From a virus: a DNA stretch of 64,000 nucleotides. The stretch spans positions 1 through 64,000 of IMG/VR virus record IMGVR_UViG_3300037488_001841. The stretch is one strand, 5' to 3'. Under the pieces are notes generated by a model, which ran no database searches, was not told the DNA's origin, and saw nothing but the letters and a program-made list of their open reading frames with translations. Below, piece after piece: positions 1 through 64,000 of this stretch. The first letter of the stretch is position 1. Each line of letters starts with the position of its first letter. Made by a program: the position numbers and the translations under genes.

Positions 1-213
1 CAAGATTTCTTGAACTCAGTAAATCCAATATTAGACGCTATCAGAAGAGATAGAGGTTTATATGATTTCCGAGTAACAGTTTCTTCAGATGTGGCTGATT
101 TAGATAGAAATCAAATGACAGGTAAGATTTATATCAAACCTACAAGATCCTTAGAATTTATAGATATTACCTTCTATATTACACCTACAGGAGCATCATT
201 TGAGGACATTTAA
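1..213 (+). CDS. Tail sheath protein, C-terminal fragment (5' truncated by window)
   Basis: IRRDRGLYDFRV...N+MTGKIYIKPTRSLEFIDITF is the typical gp18-like sheath C-terminus; the tail tube gene lies downstream. Confidence 0.9.
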   Translation, partial: QDFLNSVNPILDAIRRDRGLYDFRVTVSSDVADLDRNQMTGKIYIKPTRSLEFIDITFYITPTGASFEDI

Positions 214-238
214 TGGTCAAAATGAAAAAAAAATACGA

Positions 239-265
239 AAAGGGAGACAAGTTCTCCCTTTTTTT
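239..265 (+). terminator. Rho-independent terminator after sheath gene
   Basis: AAAGGGAGA-caagt-TCTCCCTTT followed by a T-run. Confidence 0.8.
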
Positions 266-267
266 AT

Positions 268-275
268 TATCTTTG
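268..275 (+). promoter_or_regulatory. Bacteroidota-type -7 promoter element (TAnnTTTG)
   Basis: TATCTTTG lies between the terminator and the ATG at 300. Confidence 0.55.
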
Positions 276-299
276 TACCGTACAAAATATAAAAAAGTT

Positions 300-1106
300 A
301 TGGTTAGTAATCAAGTATCAAGAGAAATCCCCACAGCAATTAAATATTATGCCTTTGATTGGGATGACAATTTAATGTATATGCCAACGTTTATTCGATT
401 AAAAGACGATAAAGGAAATGTTGTTGGTATGACCACAAAAGATTTTGCCAAGTATAGAGATATAGTCGGTAAAAAACCTTTTAATTATAAAGGACATACT
501 ATAGTTAGTACAACAAAAGATGGTTATGTGGAGTTCGGTGTGACATATGACGATCAATTTTTAATTGATTCTATGAATTCACCTGTAGGACCGGCATGGT
601 CTGATTTTGTGGAAGCAATCAATAATGGTTCAATATTTTCAATTATAACAGCAAGAGGTCATACTCCTTCAGTTCTTAAAGAATCTGTTTATAGATTAAT
701 TAAATCCAATAAACATGGGATTGATTCCAATAAATTAGTAAAAAATCTTTTAAGATATCGTGACTTGGCTGATGAGGAGAAATTATCTAAAGATAAATTA
801 ATAAGAAGTTATCTAGAATTATGTCGTTTTCATCCTGTATCTTTTGGTGTCGGATCGGAAGCAAACCCTGAAAAAGGTAAAATCCAAGCAATGGAAGAAT
901 TTATACGATATGTTAAACAGACATCTCATAATCTGCAAAGGAAGGCATTTATGAAAAACAAAATAAGTAATTATTTTACTCCATTTATTGGTTTTTCAGA
1001 TGACGATGAAAAGAATGTAGAATCTATGAAAAGCCATTTTAAAGATAAAGAAGAAGATATATTACAAACATATCTCACATCAGAAGGAATTAAAAGAAAA
1101 TATTAA
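300..1106 (+). CDS. HAD-superfamily hydrolase/phosphatase
   Basis: Motif I AFDWDDNL, motif II IITARG, Lys in EKGK, motif IV FSDDDEKN. Start moved from 213 to ATG 300 because 213-299 contains a terminator and a promoter box. Confidence 0.7.
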   Translation: MVSNQVSREIPTAIKYYAFDWDDNLMYMPTFIRLKDDKGNVVGMTTKDFAKYRDIVGKKPFNYKGHTIVSTTKDGYVEFGVTYDDQFLIDSMNSPVGPAWSDFVEAINNGSIFSIITARGHTPSVLKESVYRLIKSNKHGIDSNKLVKNLLRYRDLADEEKLSKDKLIRSYLELCRFHPVSFGVGSEANPEKGKIQAMEEFIRYVKQTSHNLQRKAFMKNKISNYFTPFIGFSDDDEKNVESMKSHFKDKEEDILQTYLTSEGIKRKY

Positions 1107-1190
1107 TTAATAATATCCAGTAATATCTAGTTCTAGATGTAATTTATTCAAAAAAAAGTAAAAGTAAATAGATATTTTTTGTTTGTGGTA

Positions 1191-1198
1191 TATTTATA
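1191..1198 (+). promoter_or_regulatory. Putative late promoter TATTTATA
   Basis: The same motif recurs upstream of many structural genes (see findings). Confidence 0.6.
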
Positions 1199-1231
1199 AT
1201 AAAAATAAACTAAAAACTAAAACAAAAAATT

Positions 1232-1720
1232 ATGGCTGATTTACTGATGAAAATGCCAGTTCCGTATGAACCGAAACGCCAGAATAGATTCATACTTAGG
1301 TTTCCTAGTCCACTAGGGATTAATGAATGGTTCGTAGAAAGTGCTTCAAGACCATCAATAAAAATTGGTTCAACTGAAATACAATTCTTAAATACATCAA
1401 CATATGTTGCCGGTAGATTCGTATGGGATCCGATTACGGTTAAATTTAGAGACCCTATCGGTCCTTCTGCGGCACAAGCGTTAATGGAATGGGTTCGTTT
1501 ATGTGCTGAATCTGTAACAGGTCGTATGGGTTATGCTGCTGGTTATAAAAAGAATATTGATTTAGAGATGTTAGACCCAACAGGTGTGGTTGTTGAAAAA
1601 TGGATTTTAGAAGGTACATTTATGACAGACGTTAACTTTGGATCATTATCTTATTCTCAAGATGCGTTGGCTGACATTACGGCAACACTTCGTATGGATA
1701 GATGTATCTTGGTTTACTAA
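1232..1720 (+). CDS. Tail tube protein (T4 gp19-like)
   Basis: YEPKRQNRF, GRFVWDPITVKFRD, WVRL, YKKNIDLEMLDPTG..VEKWILEG, FGSLSY pattern; 162 aa; follows the sheath gene. Confidence 0.9.
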   Translation: MADLLMKMPVPYEPKRQNRFILRFPSPLGINEWFVESASRPSIKIGSTEIQFLNTSTYVAGRFVWDPITVKFRDPIGPSAAQALMEWVRLCAESVTGRMGYAAGYKKNIDLEMLDPTGVVVEKWILEGTFMTDVNFGSLSYSQDALADITATLRMDRCILVY

Positions 1721-1743
1721 GAAATAAAATATCATATTATATT

Positions 1744-1776
1744 AAACCTATATGGAGAAATCCGTATAGGTTTTTT
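1744..1776 (+). terminator. Rho-independent terminator
   Basis: AAACCTATATGGA-gaaa-TCCGTATAGGTTT followed by a T-run. Confidence 0.8.
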
Positions 1777-1823
1777 ATTTACTAAAAAGTAAACCATTTT
1801 ATATTTAAAGTAAAAAAACAATT

Positions 1824-2588
1824 ATGGAAAACGATTCAAAACAATACGGTCAAATGGATTTTAATTTACCTCACGATGTTGTTACATTACCATCAGGTGG
1901 TAAATATTATACGTCTAAAAAGAAAAGTGTTAAAGTAGGTTATCTAACCGCCGCTGATGAAAATACACTATTGAATATGAATCCAAACAAAACAATTAAG
2001 GAATCAATTGTTTTACCTTTATTAAGAAATAAGTTATATGAGTCGGATATTAGACCTGAAGATTTATTAGATGGTGATATTGAGGCTTTGTTGATATTTT
2101 TAAGAAACACATCATTTGGTCCTGAATATGTGGTGAGTGTTACTGATCCTCAAACGAATAAAGATTTTAATGCCAATATTTTACTTGATGAGTTAAACAT
2201 TAATAAGGTTAGTGTTGAGCCTGATAATGATGGGTATTTAAATACTGAGTTACCAAGAACCGGATCTAAAGTAAGATTACGATTTTTAACCATGAGAGAC
2301 ACCATTGATATTGAAAGGATTGTTAGTGAATATCCATCAGGAAGAGTTGCTCCATTGGCAACATTAAGATTGTCAAAAATGATTGTTGATATTGATGGTA
2401 ATTCAGATAGAGGTGATATTAGTAAGTTTGTTGAAAATATGCCGATTATGGATTCCAAACATATTAAAAATTTCATGTCATCAAATGAACCAAGATTAGA
2501 CCTTATAAAAGAAGTTATAGCCCCGTCAGGAGAAAGAGTAATGGTGAACATTGCTTTTGGGGTGGAATTTTTTCGGCCTTTCTTCTGA
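1824..2588 (+). CDS. Tail assembly chaperone / T4 gp26-like baseplate hub assembly protein
   Basis: VTLPSGG..Y, LTAADE, DL+.GD..ALLIFLR..SFG and a C-terminal FF; lies between tube and tape measure. Confidence 0.75.
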   Translation: MENDSKQYGQMDFNLPHDVVTLPSGGKYYTSKKKSVKVGYLTAADENTLLNMNPNKTIKESIVLPLLRNKLYESDIRPEDLLDGDIEALLIFLRNTSFGPEYVVSVTDPQTNKDFNANILLDELNINKVSVEPDNDGYLNTELPRTGSKVRLRFLTMRDTIDIERIVSEYPSGRVAPLATLRLSKMIVDIDGNSDRGDISKFVENMPIMDSKHIKNFMSSNEPRLDLIKEVIAPSGERVMVNIAFGVEFFRPFF

Positions 2589-2727
2589 TTACTCCAAATT
2601 TATATTAGACGAATTTTATTTATTGGCAAAGATGTTAAGGACATCATATTCCGATTATTTAAAAATGCCAACATATGTGAGAAGATATCTTATAGATAAG
2701 ATTATTGAGGAACACAAAAAAGATTAA
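2551..2727 (+). CDS. Small gp51-like / chaperone-extension ORF, probably reached by +1 frameshift from the 1824 ORF
   Basis: Not in the ORF track. Frame open 2548-2727: ...FFGLSSDYSKFILDEFYLLAKMLRTSYSDYLKMPTYVRRYLIDKIIEEHKKD*; the 'M-P-x-x-x-R' motif is typical of chaperone extensions. Confidence 0.65.
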   Translation: MLLGWNFFGLSSDYSKFILDEFYLLAKMLRTSYSDYLKMPTYVRRYLIDKIIEEHKKD

Positions 2728-2761
2728 TAACTGGTATTTATAATAAAAAACTTTTAAGTAT

Positions 2762-4615
2762 ATGTTTAGTCCACCAAAAGATAACTCCATTCCAACAACA
2801 GTACAGGGTGCTGATGAAACTGGTAATGATATAACAAGAGTAGAGGATAATTTACTAAGTTTAAAAGATCTTACAGAAAAGATAGATTTATCAAAACCAT
2901 TCACTTCATTATCTGGAATTCTTGGGACTATTGGAGCACAATTAGGCCCATTGGGAATTGCTACCGCATTAAATAATTTAGATGAGTCGGCAAGTAAAAT
3001 AGTTAAATCATTTGGTATAAGTAAAGATAGAGCGGGGGAATTAAAACAAACTGTTGCGGATGCTATACCACAATTTGTGGGGTTAGGTCTTAGTGTTGGT
3101 GATGTTACGGAAACAATCAAAGGATTAGGTGATAGTTTGAAAACTAATATTATGATTAGTAGTGAATCTTTGGCGAACTTTGCTGCGACATCTGACGTAA
3201 CGGGAGTTAAACAAGCGGATCTTGCGGTTAAATTTAGAGATGTTGGGGTTAGTATTGGTAGTATTGGGGATAAGATGTTAGATGTTGTAAAAATTGCAAG
3301 ACAAGCCGGAGTCACAGTTGAAGCGGTTTCTGAAGGTGTTGTTGGTAATTTGGATAAGATGAACCTTTATAATTTTGAGGGTGGGGTTAAAGGTTTAGCA
3401 AAAATGGCCGCTCAGGCTTCAAGATTAGGGGTTAATATGCAAAGTATTTTCGCTGTTGTTGATAGAGTATTTAACCCTGAAGGTGCAATTGAATTCGCCG
3501 CGTCGTTACAAAGATTAGGTGTTACGTCAAGTCAATTGTTGGATCCATTAAGATTAATGGATTTGGCTCAAAATGACCCAACAGAACTTCAAAATCAAAT
3601 TGTGAATATGACAAAAGAATTCACAAGATTTAATAAAGAAAACAATCAAATAGAAATTTTACCGGGAGCAAAGAGACGTATTGAAGAAATTGGTAAAGCG
3701 ATGGGATTACCTTCTGGTGAACTACAAAAAATGGCGGTAAATGCGGGAATGTTTGAAATGAAATTGAAACAGATAAAATTCCCAACAGATATTGCGACCA
3801 AAGAGGATAGAGAATTGATTGCCACAATGGCTCAAATTAATGAATCTGGACAAGCTTATGTGAGAATTGAACAAAAAGATGAAAGAGGTAATCTTACCGG
3901 TGAGTATATAGAAAAATTAGTGAGTAACTTAGATACTCAAGATGTTAAAGATTTAGCGAAACAACAAAAATCTAATGATGCGTCAATAGAAGATATTGCA
4001 AAAAATCAATTAACAGAATTAAGGAAAATTGGGTCATCAATCAATGAATTTGTTGGTGCAGCAAAATATGGTGTAGCTAGTTCTAAAGGTTTCCAAGATG
4101 GATATAAAGGAACATTAGGGACTGTGCAACGTATGATAGATACTACTTTACCGAAAGAACCGTATAGAAGAAGTGAAACTTATAGAACAGGTACTGATGC
4201 AATGATAAAAGAATTAGATAAAATCATTGGGGATTTAGGGTTAGGTGATATGATAAGTAATTTTACTGAAGAGGCAAAGAAATTATTTAATAGTGCAACA
4301 AGTAGTATATCAAATTTAATTGGTTCGGGGGGAGTGGACTCACAAATTGGTGGTCAAACATTAGTACAAACATTAAATAACCCCAATTTAAATATATCTT
4401 ATGATCCGTTGACAATAACAACGGATAATAAGTTCACGGTAGATTTCAATGTAACTGCGGACGAAAAAATAAGTCCTCAAGCACAACAAGATATTAATAA
4501 GGCGGTATCCGATTATTTTAATGGACCTGACTCAAGAAAAAATATGGAAAATCTACTTATGAGAATTGATCAGATCAGAACATCAAGTGGCCAAAAACCA
4601 ATTTTCAAAAAATGA
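2762..4615 (+). CDS. Tape measure protein (putative)
   Basis: Ala/Gly/Leu-rich helical protein directly after tube and chaperone genes; preceded by TATTTATA at 2735. Confidence 0.7.
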   Translation: MFSPPKDNSIPTTVQGADETGNDITRVEDNLLSLKDLTEKIDLSKPFTSLSGILGTIGAQLGPLGIATALNNLDESASKIVKSFGISKDRAGELKQTVADAIPQFVGLGLSVGDVTETIKGLGDSLKTNIMISSESLANFAATSDVTGVKQADLAVKFRDVGVSIGSIGDKMLDVVKIARQAGVTVEAVSEGVVGNLDKMNLYNFEGGVKGLAKMAAQASRLGVNMQSIFAVVDRVFNPEGAIEFAASLQRLGVTSSQLLDPLRLMDLAQNDPTELQNQIVNMTKEFTRFNKENNQIEILPGAKRRIEEIGKAMGLPSGELQKMAVNAGMFEMKLKQIKFPTDIATKEDRELIATMAQINESGQAYVRIEQKDERGNLTGEYIEKLVSNLDTQDVKDLAKQQKSNDASIEDIAKNQLTELRKIGSSINEFVGAAKYGVASSKGFQDGYKGTLGTVQRMIDTTLPKEPYRRSETYRTGTDAMIKELDKIIGDLGLGDMISNFTEEAKKLFNSATSSISNLIGSGGVDSQIGGQTLVQTLNNPNLNISYDPLTITTDNKFTVDFNVTADEKISPQAQQDINKAVSDYFNGPDSRKNMENLLMRIDQIRTSSGQKPIFKK

Positions 4616-4659
4616 TAAATAAAAAAAGGTCTAAAGGTATTTATAGATAAAGTAAAAAA

Positions 4660-7600
4660 ATGCCAGAAAGTGTTTTATCATTTGCATCGTCGTCATCTTT
4701 TAGGGATACATTAATTGCTAGGAATTTAGCTCCCTATCAGGTACAAGGAGTATACACTCCCCCACCGGGAAACGTGACTTATGAAATTAGTCCGTTAAAT
4801 GACAGTAATGTAGTTGATTCTCCTGACAATTTAATTTCAACAAACCAATTATCAAACAATTTATATCCATTAAATCAATGGGGACCTGATGGTGGATTCC
4901 AAGGGAAATATAGTGTGGGGAATTTAGTTCCTGTACCGGCAAATGAAGGACCTTACGACCCAAATGATACACAATTAGATCTAATAAATGAATTTTATAT
5001 TGATGCTGCTTATGTAACAAACATTTATGGTCCTGAAGGAGGATATAAAGATTTAGTTATTATAACTGATTTACAACTATCGTCACATTATTATTTACCA
5101 TATTACGATGGAGTACCAAGTAATTACATTCCATCAACTTATAGTCCATATGCTATTTTATTTTCTGATAATCCAAGTGGTGATAATGGTAATTTGTCAC
5201 AAGATTCTTACCTTGCTAAAATAGGTGCGGTAGAATTAAAAGGGTATTTTGAAGATAGGATTGCTCAAGAATTAATTCAATTAACATTAGGTAGTGCTAA
5301 CTTAAGTAGTTTACAAGACCCTTTTAGTGCGTCAATGTTAGCGACGGGACAACAACCATTCTTTACAAAGAATTGGAAGATCACCGTACCTGAAAATCCA
5401 TTATTAGCGGCTGTTAGTTTTGCTAATAGATTAACGGGAACATATTTTCCTGTTTCGTTTATTCCTGGTGATTATTTTGATGATCCGGATCCTGTGTATT
5501 CACCACAAACTGAAAATGCATTAAACACCGTTAATAATTTAACGGGTGGTGCTTTAGGTGGTGTGTTGAATAAATTCAGAAGTCCTTCGGAAATATTTTT
5601 AGCAAATACTGGTAATGGACAACAATCTGTTTTATTTAAGAGTTTAGAATATAACTTATATAGACCAAACTACGATAAACCACCACTACAACAATTCACA
5701 AGTGCGATATCTAATTTATTTGGTGTTGGCCCTAACGGTGGGGGTGGATATTATGTTGGTAGTGAAGAAGCGGAACCATCACTTATAACCCAACCTGCTA
5801 ATCAAGTTGCGGTTAATTATCTTGGTGTACAACAAGGAACATTGGTATATGGTCCTTCAGAGTTAGGAAAACTATTTGAAGGAAACGAAGGTAAGATTAA
5901 TTTTGGTTTACAGGCGGAGTCCTATTCTAATCAAGGGGGAATAACAGGTAAATTTGTTTGGACATCCCCTAAGTATAAAGAAAATGCTGGATGGAAAGTT
6001 GGACCGGGTGGTGATCCTAAAATTATTGATGGTGAATTTAATGAAATACAAAATTCATACAATCAAAACTTATCTACCGATATTGAATTTAGAGGTGGGT
6101 CAATATTAGATCAAACTCAAAGAATTATTAATGCCGCTGATAACGTAGGTGGTGCGGCTAGATTAAAACACGCGGGTAATGCAATGAACCAAGTTTCTAA
6201 AGTATTCAACGATGGGTATAAAGAAATGACAAAAGGTTCTCAGGTTATTGCTTATTACGATAGTTCAACAGGAGAAGATGTTATTGGTGTTGATGGGATT
6301 GAAGTTGGTAGAGAATATTGTCGTGTGTTCCAAAAAGACACACCTTATTTAACATATGCTGACTTACAAAAAACTGATGGTATTACGGAATCAGGTCGTA
6401 AATTTAATAATTCGGTCCTTGATAATACATATAATCTAAACATTGCCCCGATACGAAATCCTGGATCAACAAATATTGTTGATAGTAAAGTTAAAAAGTA
6501 TATGTTCTCATTAGAGAATTTGGCTTGGAGAACTTCGGATCAACCTGGTTACACATATGATGATCTACCAACTTGTGAAAAAGGACCAAATGGGGGTAGA
6601 ATAATGTGGTTCCCACCTTATGATATTTCATTTAATGAGGATGTTAGGGCTTCATGGAACCCAACTAAATTTTTGGGTAGACCTGAACCAATTTATACAT
6701 ACGCTAATACAACAAGAAGTGGTAGTGTAAGTTGGAAAATTGTTGTAGATACTCCATCTGCAATGAATACTATTATTGAAAAACAATTAGCAAATAGACC
6801 GGCTAAAGAAGTGGATTCTATTATTGATTCATTCTTTGCGGGTTGTGTTAAATATGATATTTATGATTTGGCTGCCAAATTTAATACAATACCAACAAGT
6901 GAGTTATATACATACCAACAATTATTAAATGAACCAAGATTAACGGAAGAGGAATTAGGTTCAATTTATTCTAACATTAGTAAGGATAAGTCAACTGATA
7001 TTGGTAATAAAGGTGATGGTAATGCTGGTGGTGGTGATACACGACTGGTTGGTGATGAAAATGATGATAATGATACCCTTGAAACAGATGAAAATGAAAA
7101 GGTAGATATAACAAGTATTGAAAAGTTTATAGATTATTCATTCTATTTTGATAATGATTATCCTGAAGGGCAATATAGTGAGGCGGTTACTGCGAGTCAA
7201 CCATATGACTATTGGTACAATCAATATCTTTCAGTAAAAGGAACTAAATATATAACTAACCCACCTGAATATGTATATGTTGGTACTAAAAAGTACGAAA
7301 ATAAAAGTGTCATACAAAAATTCTACAATGATATAATTATTGGGAATTATCAAACAATTCAAACAGATTTTTTAAATAAATTAAAAGAAATTATTATAGA
7401 AAAAAATGGTTCGGTTAAAATAGAATTACAAGGATCGGCTTCTGCTCCTGCTAAAATTAATTATAATAGAAACCTTTCTAAAAGAAGAATAAATTCGGTA
7501 ACACAATGGTTTAGGAATCAAACAATTGGTGATAAAACTATTGCCGCTTTAGAAAGTGAAGGTAAAATAACTTTTATTGAAAATTCTAATGGGGAAGAAA

Positions 7601-9738
7601 TAACAATACCACAAAAAGATGGAAGTATATTTGAAGAGGTTGATTGTACAAAAAATATTACGCTGACACCAACAGAAAATCCAACATCAGGTGATATTAA
7701 TAATTCAAGTATAGCTCAGTGGTACTCAATACCTGCAATGGCTTGTAGGAGAGTTCGTATTGCAAGAATAGAACCAAGTGTACCTAAACCACCAACGCCA
7801 CCTCCGGCTCCACCTCCACCTCCATCACCACCTCCGGGACCACCACCACCTCCACCTCCGGGACCACCATCACCACCAACACCACCAACACCACCAGGTC
7901 CTAAACCTGTTAGAAAACCGGACCCACTTAAGAAAGTTAAGGAAGGTATATCAAAAAAGATATTAAGATATTTGTTTAGTGAGTGTGATTATTTTGAGGT
8001 TATAAAGGAAACTAATCCTATGGTTTATGATTCCATTAAGGAAAAAATTAAATATTTTAGTCCTGCTTTCCACTCAACAACACCTGAGGGGTTAAATGCG
8101 AGATTAACTTTCTTAAATCAATGTATGAGACCGGGTCAAACAATTCCGGTTATTGGACCTGATGGTAGACCAAAACATAATGATGCGTTAAATACGTCAT
8201 TTGGGGCTCCACCTGTATTAGTTTTAAGGATTGGTGACTTCTACCACACTAAAATAATACCAAACAATATTAGTATCACTTATGATCCGTTAGTGTTTGA
8301 TATCAACCCTGAGGGTATTGGTGTACAACCTATGATTGCTAAAGTTAGTTTAGGTTTTGATTTTATTGGTGGTAGTGGATTAGCTGGTCCGATAGAACAA
8401 TTACAAAATGCGTTATCGTTTAACTACTATGCAAATACTGAAATTTATGATGAAAGAGCAATAGCGACTGAAGATACTTCAGAGAGGGATGAAAAAATTG
8501 TTGGTAAACTAATTTCAAATGGTTCTGCACCATTAACTGTTGAAAAAATACCAAACGACATCTCTAATAGAGGTGGTCAGGCTATTGGTACGGTGGTAAG
8601 TGCAATTGCTAATACTGAAGGAACTGTTGAAACGGGTGAGATAGATTATGATAACCTCATCGGTGAGTTATCAACTAATACTAAAGAATTCTTTTCAACG
8701 ATATATAATAAATTAAAAAGTATAAAAGACGTTAGTAATTATGGTATTTTACAACTTGTTAATTATAAAACAAAATATTTTGATGGTAATATAAGTGAGT
8801 TTCCTGGTACGGTACCAACACCATTAAAAATTTATGGTAAACCTGATGATGTTGAAAAATTACTTAAAAACCTTGTGGATCAGGCGGTAAAAGATTGTAA
8901 GAATAATTTATCGCCCGTTCTTAGAGTGATTGTTGATAATCCGTTATATTCACCTGTTGCTCAAAGACAAGTAAGAAATAAAATGGAAGAAATTATAACT
9001 ACGAGATATGCTGAAATTAACGACGCGATTATTGGTCCAATAAATGATTTAACAAGTTATCAAGAAAACTTTAACTACACATTTAGAAAAACCGATGTTG
9101 TTGTATCAAAATTTGATGGTATATTATTAGAAAGTGGAGAACCAAAAGTTTATTCTTTAACGGGTGAAAGTGCAACAACAGTTACGGACAAAATATTAAC
9201 TGTGTATACAAATCAAGTGGGTAAAACAATAACAGAATTTTTAGATGTTATGTCTAAAAGATATATTATGAATAATGAGGGTGTTAAATATAACACATCA
9301 ACTAATTTAATGACTTTTCCTGGTAATTGGTTAGATACCTTCTTATATCCTGAATACACAAGATTTTATATGGTTATGTCAGAAATAATGTTAGATGATA
9401 ACAAATATAATTCCTTTATTAATAGTTTAACCTCATTAGAAAAAATAAAATCAAATCCGGATTTGGTAAGTGACTTAACCGAAAGATTCAAAAATTATAG
9501 GTCAAATTGTCAAATGGAAAAATTTGAAGAGGATAAGTTATTTACCGATTATGAGGCAAGTCCGGAATACCAAAAATTCCAAAGTTTTGAAATACTTCCT
9601 TTTGAGGCTAAAGTGGGTTATACTACAAGTAAGGATGTACAAAATTATAATGATGGTGTTAATAGAATTAAGAATTTATATTCAAAACAGAATCTTAACA
9701 ACGATGATAAATACAATGGTAAAGTAAAATTTAATTAA
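4660..9738 (+). CDS. Large baseplate / tube-initiator protein with inserted OmpA-like domain and Pro-rich linker
   Basis: FPPYD..FNE...ASW....FLGRPEPIYTY..T.RSG and PPVLVLRIGDF...I.ITYD...P...V.L.F.FIG (tube-initiator/gp48-like); YFDND..IELQGSAS..YN..LS.RRI.SV..RRV (OmpA-like). Confidence 0.6.
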   Translation: MPESVLSFASSSSFRDTLIARNLAPYQVQGVYTPPPGNVTYEISPLNDSNVVDSPDNLISTNQLSNNLYPLNQWGPDGGFQGKYSVGNLVPVPANEGPYDPNDTQLDLINEFYIDAAYVTNIYGPEGGYKDLVIITDLQLSSHYYLPYYDGVPSNYIPSTYSPYAILFSDNPSGDNGNLSQDSYLAKIGAVELKGYFEDRIAQELIQLTLGSANLSSLQDPFSASMLATGQQPFFTKNWKITVPENPLLAAVSFANRLTGTYFPVSFIPGDYFDDPDPVYSPQTENALNTVNNLTGGALGGVLNKFRSPSEIFLANTGNGQQSVLFKSLEYNLYRPNYDKPPLQQFTSAISNLFGVGPNGGGGYYVGSEEAEPSLITQPANQVAVNYLGVQQGTLVYGPSELGKLFEGNEGKINFGLQAESYSNQGGITGKFVWTSPKYKENAGWKVGPGGDPKIIDGEFNEIQNSYNQNLSTDIEFRGGSILDQTQRIINAADNVGGAARLKHAGNAMNQVSKVFNDGYKEMTKGSQVIAYYDSSTGEDVIGVDGIEVGREYCRVFQKDTPYLTYADLQKTDGITESGRKFNNSVLDNTYNLNIAPIRNPGSTNIVDSKVKKYMFSLENLAWRTSDQPGYTYDDLPTCEKGPNGGRIMWFPPYDISFNEDVRASWNPTKFLGRPEPIYTYANTTRSGSVSWKIVVDTPSAMNTIIEKQLANRPAKEVDSIIDSFFAGCVKYDIYDLAAKFNTIPTSELYTYQQLLNEPRLTEEELGSIYSNISKDKSTDIGNKGDGNAGGGDTRLVGDENDDNDTLETDENEKVDITSIEKFIDYSFYFDNDYPEGQYSEAVTASQPYDYWYNQYLSVKGTKYITNPPEYVYVGTKKYENKSVIQKFYNDIIIGNYQTIQTDFLNKLKEIIIEKNGSVKIELQGSASAPAKINYNRNLSKRRINSVTQWFRNQTIGDKTIAALESEGKITFIENSNGEEITIPQKDGSIFEEVDCTKNITLTPTENPTSGDINNSSIAQWYSIPAMACRRVRIARIEPSVPKPPTPPPAPPPPPSPPPGPPPPPPPGPPSPPTPPTPPGPKPVRKPDPLKKVKEGISKKILRYLFSECDYFEVIKETNPMVYDSIKEKIKYFSPAFHSTTPEGLNARLTFLNQCMRPGQTIPVIGPDGRPKHNDALNTSFGAPPVLVLRIGDFYHTKIIPNNISITYDPLVFDINPEGIGVQPMIAKVSLGFDFIGGSGLAGPIEQLQNALSFNYYANTEIYDERAIATEDTSERDEKIVGKLISNGSAPLTVEKIPNDISNRGGQAIGTVVSAIANTEGTVETGEIDYDNLIGELSTNTKEFFSTIYNKLKSIKDVSNYGILQLVNYKTKYFDGNISEFPGTVPTPLKIYGKPDDVEKLLKNLVDQAVKDCKNNLSPVLRVIVDNPLYSPVAQRQVRNKMEEIITTRYAEINDAIIGPINDLTSYQENFNYTFRKTDVVVSKFDGILLESGEPKVYSLTGESATTVTDKILTVYTNQVGKTITEFLDVMSKRYIMNNEGVKYNTSTNLMTFPGNWLDTFLYPEYTRFYMVMSEIMLDDNKYNSFINSLTSLEKIKSNPDLVSDLTERFKNYRSNCQMEKFEEDKLFTDYEASPEYQKFQSFEILPFEAKVGYTTSKDVQNYNDGVNRIKNLYSKQNLNNDDKYNGKVKFN
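7782..7910 (+). repeat. Poly-proline low-complexity repeat
   Basis: (CCA/CCT/CCG)n encoding PKPPTPPPAPPPPPSPPPGPPPPPPPGPPSPPTPPTPPGPKP; ccacctccgggaccacca occurs twice. Confidence 0.9.
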
Positions 9739-9739
9739 A

Positions 9740-10063
9740 ATGCAGTTACAGTATTATAATAGATATAGTCCATTTTTAGTTAACGGAGAACAAACCGTGG
9801 TTCCGTATATTAATTTACCTGCAAAATCATCAGACAAAAGGTACATTTATAAAGTTGGAATTTCAAGATTGGATAAAGTATCACAACAACATTATAACTC
9901 ACCATTTTTTGGTTGGTTAATATTACAAGCAAACCCCCAATATACAGGGTTTGAGTTTAACATACCTGATGGGGCTGTATTGACTATTCCATATCCATTA
10001 CTAACTTCATTACAGGATTATAAAAACGAATTAGACAATTACACATTCTATTATGGTAAATAA
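9740..10063 (+). CDS. LysM-like baseplate protein (gp53 / P2 gpX-like)
   Basis: RLDKVSQQHYNSPFFGWLILQANP...IPDGAVLTIP. Confidence 0.8.
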   Translation: MQLQYYNRYSPFLVNGEQTVVPYINLPAKSSDKRYIYKVGISRLDKVSQQHYNSPFFGWLILQANPQYTGFEFNIPDGAVLTIPYPLLTSLQDYKNELDNYTFYYGK

Positions 10064-13000
10064 CGGGGAAAATATATTAGTTGAATTTGACTACCAAAAC
10101 ATATCAGTTATTGACCCAAACAAAGTTATTGACGAAGAAGGTAGACCAAAAGAACGACTTATAGATCACGAAAATCTTGTGTTCTATGCGAATTTGGAAT
10201 GTACGGTTTTACCGAGAACTAAATTGGCTTTGGGGGTTCCATTAAATGAATCCGTTAAAACTATATCGGTAGGAAGAATAAACTTCTTAAATCCTGGTTT
10301 CAAAAAGTTTTTGGATAATGGATGGTCGGATGAATTAACGGGTAAGAATACATTAAAAGGTGAGGGTGTTAATCAACCGAGAAAATCGGTAAGTGTTAGT
10401 CCTGACAAACCTGATGATTTTTATTTTAGTCAAAGTTTAGTTTCTAACGGGGTTCCTGGTGCTGTTGATAATGGTTTATTAGGGATTACACAAATAAACT
10501 ATACTTGTGGTTTGGATTTTGTTCCTACTATTGATATAACACTTGAAGATGTTAAAGGTAGATCTTTATTTGAGGGGGGTAATAATTCTCCTTACGCGGC
10601 TTTCTTCCAATTCCCATATCCATTATTTTATTTAACAATAAAAGGTTATTTGGGTAAGGCGGTTAGATTACCATTAATGTTAGAAAAATTCGGATCATCT
10701 TTTGATCCAAGTACCGGTAATTTTAGAGTTAGGTTAGAAATGAAGACATATAAGTATACAATTATGTCTCATGTTAGTTTTGGGGCAATGATGGGGACTC
10801 CATTAATGTATAAGTCAATTGTTTCTACAAACCAAACAAAACCTAACAATAGTACTAATGACTCAACCTCAGTTGTAAAAACATTTGCGAGTGAGGGGTA
10901 TCAGAAAATGAAAGAGTTGTACTCTGAATATAAATCAAAAGGTTTAATTGATGATAATTTTCCTGAAATAACGATACAACAATTAAAATATAGATTAGAT
11001 AGGTTTATTAAAAACATTCTAGATAGTTTTAAAAAAACTAATTTAAATGTATTAAACAATTTAAATGATTATGAAACTCAATTAACGGAATATGAGGGTA
11101 ATGTATTTCTTTATACTCCGGATTCTTGGGCGAAAACAAATTTAGATCAAACTAATGTTTATATTCTTAATGATAGTGGTGAATATGTGTATCAATGGAA
11201 GAAAGAATATAGAGATGATCGGGCAAAACAAGTTGCTCCATTTAATGAACTTAATGGTTTAATCACAAGATTTAATCTTGCTTTAGCAAATAATAAAACT
11301 CTTGGAAAAAATCAACCTGATTATATCCCAAATAAAATTGATATAAATAGTTGTATTACTAAGGCGAAGTTTAGTGATATTAATATAAGTAAAACATATT
11401 ATATTAGAACAAATAAAGAATTACCTGGTAATCCATCTGAAGTTTTGGCGTTTACAAAAACATTAGAGATAGAATTCCAAAAGAACAAAAACTTTCAATT
11501 TGAAGGAAAAGGATATTTTATGGATTTTACAAAGAAAATCCAACAAAAGTATCAAACTGCAAGACAATCAATTGAGGAAAATTTAACTGCACAATTGGCG
11601 GATCAAATGAGTGATACCTCATCAGGAATTGGGTTCGCACCAACTATGAGAAATATTCTTGCGGTGTTCTTTGCTCAAGGTGAAGCGTTTTTACGTTTAA
11701 TGGATGATGTCCACACTAAAGCGTGGAATTTAAGGGAAGACCCATATCGTAAAGATGCGGTGTTTGGAAGTAACTCAACGGTACCAAGTGTTGATATAAA
11801 AGGTGACGGTATAGAAAATACTCCAATTTATCCTTGGCCTCAATTAATTGTTGAGAATACAAAGAATGATGGTGGTGAAAAATATGAATTAAAATATCCT
11901 GGTGACCCTGTTTTATCAAGTAAGTTGAAAGCGTTTATTCCTGAAATATGGCCTGAGGTAGAATTTGTTGAAGAGTTTATTAAAGGTTATACGGAAAGAG
12001 AATTACCAATCCCCGATCCTGAATATACAAATAATGGTTTAACAAGGCCAAATAGATTAAGTTTCAATGCTATTGAATTCCCAATTAATAATCAAGTATT
12101 TCAAAATACGGAAGAAGTTAAGTTTTTTTACGAAATTTATGAAAGATTAATGTTAAATTCTTTCTATAGTTTAATGAGTAGAGATTCGGCTAAAATTTAC
12201 AACATGGGATTTTATTCTGCTGAAGCTGAGGTTACGAACATTATAAAGGCGTTGAGTGATGATAACCCATATTTAACAAAAAAATTAAAGGAATATAATA
12301 TAAACTCTCAAGTTTATTTGGGTTTCCTAAGACATATTTCTAACCAAGGTGAAGGTCAATCTTGGCAAAACTTTATTAGAGGTGAGTTTAATACAACATA
12401 TATTAAAAATGAATCAACCAATCCTTTTGAACTTTTAGATGGTAAGATATTGGACAATGAAATATCACAACCAAACGTTGGTTTAGAAAATAGTGAATTA
12501 GTTGAAAAATATATTGGTGTTGATAATGTTCCTGAAACATATGGTATATGTGATTTATATCCATTAACCAATTTAACTTGGGATAAAAATTATTTGGCAA
12601 ATGGAACAATATTACAGAATAGTGAATCTGTGTATAAAACTTCGGATGTATTAAAATATAATTTAAATAACAAATCAATTGTTAATTTTAATGAAAATCA
12701 GGTTATAAAACCAATTACTAACTTTAATTATGCTAATAGTGTTTTTGATCAAACAGTTTTTACGACTTTCTTAAAAACATTCTACCAAAATAGAGAAATA
12801 AAAAATCAATTCATTACTGAGGGTAATATTTTTTATAAAAACTATAATGGTAATTTAATTGCGGATCAGACGACATCTATGTTGAATACCCCCTATTTTA
12901 TAAATGCAATCCAAAAAGGAGTTTATAATTTTAGGTATAATAGTGGTGATCTTGCTCCGTATAAATTGGCGGCATATTTGTTTTTAAATAGTTTACCTTT

Positions 13001-16000
13001 AGCAACATTAAAAGAAAGATATAAATTAGTTGATGATACAAACAACACAACAAATGAGTTGAGTTATATAATGTCAACAATTAAGAAATTTGGTGTGGTT
13101 CATAAATTACCATATGCTTGGGTTTTAAAATATGGTTCACTTTGGCACAGATATAAAACTTGGGTTGATACGGGAAATGACATATTAAGTGATGTATGGA
13201 AAGATTTTAATTATTCATATAACTATGACCCTATTAATAGTGCGACAACTAAAACATATGATGTTACGATTAATGGCGTACCTCAAGAAATAGTATTACA
13301 AGACAACTTAACTACAACTGTTGCTGGTAGTAATTACACTAAAACTGTTATAAACAATGGGTTCTACCCTAAAACCTTGGATGACTTCAATGTGTTTTAT
13401 CAAGGGAGAATGTTATTTGATGCGATGGTTCAAATTGGGGGGACCTGTGCGATTGTTAATGGAAATCAATTAGAAGTATTAACAATAAATGCGAATGAGA
13501 TTATTGATGGTATGGTAATATCTGGTACAGGATTACAATATAATACAACAATAGTTTCACAAGTAAGTGGTACAACAGGAGGTGCTGGTAGATATAATAT
13601 AATACCTAATCAAGTGCCAAACGGAACAACAATAACCCTAAATCAATTAGGACCTACATTAAACTTTATTATTACAAACCCTAATTCAATTGGATATACA
13701 AATCCCGAAGTACAATTAGCGTTAGATACGAAACTATCTATGGTTAAAACAACTGATTCAGTTATTAATAAAGCCATTGGTTTTGATCCTTTTGTTGTTA
13801 ATAGGTCTTTAAGTTTAACTCCTTGGTCTTGTTATGTAAAAACAACTGATCCTGCCTTTGTTTATCCTTTACCTTCATTTGGGGGGTTAGTGAATCAAAC
13901 AAAAGATGAATGTTTTAATATTAATGGTACTATAAAAACAGAAGTTGTTAATAATCCGGCAATGTATAATGGTTCGGTAAGATTATTTTGGAAAGCACCT
14001 AACTACGGATACTACGATAATAGTAAGGTGGTCTCACCAGAGCCTGATAGTTACTTAAAAGAAATTTACAATAGTGGTACAACACAACAGAATTTCTCTA
14101 TTAATGGAGATGTTAATGACTACTCCAAATTGGATGAAATGTTTACAACTTTTGATAAAGATGCATTAGATATATTGGAAATTGAATTTTTAAATTTTAG
14201 TAGATCGGTTTATGATTATGACACTTTAATTACTTCTATTAACGAAAATGAAACGGAAAGTGAGAAATCATATAAAAATTTCCAAATGTTAATGAGAATG
14301 ATGATGAAGGTTCCAACACCAACATCAACAGTGGATAATACAATTGTGGAGGAAATACAAAATAGTCAAATTAAATCTTTTAAAACATATTTATCTGGTT
14401 TTATGAATTATGAGGTTGTTATGAAATATGGTAACCCATCTAATTTTAATAAAAAATTATTTTATACGTTCTCCAACAAATATATAGAAGATCCATATGT
14501 GTATCAGGGATATAAACAATCATCACCTAATACATTACCAACCGCAACACAAAGTCCTGTAACATTGGCTCAATCAAAGGCTAATAATCCTCAAACATGG
14601 AAAACGTTAGAGACATATGTTGGATTTTCTGAAATACCACAATTACAATATAAAAATACCGGTTCATATATAACGGATTTCTTTATTGATTTGGATGTAC
14701 AATTTAATGAAAAGAATGTAATACAGTTTGCTCCGATTATAAAAATTTATGCGACTCAAAAACTTAAAAATAATAATATTACAAGAAGTGAGTTTTACTC
14801 ATTAATGAATGATTATTTAAATAAAAATGAGGATTATATTGATACTGTTCTTGATTTGGAATTAACAAGATTGAGAAATAAATTACCGAATGTTATTGTA
14901 ACTCCGGATAGAACAAGTGTAAAATCTGATTTACAGGGGGAACAAAGTAGATACGAACTTTGGGATACATTCAAATCTATAAACGATAAGTTTATTTCGG
15001 GTAATGATTACAAAACTAAAACATTATTTGAGGATATATTATTATTTGATAGAGCAAGTAGGGATGTGGGTCAAAAAATTTATGCTGACATTTTTAAGGT
15101 AAAAGATTTAATTGAGTATGGTAAGTACAGTAATACTATGTTAGATATGGTTACCACAATTTTAACTGAAAATAATTTTACTTATTTTACTATGCCGGCA
15201 TATGCTAATTTTTATAACGTACAAGACGCTAGTAAAAACCCAACACCAAATCCTGAGGGAACTTTAGAGTTTGCTAATTCGTTATTTGGTACATTTCTAA
15301 GTTTGGATTATAGAGATACAACTTCAAAGTTTTTATGTTTATATGCTAACAAACCTAGTGAACATTTGGCGTTAAATGATAATGTGGATTATCGTTTTAG
15401 GGATGATGCGTTTGATTTAAGAAGGGCAAGTGACAATCCATTACTTGATAATCTAAATGGAAAAACAGATTGGGACAAATCAAATAAAGTTGTTGGATTT
15501 AATGTGGACATTGGACCTCAAAACCAACAAATATTCAAACAGTTTGACATTTCTCAAGATCCTGGTATGCCAACAACGGAGTCGTTAGAGGTATTAAACC
15601 AAATGGCAAACTTGAATCGTAATAGAAGTGAATCAACACAGAGTGTTTCGTTATATAATCTTTATAGAAATAGAAGTTATAAGTGTAACATTGATATGTT
15701 AGGTAATGCAATGATTCAACCGATGATGTACTTCAATTTAAGAAATGTTCCTATGTTTAGTGGTCCATATATGATTTTAAAGGTATCACATAGAATAAGT
15801 GAAAATGGGTTTGATACAGAATTTGAAGGTCAAAGACAACCATTTTATAGTATACCGGCAATAGATAAATTTTTACAATCTTTAAGTACTAAAATTTTAG
15901 AAACAATACGGGAACAAATTGTAAAAGAAGAAACAGCATTACTTGAATCTGAAAGTAATATTTTACAAGAACAAAGTGACATTATTAATAATGCAAATAA

Positions 16001-16598
16001 CGGTAATGGATTATTAACAACTAACCAAAACTGTTCGGATAAATTAAATAGTTCTTATGTGAGTTATACAAATGAAACTCCGATTAAAACAACATTAACT
16101 TTAAAAAATGCCATTGATATAATAAAAGTTGAAATGAATAACGCTAATATAACAACAAACAATCAAACATTAATGTTGGCATTTTTATTCTCTGTCATGT
16201 ATATTGATTCGTATAAATCCGATAAATTTGAGGCATATGGTCATAATTATGGATCAATAAGATTAGATGTTTCTTATGGAGGAGCGGCTTCTCTTATGGA
16301 GAATAAGTACTATTGTGTTAATCAAGGTACTACCCAAAATATACCTCTTGCTACTTTTAGCACTGATAGTGCGTTTATTAGATTTGCCATTACCAAATTT
16401 AAAGAAAAACTTTCTTATATACAAAATCAACCATTATCAACTGAAGATGAACAAATAAAGGCTTTATCAAAAACATTCATATTAAGGTGGCCTGTTAACC
16501 AACCTGATAATGTATATGAAAAAATGACCGAACAAGATAAAAAAACAGTAGAGAATAAATTCAGGAAGGCATTTGATATTGTTAAATCAATAAACTAA
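10053..16598 (+). CDS. Giant baseplate hub protein (gp27 / late-control D / VgrG-like)
   Basis: N-terminal LGITQI...P.IDITLEDV.G and YP.FYLTIKGYLG; C-terminal YKCNIDMLGNAMIQPMMYF.L.NVPMFSGPYMILKVSH.I...F.T.F.G, a typical hub signature; follows the LysM gene. Confidence 0.65.
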   Translation: MVNNGENILVEFDYQNISVIDPNKVIDEEGRPKERLIDHENLVFYANLECTVLPRTKLALGVPLNESVKTISVGRINFLNPGFKKFLDNGWSDELTGKNTLKGEGVNQPRKSVSVSPDKPDDFYFSQSLVSNGVPGAVDNGLLGITQINYTCGLDFVPTIDITLEDVKGRSLFEGGNNSPYAAFFQFPYPLFYLTIKGYLGKAVRLPLMLEKFGSSFDPSTGNFRVRLEMKTYKYTIMSHVSFGAMMGTPLMYKSIVSTNQTKPNNSTNDSTSVVKTFASEGYQKMKELYSEYKSKGLIDDNFPEITIQQLKYRLDRFIKNILDSFKKTNLNVLNNLNDYETQLTEYEGNVFLYTPDSWAKTNLDQTNVYILNDSGEYVYQWKKEYRDDRAKQVAPFNELNGLITRFNLALANNKTLGKNQPDYIPNKIDINSCITKAKFSDINISKTYYIRTNKELPGNPSEVLAFTKTLEIEFQKNKNFQFEGKGYFMDFTKKIQQKYQTARQSIEENLTAQLADQMSDTSSGIGFAPTMRNILAVFFAQGEAFLRLMDDVHTKAWNLREDPYRKDAVFGSNSTVPSVDIKGDGIENTPIYPWPQLIVENTKNDGGEKYELKYPGDPVLSSKLKAFIPEIWPEVEFVEEFIKGYTERELPIPDPEYTNNGLTRPNRLSFNAIEFPINNQVFQNTEEVKFFYEIYERLMLNSFYSLMSRDSAKIYNMGFYSAEAEVTNIIKALSDDNPYLTKKLKEYNINSQVYLGFLRHISNQGEGQSWQNFIRGEFNTTYIKNESTNPFELLDGKILDNEISQPNVGLENSELVEKYIGVDNVPETYGICDLYPLTNLTWDKNYLANGTILQNSESVYKTSDVLKYNLNNKSIVNFNENQVIKPITNFNYANSVFDQTVFTTFLKTFYQNREIKNQFITEGNIFYKNYNGNLIADQTTSMLNTPYFINAIQKGVYNFRYNSGDLAPYKLAAYLFLNSLPLATLKERYKLVDDTNNTTNELSYIMSTIKKFGVVHKLPYAWVLKYGSLWHRYKTWVDTGNDILSDVWKDFNYSYNYDPINSATTKTYDVTINGVPQEIVLQDNLTTTVAGSNYTKTVINNGFYPKTLDDFNVFYQGRMLFDAMVQIGGTCAIVNGNQLEVLTINANEIIDGMVISGTGLQYNTTIVSQVSGTTGGAGRYNIIPNQVPNGTTITLNQLGPTLNFIITNPNSIGYTNPEVQLALDTKLSMVKTTDSVINKAIGFDPFVVNRSLSLTPWSCYVKTTDPAFVYPLPSFGGLVNQTKDECFNINGTIKTEVVNNPAMYNGSVRLFWKAPNYGYYDNSKVVSPEPDSYLKEIYNSGTTQQNFSINGDVNDYSKLDEMFTTFDKDALDILEIEFLNFSRSVYDYDTLITSINENETESEKSYKNFQMLMRMMMKVPTPTSTVDNTIVEEIQNSQIKSFKTYLSGFMNYEVVMKYGNPSNFNKKLFYTFSNKYIEDPYVYQGYKQSSPNTLPTATQSPVTLAQSKANNPQTWKTLETYVGFSEIPQLQYKNTGSYITDFFIDLDVQFNEKNVIQFAPIIKIYATQKLKNNNITRSEFYSLMNDYLNKNEDYIDTVLDLELTRLRNKLPNVIVTPDRTSVKSDLQGEQSRYELWDTFKSINDKFISGNDYKTKTLFEDILLFDRASRDVGQKIYADIFKVKDLIEYGKYSNTMLDMVTTILTENNFTYFTMPAYANFYNVQDASKNPTPNPEGTLEFANSLFGTFLSLDYRDTTSKFLCLYANKPSEHLALNDNVDYRFRDDAFDLRRASDNPLLDNLNGKTDWDKSNKVVGFNVDIGPQNQQIFKQFDISQDPGMPTTESLEVLNQMANLNRNRSESTQSVSLYNLYRNRSYKCNIDMLGNAMIQPMMYFNLRNVPMFSGPYMILKVSHRISENGFDTEFEGQRQPFYSIPAIDKFLQSLSTKILETIREQIVKEETALLESESNILQEQSDIINNANNGNGLLTTNQNCSDKLNSSYVSYTNETPIKTTLTLKNAIDIIKVEMNNANITTNNQTLMLAFLFSVMYIDSYKSDKFEAYGHNYGSIRLDVSYGGAASLMENKYYCVNQGTTQNIPLATFSTDSAFIRFAITKFKEKLSYIQNQPLSTEDEQIKALSKTFILRWPVNQPDNVYEKMTEQDKKTVENKFRKAFDIVKSIN

Positions 16599-16644
16599 CA
16601 AAATGTTTTTTTTTGTTTTATTAGATATTTATAATAAAAAAACT

Positions 16645-16869
16645 ATGAGCACAAAATTAATTTTAGACAACTATCTTGGTAAGAATACCAGAATGTCAGA
16701 GAAAGATGCGGGTAACGGATTTAAAGAGGTATGTGATTTAGATACCGGAGATTGTTATACAATAAGAATGAAAGATGGATTAATTGAGCGTGTGGATAAT
16801 ACAATGAACACACATAAAAAAATCCAAGTTGAAACTAAAAGTGGAATTAAACAATTATTAAACGGTTAA
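16645..16869 (+). CDS. Hypothetical protein (late)
   Basis: ATG 16645 after TATTTATA (16626); VCDLDTGDCY motif. Confidence 0.6.
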   Translation: MSTKLILDNYLGKNTRMSEKDAGNGFKEVCDLDTGDCYTIRMKDGLIERVDNTMNTHKKIQVETKSGIKQLLNG

Positions 16870-16870
16870 A

Positions 16871-17482
16871 ATGGCAATAGATAAAAAAATTTTAGAAGAA
16901 ATTAAAAGACATAATAATATTAATAAATATATTATGGAACAAGGTGAATTACCTCCACCTCCGGCTGAGGCAGCACCTGCAATACCATCTCCTGAGGTTG
17001 CACCTGCGGCACCGGTGGCTCCTGAGGTACCACCAACACCACAACCTGTGGATATTGAAAATGATCCTGATGTTGAGGAAGTAGGTAATGAAACTGAAGA
17101 ATTAGACATTACTGATTTAGTTGATACCCAAAAAACTTTTGCCGATAAGCAAGAAGAGTATTTTAATAATCTTTTTAGTCAATTACAAAATCTTGAAAGT
17201 AAATTAGGTGAAATGGATAACTTAGTTAATACCGTTAATAATTTAGAGGTAAAGATTGAAAAAATGAGACCTAAAACACCTGAAGAAAAATTAGAACTAA
17301 GAAGTTTAGATTCAGGACCCTTCAATCAAAAATTAAGTGAATTCTTTGACGATAAAGCGGATGATATGGAAAAATCAGGAAAGAATGAATATGTTTTAAC
17401 TACAGATGAGGTTGAAGAATATTCCCCAAGTGAAATCAAAGGAAGTTTTCGTGAATACGATGACGAAGACGAATTTATGTAA
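16871..17482 (+). CDS. Hypothetical acidic, Pro-rich, coiled-coil protein (possible head/scaffold-associated)
   Basis: ORF composition; co-transcribed with the 16645 ORF. Confidence 0.6.
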   Translation: MAIDKKILEEIKRHNNINKYIMEQGELPPPPAEAAPAIPSPEVAPAAPVAPEVPPTPQPVDIENDPDVEEVGNETEELDITDLVDTQKTFADKQEEYFNNLFSQLQNLESKLGEMDNLVNTVNNLEVKIEKMRPKTPEEKLELRSLDSGPFNQKLSEFFDDKADDMEKSGKNEYVLTTDEVEEYSPSEIKGSFREYDDEDEFM

Positions 17483-17486
17483 TACG

Positions 17487-17513
17487 TGGGGTGTCTAACA
17501 CCCCAATTTTTTT
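17487..17513 (+). terminator. Rho-independent terminator
   Basis: TGGGGTGT-cta-ACACCCCA followed by a T-run. Confidence 0.75.
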
Positions 17514-17525
17514 TAATATACCTTA

Positions 17526-17554
17526 TTGACTACTACTTTTATTTAACTTATATT
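17526..17554 (+). promoter_or_regulatory. Sigma70-like promoter of the replication operon
   Basis: TTGACT-N17-TATATT upstream of the SSB gene. Confidence 0.5.
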
Positions 17555-17586
17555 TCTACTGTAAACTTTTAATTAATATATATAAT

Positions 17587-18453
17587 ATGGCGACAAACAA
17601 TGTTTTAGATGCGGTTTTGGCTCAGTATGAGAACTCAAAACAAAGTGGTTCTTCTTCCACTTCAAAAATGTCTCAAGAAGAAAGAATGAAAAAGTATTTC
17701 GCGGCAATCCTTAAAGACAGCGAAAAACAAGGACAAAGAAAAATCCGTATTTTACCTACAACTGATGGATCATCTCCTTTTAAAGAGGTTTGGTTCCACG
17801 AAATCAATGTTGATGGAAAATGGCAGAAGTTCTATGATCCGGGAAAAAATGACAACGAACGTTCACCTTTGAATGAGGTTTACGAAGAGTTAATGTCAAC
17901 AGGTCGTGAATCAGACAAACAATTAGCAACACAATACAAAGCTCGTAAGTTTTATATTGTTAAAGTGGTTGACCGAGATCACGAAGAAGACGGTGTTAAA
18001 TTTTGGAGATTTAAACACAACTACAAACAAGAAGGAATCCTTGATAAAATTATTCCAATTTGGAAAGCAAAGGGAGATGTTACCGATTCAGATAATGGAC
18101 GTGATTTAATCCTTGAACTTACAAAGGCAAAGACACCAAAAGGTGCAACATATACAGTTATTCAAACTGTAATGTATGACGATCCAACACCAACACATGA
18201 AGACGCTGAACAAGCATCTACATGGATCAACGATGAGTTGACATGGGAAGACGTTTATTCTAAAAAACCTGTTGAATATCTTGAAGCAATTGCAAGAGGT
18301 GAAACTCCAAGATGGGATACAGATGCGGGTAAATACATCTACTCTAATAGTGAACAATCAGAAGTTTCAATGGGAGGATCAACTCCAAAATCAATTAATG
18401 AGGTTGCAGATCCTCAGGTAAATGATGTTGAGGACGAAGATTTACCGTTCTAA
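17587..18453 (+). CDS. Single-stranded DNA-binding protein (T4 gp32-like)
   Basis: IRILP...SPF..VWFH, GVKFWRF, D..NGRDL.L; acidic tail EDEDLPF. Confidence 0.85.
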   Translation: MATNNVLDAVLAQYENSKQSGSSSTSKMSQEERMKKYFAAILKDSEKQGQRKIRILPTTDGSSPFKEVWFHEINVDGKWQKFYDPGKNDNERSPLNEVYEELMSTGRESDKQLATQYKARKFYIVKVVDRDHEEDGVKFWRFKHNYKQEGILDKIIPIWKAKGDVTDSDNGRDLILELTKAKTPKGATYTVIQTVMYDDPTPTHEDAEQASTWINDELTWEDVYSKKPVEYLEAIARGETPRWDTDAGKYIYSNSEQSEVSMGGSTPKSINEVADPQVNDVEDEDLPF

Positions 18454-18468
18454 TTAAATTAATAACTT

Positions 18469-18509
18469 ATACTAGGACACTCTGTCTATGTTAGTGTCCT
18501 AGTATTTTT
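18469..18509 (+). terminator. Perfect 13-bp inverted repeat / terminator
   Basis: ATACTAGGACACT-N11-AGTGTCCTAGTAT followed by TTT. Confidence 0.7.
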
Positions 18510-18521
18510 AAATCAAACAAA

Positions 18522-18743
18522 ATGAATAAGATTTCAGAAAAAATGTATGAGGCATTGACCTTAAAATATCGCTCAGAAATGGCGGAAACTGAAGCAACTT
18601 TATTAGTGTATTTTACAAATCCTGTTGGTATTGGAGAACATCCACAACATATTGAGGAAATGGATGGTTTAGTTGAAAAAATGGTTAACGCAAAAGATAA
18701 ACTTGAAATGCTAGAAGTGTTTCACAAATATAATTTAAAATAA
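18522..18743 (+). CDS. Small hypothetical phage protein
   Basis: NPVGIGEHP motif; 73 aa. Confidence 0.7.
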   Translation: MNKISEKMYEALTLKYRSEMAETEATLLVYFTNPVGIGEHPQHIEEMDGLVEKMVNAKDKLEMLEVFHKYNLK

Positions 18744-18744
18744 T

Positions 18745-19752
18745 ATGGCAATTAAGAAGAATGACTTTAGTTCATTAAAGAAGAAATTTTCCACTTCGGC
18801 AAAATACAAACCACAACGTTTCTTTGATTTGGGGTCTGAATTCTTAGATGCTGTTGGTTTACCTGGCCCTGCGATTGGACACCTTAATATGTTGTTAGGT
18901 CACTCTGATACGGGAAAAACTACTGCACTTGTTAAAACTGCGGTAGATGCTCAAAAGAAAGGTATTCTTCCTGTGTTTATTATTACAGAACAAAAATGGT
19001 CCTTTGAACACGCAAAATTGATGGGATTTGAATGTGATGAAGTAGTGGATACAGAAACAGGGGAAGTAGATTGGGATGGGTTTTATATATTCAATAATGA
19101 TTTTGATTATATTGAGCAAATTACAGATTATGTTAACCAATTATTGGATGCTCAAGATAAAGGTGAATTAGATTATTCATTATGTTTCTTATGGGATTCA
19201 GTTGGATCGGTTCCTTGTAAAATGACTTATGAGGGTAAAGGAGGTAAACAACACAATGCAAGTGTTTTAGCTGACAAAATTGGTATGGGTATTAACCAAC
19301 GAATTTCAGGATCTCGTAAAGCAGATTCTAAATTTGAAAATACCTTAATCATTGTTAATCAACCTTGGGTAGAATTACCTGACAATCCATTTGGTCAACC
19401 TAAGATCAAAGCAAAAGGTGGTGAAGCAATTTGGTTAAACTCTTCTTTGGTATTCTTATTTGGTAATCAAAAAGGTGCGGGAACAACAAAGATTACGGCA
19501 ACAAAAGACAAGAGAACTGTAAAGTTTGCTTCAAGAACAAAAGTGTCGGTTATGAAAAACCACATCAATGGTCTTGGTTTTGAAGACGGAAGAATTATTG
19601 TGACACCACACGGATTCTTACCTGGTAAAGATACCACAGAAGAAAAAGCATCAATAGAAAAGTATAAAAAAGAATATGCTGACTATTGGAAAGATATAAT
19701 CGGAGTAGATGGTGACTTTGATTTGAAAGCAGAAAAAGAAGAAGTTGAGTAG
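18745..19752 (+). CDS. uvsX: RecA/UvsX-like recombinase
   Basis: Walker A GHSDTGKTT; FLWDSVG; IIVNQ; KGGEAI; KNHI. Confidence 0.85.
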   Translation: MAIKKNDFSSLKKKFSTSAKYKPQRFFDLGSEFLDAVGLPGPAIGHLNMLLGHSDTGKTTALVKTAVDAQKKGILPVFIITEQKWSFEHAKLMGFECDEVVDTETGEVDWDGFYIFNNDFDYIEQITDYVNQLLDAQDKGELDYSLCFLWDSVGSVPCKMTYEGKGGKQHNASVLADKIGMGINQRISGSRKADSKFENTLIIVNQPWVELPDNPFGQPKIKAKGGEAIWLNSSLVFLFGNQKGAGTTKITATKDKRTVKFASRTKVSVMKNHINGLGFEDGRIIVTPHGFLPGKDTTEEKASIEKYKKEYADYWKDIIGVDGDFDLKAEKEEVE

Positions 19753-19772
19753 TAACAATTAAATTAAAAAAA

Positions 19773-20780
19773 ATGTCAAAAACCTTATTGGTTGATGGTA
19801 ACAATTTATTAAAGATAGGATTTCACGGGGCTCGTGACCTTTACAATAAAGGTGAACACGTCGGTGGTATTTGGCACTTTTTGAATACGTTACGTAAATT
19901 CTTAGAAGAAACTAACTTCAATAAAGTAGTTGTATTTTGGGATAGTAAAACAAGCTCTTCACAGAGAAGAATACTATACCCAAAGTACAAACTAAATCGT
20001 AATCCTTTAGAAAACGAAAGTAAGGAAGAATCATTTAGTAATCAAAAACAGAGAGTTAAACAATATCTTGAAGAGATGTTTGTAAGACAATTGGAGACAG
20101 AAAATTCGGAAGCGGATGATCTTATTGCTCACTACTGTAAAGTGTCTTCAGATGAAGAAAAAACCATATTCTCAAGTGATAGAGATTTAACTCAGTTGAT
20201 ATCAGAAAAGGTATCAATTTATTCCCCCCAAGCAAAAAGATACTTTAAGTTCGGTGATAAAATTAAACTTAAAGATTATGAATTTCCACATAATAACGTA
20301 AAGACCGTTAAAATATTGACGGGAGATAGTTCAGATAACATTGATGGTATATTTTACCTCGGAGAGAAAACTTTAGTTAAGTTTTTTCCTGAGATACTTG
20401 ATTCAGAGGTTTCTTTTACCGATATTTTAACAAAAGGTGAAGAGTTACTGAAAGAAAACAAAGATGTTGTTGTTCTACAAAATTTACTCAGTGGGAAGAC
20501 AAAAGAGGGGATTTACGGAGATGAGTTTTTTGTTGTTAATCAAAAAATAGTTGATTTATCTGAACCTTTAATATCCGATGAGGGAAAAGAATTAGTTGAA
20601 ATGTACCAATCAGAGTCGATGGATCCCGACGGTAGAGGACATAGAAATCTAATTAGAATGATGATGGAAGATGGGTTCTTCAAATACCTACCAAAGGGAG
20701 ATGATAATTGGGTTAATTTCTTAAAACCATTTTTGAAATTATCAAGAAAAGAAAAAACAAAATTTAGAAACAAAAAGTAA
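19773..20780 (+). CDS. 5'-3' exonuclease / T4 RNase H-like flap endonuclease
   Basis: LLVDGNN, YPKYK.NR, EADDLIA, SSDRDL.QL, GDSSDNI.G..LGEKT. Confidence 0.9.
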   Translation: MSKTLLVDGNNLLKIGFHGARDLYNKGEHVGGIWHFLNTLRKFLEETNFNKVVVFWDSKTSSSQRRILYPKYKLNRNPLENESKEESFSNQKQRVKQYLEEMFVRQLETENSEADDLIAHYCKVSSDEEKTIFSSDRDLTQLISEKVSIYSPQAKRYFKFGDKIKLKDYEFPHNNVKTVKILTGDSSDNIDGIFYLGEKTLVKFFPEILDSEVSFTDILTKGEELLKENKDVVVLQNLLSGKTKEGIYGDEFFVVNQKIVDLSEPLISDEGKELVEMYQSESMDPDGRGHRNLIRMMMEDGFFKYLPKGDDNWVNFLKPFLKLSRKEKTKFRNKK

Positions 20781-20790
20781 AAACAAAATT

Positions 20791-21240
20791 ATGAGAGATC
20801 AAGATGTAACAAAGGTAGAGTTTTTGTTAATGTGTAATGATAACATCGTAGTACAACGATTTTTTAATGTGAAAGGTTTTAATAGAAGCGCTCACAAATC
20901 AGAAGAGTTTTACGATTATATCCGTAGTTTTACAGAAAAACTACAATACAATTTAAAGATGAGAAGTATTGTCTATATGCTAGACAATAAATATGAAATA
21001 GGGGAGAACCCTGAGATGTTAAATACGTCAATTACTGACGGTCCTGAAAATTTTAATGTGTATATTAAGGTTGGGGACATGACAATTTGTCAGAGAACTT
21101 TTGATGCTAAACTATACCCACCAAAGGTAAGATACACCGTAGACCTACGCCCACAACTAAAAGGTATACTAAGTGACCTGACTGACATTTTTTCAGGCAA
21201 AAATTTTAATTTTTATTATCCCGAATTTATCCAAAACTAA
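20791..21240 (+). CDS. Hypothetical protein
   Basis: 149-aa ORF inside the replication operon. Confidence 0.7.
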   Translation: MRDQDVTKVEFLLMCNDNIVVQRFFNVKGFNRSAHKSEEFYDYIRSFTEKLQYNLKMRSIVYMLDNKYEIGENPEMLNTSITDGPENFNVYIKVGDMTICQRTFDAKLYPPKVRYTVDLRPQLKGILSDLTDIFSGKNFNFYYPEFIQN

Positions 21241-21274
21241 TAGTATTTATCTTTACTAACAGAAGGAAAATTAT

Positions 21275-22666
21275 ATGGCGACAAACAAAAATTTTGAGTA
21301 TTTGGGTAACGTATTCCAATTACAATTATTAAATCAAATGGTCCTAGACAAGGACTTTTCACACTCAATTATTGATGTGATAGAGAACAATTATTTTGAG
21401 AATAAATATTTTAAAATAATTGTACAAATGATAAGAGAGTATTATACAAAATACAATCACACACCATCATTTGAAACATTAGAACAGATTACAAAATCTG
21501 AATTACAACAAGAAATTGCGTCTAAAGTTGTATTAGACACAATTAAGAAAATCAAGGATGCACCTATCGACGGAGTGGATTTTGTACAAGAAAAGGCATT
21601 AAAGTTCTGTAAACAACAAGAGTTACAGAAAGTAATGGGTAAGGCACAAAAGATCATTGACGGTGGTGAATTTGAGAACTACGATGCCCTTGAAGAGATG
21701 GTCAGAGGAGCATTACAAGTTGGAGAAAAAGATACAAGTATTTTGGATGTTTTCTCCAACATGGATCAGGTGTTAGACGACGATTACAGACATCCAATTC
21801 CAATGGGAATACCTGGTATTGACCGATTAATGAAAGGTGGTTTGGCTAAAGGAGAGATCGGTGTGATTTTAGCACCAACAGGGGTTGGTAAATCAACTGT
21901 CTTAACTAAAATTGCTAACCACGCATTTAACTTAGGATTTAACGTATTACAAATCTTTTTTGAGGATAACCCAAAGGTAATTCAGAGAAAACATTACACC
22001 CTTTGGACTAAGATACATCCTGACGAATTGTCAGAAAAAAGAGATGTGGTTATCCAAAAAGTTAAAGAGATTGAGGAAACCATGAGTAATAAGTTAATTA
22101 TGAAAAAATTACCATCCGATACTGTAACAATGTTACAAATTAAGAATCAAATTAGAAAGATGATTGCGGATGGTTTGAAGGTTGATATGGTTTTACTTGA
22201 TTACATTGACTGTGTTGTTCCTGATAAGAACTTGGGGGATGAATGGAAGAGTGAAGGATCTGTAATGAGAGGTTTTGAAGCGATGTGTCACGAACTTAAT
22301 TTAGTTGGATGGACAGCAACACAAGGAAATAGAAGTTCTATATCTTCTGAGGTTGTTACCACTGACCAAATGGGTGGATCTATTAAGAAGGCACAAGTTG
22401 GGCACGTTATCATTACCGTTGCTAAGACATTACAACAAAAAGAAATGAAATTAGCAACTATTGCCATCACTAAATCAAGAATAGGTGATGATGGAATTGT
22501 CTTTGAAAATTGTAAATTTGATAATGCGATGATTGATATTGACACTGAAAGTTCAATGACATTCTTAGGATTAGAGGAAAAACAAGAAGAAAGACAAAGA
22601 CAAAGAGTTAGAGAATTGTTGGAAAAAAGACAACAAAAACAAAAAGACGAAACAAAAAACAATTAA
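21275..22666 (+). CDS. Replicative DnaB/gp41-like helicase
   Basis: GGLAKGE..APTGVGKS, LLDYID, WTATQGNR, KSRIG. Confidence 0.9.
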   Translation: MATNKNFEYLGNVFQLQLLNQMVLDKDFSHSIIDVIENNYFENKYFKIIVQMIREYYTKYNHTPSFETLEQITKSELQQEIASKVVLDTIKKIKDAPIDGVDFVQEKALKFCKQQELQKVMGKAQKIIDGGEFENYDALEEMVRGALQVGEKDTSILDVFSNMDQVLDDDYRHPIPMGIPGIDRLMKGGLAKGEIGVILAPTGVGKSTVLTKIANHAFNLGFNVLQIFFEDNPKVIQRKHYTLWTKIHPDELSEKRDVVIQKVKEIEETMSNKLIMKKLPSDTVTMLQIKNQIRKMIADGLKVDMVLLDYIDCVVPDKNLGDEWKSEGSVMRGFEAMCHELNLVGWTATQGNRSSISSEVVTTDQMGGSIKKAQVGHVIITVAKTLQQKEMKLATIAITKSRIGDDGIVFENCKFDNAMIDIDTESSMTFLGLEEKQEERQRQRVRELLEKRQQKQKDETKNN

Positions 22667-22681
22667 AAAAAATTAAAGAAA

Positions 22682-23629
22682 ATGGAAAAAATATTAGTTG
22701 AAAATCCTAATAGGTTTGTCATCTTCCCAATTGAACACAATGATATTTGGGAATATTACAAAATGCATCAAGCTGCTTTTTGGACGGCTGAGGAGGTTGA
22801 TTTAACGAATGATATTCGTGACTGGGAAAAATTGACGGATAATGAAAAATTCTTTGTGAAGAACGTATTATCGTTTTTTGCGGCTTCTGATGGAATTGTT
22901 AATGAGAATTTGGCGGAAAACTTTTACCGAGAGGTTCAGTATCCTGAAGCGAAATTCTTTTATGGGTTCCAATTAGCGATGGAGAATATTCACTCGTTAA
23001 TGTACTCATTATTGATTGATACTTACATTAGTGACCCAAAAGAGAAAGATGAGTGTTTTAATGCGATTGAGAACTTACCGGCAGTTAAGAAGAAAGCGAC
23101 TTGGGCATTAAATTGGATAGATAATTCATCATTCCAAGAAAGATTAGTGGCGTTTGCGGCAGTTGAAGGGATCTTCTTTTCAGGGTCATTTTGTTCTATC
23201 TTTTGGATGAAATCAAGAGGGATCATGCAAGGATTATGTAACGCTAATTCACTAATATTTAAAGATGAAAATTTACATTGTGATTTTGCCATCCATTTAT
23301 TGAATAATCATTGTGATGAAAAACCGTCTGAAAAAAGAATTAAAGAAATTTTGTTATCCGCTTTGGAGATTGAAAAAGAATTCATTACTGAATCATTACC
23401 TGTTTCATTAATTGGAATGAATTCAAACCTAATGAAACAATACTTAGAGTTTGTTGTTGATGGATTACTTCTTAAGTTTGGATGTAGTAAAGAATTTAAT
23501 GTTGAACAACCATTTAAGTTCATGGAACAAATTGCGGTTGAAACAAAAGGTAATTTCTTTGAATCCAGAACAATGGAATATCAAAAGGCGAAATTAAATG
23601 AAACAATTACATTTGAAGAAGATTTTTAA
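22682..23629 (+). CDS. nrdB: Ribonucleotide reductase class Ia, beta subunit
   Basis: [42 protein letters not shown]. Confidence 0.97.
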
Positions 23630-23640
23630 ATAAAAAATAT

Positions 23641-26073
23641 ATGATGTCACTTAAAATACTTAAAAGAGATGGGGATAATGTATCATTTAACCCACAAAAA
23701 ATTTACAATCGTGTAAAACGATCAGCAAAAGGTCTGAACGTAAATTCAGATGAGATTTTTATTAAAGTTATTACTTCAGTACCTACTGAAGGTGAAATAA
23801 CAACAAAAGAATTGGATAAACTTGTATATGAGATTGCCGCTTCATATACCGGTAGTCACCATGATTACTCAAGATTAGCATCTTCAGTTGCTATCTCATC
23901 ATATCATAAAGAAACAAACCCTAGTTTTTCTGAAACTATGATGTTACTTTATAGTGATGATATCATTAATGAAAAATTAATTGAAACCATTAAAGAGTAT
24001 GGTGAAGATAGTATTGATGCGGTTATTAATCACGATAATGATTATAATTTTGATTATTTCGCTTGGAGATCACTACAAGAAATGTATCTTTTAAAGAGAC
24101 CTAATGGTGTTACGGTTGAAAGACCACAACATATGTATATGAGAATAGCATTGTGGGTTACAGATACGTTTGTTGAAGCGGTAGAGTATTACAAATCACT
24201 ATCAAATCAACTTATATCTAAAGCAACTCCGATTATGATTAATTCTGGTACAAAAGTACCTCAATTAGCATCTTGTGTATTACACTATAATAACTCTGAC
24301 TCAAGAAAAGGGTTGTTAGATACTTTAACGGACATTTCAACGTTCTCATCTGATGCGGCAGGTATTGGTTTATCTATGTCAAACATTAGAAGTAAAGAAA
24401 GTAGAATTTCAAGTTCAGGTGGATATGCTGGTGGTTTGTTAAAATACCTTAAAATTGTTAACGAATCATTACGTTTCTTTAATCAACAAGGTCGTAGACC
24501 TGGATCGGCAGCGATTTATCTTGAGCCTTGGCACAAAGATATAATAGATCTATTAGACATTAAAAAGAACACCGGTGCGGAAGAATTGAGAGCACGTGAT
24601 TTATTTACAGCGCTTTGGTTACCCGATAACTTCATGAAAGCGGTTAAAGATAATACTGATTGGTATTTGTTCTGTCCTAATGATATTAGTAAGGCAGGTT
24701 TAAAACCACTACAAGAATGTTATGGTGATGAATACGAGCAGATGTATGATAAAGCGGTACAAATGGGGTTAGGTAAAAAAGTTTCAGCACAAACAATTTG
24801 GACTAAAATTATTGAATCACAAGTTGAAACTGGTGTTCCATATTTATGTTCTAAAGATAGTGCTAACAGAAAAACAAACCATCAGAACATCGGAGTAATC
24901 AAACAATCAAACCTTTGTAATGAGATTTACCAATACACAGATGAGGAAACAACTGCGATCTGTACGTTATCTTCAATCGTATTAAAAAACTTTGTTAAAA
25001 GTAATAAATTTGATTTTCAATTGTTATTTGAGGAAGTTAGAAAAGTCGTTAGAACTTTGAATAAAGTTGTTGATATTAATAACTACTCAACACAAAAAGG
25101 ATTAAAAGGTGGGCTAGAACAAAGAGCAATTGCTGTAGGTACTCAAGGATTAGCAGATGTGTTTTATTTACTTGATTTAATCTTTACTGAAGAAGAGGCA
25201 AAAACTTTAAACAAACAAATTTTTGAGACCATTTATTATGGGGCGATTTACGAAAGTAATGATTTGTGTAAAAAAGGTAAGTACAAACCATATAAATTCT
25301 TTAAGGGATCGCCAATGTCAAAAGGAGTTTTCCAATACGATATGTGGGGGTTAACTGAAAATGATTTATCGGGATATTGGGATTGGAATAAATTAAAGAA
25401 TGATGTTAGTGAATATGGGGTATGTAATTCATTATTTACGGCACAAATGCCTGTTGCTTCTTCCGCTAAAATCACAGGATCATTTGAAATGACTGAACCG
25501 GCTCACTCGGCTTTATTTAATAGACGTGTGGTTGGGGGTGAGATTATGATTGTAAACAAATATCTAATCGCTGACTTTGAGAAAATTGGAATATGGTCTG
25601 AGGACTTAAAGAATGAGATCATCATGAATGAAGGTTCTATTCAAAACATCAATTTTAATAATTATTTAGATCCTGAGGATAAGAATTACAATAAGAAAGT
25701 GAAACGAATTGAACATTTAATCCCTAAATACAAAACAATTTGGGAGATTTCACAAAAACAACTTATTGATATGGCGGCAGATAGAGCACCATTTATTGAT
25801 CAATCACAATCAATGAATATCTATATGTCAAACCCAACATTATCAAAAATTACCTCATCACACTTCCATTCATGGGAAAAAGGATTGAAAACTTTATGTT
25901 ATTATGTTAGAACTAAGGCAATCTCAACAGGAGCAAAACACTTGGCGTTGGATATGACTAAAAGAGATAAACCAAAAGTTACACCAGAACCACCAAAAGT
26001 TGATTATACAAATATGAACTTACCACCAAAACCTGATAGTTCAGAGTTTGAGTGTTTTGGATGTTCATCGTAA
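23641..26073 (+). CDS. nrdA: Ribonucleotide reductase class Ia, alpha subunit with ATP cone
   Basis: N-terminal KRDG ATP cone, QLASC, SNLCNEI, CTLSS, MPVASS, YYVRT, C-terminal CFGCSS; no intein or intron. Confidence 0.97.
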   Translation: MMSLKILKRDGDNVSFNPQKIYNRVKRSAKGLNVNSDEIFIKVITSVPTEGEITTKELDKLVYEIAASYTGSHHDYSRLASSVAISSYHKETNPSFSETMMLLYSDDIINEKLIETIKEYGEDSIDAVINHDNDYNFDYFAWRSLQEMYLLKRPNGVTVERPQHMYMRIALWVTDTFVEAVEYYKSLSNQLISKATPIMINSGTKVPQLASCVLHYNNSDSRKGLLDTLTDISTFSSDAAGIGLSMSNIRSKESRISSSGGYAGGLLKYLKIVNESLRFFNQQGRRPGSAAIYLEPWHKDIIDLLDIKKNTGAEELRARDLFTALWLPDNFMKAVKDNTDWYLFCPNDISKAGLKPLQECYGDEYEQMYDKAVQMGLGKKVSAQTIWTKIIESQVETGVPYLCSKDSANRKTNHQNIGVIKQSNLCNEIYQYTDEETTAICTLSSIVLKNFVKSNKFDFQLLFEEVRKVVRTLNKVVDINNYSTQKGLKGGLEQRAIAVGTQGLADVFYLLDLIFTEEEAKTLNKQIFETIYYGAIYESNDLCKKGKYKPYKFFKGSPMSKGVFQYDMWGLTENDLSGYWDWNKLKNDVSEYGVCNSLFTAQMPVASSAKITGSFEMTEPAHSALFNRRVVGGEIMIVNKYLIADFEKIGIWSEDLKNEIIMNEGSIQNINFNNYLDPEDKNYNKKVKRIEHLIPKYKTIWEISQKQLIDMAADRAPFIDQSQSMNIYMSNPTLSKITSSHFHSWEKGLKTLCYYVRTKAISTGAKHLALDMTKRDKPKVTPEPPKVDYTNMNLPPKPDSSEFECFGCSS

Positions 26074-26095
26074 GATGGATCGCGTATCATCAGAG

Positions 26096-26120
26096 AATCC
26101 CGGCTAAGTCGGGATTTTTT
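26096..26120 (+). terminator. Rho-independent terminator
   Basis: AATCCCGGC-taa-GTCGGGATT followed by a T-run. Confidence 0.8.
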
Positions 26121-26169
26121 ATTTTCTAATGTATTTATTCAAAAATTATTGAGAGTATATTTATTGAAT

Positions 26170-26628
26170 ATGGCAAATGGAATAACATATGGTTTAACTT
26201 TCCCGTTTAGAGATTCATTCGTTGGTAGATATTTGGATACTTCTAATGATACTGATGAGGAAATAAGAAGTAATCTTGTGCACTTATTATTAAGTAAAAA
26301 GGGAACAAGGTATTTTTTACCTGATTTTGGATCAAGATTATATGAATATATCTTTGAACCATTGGATGGCCCAACATTTAGTGAAATTGAAAGTGAGATA
26401 AGGGATTCGGTTGGTAAATATATGCCAGGTATCCTGATTACTAACATTAAGATCACAGACGCTTCAATGGGGGATGAAAATCAAGGAACTTATATAAACC
26501 AATATGGTGAGAAAGAATTTACAGTTCCAAACATTGCTCAATTAGAACACACGGCAAAAGTAAGAATTGATTATAGAAACACTAATAATGCTTTCAATTC
26601 AAGCGATTTTGTAATTATCAATATTTAA
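26170..26628 (+). CDS. Baseplate wedge protein gp25-like
   Basis: IRSNL.HLLL..KG.R...PDFGSRLY..IFEP; start moved to ATG 26170. Confidence 0.9.
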   Translation: MANGITYGLTFPFRDSFVGRYLDTSNDTDEEIRSNLVHLLLSKKGTRYFLPDFGSRLYEYIFEPLDGPTFSEIESEIRDSVGKYMPGILITNIKITDASMGDENQGTYINQYGEKEFTVPNIAQLEHTAKVRIDYRNTNNAFNSSDFVIINI

Positions 26629-26634
26629 TAGTAT

Positions 26635-28473
26635 ATGGCGAATAAAAAAATATCGTACACAACGAGAGATTTTGCGGGAATAAGAACTGAACTTATTAAT
26701 TTTACAAGAACTTATTACCCTGACCTTGTTCAGAATTTTAATGATGCTGGGGTATTCTCGGTATTATTAGATTTAAATGCTGCGGTAACAGACAACTTAC
26801 AGTTTCAAATTGATAGAAGTATTCAAGAAACTGTTTTACAATACGCTCAACAAAAATCATCAATTTATAATATTGCAAGAACATATGGTTTAAAAATCCC
26901 CGGATCAAGACCATCTGTCGCTTTAGTTGATTTTTCTATTACTGTTCCTGCTTTTGGGGATAAGGAAGATTTAAGATACTGTGGTATTTTAAGACGAGGA
27001 TCTCAAGTAAATGGTGCAGGACAACCATTTGAAACTGTTTATGATATTGACTTTGCTTCCCCAACAAATGCGGAAGGGTCTCCAAATAGATTAAAAGTTC
27101 CAAATTTTGATTCTAATAATAATTTAATTAATTATACGATTACAAAAAGAGAAGTTGTTGTTAATGGTATAACGAAAGTTTTTAAAAGAGTAATCACCCC
27201 AAATGATGTTAAACCATTCTTTGAATTATTTTTACCTGAAAAAAATGTTTTAGGTATTACAAGTGTTTTACTTAAAGATGGGACACAATACACTTCGCCG
27301 CCTTCGGCTCAAGAATTTTTGGGATTAGAGAATAGATGGTATGAAGTACAAGCGTTAGCAGAAGACAGGGTTTTTATTGAAGACCCAACTAAACCGTCTG
27401 ATCAGCCCGGTATTAAGGTTGGTAAATATATTGTAACAAATACAAAATTTATTAGTGAGTTTACACCTGAAGGATTTTGTAAATTAACCTTCGGTGGGGG
27501 AAATGTGTCTGCTGAAGAACAATTAAGAGAATTTGCGAGAGACGGTGTAGGGTTTGACTTAAACAAATATGTAAATAATTTTGCTTTGGGTAGTGCGTTG
27601 AAATCAAATTCAACTTTATTCGTACAATATAGAGTCGGTGGAGGTCAAGCAACAAACTTGGGGGTTAATATAATTACTCAAATAGGTACGGTGTCATTTT
27701 TTGTTAATGGACCATCAGAGTCCGTTAATTCGACGGTAGTAAATTCACTTAGAGTAAATAACGTAACTGCGGCGATTGGAGGATCTAATCCGCCAACAAC
27801 AGAAGAAGTAAGGCAATATGTGACTTATAATTTTGCCGCACAAAATAGAGCCGTTACCATTAATGATTATGAGTCAGCATTAAGAACAATGCCTTCTCAA
27901 TTCGGAGCACCTGGTAAAGTTTCTATTGTTGAGGAAAATAATAAAGTTAAGATTAAAATGTTATCTTACGACACTAGTGGTAATTTAACGGAGGTAGTTT
28001 CAAACACACTTAAGAATAATGTTGCTAATTATTTGTCAAATTATAGAATGATTAACGATTACATATCGGTTGAAACTGCAAATGTAATTGATTTAGCGAT
28101 TGATGTTGATGTTATTTTGGATTCAAGTCAAAATCAAGGATCTATTGTCGCTAAGATAATTAATATTATAACCGCTTATTTTAGTCCGGCGGTTAGAGGG
28201 TTAGGCCAAAACGTTTATGTGTCTGAAATAAGACGATTAATACAAAGTGAAAATGGGGTAATATCTATTTCAGATATTTTTGTTTATAATAAGGTTGGGG
28301 GACAGTATTCATCATCCCAAACATCACAACCATATGAGGACCCCTCAACAAAACAAATCAAATTAGTTGCTGATACGGTATTTGCGGAACCAACCCAAAT
28401 ATATCAAATTAGGTATCCAAATAAGGATATTACGGTTAATGTTCTTAACTTCAGAACGATTAATTTCTCCTGA
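26635..28473 (+). CDS. Baseplate wedge protein gp6 / baseplate J-like
   Basis: YTTRDF..IR..L, L.FG.G, YRVGGG..TN, AAIGGS, AQNRAVTINDY. Confidence 0.9.
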   Translation: MANKKISYTTRDFAGIRTELINFTRTYYPDLVQNFNDAGVFSVLLDLNAAVTDNLQFQIDRSIQETVLQYAQQKSSIYNIARTYGLKIPGSRPSVALVDFSITVPAFGDKEDLRYCGILRRGSQVNGAGQPFETVYDIDFASPTNAEGSPNRLKVPNFDSNNNLINYTITKREVVVNGITKVFKRVITPNDVKPFFELFLPEKNVLGITSVLLKDGTQYTSPPSAQEFLGLENRWYEVQALAEDRVFIEDPTKPSDQPGIKVGKYIVTNTKFISEFTPEGFCKLTFGGGNVSAEEQLREFARDGVGFDLNKYVNNFALGSALKSNSTLFVQYRVGGGQATNLGVNIITQIGTVSFFVNGPSESVNSTVVNSLRVNNVTAAIGGSNPPTTEEVRQYVTYNFAAQNRAVTINDYESALRTMPSQFGAPGKVSIVEENNKVKIKMLSYDTSGNLTEVVSNTLKNNVANYLSNYRMINDYISVETANVIDLAIDVDVILDSSQNQGSIVAKIINIITAYFSPAVRGLGQNVYVSEIRRLIQSENGVISISDIFVYNKVGGQYSSSQTSQPYEDPSTKQIKLVADTVFAEPTQIYQIRYPNKDITVNVLNFRTINFS

Positions 28474-28546
28474 TAATTTATTTTTCAAATAAAAGAATTA
28501 TTTTTTGAAAATAGGAAATAAACTATTTATCAAGAAAGAATAAATA

Positions 28547-31500
28547 ATGCCAAAATCATATAGAATACGTACAACACCTGGTACTGAGAAGACAATTAAT
28601 ATTCAATTAGAACAGGATTTTGAATTCTTGGAGATATTATCGCTAAAGATTAATCAGGGAGACATCTATAATAGAATGTGTTCTGATTATGGTGTTATTA
28701 TTGGCAGGGTGTTGGTTAACAACGGATACGGAGTTCCAAATGCTAGAGTTTCGGTTTTTATACCAATCGATGACATTGACATTGACAACCCAATAATCTC
28801 TGAACTTTATCCATATCGAACATTATCAGATGTGAGTGAGGATGGATATAGGTATAATTTATTACCAAAAGAACCATCATATACTGGTCATGCGGCAACA
28901 GGGACTTTCCCAAATAAAGAAGAAATATTAATTGATCAGTCATATGTTGAGGTTTATGACAAATATTATAGATTCTCTGTAAGAACAAATGATAGTGGTG
29001 ACTACATGATATTTGGTGTTCCAACAGGAACCCAAACAATATTGATGGATGTTGATTTATCGGATATTGGTTGTTTTTCACTTTCACCACAAGATTTAAT
29101 TGATTCGGGAGTTGCGGTTGAGTCACAAGTTAATGGGTCTAAATTTAAAACATCCACTAATCTTAGTGAATTACCTCAAATTGTGACATTAAATAAGATA
29201 ATTGAAGTTGCGCCGTTATGGGGTGAACCTGAGATATGTTTATTGGGTATCACTAGAGCTGATTTTGATTTAACGTCAAGCGCGAATATTACCATAAAAC
29301 CTAATGCGGTATTTATGGGTTCATTAATATCAACTACAGATGATGATGCTGTTAGAGCAATAACTTGTATGCCAAAAAATGATACGGGTAATTTATGTGA
29401 GTTAATTTCGGGTCCTGGTCAAATACTAACAATTAGACAAACTATAAATGTTGATCAAGATGGGAGACCAATTCTTGAAACACATGAATTAGATGAGGAT
29501 GGTAAAGTCATTGATGCTGATGGAGCATTTTTAATAAATGTTCCGATGAACTTAAATTATATTGTGACGAATGAATTTGGCGAACAAGTTTTATCTAATG
29601 ACCCTAAAAAAGGTATACCAACTAAAGGTAAATATAGATTTAAATTTAAGTGGCAAAATGAACAGGGGTTACAAAACCCATTTTTAAGGGGTCATTATTT
29701 GGTTCCTAACATAAAAGAACACGGGTGGGTAACTTCAGTTATAGATCCGTTAATAAACTATCCTACAACACAATATCAATTTACATTACCAGGGGGTACC
29801 TTTACTACAACAGTTACATTAAATAACACCTCAACAGGTGGGTTAGTTTTAGACAACAAGATTAATGTTGAAAGTTTTACCGTTTTATTAAATGGTATTC
29901 CTTATTTTGGTGACTTAGAAAGTATTCCAATAACAGTTATACCGACAACTATTACGATAAATGTTGTACCTATTAACCCTGGTACTTTAACTCAATTTAA
30001 TTATACATTCTACCAACAACCGACATTTGATGCTTTAAGATCATATGCGTTTAGTTTAGATTGGAATGATTACGGTGACAATACAACTGTTGTTGGTCAA
30101 CAAATGATACAAGAAGCAATTGATTGTGAGGATAAATTTTATGAGTTTAATTACAATAAAGTTTACACCACCTCAATGTTTTTGGATCGTTATAAAAAAG
30201 GTGCGGGTAGGGCAAAACATTTGGGTATTAAAGAAATTGACGATAGAACTTGTAAATCTACAGTTAATACATTTCCTGTTAATGATATCATCCGAAATTT
30301 TGATTTTATATTTTTTGTATTTAATTTATTAATCAATATCCTTGCAATACCAATATTGGTTATATTATTTGTTGCTCACTTTATTGCATTTATTTGGCCT
30401 GTTTTAAAATATTTATTAATTGTTTTAGGTGTTTATTTTGCTTATCAGGCAATATCAGATGGGGTTGAATTAACAAACTGGATTATTTCGGCAACTTCTA
30501 CCGTATCTGTTCCTGGCGGACCTGTATTTAGTGCGGGTCTTATATTACAAATTGCTTTGTATTATGCAAAACTTCTTTTTAAACTAGGGTTATCATTAGC
30601 GTTTATTGCATTTACCGTAAAATACCTAATAAAAATAACTAATTTCCCAAGAATAGGATTACCTATGATGTCGTATCCTGAATGTACAAGTTGTGATTGT
30701 GATTGTGGTAATGCGGAATTAGATGATGATATTGATGAGAATACAGTTAATGCAAGTATAGAAGAACAACAAAATGGTTTAGACGACAGTGGAATACAAT
30801 ATGCTCAATCAACATCTTTTATAGCTCCTCTTAACTTAACCTCGTCTTATGATGTTAATCACCCTAATTTAAATAACTTTCCTGGTGAAGATAGTGATGA
30901 TAATGACAAAGGTTATTTTTTCGCGGGAGCATCTCTCTCAACAAACAAACAATATAAATCACTTATTAATAGAGTTGTAGATGATCAAGTAGGTGGAGAT
31001 GTTATTATAGATGCGATTTTTGATTTTAAACGATTATTTTCTGGATTTGATATTTTATCAAGTACGACTGACCCTAATGCATTTAATAAGTTTCACGCAC
31101 CACAACCATTCTTATTTGCTGCGGAAAAAACCAATGGTGCGGACGATAGATGGTTTGGACATCCGTTAAGTGAGACATATCCTCAAAAATTAAATGAATT
31201 TAATACTAGAGATAAATATTTTGGTAATATTGGTGTTGGAGGTGGAGGTTCAAATATAATACGAACTACGGTAAACCCTCAATTAAGTGTTGCCCCATAT
31301 AACTTAGGTACCCAACCAACATTTACCGATCAAATTGTTGTTGTTTTAGCAAATGCGGGAACTGCGCAAACATTAGGTATTGGTGAATTAGTAACATTCC
31401 AAGACCCTAATTTTAATAACGGACAGGTAATATCAAGAAAAATAAATTTAACAGGTGCAACAACAAATACTTTTGGTAATAATGCGGTCACGGGAACAAC

Positions 31501-34186
31501 AATATTATCTGCGGCGCCAAATACAACATCTAACGTTGTCCCTATTGCGTCTAACGTTGTTTATGCAAATCCTATAAATGGACAAACGTCCTCAGTTAGT
31601 ATTAATATTTTACAAACAGGAGATACAATAACTGATTCCATTAAAGATGATTTCCTAAAATACCCAACCGACATGGAGTATTTCCAAGTGATTACAGGTG
31701 TGAGCGTTTCTGATTTTATTAATATGTCTAGTACTTCAAATACTAATTTATTCCCTAAAAGATTTTTAAGACATCAAATTGTATATACAATAAGTGATCC
31801 TTCAGATGTATCAAACATATCGTTTTCATGGTCATCTCCTATTATACCACCGGCAACAGTATATGAAAATACATATAATAATGCGAATGGTTCATCGGCA
31901 ATTGATGCGAATTACTTTGACTGTTTAGATAGTTTATCAGATGGTTTAAATTACGAGGTTCTTATGTTTGTAAGGGGAGTTGATCCGCACACTGAAAAAC
32001 AAAAAGTAAAATATGATCTTTCTCGTATCTTTGGATTTACAGGGTGGAACCAACCTGGATTGAACATAACTGGAGATTATTATTTAAATCAACCAATAAA
32101 ACCGGTTGGGGTTGCACCATTAACACATAATACTCCAACAAATACGTTTAATAATTTATATTTCCCTTCTTTTACTTTTAATATTAGTCCATCAATACCG
32201 GGTAATCAAAATTATACAGGGTTTACATCTACATTACCATATTATTATTTATCAACAGATGATAATTTTGCAACAGGATATATACCTGTCAACGGGTTTC
32301 CAACTAAAGGATTGTTATCTGCGACTTTACAGACGTTAATTGCCAACAGTAATTATACCTTACCAAGACAACAAACAGATTATATAGGTGGTGGACCATT
32401 TATTGCGTCATCGTTTAATACACCATATACGATTAATGGTATGTATTATGGTCAAGTTTCATCTGAGGATGATTACGGTTATCCAAATGTAATACCTAAT
32501 CAGTTCTTTGCGTTATATTCTACCGCATATTTTAAATATCCGGCATTAGTTGGTGTTAATTTTAACAATAGAAATAGAATAGTGATGAGGAGTGATAGAT
32601 TACCAACATCAACCTGTGTTGAAAATGCTCCGGGTAATAGAACCGCATATGCTTTACATCAAAATAATGATTTTTGTTATTACAAAACTGACGGAGTTGG
32701 AAGTCAACAATCAAATAGTTTTAGTAGTATATATGAAATTGCGGGTAATCTTGATCAATTTAGTGGTAGTACGGGGTTAACGCAAACACTTACTTGTGAT
32801 GGGTTAGTGTCATTAGAATGTTATTCAGGTACTGGTACTAATGTGGGTGTGATTCCCGCTAATCAATGTTCTGTTCCTGAAAATAGGGTAACTAAAGGTT
32901 GTTATTGTTTATTAAATAAGACATATCTCCTTGAATTTGGTTCGGACGCTAGATTATTTATGGAATGGAAAACAAGATTTACGTTAGTATTTGCAACCTG
33001 TAGAGGTGTTTTTGCTCAGACATTCCAAAACAATTGGATTAATGGTACATTATATATGCCATCTTTTAATAAGAGATCAATATATCCTACAAATAATCTT
33101 ACAAATATATCAACACCTAATTATGTGTATTGTAAAGATATTGTCGTTTACAATAACATAAGTAATAATTTTTACTATAGAAGTTCCCCTTGGAGTGACA
33201 ATGTACAAGAGTTTATTGGTAAAGAAATACCTCAACCACCAAATTGGATAACGCTTAATTTTAATCCGGGATATAACGAAAAGAATATAATGTTCCCGAC
33301 TACAATATTAGACATGGGGCCAAGAGATTCATATATAAGTGAAATATGTAATAACCCAAGTTTTAAAGGATACATGAGTGATCAATTTAGATCAACTAGT
33401 TATAATGAAAATGGTGATATAATACAATTAGGGTTTTTATCTAGAATTTTAAATGAAAATTTTAGACAAGTAATGATACCTATTACTACAGGTGGTAATA
33501 ATTCGGAAGGTAAGGGACTTGCACAATTCTTTAATAGTGGTAGAGGTGGAGATAGAATTGATGGTGATTTTGCACAAGCATTATCAATAAATTCTGAATT
33601 TAAAATTAATCCATTTATTGATGAAAACTACGGTAATGTGGATATTTTTATTGGTGATGACGGACAATTACCATCACCAAGTAAACCTGTTTTTGGTGTA
33701 TTTTATAGATCATCAAATATTGAATATTCATATAGAAGAAAATTAACTCCAGGAATTGAAATTTATAACATATCACCTTTATTACAAGACGCTTATGGAC
33801 ACCCTAAAACTCAAGTGGTACCACATTATAAATGGATATTACAACCATCTAATGTTATTTTTGGTGCGGAATCTAATAATTGGTGGACAATTCCTAATCA
33901 AAGTGGTGGTGTTGGATTCTTCAAAAAAGGGTATCAAGATTTAGATTATAGTGTTGATCCTTATTTTACAACACCGGCATTACAACCTGGTAATCCATTA
34001 CCGTTATTACCTCAAGGTTTTATAACAAATTTTAATCAAAATACAGGATTACCTGAGCCTTCATTCACAGTAAATGGTAATCTTTATTTGGTTGGAGCTC
34101 CAAGTCATTTTTATTTTGGGTTAAATAATGGAAAAACGGCAATGAATAGATTCATAAAAAAATATATTGATACTGCAGACATATAA
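28547..34186 (+). CDS. Giant putative virion/baseplate protein with transthyretin-like N-domain and central hydrophobic (TM-like) segments
   Basis: GRVLVNNGYGVPNARVSVF...TNDSGDYMIFGVPTG; hydrophobic block at about 30300-30640; Cys clusters; TATTTAT upstream. Confidence 0.55.
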   Translation: MPKSYRIRTTPGTEKTINIQLEQDFEFLEILSLKINQGDIYNRMCSDYGVIIGRVLVNNGYGVPNARVSVFIPIDDIDIDNPIISELYPYRTLSDVSEDGYRYNLLPKEPSYTGHAATGTFPNKEEILIDQSYVEVYDKYYRFSVRTNDSGDYMIFGVPTGTQTILMDVDLSDIGCFSLSPQDLIDSGVAVESQVNGSKFKTSTNLSELPQIVTLNKIIEVAPLWGEPEICLLGITRADFDLTSSANITIKPNAVFMGSLISTTDDDAVRAITCMPKNDTGNLCELISGPGQILTIRQTINVDQDGRPILETHELDEDGKVIDADGAFLINVPMNLNYIVTNEFGEQVLSNDPKKGIPTKGKYRFKFKWQNEQGLQNPFLRGHYLVPNIKEHGWVTSVIDPLINYPTTQYQFTLPGGTFTTTVTLNNTSTGGLVLDNKINVESFTVLLNGIPYFGDLESIPITVIPTTITINVVPINPGTLTQFNYTFYQQPTFDALRSYAFSLDWNDYGDNTTVVGQQMIQEAIDCEDKFYEFNYNKVYTTSMFLDRYKKGAGRAKHLGIKEIDDRTCKSTVNTFPVNDIIRNFDFIFFVFNLLINILAIPILVILFVAHFIAFIWPVLKYLLIVLGVYFAYQAISDGVELTNWIISATSTVSVPGGPVFSAGLILQIALYYAKLLFKLGLSLAFIAFTVKYLIKITNFPRIGLPMMSYPECTSCDCDCGNAELDDDIDENTVNASIEEQQNGLDDSGIQYAQSTSFIAPLNLTSSYDVNHPNLNNFPGEDSDDNDKGYFFAGASLSTNKQYKSLINRVVDDQVGGDVIIDAIFDFKRLFSGFDILSSTTDPNAFNKFHAPQPFLFAAEKTNGADDRWFGHPLSETYPQKLNEFNTRDKYFGNIGVGGGGSNIIRTTVNPQLSVAPYNLGTQPTFTDQIVVVLANAGTAQTLGIGELVTFQDPNFNNGQVISRKINLTGATTNTFGNNAVTGTTILSAAPNTTSNVVPIASNVVYANPINGQTSSVSINILQTGDTITDSIKDDFLKYPTDMEYFQVITGVSVSDFINMSSTSNTNLFPKRFLRHQIVYTISDPSDVSNISFSWSSPIIPPATVYENTYNNANGSSAIDANYFDCLDSLSDGLNYEVLMFVRGVDPHTEKQKVKYDLSRIFGFTGWNQPGLNITGDYYLNQPIKPVGVAPLTHNTPTNTFNNLYFPSFTFNISPSIPGNQNYTGFTSTLPYYYLSTDDNFATGYIPVNGFPTKGLLSATLQTLIANSNYTLPRQQTDYIGGGPFIASSFNTPYTINGMYYGQVSSEDDYGYPNVIPNQFFALYSTAYFKYPALVGVNFNNRNRIVMRSDRLPTSTCVENAPGNRTAYALHQNNDFCYYKTDGVGSQQSNSFSSIYEIAGNLDQFSGSTGLTQTLTCDGLVSLECYSGTGTNVGVIPANQCSVPENRVTKGCYCLLNKTYLLEFGSDARLFMEWKTRFTLVFATCRGVFAQTFQNNWINGTLYMPSFNKRSIYPTNNLTNISTPNYVYCKDIVVYNNISNNFYYRSSPWSDNVQEFIGKEIPQPPNWITLNFNPGYNEKNIMFPTTILDMGPRDSYISEICNNPSFKGYMSDQFRSTSYNENGDIIQLGFLSRILNENFRQVMIPITTGGNNSEGKGLAQFFNSGRGGDRIDGDFAQALSINSEFKINPFIDENYGNVDIFIGDDGQLPSPSKPVFGVFYRSSNIEYSYRRKLTPGIEIYNISPLLQDAYGHPKTQVVPHYKWILQPSNVIFGAESNNWWTIPNQSGGVGFFKKGYQDLDYSVDPYFTTPALQPGNPLPLLPQGFITNFNQNTGLPEPSFTVNGNLYLVGAPSHFYFGLNNGKTAMNRFIKKYIDTADI

Positions 34187-35952
34187 TGGGAGTAAATGAT
34201 ACAACAAAAATTGTTTTAGGATCTTTGAGATACAAAGCGTCTCCAAATACGGTATTGTCCGTAAATGTTGATTTAAATCAAAATGAAAAAGAATTAATTG
34301 AATTTGATAGAAATGTTGATTTAAGTTTACAACAAGTTTTTACTGATGAGAGACAATTAGGTACAATATTTAGACCTGTTACCAAATATTCGGTCATCTT
34401 TAAGAATGAGTATACTGGTACAACAAATTATAATCCTTTTAAGGATAATTTATATTACACCAATGCTATTGCTAACACAATATCAACATTCCCTAATGGT
34501 AATTTACCTCCAATACAACCTAACTTAAATGTACTTTGGGAGGGTTATCCACAATATTTTGAATTTGATTTTATTAGAACTGATAACAATGTTGTTGGTT
34601 ATACGGTACCGCCAAATAACCATATAAATTTTGTTAATAAAAGTGCTAGTACATATAATTGGACTCATTATATGAGTTATGCGTTTACTAATGAACCAAA
34701 TAGACAAATGTATGCTATTGATAGTATTACAACTACAAGTTGGGCTTGGGTTGCTTCCGATGGTATACCATTCATTATCAATGAAGGTAATGATGATTTT
34801 GGTCCGGTCATTTCATTCAGATGCCCAATGAAACACGGGTTAAACGTAAATGAATTTGTTGAATTATCATTAACATATAACAACACTAATGTGTTTCAGG
34901 TTATAAGTTTAGGTGACCCCGCTTTCGGTAGTGATGAATATATTTTCAACATATATAATATTGGGTATATTGGAACAACTTTTAATAATGGTAATACAGG
35001 TACCTTTAAACGAGTTATTAATAGAAGTAACCTCAATGAAACTAGATCTGAATATTATGTTAGAGTACATAAAATTTTAACAAATGCTGAAGATGCGGTT
35101 TTAGTTAAAGCGGGGTTTGAACAAAATATTTTTAATCCTAAAACTAAATTTGAAACGGCGGTATTAACTCCAAATGGAGTATCAAGGTCATCTGTTAAAG
35201 AAGGTGGTCAAGCATATTCACTTTCTTTTAATGTGGATGTTGATGTACAACCACTTAGGGATAATCAAAACAGACCAATATCTGAATTATACTTTACAAC
35301 AGTGTGGAAAGGGTATTTTGGGTGGACAAAAAAATTAAAACAAGGTTGGGGGTTCAATATACCACTTAGCAATTCAATCCCAAACCCTTGGTGGGATGTT
35401 TCAAATCCACTATCAAACACTAATATTGTTACTAACACATATAATAGTTTAACTATTCCACCTTCAGGATTTACGTATAATGAAAACCTTAAACCGGGAG
35501 ATCTAATTGATGGTGATTATTGTGAGTGGAATGATTATGAGCAAACCGAGAGAGTTATTTCAAGATATAATCAAAAAATTACTTTTAACCAAACTTATTT
35601 TTGGTTAAATACAGATGCTCCCCAATCCAACCAATTTGGATATTATTATAACCCTCACGACCCAATAGTGATAAGAAGATATTCAACATATATTGAGGAA
35701 GGAGATCCATTAAAGGTGATTAACATTCCTGATTATGCTTTTTATTCAAACTTATCAAATAGTTTTAGATGGAGAGATATATATCCATATGGGTTTGTTG
35801 ATAATGATGGGGTTGGTGTTGACTATCCGTTTATCAATGGAAAACATTACCCATTTGTGAATACCATTTTTAGAATAACACCTGAAGGAAGTAATGTGGG
35901 TGTAGATGACATAACCGTAATAGCAGAACCAATAGTAGATGATTGTGAATAA
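34186..35952 (+). CDS. Putative virion structural protein
   Basis: Translationally coupled within the baseplate operon; beta-rich. Confidence 0.55.
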   Translation: MGVNDTTKIVLGSLRYKASPNTVLSVNVDLNQNEKELIEFDRNVDLSLQQVFTDERQLGTIFRPVTKYSVIFKNEYTGTTNYNPFKDNLYYTNAIANTISTFPNGNLPPIQPNLNVLWEGYPQYFEFDFIRTDNNVVGYTVPPNNHINFVNKSASTYNWTHYMSYAFTNEPNRQMYAIDSITTTSWAWVASDGIPFIINEGNDDFGPVISFRCPMKHGLNVNEFVELSLTYNNTNVFQVISLGDPAFGSDEYIFNIYNIGYIGTTFNNGNTGTFKRVINRSNLNETRSEYYVRVHKILTNAEDAVLVKAGFEQNIFNPKTKFETAVLTPNGVSRSSVKEGGQAYSLSFNVDVDVQPLRDNQNRPISELYFTTVWKGYFGWTKKLKQGWGFNIPLSNSIPNPWWDVSNPLSNTNIVTNTYNSLTIPPSGFTYNENLKPGDLIDGDYCEWNDYEQTERVISRYNQKITFNQTYFWLNTDAPQSNQFGYYYNPHDPIVIRRYSTYIEEGDPLKVINIPDYAFYSNLSNSFRWRDIYPYGFVDNDGVGVDYPFINGKHYPFVNTIFRITPEGSNVGVDDITVIAEPIVDDCE

Positions 35953-36760
35953 ATATAAAATAGTACTACCAGAGAACGATCAGTATCTTAACATACCTTT
36001 AGAAATGAATTGGGATTTTCTTGGTAGGGACGATAGTATTGAAGTTTATCAAGAAACAATGGTTAAGGAGGTTGTTGGTGGGGTTAATGATTTTGAGGTC
36101 CTTCAATTTTCACACAATGAATACGTTAATAATTCAAATTTTGAAAAGACAAATATAAATTATGAATTTTATTTTTATGATAATGTTATACCAATAACGT
36201 CACCATTAGTTAATAGTACGAATTGGAATAATAGTTATTTAGACGAAGGTTTTACGGTTGATGAGGTTTATTATTATACAAAACCATTCACAAAGTCATT
36301 TTTTAAGTTGGATTTATATGATACGGATGATGAAAAAACTCAAGTATTATATCTAACTATTATTTTACCCGTACAACAAGGATTTACTCAAACGGCATCA
36401 TTATCATCATTATTGACTAACGTTGATATAAGAATACCAAAGTTTAGTTTGGATTATGTGGGGGATAAAGAAGGATTCCATATATATTGGTTAAGAAAAC
36501 AATTATATATTGATATTAGTGAATTCTATATGACGGCTAAATTTTTTGATGGTAGATTGGGTGTTTATGTTAGAATGACAAACACACCACAATCAAACAT
36601 TGCTAATAAATTCACATTTAATCCGAATGATTATTTCTATTACAAGGTTAATTTGGATTACACAAATAAAACTTATGAAGTTTATGCAACTTCTAATCTA
36701 ACACAAAGAGTTGGTATTGATGGATTTCCAATTTTGTGGTATGAATATGTAAACCCGTAA
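35939..36760 (+). CDS. Putative virion structural protein
   Basis: Overlapping, coupled ORF in the structural operon. Confidence 0.55.
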   Translation: MIVNKYKIVLPENDQYLNIPLEMNWDFLGRDDSIEVYQETMVKEVVGGVNDFEVLQFSHNEYVNNSNFEKTNINYEFYFYDNVIPITSPLVNSTNWNNSYLDEGFTVDEVYYYTKPFTKSFFKLDLYDTDDEKTQVLYLTIILPVQQGFTQTASLSSLLTNVDIRIPKFSLDYVGDKEGFHIYWLRKQLYIDISEFYMTAKFFDGRLGVYVRMTNTPQSNIANKFTFNPNDYFYYKVNLDYTNKTYEVYATSNLTQRVGIDGFPILWYEYVNP

Positions 36761-36761
36761 G

Positions 36762-37934
36762 ATGGAAGAACAAAAATATTATTTTAAAATATCACCTGAA
36801 AATGTTAAACGAGACATTGTGGAAGTTACCTATGTTGAGAATACTGGATATGCGTATAGTGCCGACCCTTGTTGTTCAATTACCTCAGTAACCCCCACTT
36901 CATTAACTGGTTTTACCGGTGTTTATTCGGGTATGTCTCAGATTTTATCGGGAGGAACTAATGGGCAATCATTATTAACGGGATTAACGGTTCCAATCCT
37001 TTTAACGGAGGTGGCAACAGATCTTGGGTATTATTCGGTTTTTGATGGGGCGATATTACAAAAAGAAGTTATTACGAATTTTTTATTTTCGGCAACAACA
37101 AGTAATCCATATACGTTTTATTTCTTTAATACTTCGGATACGGAGTTTAAGAAGTTTTTGTCCGTCTCAACATATACTGTTGATTGGGGTGATGGATCAC
37201 CAATACAAACTGTAACAAGTCCAACACAATATACTCATGTTTACCCTGTTGTTAATCAAACTTTTACAATTACATTAAAGGCAACTTCACCTTGGGGGAT
37301 ATCTATTATAACCAAAACGGTTACGGTACCATTTACTAATGTTCCAATTTTGAACCCTAATGGTGTGGCAACTTTTACTCCTGCTGGTGGTAGTTGGGCA
37401 AATACATCATTTAGTTATGATTACATTTTTTCGGGGGATTCAAATACAGATGTAAATGATTATATAAGTTCTAATTATACTACGGTACCATTTGTGATTA
37501 CGGGATTAACACAATCAAATGTTAATGATTTAAGGGTATATGGTCCAACATATAATTTATTTGCGGGTAAATACAAATTAGGGATACAAGTTACGGGAAC
37601 ATCAGAATCTGTTGGGACTTATTGGGGTCCTGATCCAACAAATACATACACTGCTTATACAATTAATGACATTCTTTACTATGATTACAATGATGGTACA
37701 ACAATATACATTATTGAATCATCAGGATTTACACAAAATGATTTGATATTGTCGGCTATAACCAAGAACGAGGCATTACTTAATGTTATTGATCAACCCG
37801 AAATTCAAACAGATGTGTATGTAGAAAGAGGTAAAAACTCGGCATTAGAATTTGTTGAACGACTTGGTGAGGTAGATAATGTTGGGGATTTAGAAAAATA
37901 TGGATATGGATTTTTTAATGTTGAAAAACAATGA
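36762..37934 (+). CDS. PKD/Ig-like domain structural protein
   Basis: YTVDWGDGSP...THVY....FTITL.AT matches the PKD signature. Confidence 0.65.
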   Translation: MEEQKYYFKISPENVKRDIVEVTYVENTGYAYSADPCCSITSVTPTSLTGFTGVYSGMSQILSGGTNGQSLLTGLTVPILLTEVATDLGYYSVFDGAILQKEVITNFLFSATTSNPYTFYFFNTSDTEFKKFLSVSTYTVDWGDGSPIQTVTSPTQYTHVYPVVNQTFTITLKATSPWGISIITKTVTVPFTNVPILNPNGVATFTPAGGSWANTSFSYDYIFSGDSNTDVNDYISSNYTTVPFVITGLTQSNVNDLRVYGPTYNLFAGKYKLGIQVTGTSESVGTYWGPDPTNTYTAYTINDILYYDYNDGTTIYIIESSGFTQNDLILSAITKNEALLNVIDQPEIQTDVYVERGKNSALEFVERLGEVDNVGDLEKYGYGFFNVEKQ

Positions 37935-37984
37935 TTTTGAGTATTTATATTTAAACGATAAACAAACTTTAAAAACTAATAATT

Positions 37985-38893
37985 GTGGCTACAGGTAATT
38001 ACGGAACAATAAGAAGTGCAGATGTTAGCCCTGATGACGTAGAAATAATTTTAAATTATACACCATCAAGAGACGAGACAGACAATTTCGTACTAACAAA
38101 ATTAAACGCTAGTACGGTATTACGACCATATTTCCACAATGGAACTACTGGTGGTAATGCGAATGTTGAAATACTTGGGGGTTTATATAATCTTAAGTTA
38201 CCTACCGACCAATTCAACCAATTAGGGATATACACACTTTATATTAGACCCGCAGAAATTAGAACTAAAATTCTTGACTGTGGTATTTTATCTGCATTAC
38301 CAAATGTTAAAGGTATTGTTGTGGATATTAATAATGTTCCTGCTAACTTTAGAAACAAATTTATTAATCAAGGTTTAGTAGGTTTTAGAGTTGAGTATTT
38401 GAATTCAGATGGAACAAAAATACCTAATTTCTTTAGGATAATAACCTCATCGTTTTATTGTGAACCTGTGGTTGAAAATTTAACAAACACTAGTCAAAAG
38501 GCGATAAGATATAGATATGTGGAAGCATCAACAAACTTGATTTTTTGTACATTATCCCCATCATCATCACCAACCAATAAACCAAATGCAACACCATTTA
38601 TTGGACAACCCGATCAAAATATAATAATCTCAAATACATTCTTCAACCCAACAACGGTTGAAATTGAAATTGTTGAACACGATATATCAACATTGGCAAT
38701 TGCGTTATACGGTAATCAAACCAAATCTATGGATGATGGTATATACACCATTTACGATAGTGATAACAATATCTACAAACAATACAACCTTTATGAGATT
38801 AGAGATCAATTTAATAATTTATTATATGAGGTAAGACAAGATAGAGGTGATAACATTGATTTTAGTAAAAACTTCTCAAATATAACTTCATAA
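37985..38893 (+). CDS. Putative virion structural protein
   Basis: GTG start after TATTTATA (37942). Confidence 0.55.
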   Translation: MATGNYGTIRSADVSPDDVEIILNYTPSRDETDNFVLTKLNASTVLRPYFHNGTTGGNANVEILGGLYNLKLPTDQFNQLGIYTLYIRPAEIRTKILDCGILSALPNVKGIVVDINNVPANFRNKFINQGLVGFRVEYLNSDGTKIPNFFRIITSSFYCEPVVENLTNTSQKAIRYRYVEASTNLIFCTLSPSSSPTNKPNATPFIGQPDQNIIISNTFFNPTTVEIEIVEHDISTLAIALYGNQTKSMDDGIYTIYDSDNNIYKQYNLYEIRDQFNNLLYEVRQDRGDNIDFSKNFSNITS

Positions 38894-41800
38894 TGGCGGT
38901 AAATAATTATAAATGTCCTCCTCAGCCTGCCAGCGGTCAAGGCACTTTTTCTGACAACTTAGTTGGTTTACAATTAGTTGATGGGGGAGGTCTTACCCAA
39001 GCGAATTTTGAGTTTACTACAAATATTACTGAAAAACAAAATAGAACATTTTCAATTGGGTCATTTTCTGATCCGATATCCTTAGATAGTTTAAATATTA
39101 ATAGTATTGAGGAATCAAAAAAATTAATTGCCGATAACTTTAGAGTTTATCCTAATTTTGATTTAAGTCAGGTTACTAATTTCACCATGTTTGGTTCTTT
39201 AACAAAAAGGATGTCAACTTCGGTGACTAACATAATAAATTTTTTCCCTGCGGCTTTAGATGTACAAAGTACTCAGCCTAATTTCGTAACTTCTATCACG
39301 GTTCAAAATGCGTCGTATGATAGTGTTGAGGACGAAACATATTTTGAGATACCTATTTCTGTTATTAGAAATCCATTTGGAATTGATTATACGGTTAATG
39401 CAACAAGAAACTTAGAATTAAGAGAAATACCTGTTTCTTATTTAAGAAACTTTACCACACAATATTTAAAGTATTCATTATTCTTTAATGATGTTGAATA
39501 TCCTGTGTCTGATTTTATACCGGCGCAACCAACAGATACAGTATTAAAAATTTATGTTAATGGTAATCCATTTTTAGGTGTTCCAAGTGTTAGTGATAAC
39601 TTTATAATAAGACCAAAACAACTTTATGTTAATAAGGTCTTCAATGAGAATTTAGATCAAGTTGAGAATTTCTTACTTAATAGAAATATCGTCCCTATTT
39701 ATAGTGCGTATTTCCAAGTCCCTAAAGAAAATGAGGATGGGACATATTCTTACAGTCAAGAAGTTGCGATATTTCCATTAGTTGGTACATGGAACTTAGA
39801 TATCGTATCTCCAAGATTTACAAATTATTTAACAAAATTAAATAATATTTCGGAATACATTGATTTATATAAAACAAACTTAATTACAAGATTTTTAACT
39901 GCGGATGCAATCAAAGAGTTTGATACCGCGGACAGAAAAATGGAAAAGGTTTTACAAATCTATGGTAGAAGTTTTGATGAAACAAGAAAATTCATTACGG
40001 CTCTTGCTAATATGAATTCTGTAAATTATAATATTAAAAATGATATACCATCACAATTACTTAAAAATTTAGCACAAACATTAGGTTGGAATATAAATAT
40101 TTCCCCAATAACTAATGATCAATTATTAAGTTCTGTGTTTAGTGATGGTAGTAATGCTTTTACGGGGTTACCTCAAGGACAAACACCTGAGGAGTTAAAC
40201 TACCAATATTTTAGAAACTTAATATTAAATTCCGCCTTTTTATTCAAATCAAAAGGTACGAGAAAGTCAATTGAAATTTTATTAAGAATGGTTGGGGCTC
40301 CTGAAGCATTAACCGAATTTAACGAACACGTATATGTTGCGGATCAAAAAATCAATTTAAGACAATTTGGAATACAATACGCTCAAATATCGGGAGGAAC
40401 TTATTCCCAAGAATTACCCGTTTTAGATACGAATGATTTGTTTTCTATAATGGGTGTTCAGTACACAGGGTTTACAACAACAACCATCACACAAGATGTG
40501 TCATTAACGATAAATGATTATCCTATTGATAGTTTTGGTTACCCAAGTATGCCTGTCCCAACAGACACATACTTCTTCCAAATTGGTGGAGGTTGGTTTG
40601 AGTCAACACCACAACATAGGATGCCGGCTCAAGCGGATTTAACAAATAGTGTGTTTACGGGAGCAAATCCAAACTATCAAACAAAATTACTTCCGTTTAA
40701 TTATGGTCAGGAATACTTAGAAAGATATCGTAGTTTCCCTTACATGGATTTAGGGTTTAATCTTCGAAAAACGGTGGATAATAAGAAAAGTTGGACTGAT
40801 AATGAGAAGTATTTAAGAAAGAATTTTGATGGGAACTTTAATGCTTATTATGGGGTTTCTGATGATAGGTTAGTTATAAATGTAAAAAATGTTGATCTTT
40901 TTATGAATCCGGCTCAAGGGTTGGTTTATGATGTGTGGACAATGTCAAGAAGATATAATTATCCGATACCTGAAGAAGGTTTGTTCTATGTGGATCCAAC
41001 TTACTGTAATCCATATCCAAATATTGAATACCCAAATAGAGGTGGTATAGATTGGACTGTAATTGTACCTAAACCAAAACAAAAAACATTCTTTGAGTTT
41101 GCTCAAACTTTTTGGAAGAATATGATTAATGTTAGGAATAGACAGTTTATGACCGACGGTAAAACTAGTGGGTATCCAACATTATCCTCAATATATTGGA
41201 AATATTTAGAATCTGAACAAGCAATTAATGTTCGTAATGACAACTTCAATTATCAAACAATGATTGATTATGTTGATGGAATGGGAGATTATTGGATTAG
41301 ATTGGTAGAACAAATGATTCCGGCGACAACAATATGGAATACCGGTGTTAAATATGAGAATTCAATTTTCCATAGACAAAAATTTGTATGGAGAAGACAA
41401 CGAGGATGTGAAATTATTCCTGTTCCTTGTAAACCTTGTAAGTTAATTACTCAAATATTCTCATATGACTGTCCTGTACAAGAAACTGTTGTTGGTTTAT
41501 ATCCTTGGGATACAAACCCATCAATAACTTCATTTGGGGCTCTTTTAGGTAGTTCATTAACCACATATGGAAATGCCAATAATGTGAATATTAATAATGA
41601 TTGTTTATTGAATACATTAGAAAGTGATTGGTATATTGATATTAGAATCGATGGTACTCCGATCTTAATTTATGAATTCTTCAATGGGGTAGGATACTCA
41701 AATCCTGCTTTAAGTGCTCCAACGGCGAATGATTGGCTTAACGGATTATATGATGCTTTAGTTGGTTTACTTGATTATGGTTTAGATTATATTATTGATA

Positions 41801-41910
41801 CCACTAATCAAACCATAACAATTTATAATAATAATTGTTTACCGATAAATAAAACCCAAAATTTTGAAATAAATGTGGGTATAAACTTTGATATACTATG
41901 TAATCCGTGA
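38893..41910 (+). CDS. Baseplate wedge protein (gp7 / P2 gpI-like)
   Basis: IPSQLLKNLAQTLGW ... LFKSKGTRKSIEILLRMVG. Confidence 0.7.
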   Translation: MAVNNYKCPPQPASGQGTFSDNLVGLQLVDGGGLTQANFEFTTNITEKQNRTFSIGSFSDPISLDSLNINSIEESKKLIADNFRVYPNFDLSQVTNFTMFGSLTKRMSTSVTNIINFFPAALDVQSTQPNFVTSITVQNASYDSVEDETYFEIPISVIRNPFGIDYTVNATRNLELREIPVSYLRNFTTQYLKYSLFFNDVEYPVSDFIPAQPTDTVLKIYVNGNPFLGVPSVSDNFIIRPKQLYVNKVFNENLDQVENFLLNRNIVPIYSAYFQVPKENEDGTYSYSQEVAIFPLVGTWNLDIVSPRFTNYLTKLNNISEYIDLYKTNLITRFLTADAIKEFDTADRKMEKVLQIYGRSFDETRKFITALANMNSVNYNIKNDIPSQLLKNLAQTLGWNINISPITNDQLLSSVFSDGSNAFTGLPQGQTPEELNYQYFRNLILNSAFLFKSKGTRKSIEILLRMVGAPEALTEFNEHVYVADQKINLRQFGIQYAQISGGTYSQELPVLDTNDLFSIMGVQYTGFTTTTITQDVSLTINDYPIDSFGYPSMPVPTDTYFFQIGGGWFESTPQHRMPAQADLTNSVFTGANPNYQTKLLPFNYGQEYLERYRSFPYMDLGFNLRKTVDNKKSWTDNEKYLRKNFDGNFNAYYGVSDDRLVINVKNVDLFMNPAQGLVYDVWTMSRRYNYPIPEEGLFYVDPTYCNPYPNIEYPNRGGIDWTVIVPKPKQKTFFEFAQTFWKNMINVRNRQFMTDGKTSGYPTLSSIYWKYLESEQAINVRNDNFNYQTMIDYVDGMGDYWIRLVEQMIPATTIWNTGVKYENSIFHRQKFVWRRQRGCEIIPVPCKPCKLITQIFSYDCPVQETVVGLYPWDTNPSITSFGALLGSSLTTYGNANNVNINNDCLLNTLESDWYIDIRIDGTPILIYEFFNGVGYSNPALSAPTANDWLNGLYDALVGLLDYGLDYIIDTTNQTITIYNNNCLPINKTQNFEINVGINFDILCNP

Positions 41911-44900
41911 GTTGTGGACAAATACTATATAACCTTTATATAACCGGCGATTGTACTAATACAAACGTTGGGGAAATTTACGTTGAAATAACGGGAGGTA
42001 CGTCTCCGTATACTGTTTATGAGGTTACATCAACAGGATTATTACCAACATCGGCGGCAACAACCACATATTATTATAGTGGTCTTTCTGCTGATACCTA
42101 TGTTTTGGCGATACAAGATTCTTGTATTTCTGGAGTGACTACCGAATATCTTAATATACCGATATCTTCGGGAACTTCAATAAGTGTTGAATCCTCAACA
42201 AATACAATATGTGGTGTTGATAATGGTGAAATTACTTTTGGGTTTACTCCTTTTTATGGTTATGGTGAAGGTCTATTATACGAAACAACAAATGGTTATA
42301 TAACCAGTGGATCAACAGGAACCAGCGGGTTAACATTTTCAAATTTATCAGGGGGTACTTATTATATTATTGGTGATAATGGAGCTGGTTGTACAGGATC
42401 AAGTGCTAGTGTTATTATTTTAACCTCAACAACATTAGATTATGGTTTTTATGTTGTTGATGATGCTAGTTGTAATGTGGCAAGTGGGTCAGGTAAAATA
42501 TTTGTGACAGGTCAAACAGGTATTGGACCATATACTTACATTTGGAGTAATGGTCAAACAGGGTCTACCGCAACAGGGTTAACAATAGGGTTTTACGACG
42601 TAACCGTAACCGATTCAACGGGATGTTCTGCAACTAGTGGGACATCGGTTAATAATGTACCACCAATTGGAATTGCATCATTTACCACAACGGGAAGTAC
42701 TTGTTTTAATAGTGATGGGGCGGTTGAAGTAACGGTAACTGGTGGTACGGCTCCGTTTTTTTTCTCAGGATCCAACGGGGATACAATAATAACGTTTGGT
42801 AATTCATACACGTTTGAAAATTTACCTTCAGGTACATTAACGGTAACAGTTAAAGATGCTGGTTTGTGTAGTGATACCCAATCGGTATCGTTAATAACTC
42901 CTAATGGATTTGCGGTATCTTCAATATCTTCAACTAATTCAATTTGTGGAAGTAATGGGTCAATTAATATTTTAGTTAATACGGGGTCTCCAACGGGAAC
43001 ATTTACGTATACTATATTGGATTCTTCGGGAAATACTGTTAACACAATTACGGTAGGTACTAATGCGACATTTAATAATTTACCTTCAGATACATATACA
43101 ATATTAATTGATAATAATTCGGGTTGTGTTTATACAGGATCAACAACTATTACAAATGTTAATTTATTTACAATAACTGCGGTAACAACTAATACAACTT
43201 GTGGGTTAAATAATGGGTCTATTCAGATCTTAACTACCACGGGAGGAACTTTACCTTATAGTTATCAAATAACTGGATATGCGGTTTCACCTATTAATAG
43301 TTATAATAACTTACCTTCAGGATTTTATACGGTTACTGTTACTGATGCAAATGGGTGTTCTCAGGTGACTACAACATATGTTGGGACATCAAGTTCGGTA
43401 TTCTGTAATTTATATACAATACAACCGGTTAATGGTAATGATGGTGAAATAACCGCATTTGTTAGTAGTGGTACTCCTCCTTTTACGTATAATTGGAGTC
43501 CAAATGTTAATTCCCAAACTGGTGATACTGTTACAAATTTAAGTGCGGGAACATATACATTACAAGTTGTGGATGATCTTGGATGTGTCACAACTAAAAG
43601 TGTTATCTTACAGGGGACTATTCTTTTAGGTGATTATCAAGTTTATAATATTAGCGATACTAATTTTGTTGATAGTGGAGTTGATGGTAGAAGGGGAATA
43701 GGTCAAATGTATAATGAAGGATTTTTTGATCTAACTGATAATGATACAAATTGTATTGTTAATAGTGGTCAATTTATAATAGAAACAATTGTTAATGGTG
43801 AGGTTAAACAAAATTTATTTTATACCTCAACAGGAATATACGATTACCCTACAGATACTGAATGGACTAATATTGTTAAAAGTACTTTGTTAAGTTATCC
43901 TGATATTGGTGAGGTTGATATTGATATTACTAAAAATAAAATGACAATTGTTAATGATTGTAAAGATATTAACAAAAGTTGTGTTCAAACAAAATTTAAC
44001 ACATTAGCAGATGCTAAAGTGATAGTTAATTTAATAATTAATTATGATATTTCTTGTGTTCAATGTGATCTACCGGTAATTACTCCTACCCCGACGCCAA
44101 CTAACACTGTGACACCAACAAACACACCAACTAACACTGTGACACCAACAAACACACCAACAAATACATTAACACCAACAAACACATTAACACCAGGGTT
44201 ATCACCAACAAGTACTCCGACAATGACAATGACTAACACGGTTACATCAACTCCGACTATAACACCTACGAATACAAATACCGCAACTCCGACTATAACA
44301 CCTACAAATACAATTACGCCAACAAATACAACAACGCCAACAAATACCAAAACTCCAACCTCAACCGCAAGTAATACTCCAACGCCAACAAATACAATTA
44401 CGCCAACAAATACAATTACGACAACAAATACTGAAACGCCAACACAAACACCAACTAATACCATAACACCTACAAACACCGAAACACCAACACAAACACC
44501 AACAAATACAAATACACCAACAAATACGGAAACTCCAACCAATACGCCAACGACAACAAACACCGAGACGCCTACAAATACACCAACAAATACAATGACA
44601 TCTACCCCAGCTGCGACCCCAAATAATAGTCCAACTGCTACTTCAATCCCAACAACAACTCCAACCCCAACAAACACTGAAACACCTACAAATACGCCAA
44701 CAAATACCATAACTCCAACTAACACTGAAACGCCAACAACAACTCCAACACCTACAAATACGCCAACAAATACTATAACACCAACTAACACTGAAACGCC
44801 AACACAAACACCAACACCTACTGTAACTCCAACTAACACTATAACTCCAACAAACACCATAACACCAACAAACACTGAAACACCTACAAATACGCCAACA

Positions 44901-45512
44901 AATACTCCAACTCCAACAAGAACTCCTACACCAACAACAGATTATATTTTTGCAAATGCGGATCCTTGTTGTGGAGGACCAACACAAGTGATGTATTTAC
45001 CAAGTGTTTACCAAAACCTTTCAATCTTATATATTGTGGGAGCAACAAATGGACAATGTTATACGATTGGTGGACCAACAACTGGCCCGGCAAATATAAC
45101 TTGGGATGGTAATCTACCATATGGTGAAGATGATTGTAACGCTTGTCCATACTTATGTCTTACACCAACACCAACAAATACCATAACTCCAACAAACACT
45201 GAAACACCTACAAATACGCCAACAAATACCATAACTCCAACTAACACTGAAACACCAACTAATACACCAACACCAACTCAAACTCCACCAACTCCTGTGA
45301 GTTGTAAACAAGGATCTATCCCTGAATTTACACCATATAGTTTCTATGATTGTTGTGGTATTCTACAAACAGGAACCACTAACGGAACAACGGCATTTGA
45401 TTGCTATGATTCAAATCAACCATACTCAGGTATCTCAGGTGGAAGTGATTGTGCGTCACCACCTTCATGTACCGTAACACCTACACCAACGAATACTCCA
45501 ACCCCAAAATAA
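41907..45512 (+). CDS. SprB-repeat protein with mucin-like Thr-Pro-Asn tract and Cys-rich C-terminal modules (putative tail fibre/appendage)
   Basis: About 7 repeats of C...DG.I.V..TGGT.PYTY.WS....L..G.Y.VTV.DA.GC; about 280 aa of TPTNT repeats. Confidence 0.8.
44080..45290 (+). repeat. Coding minisatellite ([13 protein letters not shown]); includes a 30-bp tandem duplication at 44097-44160 and a 65-bp perfect direct repeat at 44667-44731 / 45189-45253
   Basis: Direct inspection of acaccaacaaat-type units. Confidence 0.9.
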
Positions 45513-45611
45513 TAAGAGAATTGGGTAACACTATATAACAAGAACTAAACCATACTTAATTCCAAAGTGGATAAAATACACTTTTAAAAAATAATAAGTA
45601 TCTTTTAAGTT

Positions 45612-46592
45612 ATGAAAGATATAATTTTTGTTACGGCACAACCTGATGTTCCTTATTTTCATTGGCAGGTTAAATTATATACACATAATTTCATTGAGAT
45701 GGGTATTGAACCATGTCAAATTCACGTCATTTTTGGATTAACAAATGGTCAAAAAGAACCTTCTAAAGGTGCTTTAGAATTATGTGATTATGGTTTTAAT
45801 GTTCATTTTTATTATGATGATAGAATTGGTAAAAATTACATACCAAGTATAAAACCATATTTAATATCAAGATGGTTATATGAACATCCACAATATGGTA
45901 AAGTATTTTTCTTACACGATGCTGATATAATTTTTAGGGAATTACCTGATTTTGATAAATTAATGTCTGATAACGTTTGTTATTTATCTGATACAATTGG
46001 TTATATTGGATACAATTACATTATGGATTGTTGTAAAAGATATGAGAATGTTCACCCAAAATCAGAAAAAGGTCAATTGTTAAGTGAAATGGCTGGTATT
46101 GTTGGATTAGATGTTGATACAATTAAAAATAATCAAGAAAGTTCGGGAGGTGGTCAATATCTCTTAAAAAATATGACATACGATCTTTGGGAAAAAATAT
46201 ACTTAGATTGTGTTCCTCTTTATAAACAAATGCATGATTACCATAAAAGACATCCAATAAGTCCTGGTGAAATACAATTTTGGACTGCGGAAATGTGGTC
46301 TTTATTGTGGAATTTATGGTTACATAATTATGAGACCAAAGTGGTTGATGATTTAAATTTTTCTTGGGCTACAGATGATATTAAAATATATGAAGAAAGA
46401 CCAATATTACACATGGCTGGTGTTACAGATAATTTAAGAGGAACTAAATTTTATAAGGGGGAATATATAAATGTTGATCCAATAGAAAAGTTGAAAGAGA
46501 ACCCATTACATTTTGATTACATTGAAAAGAATAGTACGACAATAAAATATATTGAAGTAATGAAATCATTTATTCAAAAAACAATAAATTGA
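45612..46592 (+). CDS. GT-A fold glycosyltransferase, resembling peptidyl-serine galactosyltransferase / hydroxyproline arabinosyltransferase (GT96/GT95-like)
   Basis: YFHWQ, YIPSIKP..I..WL, FFLHDADIIFR (DxD), GGGQYLL, WTAEMWS, ILHMAG. Confidence 0.7.
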   Translation: MKDIIFVTAQPDVPYFHWQVKLYTHNFIEMGIEPCQIHVIFGLTNGQKEPSKGALELCDYGFNVHFYYDDRIGKNYIPSIKPYLISRWLYEHPQYGKVFFLHDADIIFRELPDFDKLMSDNVCYLSDTIGYIGYNYIMDCCKRYENVHPKSEKGQLLSEMAGIVGLDVDTIKNNQESSGGGQYLLKNMTYDLWEKIYLDCVPLYKQMHDYHKRHPISPGEIQFWTAEMWSLLWNLWLHNYETKVVDDLNFSWATDDIKIYEERPILHMAGVTDNLRGTKFYKGEYINVDPIEKLKENPLHFDYIEKNSTTIKYIEVMKSFIQKTIN

Positions 46593-46620
46593 TTATTTAT
46601 ATATTAAACAAATAACTTAA

Positions 46621-48681
46621 ATGGCGATAATATATAAGGTAGAAAATATAAACCCGGTTATATACAATAACTTCACATTTGTTGATGGTAATGGGGTTAG
46701 TAAATCAATGGATTTATTACCAAATGTATCATATTACATCAATGGTAATAGTGTCATTTCGCCCGCGTTATTTATTACGGTACTTAATTTAGGTAAAGAA
46801 ACTATTAGATACTGTTTCCAAAGTTGTTGTAATAATGACATTATTGATTTTGATGGGAGTAATCAATTCCCATTTAGTACTTACCAAGTTGGCGATACCA
46901 TATATTTTGATCAAGCAATCACATCTTCAAATCCTAATAACTATAAAACAGGTTGTTATGAGTTAATAAGTTTCGGACCCACTAATACACACTCATGTTC
47001 AATAGCCGGATCTGAAAATGTTAGTGTTGTTTCTTTTGAAAGTAACCCATATGATAGTTGTAATAACTGTATTGTTGATCACAGTTGTTGTGTGAGTTAT
47101 ATAGTTACAAACCAATCATCAACGAATGTTAAAACATCAATTGAATTTACTCCTTGTTGTGATGAAACTAAAACATCTCCATATTTCATACCATTCCAAA
47201 CAGGTATATTAGTATGTAGTTCAACAGGTATAAAAGTTTTGGGTGGTGACGTTCAAGTTATAAATAATGGGAATTGTCCTGATTGTCCTGTTATCACAAC
47301 AACAACAACGGGACCTGTAGTAACAACCACAACAACATTTGCTCCTCCAATACCACCAATTGAGCCTCTTAATGAATGTTCTGTAATAACTATTTTCCCT
47401 CTTGGGGTTGAATGTTTTACAGTTGACCCAACAACAAGTGGATCTTTCGATGGTGCGGTCACTTTAGGTATAACGGGAGGGACACCACCATATGAGGTTG
47501 TTTGGGAAAATGGATCATTATCTCAATCGTTAAGTAATATTGGAGTTGGGGAATACAATTCAATTGTTACAGATTATTATGGTGATTTTACTGCATATAC
47601 CACTTGTGTATTAACCGCTGAAACACCGGTTACAACAACTACAACAACTCAAGAACCATTACCATCTTATGAAGATATATGTATAACAATTATTAGAGGT
47701 AACAAACTATTTTCTTACGCTGAATATTACCAATTTGATTTTAATAATTATATCGGAGATTATCCTACTTGGACTAATACAATAGATGGGTTAGATATTG
47801 TGTGGGGCGAAACTAACAATCAATGGGAGGTTTCTGGATGGACTATAGGTCAAATTATTAATACTAATCCGGCAATACCACCACTAAATGGGTGGGATTC
47901 TTTAGGGCCTACATTACCTGATAGAGTATTATCAATAACTGCGGTTTCAGGACTATGTCAATTATTAAGTATGCCTAACTTAACGATACGTGTTAATCAA
48001 CCTGAGTGTGGTTGTGACGGAAGTTTAATCTTAACTCCTTTTGGAGGTACTCCACCTTACACTTTTTCTATTGATGGTGGTACGACTTATGCTGCAACAA
48101 CAATATATAATGATTTATGTCAAGGAACTTATATTGTTTATGTGAAAGATTCTTCAGGATTTACATATAGTGAAACTGTTACTTTATCGGCACCTACATC
48201 ATCGGTTAATTATATTTTAACTATGGCATATTTGGGTGGTAATACATTTGGTGTTAGTATATCTCCTTCATTATCTATTGGGACCACAGTTACTTTTGAT
48301 GTTATACATACTAACACATTTATTGTTGGACCTTTACAGTCAAGTGCAACTTATAATAATACGGTTACATTAAACGTTAATGGGGTTCCGGTTTCTTATA
48401 CTCCACCACCTGTACTAACCCAACTTTCACCGGTACCTCAACAATTCCCTTGTCAAGGATCTTTCCAATACACAACAACAAAACAGTTTACGTGGGTTGG
48501 TTTAAGTATGACGTTTGGTACAATAATAAATGGTTCGTTTACTAATACAATATCGCCTGTTTTACCAACACCACAATGTTTTGTTGCAACTACATCATAT
48601 TATATTTATATAAATAATGTAAGAATAAATAATGATTGTGATACGATAAGAGTTGTTAACCCTAAACCACCAAAAATTTAA
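46621..48681 (+). CDS. Cys-rich SprB-repeat protein with poly-Thr linkers
   Basis: FDGAVTLGITGGTPPY, CDGSL.L..FGGTPPYTFSIDGG...DLCQGTY.V.VKDS; TTTTT tracts. Confidence 0.75.
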   Translation: MAIIYKVENINPVIYNNFTFVDGNGVSKSMDLLPNVSYYINGNSVISPALFITVLNLGKETIRYCFQSCCNNDIIDFDGSNQFPFSTYQVGDTIYFDQAITSSNPNNYKTGCYELISFGPTNTHSCSIAGSENVSVVSFESNPYDSCNNCIVDHSCCVSYIVTNQSSTNVKTSIEFTPCCDETKTSPYFIPFQTGILVCSSTGIKVLGGDVQVINNGNCPDCPVITTTTTGPVVTTTTTFAPPIPPIEPLNECSVITIFPLGVECFTVDPTTSGSFDGAVTLGITGGTPPYEVVWENGSLSQSLSNIGVGEYNSIVTDYYGDFTAYTTCVLTAETPVTTTTTTQEPLPSYEDICITIIRGNKLFSYAEYYQFDFNNYIGDYPTWTNTIDGLDIVWGETNNQWEVSGWTIGQIINTNPAIPPLNGWDSLGPTLPDRVLSITAVSGLCQLLSMPNLTIRVNQPECGCDGSLILTPFGGTPPYTFSIDGGTTYAATTIYNDLCQGTYIVYVKDSSGFTYSETVTLSAPTSSVNYILTMAYLGGNTFGVSISPSLSIGTTVTFDVIHTNTFIVGPLQSSATYNNTVTLNVNGVPVSYTPPPVLTQLSPVPQQFPCQGSFQYTTTKQFTWVGLSMTFGTIINGSFTNTISPVLPTPQCFVATTSYYIYINNVRINNDCDTIRVVNPKPPKI

Positions 48682-48703
48682 TAATTAACTATTTATATAC
48701 AAA

Positions 48704-51238
48704 ATGGCATATATAATAAAAAATACATCAGGACTTGTTAATACTAGAATGACAGATACAGGTAGATTGAAGATGTCTCAGGGCAATTTCAATATATCAT
48801 ATTTCCAAATTGGTGATAGTGAAGTTTCTTACGATAAAGTTTCTAGTACTTATAATCAAGCAAATAGTTTTGTATTAATACCACCATTTGGTAGTCAAAA
48901 TAGTGATGGGATACCAAAATCAAACAAACAAAATGTTAAATATCCATATTATGTTGACGGTAATGCAGGAAACACATATGGTATTCCATATATGGATTCT
49001 ACGGTTGAAAATGTTTTTAACAGAGCGCCATTGAGGGGGTTTTTTACCGGTAATACCACGGCAAGTACAATAACATGGAGTGCATTAACAAGTAGTAATT
49101 ATGTTAAAACATCTAACTATTTGGTTGATCCTTTTTCGTTAAACGGGACTAATGAAATAACATTAATTTATTCTGGTTGTAATACCTCATCATTTGGTTC
49201 ATTTGATGTGGGTGATTTTATTACAATTTATTTTGATGGGTTAGGTTGTCATAATTGTACTTGTACTAATTTACCAACTCCAACACCTACGGCATCACAA
49301 GGATCAACCCCGACACCTACTCCAACACCTTCGGCAACTAGTGGAACTATTAATTGTGCTAGTCCAACTCCAACCCCAACACCTTCAAAAACACAATGTT
49401 TAACCCCAACACCAAGTAGACAATGTCCGGCACCGCCAGATCCTGTTTGTTTAATGGATATGTATAGTTGTTATCCAATATTAACATATAGAATTATTGC
49501 GATTTGTGATAATAAAATAACTTTAGATAGAACTACTCCAAACTTTGGGTTAATTAGTAATGAATGTTGTTTTAGGGCTTTAGTGTATCCTAAAACTATG
49601 ACAGAATTATATGATAGTATAACACCAAGTCCACATTGGGATAATGATGTTATTAACTATGAAACAATATGTGATGTTGATCAGTTTGATGTTAAAATTT
49701 GGAATATGAATATTCCTTGGACTGAAAGTCCTGCGGGTCTAAGATCAACTCAATTTGAGGACTATACTTATTTTGGATCAGTTAATTATATAGGAAGTAA
49801 GGAGTATTTTGGTTATAATTCAAATTCAGGACAAACTTTCTATGTTAATTCAACTTTAAGTGCTGAAACTACTGACACATATTACTACAACTCATTTGAT
49901 GAGGTGGTAAAAGTTGAACCTGAAGAACAAAAAGCGATTGCGATAATACATTATACAAATCAAACGATTGACTTCTTCTATGGTGAGAAATTTGCGTTAG
50001 AACCGTATGATCCATCTAACCCTGACGATACAACAGGGCAAGCAAGAAACTTTAAATTACATATTCCTTGGATTATGTGGCATAAAAATCCTGAATGTTG
50101 TTTTGGAGATACATTTTGGGTAGACCCTCCGGGATTTGATGGTAAGGGATTATTTGAGGTTCATTTTATGGAATCTAATCTTAATAATGACATGAATAAT
50201 CCTGGTTTAAGATATTACCATTTATGGGACACACACCCTAATTCTAATGGATTACCAAGTAGAATAGGTAAAGTTTTCCCTGATAGTCAAACTATTATTA
50301 TTGATGATGAAGAAATTGTTGCGGCAATGTCATATAAGGCAAATCGAAATTGGACATTACCGGCACCTCAAGTATCATTAATAACTCCAAACATATGTGA
50401 TACAACCTCATCTACAATTAATGGTATATTAACAGGTAATAATGAAACTATGTATATTACATATCGTTTAACTAACGAATATGGATTTACTAATTCATTA
50501 CATTCAAATTATTATATAAAAATTACAGGTAATAATAATGATTGTTTCCCTGATACGTCTAAGAACGTTGCAATAAGATTCGGGGGAGAGTTTGGTTGTT
50601 TGGTGGTACCTGGTTATAACCCAACGACTACAACAACAACTTATAGTCCAATTACTACTACTACAACAACATATATTCCTGTAACAACTACAACAACAAT
50701 ATGTCCTACCTGTGACATACCAAATGGATTTTACGCCACAAAATTTGAGGTTTTAGCTCAGAAGGTACCAACAGGAACCAGACCTAACCCATCTAATTGG
50801 AGATTAATTGATTTTACAAATAGTATAAGTGCGGATACAATTAATGGTTATATAACTGAGGATGCTTTAACAGGTACTACATTTATAGTGACGGAAACAT
50901 TATATAATTCGGCACCATATTATAATCTAAATGATTATATTGATTTAACACCACTTGGTAATACAAGTCCGAAGTTAAATTTTGGGGATGAGTATTATTT
51001 TTATGGTGGAATTGAAACAGATATTCAGGCAACAATATATGAAATGATGTATAAAGTTAACTTAAATTATACAGAATTCCAAAATACTTCAAACCCAACA
51101 TGGACTCCTGGCACAAAATCTTACATTACCGAAATTGCATTATTGGACGACAAGAAAGATGTTTTGGTGGTTTCAAAACTACAATCACCGGTGTTAAGAC
51201 AAGGGATACAACAGTTTTTAGTTAAGTTTGATTTATAG
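48704..51238 (+). CDS. Putative tail/baseplate fibre-attachment protein with TP and poly-T inserts
   Basis: N-terminal TDTGR..M..G.F.I.YF..GDSEV.Y; C-terminal YITEIALLD....L.VSKL..PV; TPTPTP and TTTTT tracts. Confidence 0.65.
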   Translation: MAYIIKNTSGLVNTRMTDTGRLKMSQGNFNISYFQIGDSEVSYDKVSSTYNQANSFVLIPPFGSQNSDGIPKSNKQNVKYPYYVDGNAGNTYGIPYMDSTVENVFNRAPLRGFFTGNTTASTITWSALTSSNYVKTSNYLVDPFSLNGTNEITLIYSGCNTSSFGSFDVGDFITIYFDGLGCHNCTCTNLPTPTPTASQGSTPTPTPTPSATSGTINCASPTPTPTPSKTQCLTPTPSRQCPAPPDPVCLMDMYSCYPILTYRIIAICDNKITLDRTTPNFGLISNECCFRALVYPKTMTELYDSITPSPHWDNDVINYETICDVDQFDVKIWNMNIPWTESPAGLRSTQFEDYTYFGSVNYIGSKEYFGYNSNSGQTFYVNSTLSAETTDTYYYNSFDEVVKVEPEEQKAIAIIHYTNQTIDFFYGEKFALEPYDPSNPDDTTGQARNFKLHIPWIMWHKNPECCFGDTFWVDPPGFDGKGLFEVHFMESNLNNDMNNPGLRYYHLWDTHPNSNGLPSRIGKVFPDSQTIIIDDEEIVAAMSYKANRNWTLPAPQVSLITPNICDTTSSTINGILTGNNETMYITYRLTNEYGFTNSLHSNYYIKITGNNNDCFPDTSKNVAIRFGGEFGCLVVPGYNPTTTTTTYSPITTTTTTYIPVTTTTTICPTCDIPNGFYATKFEVLAQKVPTGTRPNPSNWRLIDFTNSISADTINGYITEDALTGTTFIVTETLYNSAPYYNLNDYIDLTPLGNTSPKLNFGDEYYFYGGIETDIQATIYEMMYKVNLNYTEFQNTSNPTWTPGTKSYITEIALLDDKKDVLVVSKLQSPVLRQGIQQFLVKFDL

Positions 51239-51292
51239 CAAAAACTTTAGTTTTACATTCGTCCAATTATATTATAATAAAATAATCATTAT

Positions 51293-51901
51293 ATGAGAAC
51301 ACCAATTAAAAACTCACCTAAAGTTTTAGGATTAGATATTTCCACTAAAACCATAGGTTGGGCTCTTTTTGACATAAAAACTCAAGAACTATTAGAATTA
51401 ACTCACGTATCCCCACGACCAAAATCAAAAGATACTGAAGAAAATAAAATGTTAGAATTAATACTTAAATCTGAAATTTTTAAGACAAAATTAGAGGACT
51501 ATAAAAAATTAGGTATTGTTAGTGTTATTATTGAAGAACCACTACTTAATTCAAATAATGTTTATACCATTCAAACCTTATTAAGATTTAACACATTAAT
51601 ATGTAAAACGATTTATGATATTATTGGGATCGTCCCCGAATTCATATCCACATATAATTCAAGAAAGTTTGCGTTCCCTGAATTGGTTAAAGAAAATGAT
51701 AAGAAGAAACACGTACTATTTGGGGGGTTACCAAAAGACATTGATAAGAAAATGGTTATATGGGAACTTGTTGCAAAAAGAGAACCACAGATCCAATGGC
51801 AGTATACTAAAAATCAAACACTTAAGAAAGAAAACTTTGATCAAACCGATGCTTATACCTGTGTATTAGGTTATATGAGAAGTAAAGGAATTTGGGCTTA
51901 A
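51293..51901 (+). CDS. RuvC-like Holliday junction resolvase
   Basis: VLGLDISTKTIGWA, IIEEP, DQTDAY (RNase H-fold acidic residues). Confidence 0.8.
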   Translation: MRTPIKNSPKVLGLDISTKTIGWALFDIKTQELLELTHVSPRPKSKDTEENKMLELILKSEIFKTKLEDYKKLGIVSVIIEEPLLNSNNVYTIQTLLRFNTLICKTIYDIIGIVPEFISTYNSRKFAFPELVKENDKKKHVLFGGLPKDIDKKMVIWELVAKREPQIQWQYTKNQTLKKENFDQTDAYTCVLGYMRSKGIWA

Positions 51902-51926
51902 TATCGTTTAATATACCGATAATTTG

Positions 51927-51957
51927 AAATATCGTCTTTATGGACGATATTTTTTTT
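51927..51957. terminator. Bidirectional terminator between convergent genes
   Basis: AAATATCGTC-tttatg-GACGATATTT plus T-run. Confidence 0.75.
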
Positions 51958-53543
51958 TATGGACAAAGTATAACATCAATTATTGTACCTGTTGAATCTA
52001 CTTGTACTGCATAAACTACAACTGCTGGTGCTAATACAGATGATATTGCAATCCATTGATTATTTTGACCTGTTATTGGTAAATTTGATAAAGCATCAAT
52101 TAATGGAATTCCGACAACAGGTAATGAAGTAGATGTAATCCATCCATTACTTGCAAATGATACATAATTACTACAAGCCAATATATCCGTAGACCACCAA
52201 TTTGCTCCACTAGTCCAATTATAACTTGTAATTTGGTTTGTGGATGATGGTGTTGGTGTGTGTGTTGGAGTAGGTGTTGGACTTGGGAAACAAGGGACTC
52301 CCGTTTCACTAACATCTATTGATCCAAGTAACGAATATGGTGTTGATAATGAATTAACAATTATACTCTGATATGCGTTTAATGTTTGAATTGTTGATAA
52401 CCCTGATAAATCAGTGAAAACATATGTTTGATTGTTAATAGGGCTATTATTAGTTAATAAATATTGAACACAAAGAGTATTGTTACAACATACTCCCACA
52501 TTGGTTATTATTGCGGTTCCTATTGAGATTGTTGGCACTGTGGTAGAACAAATGTGAATTACACGATCTCCCCAAGATTGTGCACCTACAGATGATGGTC
52601 TTAAATCAACCAATCTATTATCCGAACAATCATTAAATGTTATAACTGTGTTTTGAGCGGTACCATCAAAATTCGATATAGTGTAAGCATTACATGAACA
52701 CGGTTTTGTTGGTGTTGGGGTCATTGTTGGGGTCATTGTTGGAGTAGAAGTAATAGGAATACAATTTAAGCAACTACCATCACTTGACGGACCATATTCT
52801 GTGGTTATAACAACCTTATCCCCACCACTTATATTATCAACTATTGTTTGGAATATAAAACAAGATGATTTACCATTTATTGTTCCACCATAAACATCTC
52901 CAATAACTAATAAGTTTCCAATGGAGTCAAATAGAGTTTGTGTTGTGTAGTACTCAATACCGGTAAAACAATCCTCAAATTTCTTACTTGTTGCACAAAC
53001 AATAAATCCATCAACGTTATTAAATTTTGCCACCCCATCATAATTACATGGTCTATCAATTGGTGATGAAGGGGTTGGAGTATTAGTAGGTGTTGGAGTT
53101 GGGGTTGGTGAGTATGTATTTGCCGTTACGTTTAATGAAACACCACCACATACATTGGTTGGGGTTGGTGTCATAGTTGGAGTTGGTGTTATAGTTGAGG
53201 TAGGGGTAGGTGTTGGTGTCGGTGGAACATCACAATCAAACTCTGCGTTAAAATCAATATCACAAGGTACTGGTGGTGGTGGAGTTGGTGGACAAGGCCC
53301 ATTAGATAAAATTGATGTGTAGAAATCGGGACAACTACTTGATGTTGGGGTTGGACCAAATAAGAGACAAGGGTCTCCTAAATTAGCCGCTAAACACCAT
53401 CTATTTTCTGTTATTGAATAAAAAACGTAGTAACCATTTGTTGCTCCAGTATAATAATCTAAACTATAGTATTGGCCATCAATGGTATATGTGTCATCAT
53501 ATATTCCCGCATTACTTATACAAATATCTGTACTACAACTCAT
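51957..53543 (-). CDS. Cys-rich, Thr-Pro repeat putative virion appendage protein
   Basis: Cys-rich modules separated by TPTPTP linkers, the same style as the 41907 and 46621 ORFs. Confidence 0.75.
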   Translation of the reverse strand: MSCSTDICISNAGIYDDTYTIDGQYYSLDYYTGATNGYYVFYSITENRWCLAANLGDPCLLFGPTPTSSSCPDFYTSILSNGPCPPTPPPPVPCDIDFNAEFDCDVPPTPTPTPTSTITPTPTMTPTPTNVCGGVSLNVTANTYSPTPTPTPTNTPTPSSPIDRPCNYDGVAKFNNVDGFIVCATSKKFEDCFTGIEYYTTQTLFDSIGNLLVIGDVYGGTINGKSSCFIFQTIVDNISGGDKVVITTEYGPSSDGSCLNCIPITSTPTMTPTMTPTPTKPCSCNAYTISNFDGTAQNTVITFNDCSDNRLVDLRPSSVGAQSWGDRVIHICSTTVPTISIGTAIITNVGVCCNNTLCVQYLLTNNSPINNQTYVFTDLSGLSTIQTLNAYQSIIVNSLSTPYSLLGSIDVSETGVPCFPSPTPTPTHTPTPSSTNQITSYNWTSGANWWSTDILACSNYVSFASNGWITSTSLPVVGIPLIDALSNLPITGQNNQWIAISSVLAPAVVVYAVQVDSTGTIIDVILCP

Positions 53544-53544
53544 A

Positions 53545-53766
53545 TTATATATTTAAAGTATCTGTTACGATACAATCATTATTATCCACCACTTTTACAA
53601 CAAATTGAGTTAAACTTCCATATACTACCGGAATATTAAAACTATATGGTAAATCAACCGTATTAATGGTTGAAACATAAATACAAGTTGTTATAGGAGA
53701 ATCACACACATAAACATCAAATGGTTGTGCTCCGGTAACATTGTTAATTGTTATATTTGTTGGCAT
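53545..53766 (-). CDS. Small stand-alone SprB/Ig-like protein
   Basis: MPTNITINNVTGAQPFDVYVC...VKVVDNNDC; ATG lies 3 nt after minus-strand TATTTATA. Confidence 0.65.
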   Translation of the reverse strand: MPTNITINNVTGAQPFDVYVCDSPITTCIYVSTINTVDLPYSFNIPVVYGSLTQFVVKVVDNNDCIVTDTLNI

Positions 53767-53838
53767 ATCTATAAATATAGAACTTATCAAAAACTTGTGA
53801 AGTTGATATGTTCTTTTATTTTGTCTATATTACTAAAA

Positions 53839-54738
53839 ATGGATGAAAGCGAAGCAATAGTTGAATTACTTGAGGATCTTTTAGGGGATCATGGATTACA
53901 TTATCCAAATAGGGGACAAATATCCTTTAATTGTCCTGTGTGCGATGAGGGTAGAAATAAACATAACTTAGAAATTAACTATATAAATAATGTTTATAAA
54001 TGTTGGTCGTGTGGTGATGTTGATGGAACTCACGGTTCTTTAGGTAAATTGTTTGATAAGTATGGTAACAGAAAATTAAAAAAATTATTCAATGTATTAA
54101 AACCTGAAACCGTACTACCAAAAAAACGAAGAACAAAAAAATTAACTTTACCTGAAGGATTTACCTTATTTAAAGAATCAAGTCCGGTATATCCTGTGAG
54201 AAGACAGGCGTATAATTACTTAATGAGTAGGGGTATAACCGATGAAATTATTGAAAAGTATAATATTGGTTTTTGTGATCGTGGGGATCATTTAGGTAGA
54301 ATTGTTGTTCCATCGTATAATAGTAATGGAGATTTAAATTATTACATTGCAAGAAGTTGGGATCCAAAAAGTAGATTTAAATATAAAAACCCTGAGGCAG
54401 AAAAAGATAAAATCATCTTCAACGAAAGATTAATTGATTGGGATAAAGACATTTATTTAGTGGAAGGGGTTTTTGATGGGTTCTTCTTAGATAATTCAAT
54501 CCCGATGTTAGGTAAACATATGTCGGAAGTTTTATTTGAGAAAATTTACACAAAGTCAAAAGGTGATATAATTATAACTCTTGATGGTGATGCTTGGGAT
54601 AATGCAGTTAAACTGTATCGTGAGTTAAATGGTGGTGAATTATATGATAGAATAAAAATTGTTCATTTACCATTAGATAAGGATGTTTGTGATTTAAGAG
54701 GAAAAATTGAAGATTTTTTTGTAAAAATTAGGGATTAA
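53839..54738 (+). CDS. DNA primase (Zn finger + TOPRIM; gp61/DnaG-like)
   Basis: CPVC...CWSC; YL.SRGI; RIVVP; KYKNP; LVEGVFD; LDGDA; KD..D; start moved to ATG 53839. Confidence 0.9.
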   Translation: MDESEAIVELLEDLLGDHGLHYPNRGQISFNCPVCDEGRNKHNLEINYINNVYKCWSCGDVDGTHGSLGKLFDKYGNRKLKKLFNVLKPETVLPKKRRTKKLTLPEGFTLFKESSPVYPVRRQAYNYLMSRGITDEIIEKYNIGFCDRGDHLGRIVVPSYNSNGDLNYYIARSWDPKSRFKYKNPEAEKDKIIFNERLIDWDKDIYLVEGVFDGFFLDNSIPMLGKHMSEVLFEKIYTKSKGDIIITLDGDAWDNAVKLYRELNGGELYDRIKIVHLPLDKDVCDLRGKIEDFFVKIRD

Positions 54739-54751
54739 TGAAAAAAAGTAT

Positions 54752-54759
54752 TATCTTTG
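54752..54759 (+). promoter_or_regulatory. Bacteroidota-type -7 promoter element
   Basis: TATCTTTG about 20 nt upstream of ATG 54779. Confidence 0.55.
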
Positions 54760-54778
54760 TTGGATTAAACATATAATT

Positions 54779-55633
54779 ATGGATTTAAAAGAAGTTGCTA
54801 AAGAGATAAGAGAGATTATTTCTCACAAACAAAAAGAACTTAATTTGACTTTTGAGGAAGATTCTCACAAGTATACAATGATAGATGTTGATGGTAAATT
54901 AAGAGACGATTTCCCATCGGTATCAAAAGTTTTAAAATCTTTTTATGAAGAGTTTGACTCTGAAGGTATTTCATATAGAAAGGCAAATGGTGATCCTTAT
55001 GAACAACAACGATTATTGGAAGAGTGGGCGGCCGCTGGTGAATATTCGGTTAACATAGGATCTCGTTCTCACTTCTTCTTAGAAGAACATACCTTAAATG
55101 AATTTGGTCTTGAAAAAGAATTAAGACAACCTGTTTTTAAGTGTGATGCCGAACAAATAGTTAAGAGTGATACTATGATTGTTGCGGGTAAAAATTACAT
55201 TGAGTTACTTAAAGAACGAGGATGTGTATTATTAGATACGGAGATTGTTTTAGGACACCCTGAATTAGGGTATACGGGTCAACCTGATAAGGTTTGGTTA
55301 GTTATTGGTGTTAATGGTCAAGTTGGTATTTTAATTACCGACTGGAAGACAAACAAACCGAAAAACTTTGAGACAAATAAATTTACAAAACAGATGAAAA
55401 AACCATTAACTCATCTACCTGATAATGCTCTTGGTCACTATAAAACTCAATTACCATTATACGGTAAGTTATTACTTAAAATGTTGGAAGGGTCTAAATA
55501 CGAGAATATTCCGTTGTTAGGTTGTATTATTGTTTTGATAACTGAAGAAAGAGAGTATGTTGAACATAGAGTTGATAAAAAGACAATTAATACTATCTTA
55601 GAGATGGATGTTAAACAATATTTGAAAAAATAA
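54779..55633 (+). CDS. PD-(D/E)xK exonuclease (RecB/Cas4-like fold)
   Basis: H.Y...PSVS; GSRSH..LE; E..L; GQPD; DWKT; Y..QL.LY. Confidence 0.8.
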   Translation: MDLKEVAKEIREIISHKQKELNLTFEEDSHKYTMIDVDGKLRDDFPSVSKVLKSFYEEFDSEGISYRKANGDPYEQQRLLEEWAAAGEYSVNIGSRSHFFLEEHTLNEFGLEKELRQPVFKCDAEQIVKSDTMIVAGKNYIELLKERGCVLLDTEIVLGHPELGYTGQPDKVWLVIGVNGQVGILITDWKTNKPKNFETNKFTKQMKKPLTHLPDNALGHYKTQLPLYGKLLLKMLEGSKYENIPLLGCIIVLITEEREYVEHRVDKKTINTILEMDVKQYLKK

Positions 55634-55652
55634 ACTTAAAAAAATATATTAA

Positions 55653-55865
55653 ATGGATGATATTTTAAAACCTAGAATTGACCTTAAACAACAACCAACA
55701 ATCACTTGTGAGGATTGTGGATCAAAGTACTTCAAAGAAGTAGTATTATTAAAAAAAGTACCAAAATTATTAACCGGAAGTTCAGAAGATACAATTGTAC
55801 CATTCCCAACATATATGTGTAATTCGTGTGGGTTTGTTAATGAAGACTTCATATTATTTGATTAA
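55653..55865 (+). CDS. Zinc-ribbon protein
   Basis: CEDCG...CNSCG. Confidence 0.75.
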   Translation: MDDILKPRIDLKQQPTITCEDCGSKYFKEVVLLKKVPKLLTGSSEDTIVPFPTYMCNSCGFVNEDFILFD

Positions 55866-55866
55866 A

Positions 55867-56013
55867 ATGGAAATTGGAAAAATGACAATAAGTGAGGTGT
55901 ATCCTCATTTGAAAACTATATCGCTTGCGTATGGTTTAAGATTAAACAGATCTAAAGATTTTAAGTTAGCAAGAATTATTTTAGCAAACCTTTATAGTAG
56001 AGAATTAGTATGA
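55867..56013 (+). CDS. Small hypothetical protein
   Basis: ATG 55867 follows the preceding stop; overlaps the next ORF (ATGA). Confidence 0.5.
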   Translation: MEIGKMTISEVYPHLKTISLAYGLRLNRSKDFKLARIILANLYSRELV

Positions 56014-56252
56014 CACATAAAGAATTTTACATTTGGTTAGATGGGTATCTAACAGGTAAACTTGAAAATAAACACATAGATATTGTACCTATTGTTGAAA
56101 AAATGAATGAGGTTAAAGATGAACCACAGGAGTCAGTTAAGATTACTCCATTTGAAAGAATACCAGTACCAATTAACCCTTTTCCAAAGATAGATCCATA
56201 CTCACCACCATATGAAGTTTATTGTGGAACAAAAGAACAATTAAACGATTAA
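56010..56252 (+). CDS. Hypothetical phage protein
   Basis: MT..EF..WL.GY N-terminus, common in phage small ORFs. Confidence 0.65.
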   Translation: MTHKEFYIWLDGYLTGKLENKHIDIVPIVEKMNEVKDEPQESVKITPFERIPVPINPFPKIDPYSPPYEVYCGTKEQLND

Positions 56253-56267
56253 ACGATTAAAAAAAAT

Positions 56268-56462
56268 ATGAAACAAGAAATTAATGAGTTGTCAATAACT
56301 CAACAAATTAAAACCCAATTAGAAAACTCTAACTTAGATGTTGTTATCACACCGGTTATGTATGACCCAAACGACTTTACACCTGTGTTAGGTGTATTAG
56401 TAAAAAACGAAGATTCAAGTTATAGTAGAAAATACACAATAACGGTTAAACCGAACAATTAA
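56268..56462 (+). CDS. Hypothetical protein
   Basis: In-operon ORF with A-rich leader. Confidence 0.55.
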   Translation: MKQEINELSITQQIKTQLENSNLDVVITPVMYDPNDFTPVLGVLVKNEDSSYSRKYTITVKPNN

Positions 56463-57242
56463 ATGATTAAGAAAATAGTACACTTTTCTGATTTACATAT
56501 CAGATTATTTAAAGATCACGATTTATACCGATCAATATTAGAGACGGCAATTGAACAATGGAGAGAATTAGAGCCTGACCGTATTATATTTACGGGTGAT
56601 TTAGTTCATTCTAAAAACCAAATAACACCCGAACTTATTGAGATTGTGGCTTGGATTTTAACTGAATGTTCATTCATTGCTAAAACTGTTATTATACCTG
56701 GTAACCACGACTTTTTGGTAAACAATACCGAAAGATTAGATGCTCTTACTCCTATTATTAATTCATTAAGAAATGAGGATATTGTGTACTACCGAGATAG
56801 AGGTGTGTATGAGGATGAGAATATTAGTTGGTGTGTCTATTCACAATATCAGGCGAACATTCCACCAGATTTGAATGTTGCTACGGGAATTAAAATTGGT
56901 TTATTTCACGGACCAATCCAAGGAATGAAAACCGATCTTGGTTTTGATTTTGGAGAAGAAGCGTATGATGTGGATAAGTTCAACGGACTTGAAGCAGTAC
57001 TATGTGGTGATATACATAAAAGACAGGAATTCAAATTCAAAACCGGTAAAGGTTATATGATTGGAAGCCCTATTCAACAGAATATTGGAGAAAGTATTGG
57101 CAAACATGGATATGGTATTTATGACATTGTCACAAAAGAATATTCGTATGTTGATCTACCGAACCCAAAACCATTTTTAAAGTTCTCCATAAAATCATTT
57201 GAAGACATTGAAAATGGAACAGAAAAACTCCAAAATATTTAG
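56463..57242 (+). CDS. Mre11/SbcD (gp47-like) metallophosphoesterase nuclease
   Basis: SDLH, TGDLVH, PGNHD, FHG, GDIH, GSPIQQNIGE. Confidence 0.9.
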   Translation: MIKKIVHFSDLHIRLFKDHDLYRSILETAIEQWRELEPDRIIFTGDLVHSKNQITPELIEIVAWILTECSFIAKTVIIPGNHDFLVNNTERLDALTPIINSLRNEDIVYYRDRGVYEDENISWCVYSQYQANIPPDLNVATGIKIGLFHGPIQGMKTDLGFDFGEEAYDVDKFNGLEAVLCGDIHKRQEFKFKTGKGYMIGSPIQQNIGESIGKHGYGIYDIVTKEYSYVDLPNPKPFLKFSIKSFEDIENGTEKLQNI

Positions 57243-57828
57243 TAAGGAAACGATTCAGTCAGTAACGGCATTTTGTGAATCCCAAGAAATAAAAGACGTA
57301 AACAACTTTATGTATTTATGTTTCAAACAAGGGTTTGATATAAAGAAATATGGATTTTTAGGGGAAACCGAACAAGAAAAAATAATAGAAGTTCCTATTG
57401 AAATCATTAAAGAGGTTGAGAAAATAGTTGAGGTTCCTGTTGAAAAAGTTGTCACAAAAATAGAATACATTCGTGACAAAAATAATGAAAACGAACTTGG
57501 TGAAAAAATTACCAAGTTGGAAAAAGAAATGTCTAAAAAGGATGAAGAATTAGATCAACTTAGACGTAATTTAGACATTATTTTAGACGAACCACCAGTT
57601 GAAATAATCAAAGAGGTGGAGAAAATAGTAGAAGTCATTAAAGAGGTTGAGAAACCGAATGATAGGATGGAAATGTTACAAGAAACATTACTTACCTTAA
57701 GAAAAGAACTTCAAACAAAAAACGAAAGAATAAAAGAATTAGAAAAAATAAACCGAGATCTTGAGAATCTCAGTTCACAAAAAGGTGCTGTTTTTCTTAG
57801 GGGATCAAATTTAAACAATAGATTATGA
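57214..57828 (+). CDS. Coiled-coil protein with EKIVEVP repeats
   Basis: EKIIEVPIEIIKEVEKIVEVPVEKVV and PVEIIKEVEKIVEVIKEVEK. Confidence 0.65.
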   Translation: MEQKNSKIFSKETIQSVTAFCESQEIKDVNNFMYLCFKQGFDIKKYGFLGETEQEKIIEVPIEIIKEVEKIVEVPVEKVVTKIEYIRDKNNENELGEKITKLEKEMSKKDEELDQLRRNLDIILDEPPVEIIKEVEKIVEVIKEVEKPNDRMEMLQETLLTLRKELQTKNERIKELEKINRDLENLSSQKGAVFLRGSNLNNRL

Positions 57829-58178
57829 TAGAATTATTAATTTGGATGATTGTGGCATATGGTATGACCACAATATTAGTGTATGGATCAATCTTTAATG
57901 GGTTGAGAAATAATATTAAAAAAGCGGGTAGTAATGAAGGATGGTTCTTAACTAGACCATTTTTTAAATTTGTATCTGACTTAATTTCTTGTATGTTATG
58001 TACGGGAACATGGGTAGGGTTTTTCCTATCATTAACTTTTTATTCACCAATTTCACATTTTATTGGACTTAATGAATATTATTCTGTATTCTTTGATGGA
58101 ATGTTATCCGCAGGTTCAGTTTGGGGGATTAACGCAATAATTGAATGGTTTGAGGAAAATAGACCAAGTAATAAATAA
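57825..58178 (+). CDS. Small membrane protein (DUF1360-like)
   Basis: Three hydrophobic segments; L.SCMLCTGTWVG motif. Confidence 0.65.
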   Translation: MIELLIWMIVAYGMTTILVYGSIFNGLRNNIKKAGSNEGWFLTRPFFKFVSDLISCMLCTGTWVGFFLSLTFYSPISHFIGLNEYYSVFFDGMLSAGSVWGINAIIEWFEENRPSNK

Positions 58179-58195
58179 TAACAAATAATATAACA

Positions 58196-58438
58196 ATGGG
58201 AAAAGCGGCAAAGGCTCACAGAGCAAAAGTGGAAAAACGAAACAGAATAATTGCACAAGACAAATACGCAATGAATAAGGCGATTGAACGAATGTTTGAG
58301 GCACGAAAAATGGCAATGGAAAATGAAGAAAACCTAAATGTTGAGTTAAACGGACAAGAATTAGGGTTTCAAGTTGTTGAAGAAGTAGAGGTTAATGAAC
58401 CACAAGTTGAAGACCAAGTTTCTGAGTTAGAAAAATAA
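58196..58438 (+). CDS. Hypothetical protein (basic N-terminus, acidic C-terminus)
   Basis: In-operon ORF. Confidence 0.6.
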   Translation: MGKAAKAHRAKVEKRNRIIAQDKYAMNKAIERMFEARKMAMENEENLNVELNGQELGFQVVEEVEVNEPQVEDQVSELEK

Positions 58439-58440
58439 AA

Positions 58441-60816
58441 ATGGATTTATTTAATCCCCCAAAATTATTTAATTACAATATAATGATAAAAGATTTAGAT
58501 TTTTCTACGTTTGAAAACCCATCAATACAAGTTGTATGGGAAGACTTACCTGAAAATTTCACACAAGACAAGATTAAGAGTGTTAAACATTATTTCCAAA
58601 AGAAATATAACACGACTAATGTGAATGTATTAACTAAGGTTAAAAACATTGAGAAAGATAGTATGCAAACTATTGATGTATCGGTGAATGTTGCTGATGT
58701 TAATTACCAACTTGACTTGTTGAAAAAATTCTTGGAATCAAAAGGTTATGACGGTCACTTGGATGATGTTTTAGGGATCAACAGAATGGTTGAGAACAAA
58801 ATGCAAGAAGAGGAAGTTGAAACCACACAATTCAAGAAATGGTATATCAGAAACATAGAGTTCTCTAATTTCTTATCATATGGTGAGAACCAAAGATTGG
58901 ATTTTGATAAGTGTGATGGTGTTGTGGTTGTAGAATCAAACCCACCAAACTTTGGGGGAAAAACAGTTCTTACGGTGGATTTGTTAATGTTCTTATTTTT
59001 TAATGAGACGACAAAAACTACTAAAGCGGAGGAGATCTTCAACCGATTTACTGACAAAAATAAAGTAACGGTTAAAGGTGAAATCACAATTGATGGTGAG
59101 GAGTACATTATAGTTAGAAACATTGAAAGAAAACTTTCTAAGAAAGGTGAATGGAATGTTAAGACGGAATTGGACTTCTTTAAAAAATTGGCTGACGGTA
59201 GTTTACAAAACTTCACCGGAGAACAAAGAAGGGAAACTGAGGCGTTCATTAAGAATTCCATCGGTACAAAGGAAGATTTCCTTATGACCATTTTAACTAC
59301 GGCAACAAACCTTGAGGAATTGTTGGAATCAAAACCAACGGCAAGAGGTCAAGTGTTGTCTCGTTTTATGGGACTTGAGTTTTTGAAACGGAAAGAGGAA
59401 GTTGCAAAAGAAGTTTATTCGGACTTTAACAAATCAAAATTATCTAATCTTTATAATTCTGAAATGTTGAAAACGGATAATAAAACTTATGTAACTCAAA
59501 TCGCTGAATTAAATGATCAAATTGAGGTATTAAAAACAGAGATTGGTGATGTTGATGAGAAAATCCTGAAAGGGAAAGAGTATCGCGACGATATGTTGAA
59601 GAAAAAACACGGAGACATTGACCATGAAATCAGTTTGATGAACCCGACTAAAACTCAGGAGGAAATTGATTCTTTGGAACGAGAGAAAACAGGGTTTCAA
59701 AATAAATCAGAAGAACTTAAAGTTATTGAACCAAAAGAATTTTATCACGAAGACCAACATGATAAAATTAAAGAGGAGTATAACGATACCTTTAAGTTGA
59801 AAATTGAGCTTGATACACAGATCAATGAAATTGAGAAATTGAAAAGTTCTGTGAGTGATGGTATCAAATGTGAGCACTGTGGAATTGAGTTAATGAATGC
59901 TTCAATAACCCAACAAAAAATTAGTCAACTTGCCGATTATATCATGCATAGAGACCAAAAAACAACCTTAATGACGGATTTATCAGGCAGAGAACAACAG
60001 TTCGTACAACTTAAGAAAGATTTTGATGAGTATGAAAAAAATAAACTTATCAAAGAAAAATATGAGTTAAGTGTTGAAAGTTGTGATTTGAAGATTGGGA
60101 CTTTAAAAGGTAAATTGGATAGTTGGGGTAAAGTTCAGGATAAAATCAAAGAGAACACTAAAATTGATGAAATGTTGATTAAGGCGGATCTAAGATTGGA
60201 TGAACTTGAAAACATTAAAAAGAATAAAAATTCTCAAATTTCAAATAACGAATATCAAATCAAATCTTTGGATGAAAAGATTGTTAATAACAAAGGGTTG
60301 ATTGATAAGATTAAGTTAGAAGAGGGTAGAGAAAAAATCTACAAGATTTATTTAGAGGCGTACGGTAAAAATGGGTTATCAAAAATCATTATGAAAACAA
60401 TGATGCCGTTGATTAACTCAGAACTACAAAGATTGATGGAAGATAGTTGTTACTTCAAATTAGAAATTAGAATTAATGACAAAAATGAAGTTGAATTTTT
60501 GATGGTGGATAATAGTACTGGTATTGAAAAATTAATGGTTTCAGGATCGGGTTACGAAAGAACAATTGCTTCTTTAGCTTTACGTTCTGTACTTACTAAG
60601 ATCTGTACTTTACCCAAACCAAATTTGGTCGTTATGGATGAGGTGTTTGGAAAAATATCTAATGATAACCTAGAAATGGTATCTGAGTTCTTCCAAAAAA
60701 TTAAAGAGTATTTTGGTAAAGTGTTCCTAATTAGCCATAACCCAATGATTAGTCAGTGGGGTGATACTATTGTAAAAATTGAAAAGGAAAATAATGTGTC
60801 AAGAGTGTTAAATTAA
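58441..60816 (+). CDS. Rad50/SbcC (gp46-like) ATPase
   Basis: IEFSNFLSYG, NFGGKT (Walker A), coiled coil with CEHC Zn hook, SGSGYE signature, VVMDEVFG (Walker B), ISH. Confidence 0.9.
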   Translation: MDLFNPPKLFNYNIMIKDLDFSTFENPSIQVVWEDLPENFTQDKIKSVKHYFQKKYNTTNVNVLTKVKNIEKDSMQTIDVSVNVADVNYQLDLLKKFLESKGYDGHLDDVLGINRMVENKMQEEEVETTQFKKWYIRNIEFSNFLSYGENQRLDFDKCDGVVVVESNPPNFGGKTVLTVDLLMFLFFNETTKTTKAEEIFNRFTDKNKVTVKGEITIDGEEYIIVRNIERKLSKKGEWNVKTELDFFKKLADGSLQNFTGEQRRETEAFIKNSIGTKEDFLMTILTTATNLEELLESKPTARGQVLSRFMGLEFLKRKEEVAKEVYSDFNKSKLSNLYNSEMLKTDNKTYVTQIAELNDQIEVLKTEIGDVDEKILKGKEYRDDMLKKKHGDIDHEISLMNPTKTQEEIDSLEREKTGFQNKSEELKVIEPKEFYHEDQHDKIKEEYNDTFKLKIELDTQINEIEKLKSSVSDGIKCEHCGIELMNASITQQKISQLADYIMHRDQKTTLMTDLSGREQQFVQLKKDFDEYEKNKLIKEKYELSVESCDLKIGTLKGKLDSWGKVQDKIKENTKIDEMLIKADLRLDELENIKKNKNSQISNNEYQIKSLDEKIVNNKGLIDKIKLEEGREKIYKIYLEAYGKNGLSKIIMKTMMPLINSELQRLMEDSCYFKLEIRINDKNEVEFLMVDNSTGIEKLMVSGSGYERTIASLALRSVLTKICTLPKPNLVVMDEVFGKISNDNLEMVSEFFQKIKEYFGKVFLISHNPMISQWGDTIVKIEKENNVSRVLN

Positions 60817-60824
60817 TATAAAAA

Positions 60825-61436
60825 ATGTCTTTAGTAAAAATTTCTAATAAGTATTATAAATTAGATAAAATATCAAATCCTTGGATTGGATCTAAATATG
60901 AATATATTAGAGATGCGGGTACCGACATAACGGGTAAAATTGGTGAGGAATTTATTTATGAATTATTCTTAAAAATATTTGATGGTTGGGAAATATTTTG
61001 GGATAAAGATAAAAATACCGGACAAAAAGATGGTGTTTACGATATTAAATTAATTAATAGTAAATATAATATAACTTTAAGGATTGAGGTAAAAACTGCA
61101 ACCCAAGGAAAGGACGGTGGGTTCCAACATGAAAAAATATTAGGTAATGAATTTTGTGATAAATTATTATTTTTAGATATTAACCCAAATGATTTCTACA
61201 TAACAATATTAGATGTTAATGAAATAGACTTTAATTGTAATGAAAAAACTATTTTAGGTAGAAAACTTCATAAACGATCTAATAGTGATCAAACTAAATT
61301 AGATTTTGGAGATAAAACAATTAAAAATGGTTTAAAGTTGGGGAAAACTATTTATATTACAGATGATGAGAATCTAAAACAAATAAAAAATTTAAAAGGA
61401 TTCTTAATAAAAAGTCTAACTGAAAAATATGGATAA
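60825..61436 (+). CDS. Putative type II restriction endonuclease (PD-(D/E)xK)
   Basis: GKIGEE...YDI...IEVKTA; overlaps the methyltransferase gene. Confidence 0.6.
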   Translation: MSLVKISNKYYKLDKISNPWIGSKYEYIRDAGTDITGKIGEEFIYELFLKIFDGWEIFWDKDKNTGQKDGVYDIKLINSKYNITLRIEVKTATQGKDGGFQHEKILGNEFCDKLLFLDINPNDFYITILDVNEIDFNCNEKTILGRKLHKRSNSDQTKLDFGDKTIKNGLKLGKTIYITDDENLKQIKNLKGFLIKSLTEKYG

Positions 61437-62460
61437 TATATATGAATTTTTTATTGAAATATTAAGTAAATATTCGATAGATCATATAAAAAAAGAATTG
61501 GATGTTAATAAAAATACGATTGAAAGGTGGAAAAAATTAAAAAAAATTCCTAAACAATATTATTTTGATCTTTGTAGGATTGATAATATCCCTATAAATT
61601 ATTCTGAATTTTCGGAAAAAGACAAAGATCAATTTTATACTAGTGTTGAAGATGCTAAAAAATGTATATTAATATCAAAAACAATTGTTGAAAAATTTGG
61701 AGATAATTTTGATAATTATAATTTTATAGAGCCATCCGCTGGAAATGGTAGTTTTTTTAATTTATTACCCCAAGATAAAGTGGTTGGGATAGACATTGAG
61801 CCAAAGTTGGATCAAATTATAGAAGGTGATTTCTTAAAATGGTACCCTGAAACTAATAATAATTTAACAATTGGTAATCCTCCATTTGGGTTAAGAGGTA
61901 ATTTGGCTTTGAAATTTATAAATCGAGCGGCTAAATTCTCAGAGTATGTGTGTTTTATACTACCTCAATTATTTGATAGTAATGGTAAAGGATCTTGTAA
62001 AAAAAGAGTTAGGGGTTTAAATTTAATACATACTGAAAATATTGGATCAACATATTTTTTACCGAATGGAGATGAAGTAATAGTTAATGCTATATTCCAA
62101 ATATGGTCTAAAAGACATAAAATTGATGAAAATGAGGTTGACATATCTGAATATGTGAAAATATTTTCATTATCTGATGGGGGTACTCCAGGGTCAACAA
62201 GAAATAAAGATATGTTAGATATGTGTGATTTTTATTTGCCGTCAACTTGTTTTGGGGTAGATAAAGTTAAAATTTATAATGACTTTGAATCTTTACCTCA
62301 AAGAAGAGGTTACGGTCTTAAAGTGGTTGATGGAAATGAAAGAATTGCGAAAATAATAACAGAAATAGAATGGAGTAACGTGGCATTCACCTCAACAAAT
62401 GGAGCTTATAATTTACGCTTTGATTTAATAGAATGGGCAATCTTTAAAAAAATAGTATAA
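61429..62460 (+). CDS. N6-adenine DNA methyltransferase with N-terminal HTH-like segment
   Basis: DQFYT, FIEPSAGNGSF (motif I), GIDI, IGNPPFG (motif IV); gamma-class motif order. Confidence 0.85.
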   Translation: MDNIYEFFIEILSKYSIDHIKKELDVNKNTIERWKKLKKIPKQYYFDLCRIDNIPINYSEFSEKDKDQFYTSVEDAKKCILISKTIVEKFGDNFDNYNFIEPSAGNGSFFNLLPQDKVVGIDIEPKLDQIIEGDFLKWYPETNNNLTIGNPPFGLRGNLALKFINRAAKFSEYVCFILPQLFDSNGKGSCKKRVRGLNLIHTENIGSTYFLPNGDEVIVNAIFQIWSKRHKIDENEVDISEYVKIFSLSDGGTPGSTRNKDMLDMCDFYLPSTCFGVDKVKIYNDFESLPQRRGYGLKVVDGNERIAKIITEIEWSNVAFTSTNGAYNLRFDLIEWAIFKKIV

Positions 62461-62494
62461 ATACCCAAAAAAATAGTATAAATACCCAAAAAAA
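62446..62494. repeat. 21-bp tandem duplication AAAAAAATAGTATAAATACCC x2
   Basis: Units at 62446-62466 and 62467-62487. Confidence 0.9.
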
Positions 62495-62549
62495 TTAGTA
62501 CTTATTCTATTTTTTGAGTATTTTTGTTGAAATAATTAAAACATAATAT

Positions 62550-63041
62550 ATGAAGTACTTACTTTTTATCTATTATTCGGAAGGAGAAAAAACCGAAGAT
62601 GATATTTACCAAATTGCTGAAGAATTGGCACCCATCGTTGATTCAGACGAGATTAAATATGTGTACGGACCGTCACACGTAGTTTTTAACTTTGTGACCG
62701 AGATGTCTCAAAGTGAATTATCAATGTATGTTGATATTATAACAGAAGATATCGGTTATTTTAAGTATATTTTAATACCAACACCAAAGGTGATTGCATC
62801 AAACATGGAACCAGAGCATCTTAAACATCTTATGGAGGTTAATGGTCAAAATGAAGATAGTGGAGACGTATCACCCAACTTTATTGAGTTTCTAAAGGAG
62901 AGTTTTGGTGGGTCAAATCACAGTGTATGTAATTTAACAATAGATGAGATTTTAGAGAAAATTAAAGATCAGGGAGTACAATCCTTAACAAAAGAAGAAA
63001 AAGAAAAATTAGATAATTATTCACAATCAATCAAAAATTAA
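62550..63041 (+). CDS. Hypothetical protein with DUF6576-like C-terminus
   Basis: IDEILEKIKDQGVQSLTKEEKEKL; TATTTTTG -7 box at 62519. Confidence 0.6.
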   Translation: MKYLLFIYYSEGEKTEDDIYQIAEELAPIVDSDEIKYVYGPSHVVFNFVTEMSQSELSMYVDIITEDIGYFKYILIPTPKVIASNMEPEHLKHLMEVNGQNEDSGDVSPNFIEFLKESFGGSNHSVCNLTIDEILEKIKDQGVQSLTKEEKEKLDNYSQSIKN

Positions 63042-63044
63042 TAA

Positions 63045-63845
63045 ATGAAGGACAAAAACTTAGGAATACCTATTAACCAAGACGAAGTTTACCACTACCT
63101 TAAAGATATCAGAAAAATTAAAGTAATGACTCCCGACAGAGAACGTGAGTTAGCCGTTAAAATGAAATCAAATGAGATTTCAGACAAAGAGAGAAAACAA
63201 ATTGAGGAAGAACTTCTTATAGGTAACTTAAGATTTGTCATTACTGTGGCGAAGCAGTATCAAAACCAAGGTTTAGATTTACAAGATCTAATTGCTGAGG
63301 GTAATTATGGTTTGATGAAAGCAATCAAAAACTTTGATTGGGGGAAGGACCTTAGATTTATATCTTATGCGGTGTGGTGGGTTAAACAATCAATCATTCA
63401 ATCGTTAAATGATAACGCAAGAACAATACGATTACCGGTGAATGTTGTTCAAGATCTTCATAGAGCAAAGAAAGAGTTGGAACAGACAGGTAAGAAGTTG
63501 GAAGACAAATTTTCCACATTACCATCAATCATTGATTTGGACATGAGAATTAATGATGAGGGAGATACTCTTATTGATATGATTGCGAATCAAGATGCTG
63601 AGGCTCCTGATGCTTCTTTTCATACAAAAGATATTCTAAAAGAAAAAATGATGACCTTGTTGGATGTTTTAGATGATCGTGAGAAGTCAATCATTGGGGA
63701 TTACTTTGGGTTAACAGGAACTCCAAGAACTTTAGAGGACATTGGTAGTGATTTTGGCCTCACAAAAGAAAGAGTACGTCAGATTAAAGAAAAGGCGTTA
63801 AGACGATTAAGAAACGATAGTTCGGAACTATTTGATTATTTGTAA
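63045..63845 (+). CDS. RNA polymerase sigma-70 factor, Bacteroidota RpoD-like
   Basis: YLKDI (1.2); NLRFVITVAKQYQNQGL...DLIAEGN.GL.KA; FISYAVWW..QSI (2.3-2.4); TLEDIG..FGLTKERVRQIKEKALRRLR (4.2). Confidence 0.93.
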   Translation: MKDKNLGIPINQDEVYHYLKDIRKIKVMTPDRERELAVKMKSNEISDKERKQIEEELLIGNLRFVITVAKQYQNQGLDLQDLIAEGNYGLMKAIKNFDWGKDLRFISYAVWWVKQSIIQSLNDNARTIRLPVNVVQDLHRAKKELEQTGKKLEDKFSTLPSIIDLDMRINDEGDTLIDMIANQDAEAPDASFHTKDILKEKMMTLLDVLDDREKSIIGDYFGLTGTPRTLEDIGSDFGLTKERVRQIKEKALRRLRNDSSELFDYL

Positions 63846-63848
63846 GAA

Positions 63849-63945
63849 AAGGGTTGAACCGAGATTACCCTTATAACTCGGCGGAATGGGACACGAGGTT
63901 CCCTGGGTGAAATTCCTCAACTATATCTATATGGTATAGTGAAAC
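63849..63945 (+). ncRNA. Putative structured RNA (pseudoknot plus hairpins), family unknown
   Basis: GC-rich intergenic stretch with several complementary pairs (see findings). Confidence 0.45.
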
Positions 63946-63950
63946 TACAT

Positions 63951-63980
63951 CCCCTCACTGGTACCGGTGGGGGGTTTTTT
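63951..63980 (+). terminator. Rho-independent terminator
   Basis: CCCCTCACTG-gtac-CGGTGGGGGG followed by T6. Confidence 0.85.
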
Positions 63981-64000
63981 ATACCCATATAACTGTTTGC

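Follow-up and report, generated by a model that had tools for sequence, protein, structure and literature searches.

What would a glycosyltransferase modify when its gene lies among the fibre genes of a phage, between proteins with long Thr-rich tracts? We analysed a window of 64,000 nt, positions 1 to 64,000 of IMGVR_UViG_3300037488_001841 (one strand, 5' to 3'), from a jumbo T4-like phage. The enzyme gene (45612-46592, plus strand) is set between fibre-like genes, 3' of a baseplate wedge gene. Its neighbours are structural genes, and no methyltransferase, TET-type or thymidylate-synthase-type gene is adjacent. Thr/Pro or poly-Thr tracts are confined to four fibre-like ORFs around the enzyme among the ~40 ORFs of at least 150 aa in the window, and together these four proteins hold ~570 tract residues, ~250 of them Thr. 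The original prediction proposed that the phage glycosylates its own virion proteins with a plant-type enzyme. Its ORF coordinates are all correct, and we examined the tract proteins, the enzyme and the association between the two.

The ORF upstream of the enzyme (41907-45512, plus strand) encodes a fibre/adhesin-like protein of 1201 aa, a candidate acceptor with SprB-like Ig repeats at its N-terminus and five Thr/Pro(/Asn) tracts. Its TPTNT-type stretches (aa 721-763, 767-901 and 908-1014) total ~285 aa, close to the ~280 aa first noted, and two further tracts follow at aa 1084-1133 and 1184-1201. The five tracts comprise 353 residues (169 Thr, 75 Pro and 44 Asn) and alternate with small Cys-rich modules. 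The protein matches phrog_26672, a "virion structural protein" (E 1e-9). The DNA for aa 721-1014, the main TPTNT-type repeat region (44067-44948, plus strand), consists of degenerate tandem repeats of 18, 30, 48 and 66 nt, and it accounts for both a GC-skew dip at 44-46 kb and an antisense shadow ORF (44060-44875). SprB repeats had been claimed on both sides of the enzyme. Pfam supports them downstream, in ORF 46621-48681 (E 2.3e-8), whereas the 1201-aa protein has no Pfam SprB match at E ≤ 0.01 and its N-terminal repeats are linked to SprB by alignment to those of the downstream neighbour (BLASTP E 9e-5). This neighbour (plus strand) is a Cys-rich candidate acceptor of 686 aa with poly-Thr linkers, T5/T5 and T6, at aa 225-247 and 331-349. 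Tracts are also present in the two further proteins that had been named. One is a clade-conserved candidate acceptor of 844 aa (48704-51238, plus strand) with (TP)n tracts at aa 185-232 and three T5-T6 runs at aa 635-670, modelled as disordered in a predicted structure that is poor overall. The other is a Cys-rich candidate acceptor of 528 aa (51957-53543, minus strand) with four (TP)n linkers. As expected for virion rather than secreted proteins, the N-termini of the tract proteins, inspected by eye, showed nothing resembling a signal peptide, and an NCBIfam search of these proteins at E ≤ 1 returned no T9SS C-terminal domain and no other model.

The enzyme is a soluble GT-A glycosyltransferase of 326 aa. 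Its AF2 model (pLDDT 97.2) is one globular domain from residue 5, with strand 1 at residues 5-11, and neither the sequence nor the model has a hydrophobic or membrane segment along the chain. This Rossmann-like alpha/beta/alpha domain matches solved GT-A enzymes, with a Foldseek probability of 1.0 against the PDB for WbbM, glycogenin, UGGT, XXYLT1 and the ABO transferases. The closest solved folds are retaining GT-A enzymes of GT8, GT24 and GT77; TM-scores to the GT8-type neighbours are 0.40-0.46 at ~10% sequence identity. Residues of catalytic type are conserved. The DxD motif, D103-A-D105 (45918-45926, plus strand), lies in HDADIIF at residues 102-108, after a hydrophobic strand (FFLHDADIIF), and is the predicted Mn2+/nucleotide-sugar binding site, a metal role assigned by reference to the GT-A fold. 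Among 47 aligned family members D105, H267, G270 and K282 are invariant, D103 is at least 90% conserved, and W18, Y76, Q222, W224, M228 and W229 are further conserved columns. The motifs quoted in the original prediction (YFHWQ, Y.PS.KP..I..WL, DAD.I.R and W.AEMW) are all found, as PYFHWQ (14-19), NYIPSIKPYLISRWL (75-89), DADIIFRE and FWTAEMW (223-229), and coincide with the family's conserved columns. The invariant His267 (46410-46412, plus strand) is probably the third metal ligand; the H-x-x-G...K motif around it appears to resemble the GT8 motif HxxGxxKPW. We read the protein as a cytoplasmic, metal-dependent GT-A glycosyltransferase that is probably retaining.

The enzyme has no Pfam match at E ≤ 10, Glyco_transf_8 (PF01501) and PF23452 included, and none of 139 family members matches Glyco_transf_8. 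Its family is phrog_4417 ("unknown function"), whose profile of 293 positions it matches over 3-290 with residues 6-319 (E 3.4e-69); the family comprises 825 clusters at 50% identity, with homologs in 77 phage records (tblastn, E ≤ 1e-5). Our literature search found no published description of this family. In fused members, a second glycosyltransferase domain follows the first (Glyco_transf_7C, GT2, GT6, GT25, GT29 or a Skp1-type GlcNAc transferase), as would suit initiation by one enzyme and extension by the next. In the genomes of phiFL1A and phiCTP1 nothing matched GT2, GT1 or an epimerase, which leaves the family enzyme as the sole recognisable glycosyltransferase there.

The plant GT95/GT96 label found no confirmation. 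The absence of a PF23452 (HPAT) match at E ≤ 10 extends to four other family-carrying phage genomes, and PDB fold searches with the enzyme gave no solved GT95/GT96 structure among the matches, the nearest folds being those of GT8, GT24 and GT77. One of the 139 family members does reach PF23452 (E 1.3e-4), and 19 of the 30 nearest named Atlas clusters among the language-model neighbours carry HPAT, at 10% and 58% of the members in the two clusters displayed. We regard these sequence signals as leads only to what may be a faint kinship. In function, HPAT (GT95) and SGT1/SERGT1 (GT96) resemble the proposed role, being peptide O-glycosyltransferases that act on Pro-rich, hydroxy-amino-acid-rich tracts of extensin or mucin type. 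The plant enzymes are membrane-anchored, belong to the secretory pathway and act on Hyp or Ser, whereas the phage enzyme is soluble and paired with Thr-rich tracts.

We compared the locus with those of 80 relatives from its own jumbo clade (57-87% identity). Tract-bearing ORFs flank the enzyme wherever the flank is long enough, and the adjoining ORFs carry mostly TP-type tracts. The tract positions of the 844-aa protein are kept in 30 orthologs, with T642-645, T661 and T664 at least 90% conserved. A minus-strand tract-bearing ORF of variable size (336-1750 aa) occupies the position of 51957-53543 in most relatives. In complete relatives some TP tracts are remote from the enzyme, by 70-90 kb or more. 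Counts of the (TP)3 codon pattern are 6 in the record of the window and 28-30 in complete relatives, against 0 for a reversed control pattern. Inherited synteny alone could explain the adjacency of enzyme and tracts inside this clade.

Homologs in distant phages share 32-39% identity with the enzyme. In siphophages of Enterococcus, Staphylococcus, Clostridium and Lacticaseibacillus, the homolog lies beside a major tail or capsid gene: directly 3' of the major tail protein gene in phiFL1A, phiCTP1 and Staphylococcus phage SA2, and directly 3' of a putative capsid gene in VPE25 and R3.3. Each of these five phages has a poly-Thr C-terminal tail on its tail protein, its capsid protein or both. The family gene is found inside late morphogenesis operons of lytic and temperate phages alike, and in 36-39 kb temperate siphophages it stands between the tail-tube and chaperone genes. 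Chryseobacterium phage MA9V-3 has internal poly-Thr/Ser linkers in the gene just upstream of the homolog and in one two genes further up. Outside the jumbo clade, the enzyme-tracking tracts are all of the poly-Thr(/Ser) type, interrupted only here and there by Pro, Lys or Ala.

The association was assessed in 27 IMG/VR loci of the phiFL1A tail-tube family. The enzyme is present in 12, and all 12 have poly-Thr tails on both proteins, tail-tube and capsid; in the other 15, which lack the enzyme, there is no poly-Thr tail and no such tract in 164 kb. On the tail-tube tree, enzyme presence changes four times in the most parsimonious reconstruction, and well-supported branches force at least two of these changes. 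Enzyme and tract are gained and lost together. Neither T6 nor (TP)3 occurs in the 834 kb of three relatives without the enzyme, chosen by their baseplate protein (Flavobacterium phage immuto, LR756508 and Microcystis phage Mel-JY01). The enzyme-bearing MA9V-3, phiFL1A and jumbo relatives, by contrast, all have Thr-rich tracts. A broader sample of 113 loci, several of them overlapping or near-identical, was drawn with queries from three other subfamilies. In 88 of these a Thr-rich ORF lies within 8 kb of the enzyme, usually as the adjacent gene on the same strand, 4-43 bp off. The other 25 have no tract within 8 kb; they include one subclade and the giant-virus MAG loci, and some of the contigs are short. 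Co-occurrence, which the original prediction had named as a check, thus held in every lineage examined, although with these tract-less loci among those sampled.

We propose that the enzyme encoded at 45612-46592 O-glycosylates the Thr-rich tracts of the phage's own virion proteins, and we give this prediction a probability of about 70%. The co-occurrence and the location in a morphogenesis module sustain the original idea of self-glycosylation but do not extend to its plant label. The enzyme would act in the host cytoplasm late in infection, moving sugar from a host nucleotide-sugar to Thr hydroxyls in low-complexity tracts. In the jumbo phage of the window the acceptors would be inter-domain linkers of the four fibre/adhesin-like proteins around the enzyme; in small siphophages they would be C-terminal poly-Thr tags of the major capsid and tail-tube proteins. 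Since the same enzyme family would serve linkers in one and C-terminal tags in the other, tract and enzyme would form a portable two-part module. Further glycosyltransferases, many in the jumbo relatives, may extend the first sugar. The product would be a mucin-like glycan coat on the fibres, and in siphophages on the whole particle, and the benefit might be shielding, stiffness, protease resistance or adhesion. Fold, conserved catalytic-type residues, gene location and the joint gain and loss with the tracts are observations; acceptor atom, donor sugar, linkage and benefit are predictions. A broader claim, which we judge somewhat more likely than not, is a widespread and so far undescribed "tag plus enzyme" system in which phrog_4417 O-glycosylates, in the cytoplasm, any virion protein tagged with poly-Thr or Thr/Pro, be it capsid, tail tube or fibre. 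Bacillota and Bacteroidota phages, jumbo phages of freshwater type and perhaps giant-virus MAGs would fall within its range.

The identity of the acceptor tract invites a narrower version, in which only the T5-T6 linkers of ORFs 46621 and 48704 are modified and the TPTNT and (TP)n tracts of 41907 and 51957 are unmodified spacers. Many bacterial proteins have Thr/Pro linkers that serve as spacers and are left unmodified. Across phyla, the evidence bears on runs of nearly pure Thr: the enzyme-tracking tracts outside the clade are all of that poly-Thr(/Ser) kind, and (TP)3 was searched for and not found in the enzyme-bearing phiFL1A and MA9V-3. The prevailing tract types of the window, TPTNT and (TP)n, may not be acceptors. 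We nevertheless consider the narrower version unlikely, because (TP)3 is abundant in the enzyme-bearing jumbo genomes and absent from the three relatives without the enzyme, the 844-aa protein keeps its TP tracts in position, and the ORFs adjoining the enzyme in the clade are mostly of the TP type.

Targets other than protein appear less probable still. The original prediction would have been refuted had the enzyme modelled as a DNA- or LPS-modifying type; it did not. Alteration of host surfaces by prophage-encoded glycosyltransferases is well documented, the LPS/O-antigen enzymes LgtC and WbbM are among the nearest solved folds, and the homolog in Lactobacillus phage Iacchus adjoins a glycerophosphodiester phosphodiesterase gene. 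The sugar might accordingly go to a glycopolymer of the host envelope (teichoic acid, LPS or capsule) or to an acceptor that is lipid-linked or a small molecule, with the tracts as plain linkers and the co-occurrence indirect, for example through a shared adsorption module. However, the 12/12 versus 0/15 coupling concerns C-terminal tags of capsid and tail-tube subunits rather than adsorption proteins, the gene sits within late morphogenesis operons of lytic and temperate phages, and the enzyme lacks a membrane anchor; we consider such a target improbable. Most remote of all is a role in restriction evasion, with sugars added or extended on hydroxymethylated bases of phage DNA. Many phage glycosyltransferases have this role, the window comes from a T4-like phage, and two phage GT-A enzymes of GT8-like/PBCV-1 A64R-like type extend 5hmC glycans on DNA with secondary sugars (bioRxiv 10.1101/2023.12.21.572611). 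Yet the gene lies among structural genes and not beside methyltransferase, TET-type or thymidylate-synthase-type genes, the family occurs between tail-tube and chaperone genes of small temperate siphophages, and DNA modification would leave the coupling to poly-Thr tags without a reason. Tet_JBP was unmatched in G000, G001, G002, phiFL1A and MA9V-3, a weak argument since the control genomes were unmatched too.

If Thr-rich tags are indeed glycosylated by this family, virion glycosylation would reach a different and much larger enzyme family and phages of enterococci, staphylococci, lactobacilli, clostridia and Bacteroidota, as well as abundant environmental jumbo phages, and its acceptor would be a simple, recognisable tag. 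Many phages, including gut, dairy and phage-therapy candidates, would have glycan-coated particles, and their stability, host adsorption, mucus binding and immunogenicity could be affected. The C-terminal tails of capsid and tail-tube proteins that cryo-EM leaves unresolved would be read differently, phrog_4417 would gain a function, and the compact enzyme-plus-tag pair could serve glyco-engineering as an orthogonal cytoplasmic O-glycosylation tool. Several carrier phages are in culture, and the prediction is therefore directly testable.

Among known systems, the phage enzyme falls outside all of the GT8-type enzymes and their kin by sequence (glycogenin, LgtC, the GT8 domain of WbbM, GlyE, UGGT of GT24 and AgtA of GT77). 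GlyE belongs to the pneumococcal serine-rich-repeat protein pathway, and AgtA is the Skp1 alpha-galactosyltransferase. PBCV-1 A64R and the capsid-glycosylating enzymes of giant viruses are weaker fold matches than GT8; the PBCV-1 system differs further in its eukaryotic host and its lack of a Thr-rich tag, and its glycans are N-linked to Asn. Mucin-type O-glycosylation by animal GalNAc-transferases (GT27) places dense sugars on Thr/Pro repeats and yields extended, protease-resistant brushes. It illustrates the proposed effect as an analogy only, with another enzyme family, a Golgi compartment and other organisms.

The closest known system is virion glycosylation in mycobacteriophages. In Che8, Corndog and Myrna, phage glycosyltransferases decorate the phages' own capsid and tail-tube subunits, with the sugars on C-terminal extensions (Freeman et al. 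2023, Cell Host Microbe 31:1216, via PMC12619734). By that account, glycosylation of phage particles has been demonstrated experimentally for mycobacteriophages only, where it alters antibody recognition. It is proven there and predicted for the present family. None of the 77 homolog records (tblastn, E ≤ 1e-5) is a Mycobacterium phage, which suggests that the two enzyme families differ. The predicted acceptor in our phages, unlike that of the mycobacteriophages, is a recognisable Thr-rich tag, and the tracts of the window are internal linkers of fibre-like proteins rather than C-terminal tails. Both systems link a phage glycosyltransferase gene with structural genes, and the Bacillota phages of the present family share with the mycobacteriophages the C-terminal extensions of capsid and tail-tube proteins as sites, known in the one and predicted in the other.

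The enzyme is encoded by a 326-aa plus-strand ORF at 45612-46592 that contains the motif HDADIIF. It matched no Pfam family at E ≤ 10 and no NCBIfam family, and sequence and profile searches of PDB sequences returned nothing meaningful. Its match is to phrog_4417 (E 3.4e-69), a family labelled "unknown function" that has 1330 relatives in a 90%-clustered collection and 825 clusters at 50% identity. From 47 diverse family members we derived an AlphaFold2 model (pLDDT 97.2, pTM 0.93) and compared it with known structures using Foldseek; WbbM, glycogenin, UGGT, XXYLT1 and ABO transferases were all retrieved at a probability of 1.0. On this modelled fold, the enzyme is a predicted GT-A glycosyltransferase (GT). 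The family shows no variation at D105, H267, G270 and K282 and almost none at D103, a conservation pattern that would fit a DxD...His metal site. The enzyme is predicted to be cytoplasmic because the chain opens directly with the first strand, with no hydrophobic anchor.

The original prediction had labelled the enzyme a plant-type GT95/GT96 transferase, and this label was not confirmed. PF23452, the model for hydroxyproline O-arabinosyltransferase (HPAT, GT95), matched neither the window protein nor four other carriers (Enterococcus phage phiFL1A, Clostridium phage phiCTP1, Chryseobacterium phage MA9V-3 and a 366-kb carrier), and the rest of the window's record gave no match; the genome searches are weak negatives, the control genomes being silent too. 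Of 139 family members scanned with Pfam, one matched HPAT weakly (E 1.3e-4) and none matched DUF7164. A remote kinship with HPAT is possible because the language-model neighbours of the enzyme lean in that direction: PF23452 occurs in 19 of the 30 nearest named clusters, and its share of the members is 10% and 58% in two of those. By the tests run, the predicted enzyme resembles a GT8-type retaining transferase and appears to be a member of none of the named families.

The 75.5-kb IMG/VR viral contig whose first 64 kb form the window is 26% complete according to CheckV. The window encodes a T4-type tail tube, a baseplate hub, a gp6-like wedge, UvsX, a DnaB-type helicase, ribonucleotide reductase and primase. 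This T4-type gene set, together with near-complete relatives of 290,887 bp (99% complete) and 318,164 bp (100% complete), identifies the phage as a jumbo T4-like myovirus. Comparison of the wedge protein placed Flavobacterium phage immuto, a 484-kb uncultured phage and Microcystis phage Mel-JY01 closest among deposited phages, at no more than 25-28% identity. The host may belong to the Bacteroidota, judging from the SprB repeats and from affinities with Chryseobacterium and Flavobacterium. The T4 late-promoter consensus TATAAATA was not enriched in the window (18 matches vs 15.9 expected) and none of the matches lies upstream of the enzyme gene. Seven of its nine minus-strand matches fall in short intergenic gaps directly 5' of plus-strand, mostly structural, genes. 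The plus-strand reading, TATTTATA, occurs at 1191, 2735, 4638, 16626, 37942, 46594 and 48690 and might serve this group of phages as a promoter or leader element; the motif is missing 5' of the glycosyltransferase gene.

The sequence features first reported around the enzyme (ORFs, HDADIIF motif and tracts) were right in all checkable details. Only four of the ~40 ORFs in the window bear tracts. The 1201-aa protein 5' of the enzyme (41907-45512) contains ~285 aa of TPTNT-type repeats and two shorter tracts, which total 353 residues including 169 Thr, 75 Pro and 44 Asn. Located 3' of the enzyme are a 686-aa protein (46621-48681) with linkers of five to six threonines (T5-T6) and an 844-aa protein (48704-51238) with (TP)n plus T5-T6 tracts, and four (TP)n linkers are present in a 528-aa protein on the minus strand (51957-53543). 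As a control, the (TP)3 pattern was searched in reverse, with zero occurrences, and the TPTNT repeats form no N-x-S/T sequons. SprB repeats, initially assigned to both flanking proteins, are detected by Pfam in the 686-aa protein (E 2.3e-8); the 1201-aa protein has no Pfam SprB call, and its repeats align to the SprB repeats of this neighbour (E 9e-5). No NCBIfam model, including those for T9SS, matched the tract proteins, in agreement with the reported absence of a T9SS C-terminal domain. Gene context and one PHROG match suggest that the four are virion proteins. The AlphaFold2 model of the conserved 844-aa protein (mean pLDDT 49.5) was too poor for fold use. This protein had no match in the PDB sequence search or in the phage tblastn, and a 1005-aa protein had none in the PDB sequence search.

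The Thr/Pro linkers of the four fibre-like proteins are repeatedly separated by small Cys-rich modules (44938-53543). The Cys content of these proteins is 2.4-4.7% vs ~1% elsewhere in the window, and the modules are probably disulfide- or metal-stabilised binding domains. The tract gene at 51957-53543 is bracketed by a RuvC-like resolvase (51293-51901) and a DNA primase (53725-54738). It is the sole sizeable minus-strand gene of its region and its product ranges from 336 to 1750 aa among relatives, a pattern typical of a host-range cassette. We rejected a Gly/Val-rich minus-strand ORF (44060-44875, 271 aa) as a gene, as it is the antisense shadow of the ACN/CCN codon repeats of the TPTNT region; the same repeats make the GC skew drop sharply (-0.38) at 44-46 kb. 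A possible additional acceptor, though not obviously a fibre protein, is encoded just beyond the window (64419-65552 of the window's own record, G000; 2420-3553 of the fetched locus L228). This predicted membrane protein of 377 aa has a middle part resembling a coiled coil and carries a T6 run 17 residues before the C-terminus.

We assessed the co-occurrence of enzyme and tracts in 27 IMG/VR loci encoding homologs of the phiFL1A tail-tube protein (65-100% identity). The enzyme is immediately 3' in 12 loci, and in 12/12 both the tail-tube and capsid proteins have poly-Thr tails. The other 15 have no enzyme within 6 kb, and 0/15 have a Thr-rich tract, across 164 kb. Mapped onto a maximum-likelihood tree for the tail-tube core, the presence of the enzyme requires four changes, at least two of which are forced by well-supported branches, and the poly-Thr tail changes together with the enzyme at every one. 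The predicted association of the glycosyltransferase with Thr-rich tracts in related phages was thus recovered. No other individual result argues as strongly as this coupling for the tract being the substrate of the enzyme.

A broader sample was obtained with queries from three other subfamilies, which retrieved 113 loci, several of them overlapping or near-identical; family member P0148 as query retrieved no viral locus. A Thr-rich ORF was found within 8 kb in 88 of the 113 loci, usually as the adjacent same-strand gene. The pairing is dominant but not universal, because 25 loci are exceptions without a nearby tract, among them short contigs, one subclade and loci from giant-virus MAGs. Four loci (L205-L208, two from giant-virus MAG contigs) encode ~430-aa homologs with 37-38% identity to family member P0172 and have 0 Thr-rich ORFs within 8 kb; either the acceptor is elsewhere or that branch has another substrate. 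Neither T6 nor (TP)3 occurs in three GT-less relatives (834 kb together), whereas the GT-bearing MA9V-3 has 15 T6 matches at five places and the five matches in the GT-bearing phiFL1A coincide exactly with the capsid and tail-tube tails. Within the window's clade, the enzyme is kept between tract-bearing ORFs in 80 relatives (57-87% identity). The conserved 844-aa protein retains its tract positions and threonines.

Using tblastn, we detected the family in 77 phage records, with carriers among Lactobacillus, Enterococcus, Staphylococcus, Lactococcus, Clostridium, Lacticaseibacillus, Arcanobacterium and Chryseobacterium phages. The gene order in phiFL1A, phiCTP1 and Staphylococcus phage SA2 is major tail protein, enzyme, then chaperone and tape-measure. 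The enzyme gene is directly 3' of a putative capsid gene in Enterococcus phage VPE25 and Lacticaseibacillus phage R3.3. In all five phages, the tail-tube and/or capsid protein has a C-terminal poly-Thr tail, roughly 6-25 residues long and interspersed with Ser, Pro, Lys or Arg. Directly 5' of the enzyme in the Herelleviridae phage Iacchus is a 129-aa protein, half of which is Thr/Ser repeats. MA9V-3 has internal poly-Thr/Ser linkers in the gene directly 5' of the enzyme and in the one that lies two genes beyond it, and in none of the other 13 neighbouring proteins. At the SA2 locus (L086, 6111-6924), the major tail protein has a T8 run at its end and is overlapped in another frame by an 88-aa ORF that is more than half Thr/Ser, which may represent a frameshift-extended, more heavily tagged tail-tube variant.

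These tags on capsid and tail-tube subunits would be left unexplained if the enzyme targeted the host envelope, a rival explanation. Modification of DNA has a precedent in GT8-like phage enzymes able to extend DNA-linked glycans (bioRxiv 10.1101/2023.12.21.572611), but is unlikely here: the gene is surrounded by structural genes, the Tet_JBP search gave no match (a weak negative), and a DNA role does not explain the coupling to protein tags. We favor O-glycosylation of Thr-rich virion tracts by the enzyme, for which scope is the most serious issue. The evidence from across phyla relates to near-pure runs of Thr, so that modification may or may not extend to the TPTNT and (TP)n repeats predominant in the window.

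We propose that the enzyme would put the first sugar on Thr, with optional extension by other glycosyltransferases. This view draws on the lone enzyme of phiFL1A and phiCTP1, the additional glycosyltransferases of the jumbo relatives and the domain fusions within the family. GT2, GT1 and epimerase matches were all nil in phiFL1A and phiCTP1, where the enzyme is the only recognisable glycosyltransferase and, we predict, must use host nucleotide-sugars. In the complete jumbo relatives, 7-8 GT2 matches are accompanied by GT1-type genes, and some of these lie near other TP-tract clusters. In fused family members, a second, C-terminal GT domain is Glyco_transf_7C, GT2, GT6, GT25, GT29 or a Skp1-type GlcNAc transferase; other members are fused to discoidin or radical-SAM/SPASM domains. 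The latter, which usually modify peptides or sugars, are joined to the GT domain in P0272-P0274 (658-660 aa, on contigs up to 299 kb). Additional clusters of (TP)n tracts are found beside GT2/GT1-type gene clusters in the complete relatives G001 (271-282 kb with 287-289.5 kb) and G002 (17-28 kb with 7.7-9.3 kb, and 306.3 kb with 302.5-303.3 kb). One GT1 domain at these clusters is inside a 1456-aa ORF, and together they may form a second glycosylation island.

The literature within our coverage, which leaves out most subscription journals, contains no account of the phrog_4417 family and none in which poly-Thr tags act as sites of phage glycosylation. In mycobacteriophages, enzymes encoded by the phage are already known to glycosylate virions, according to a summary of Freeman et al. 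2023 in PMC12619734. The system proposed here probably differs in its enzyme family, as 0 of the 77 tblastn records carrying the phrog_4417 family (E ≤ 1e-5) are Mycobacterium phages.
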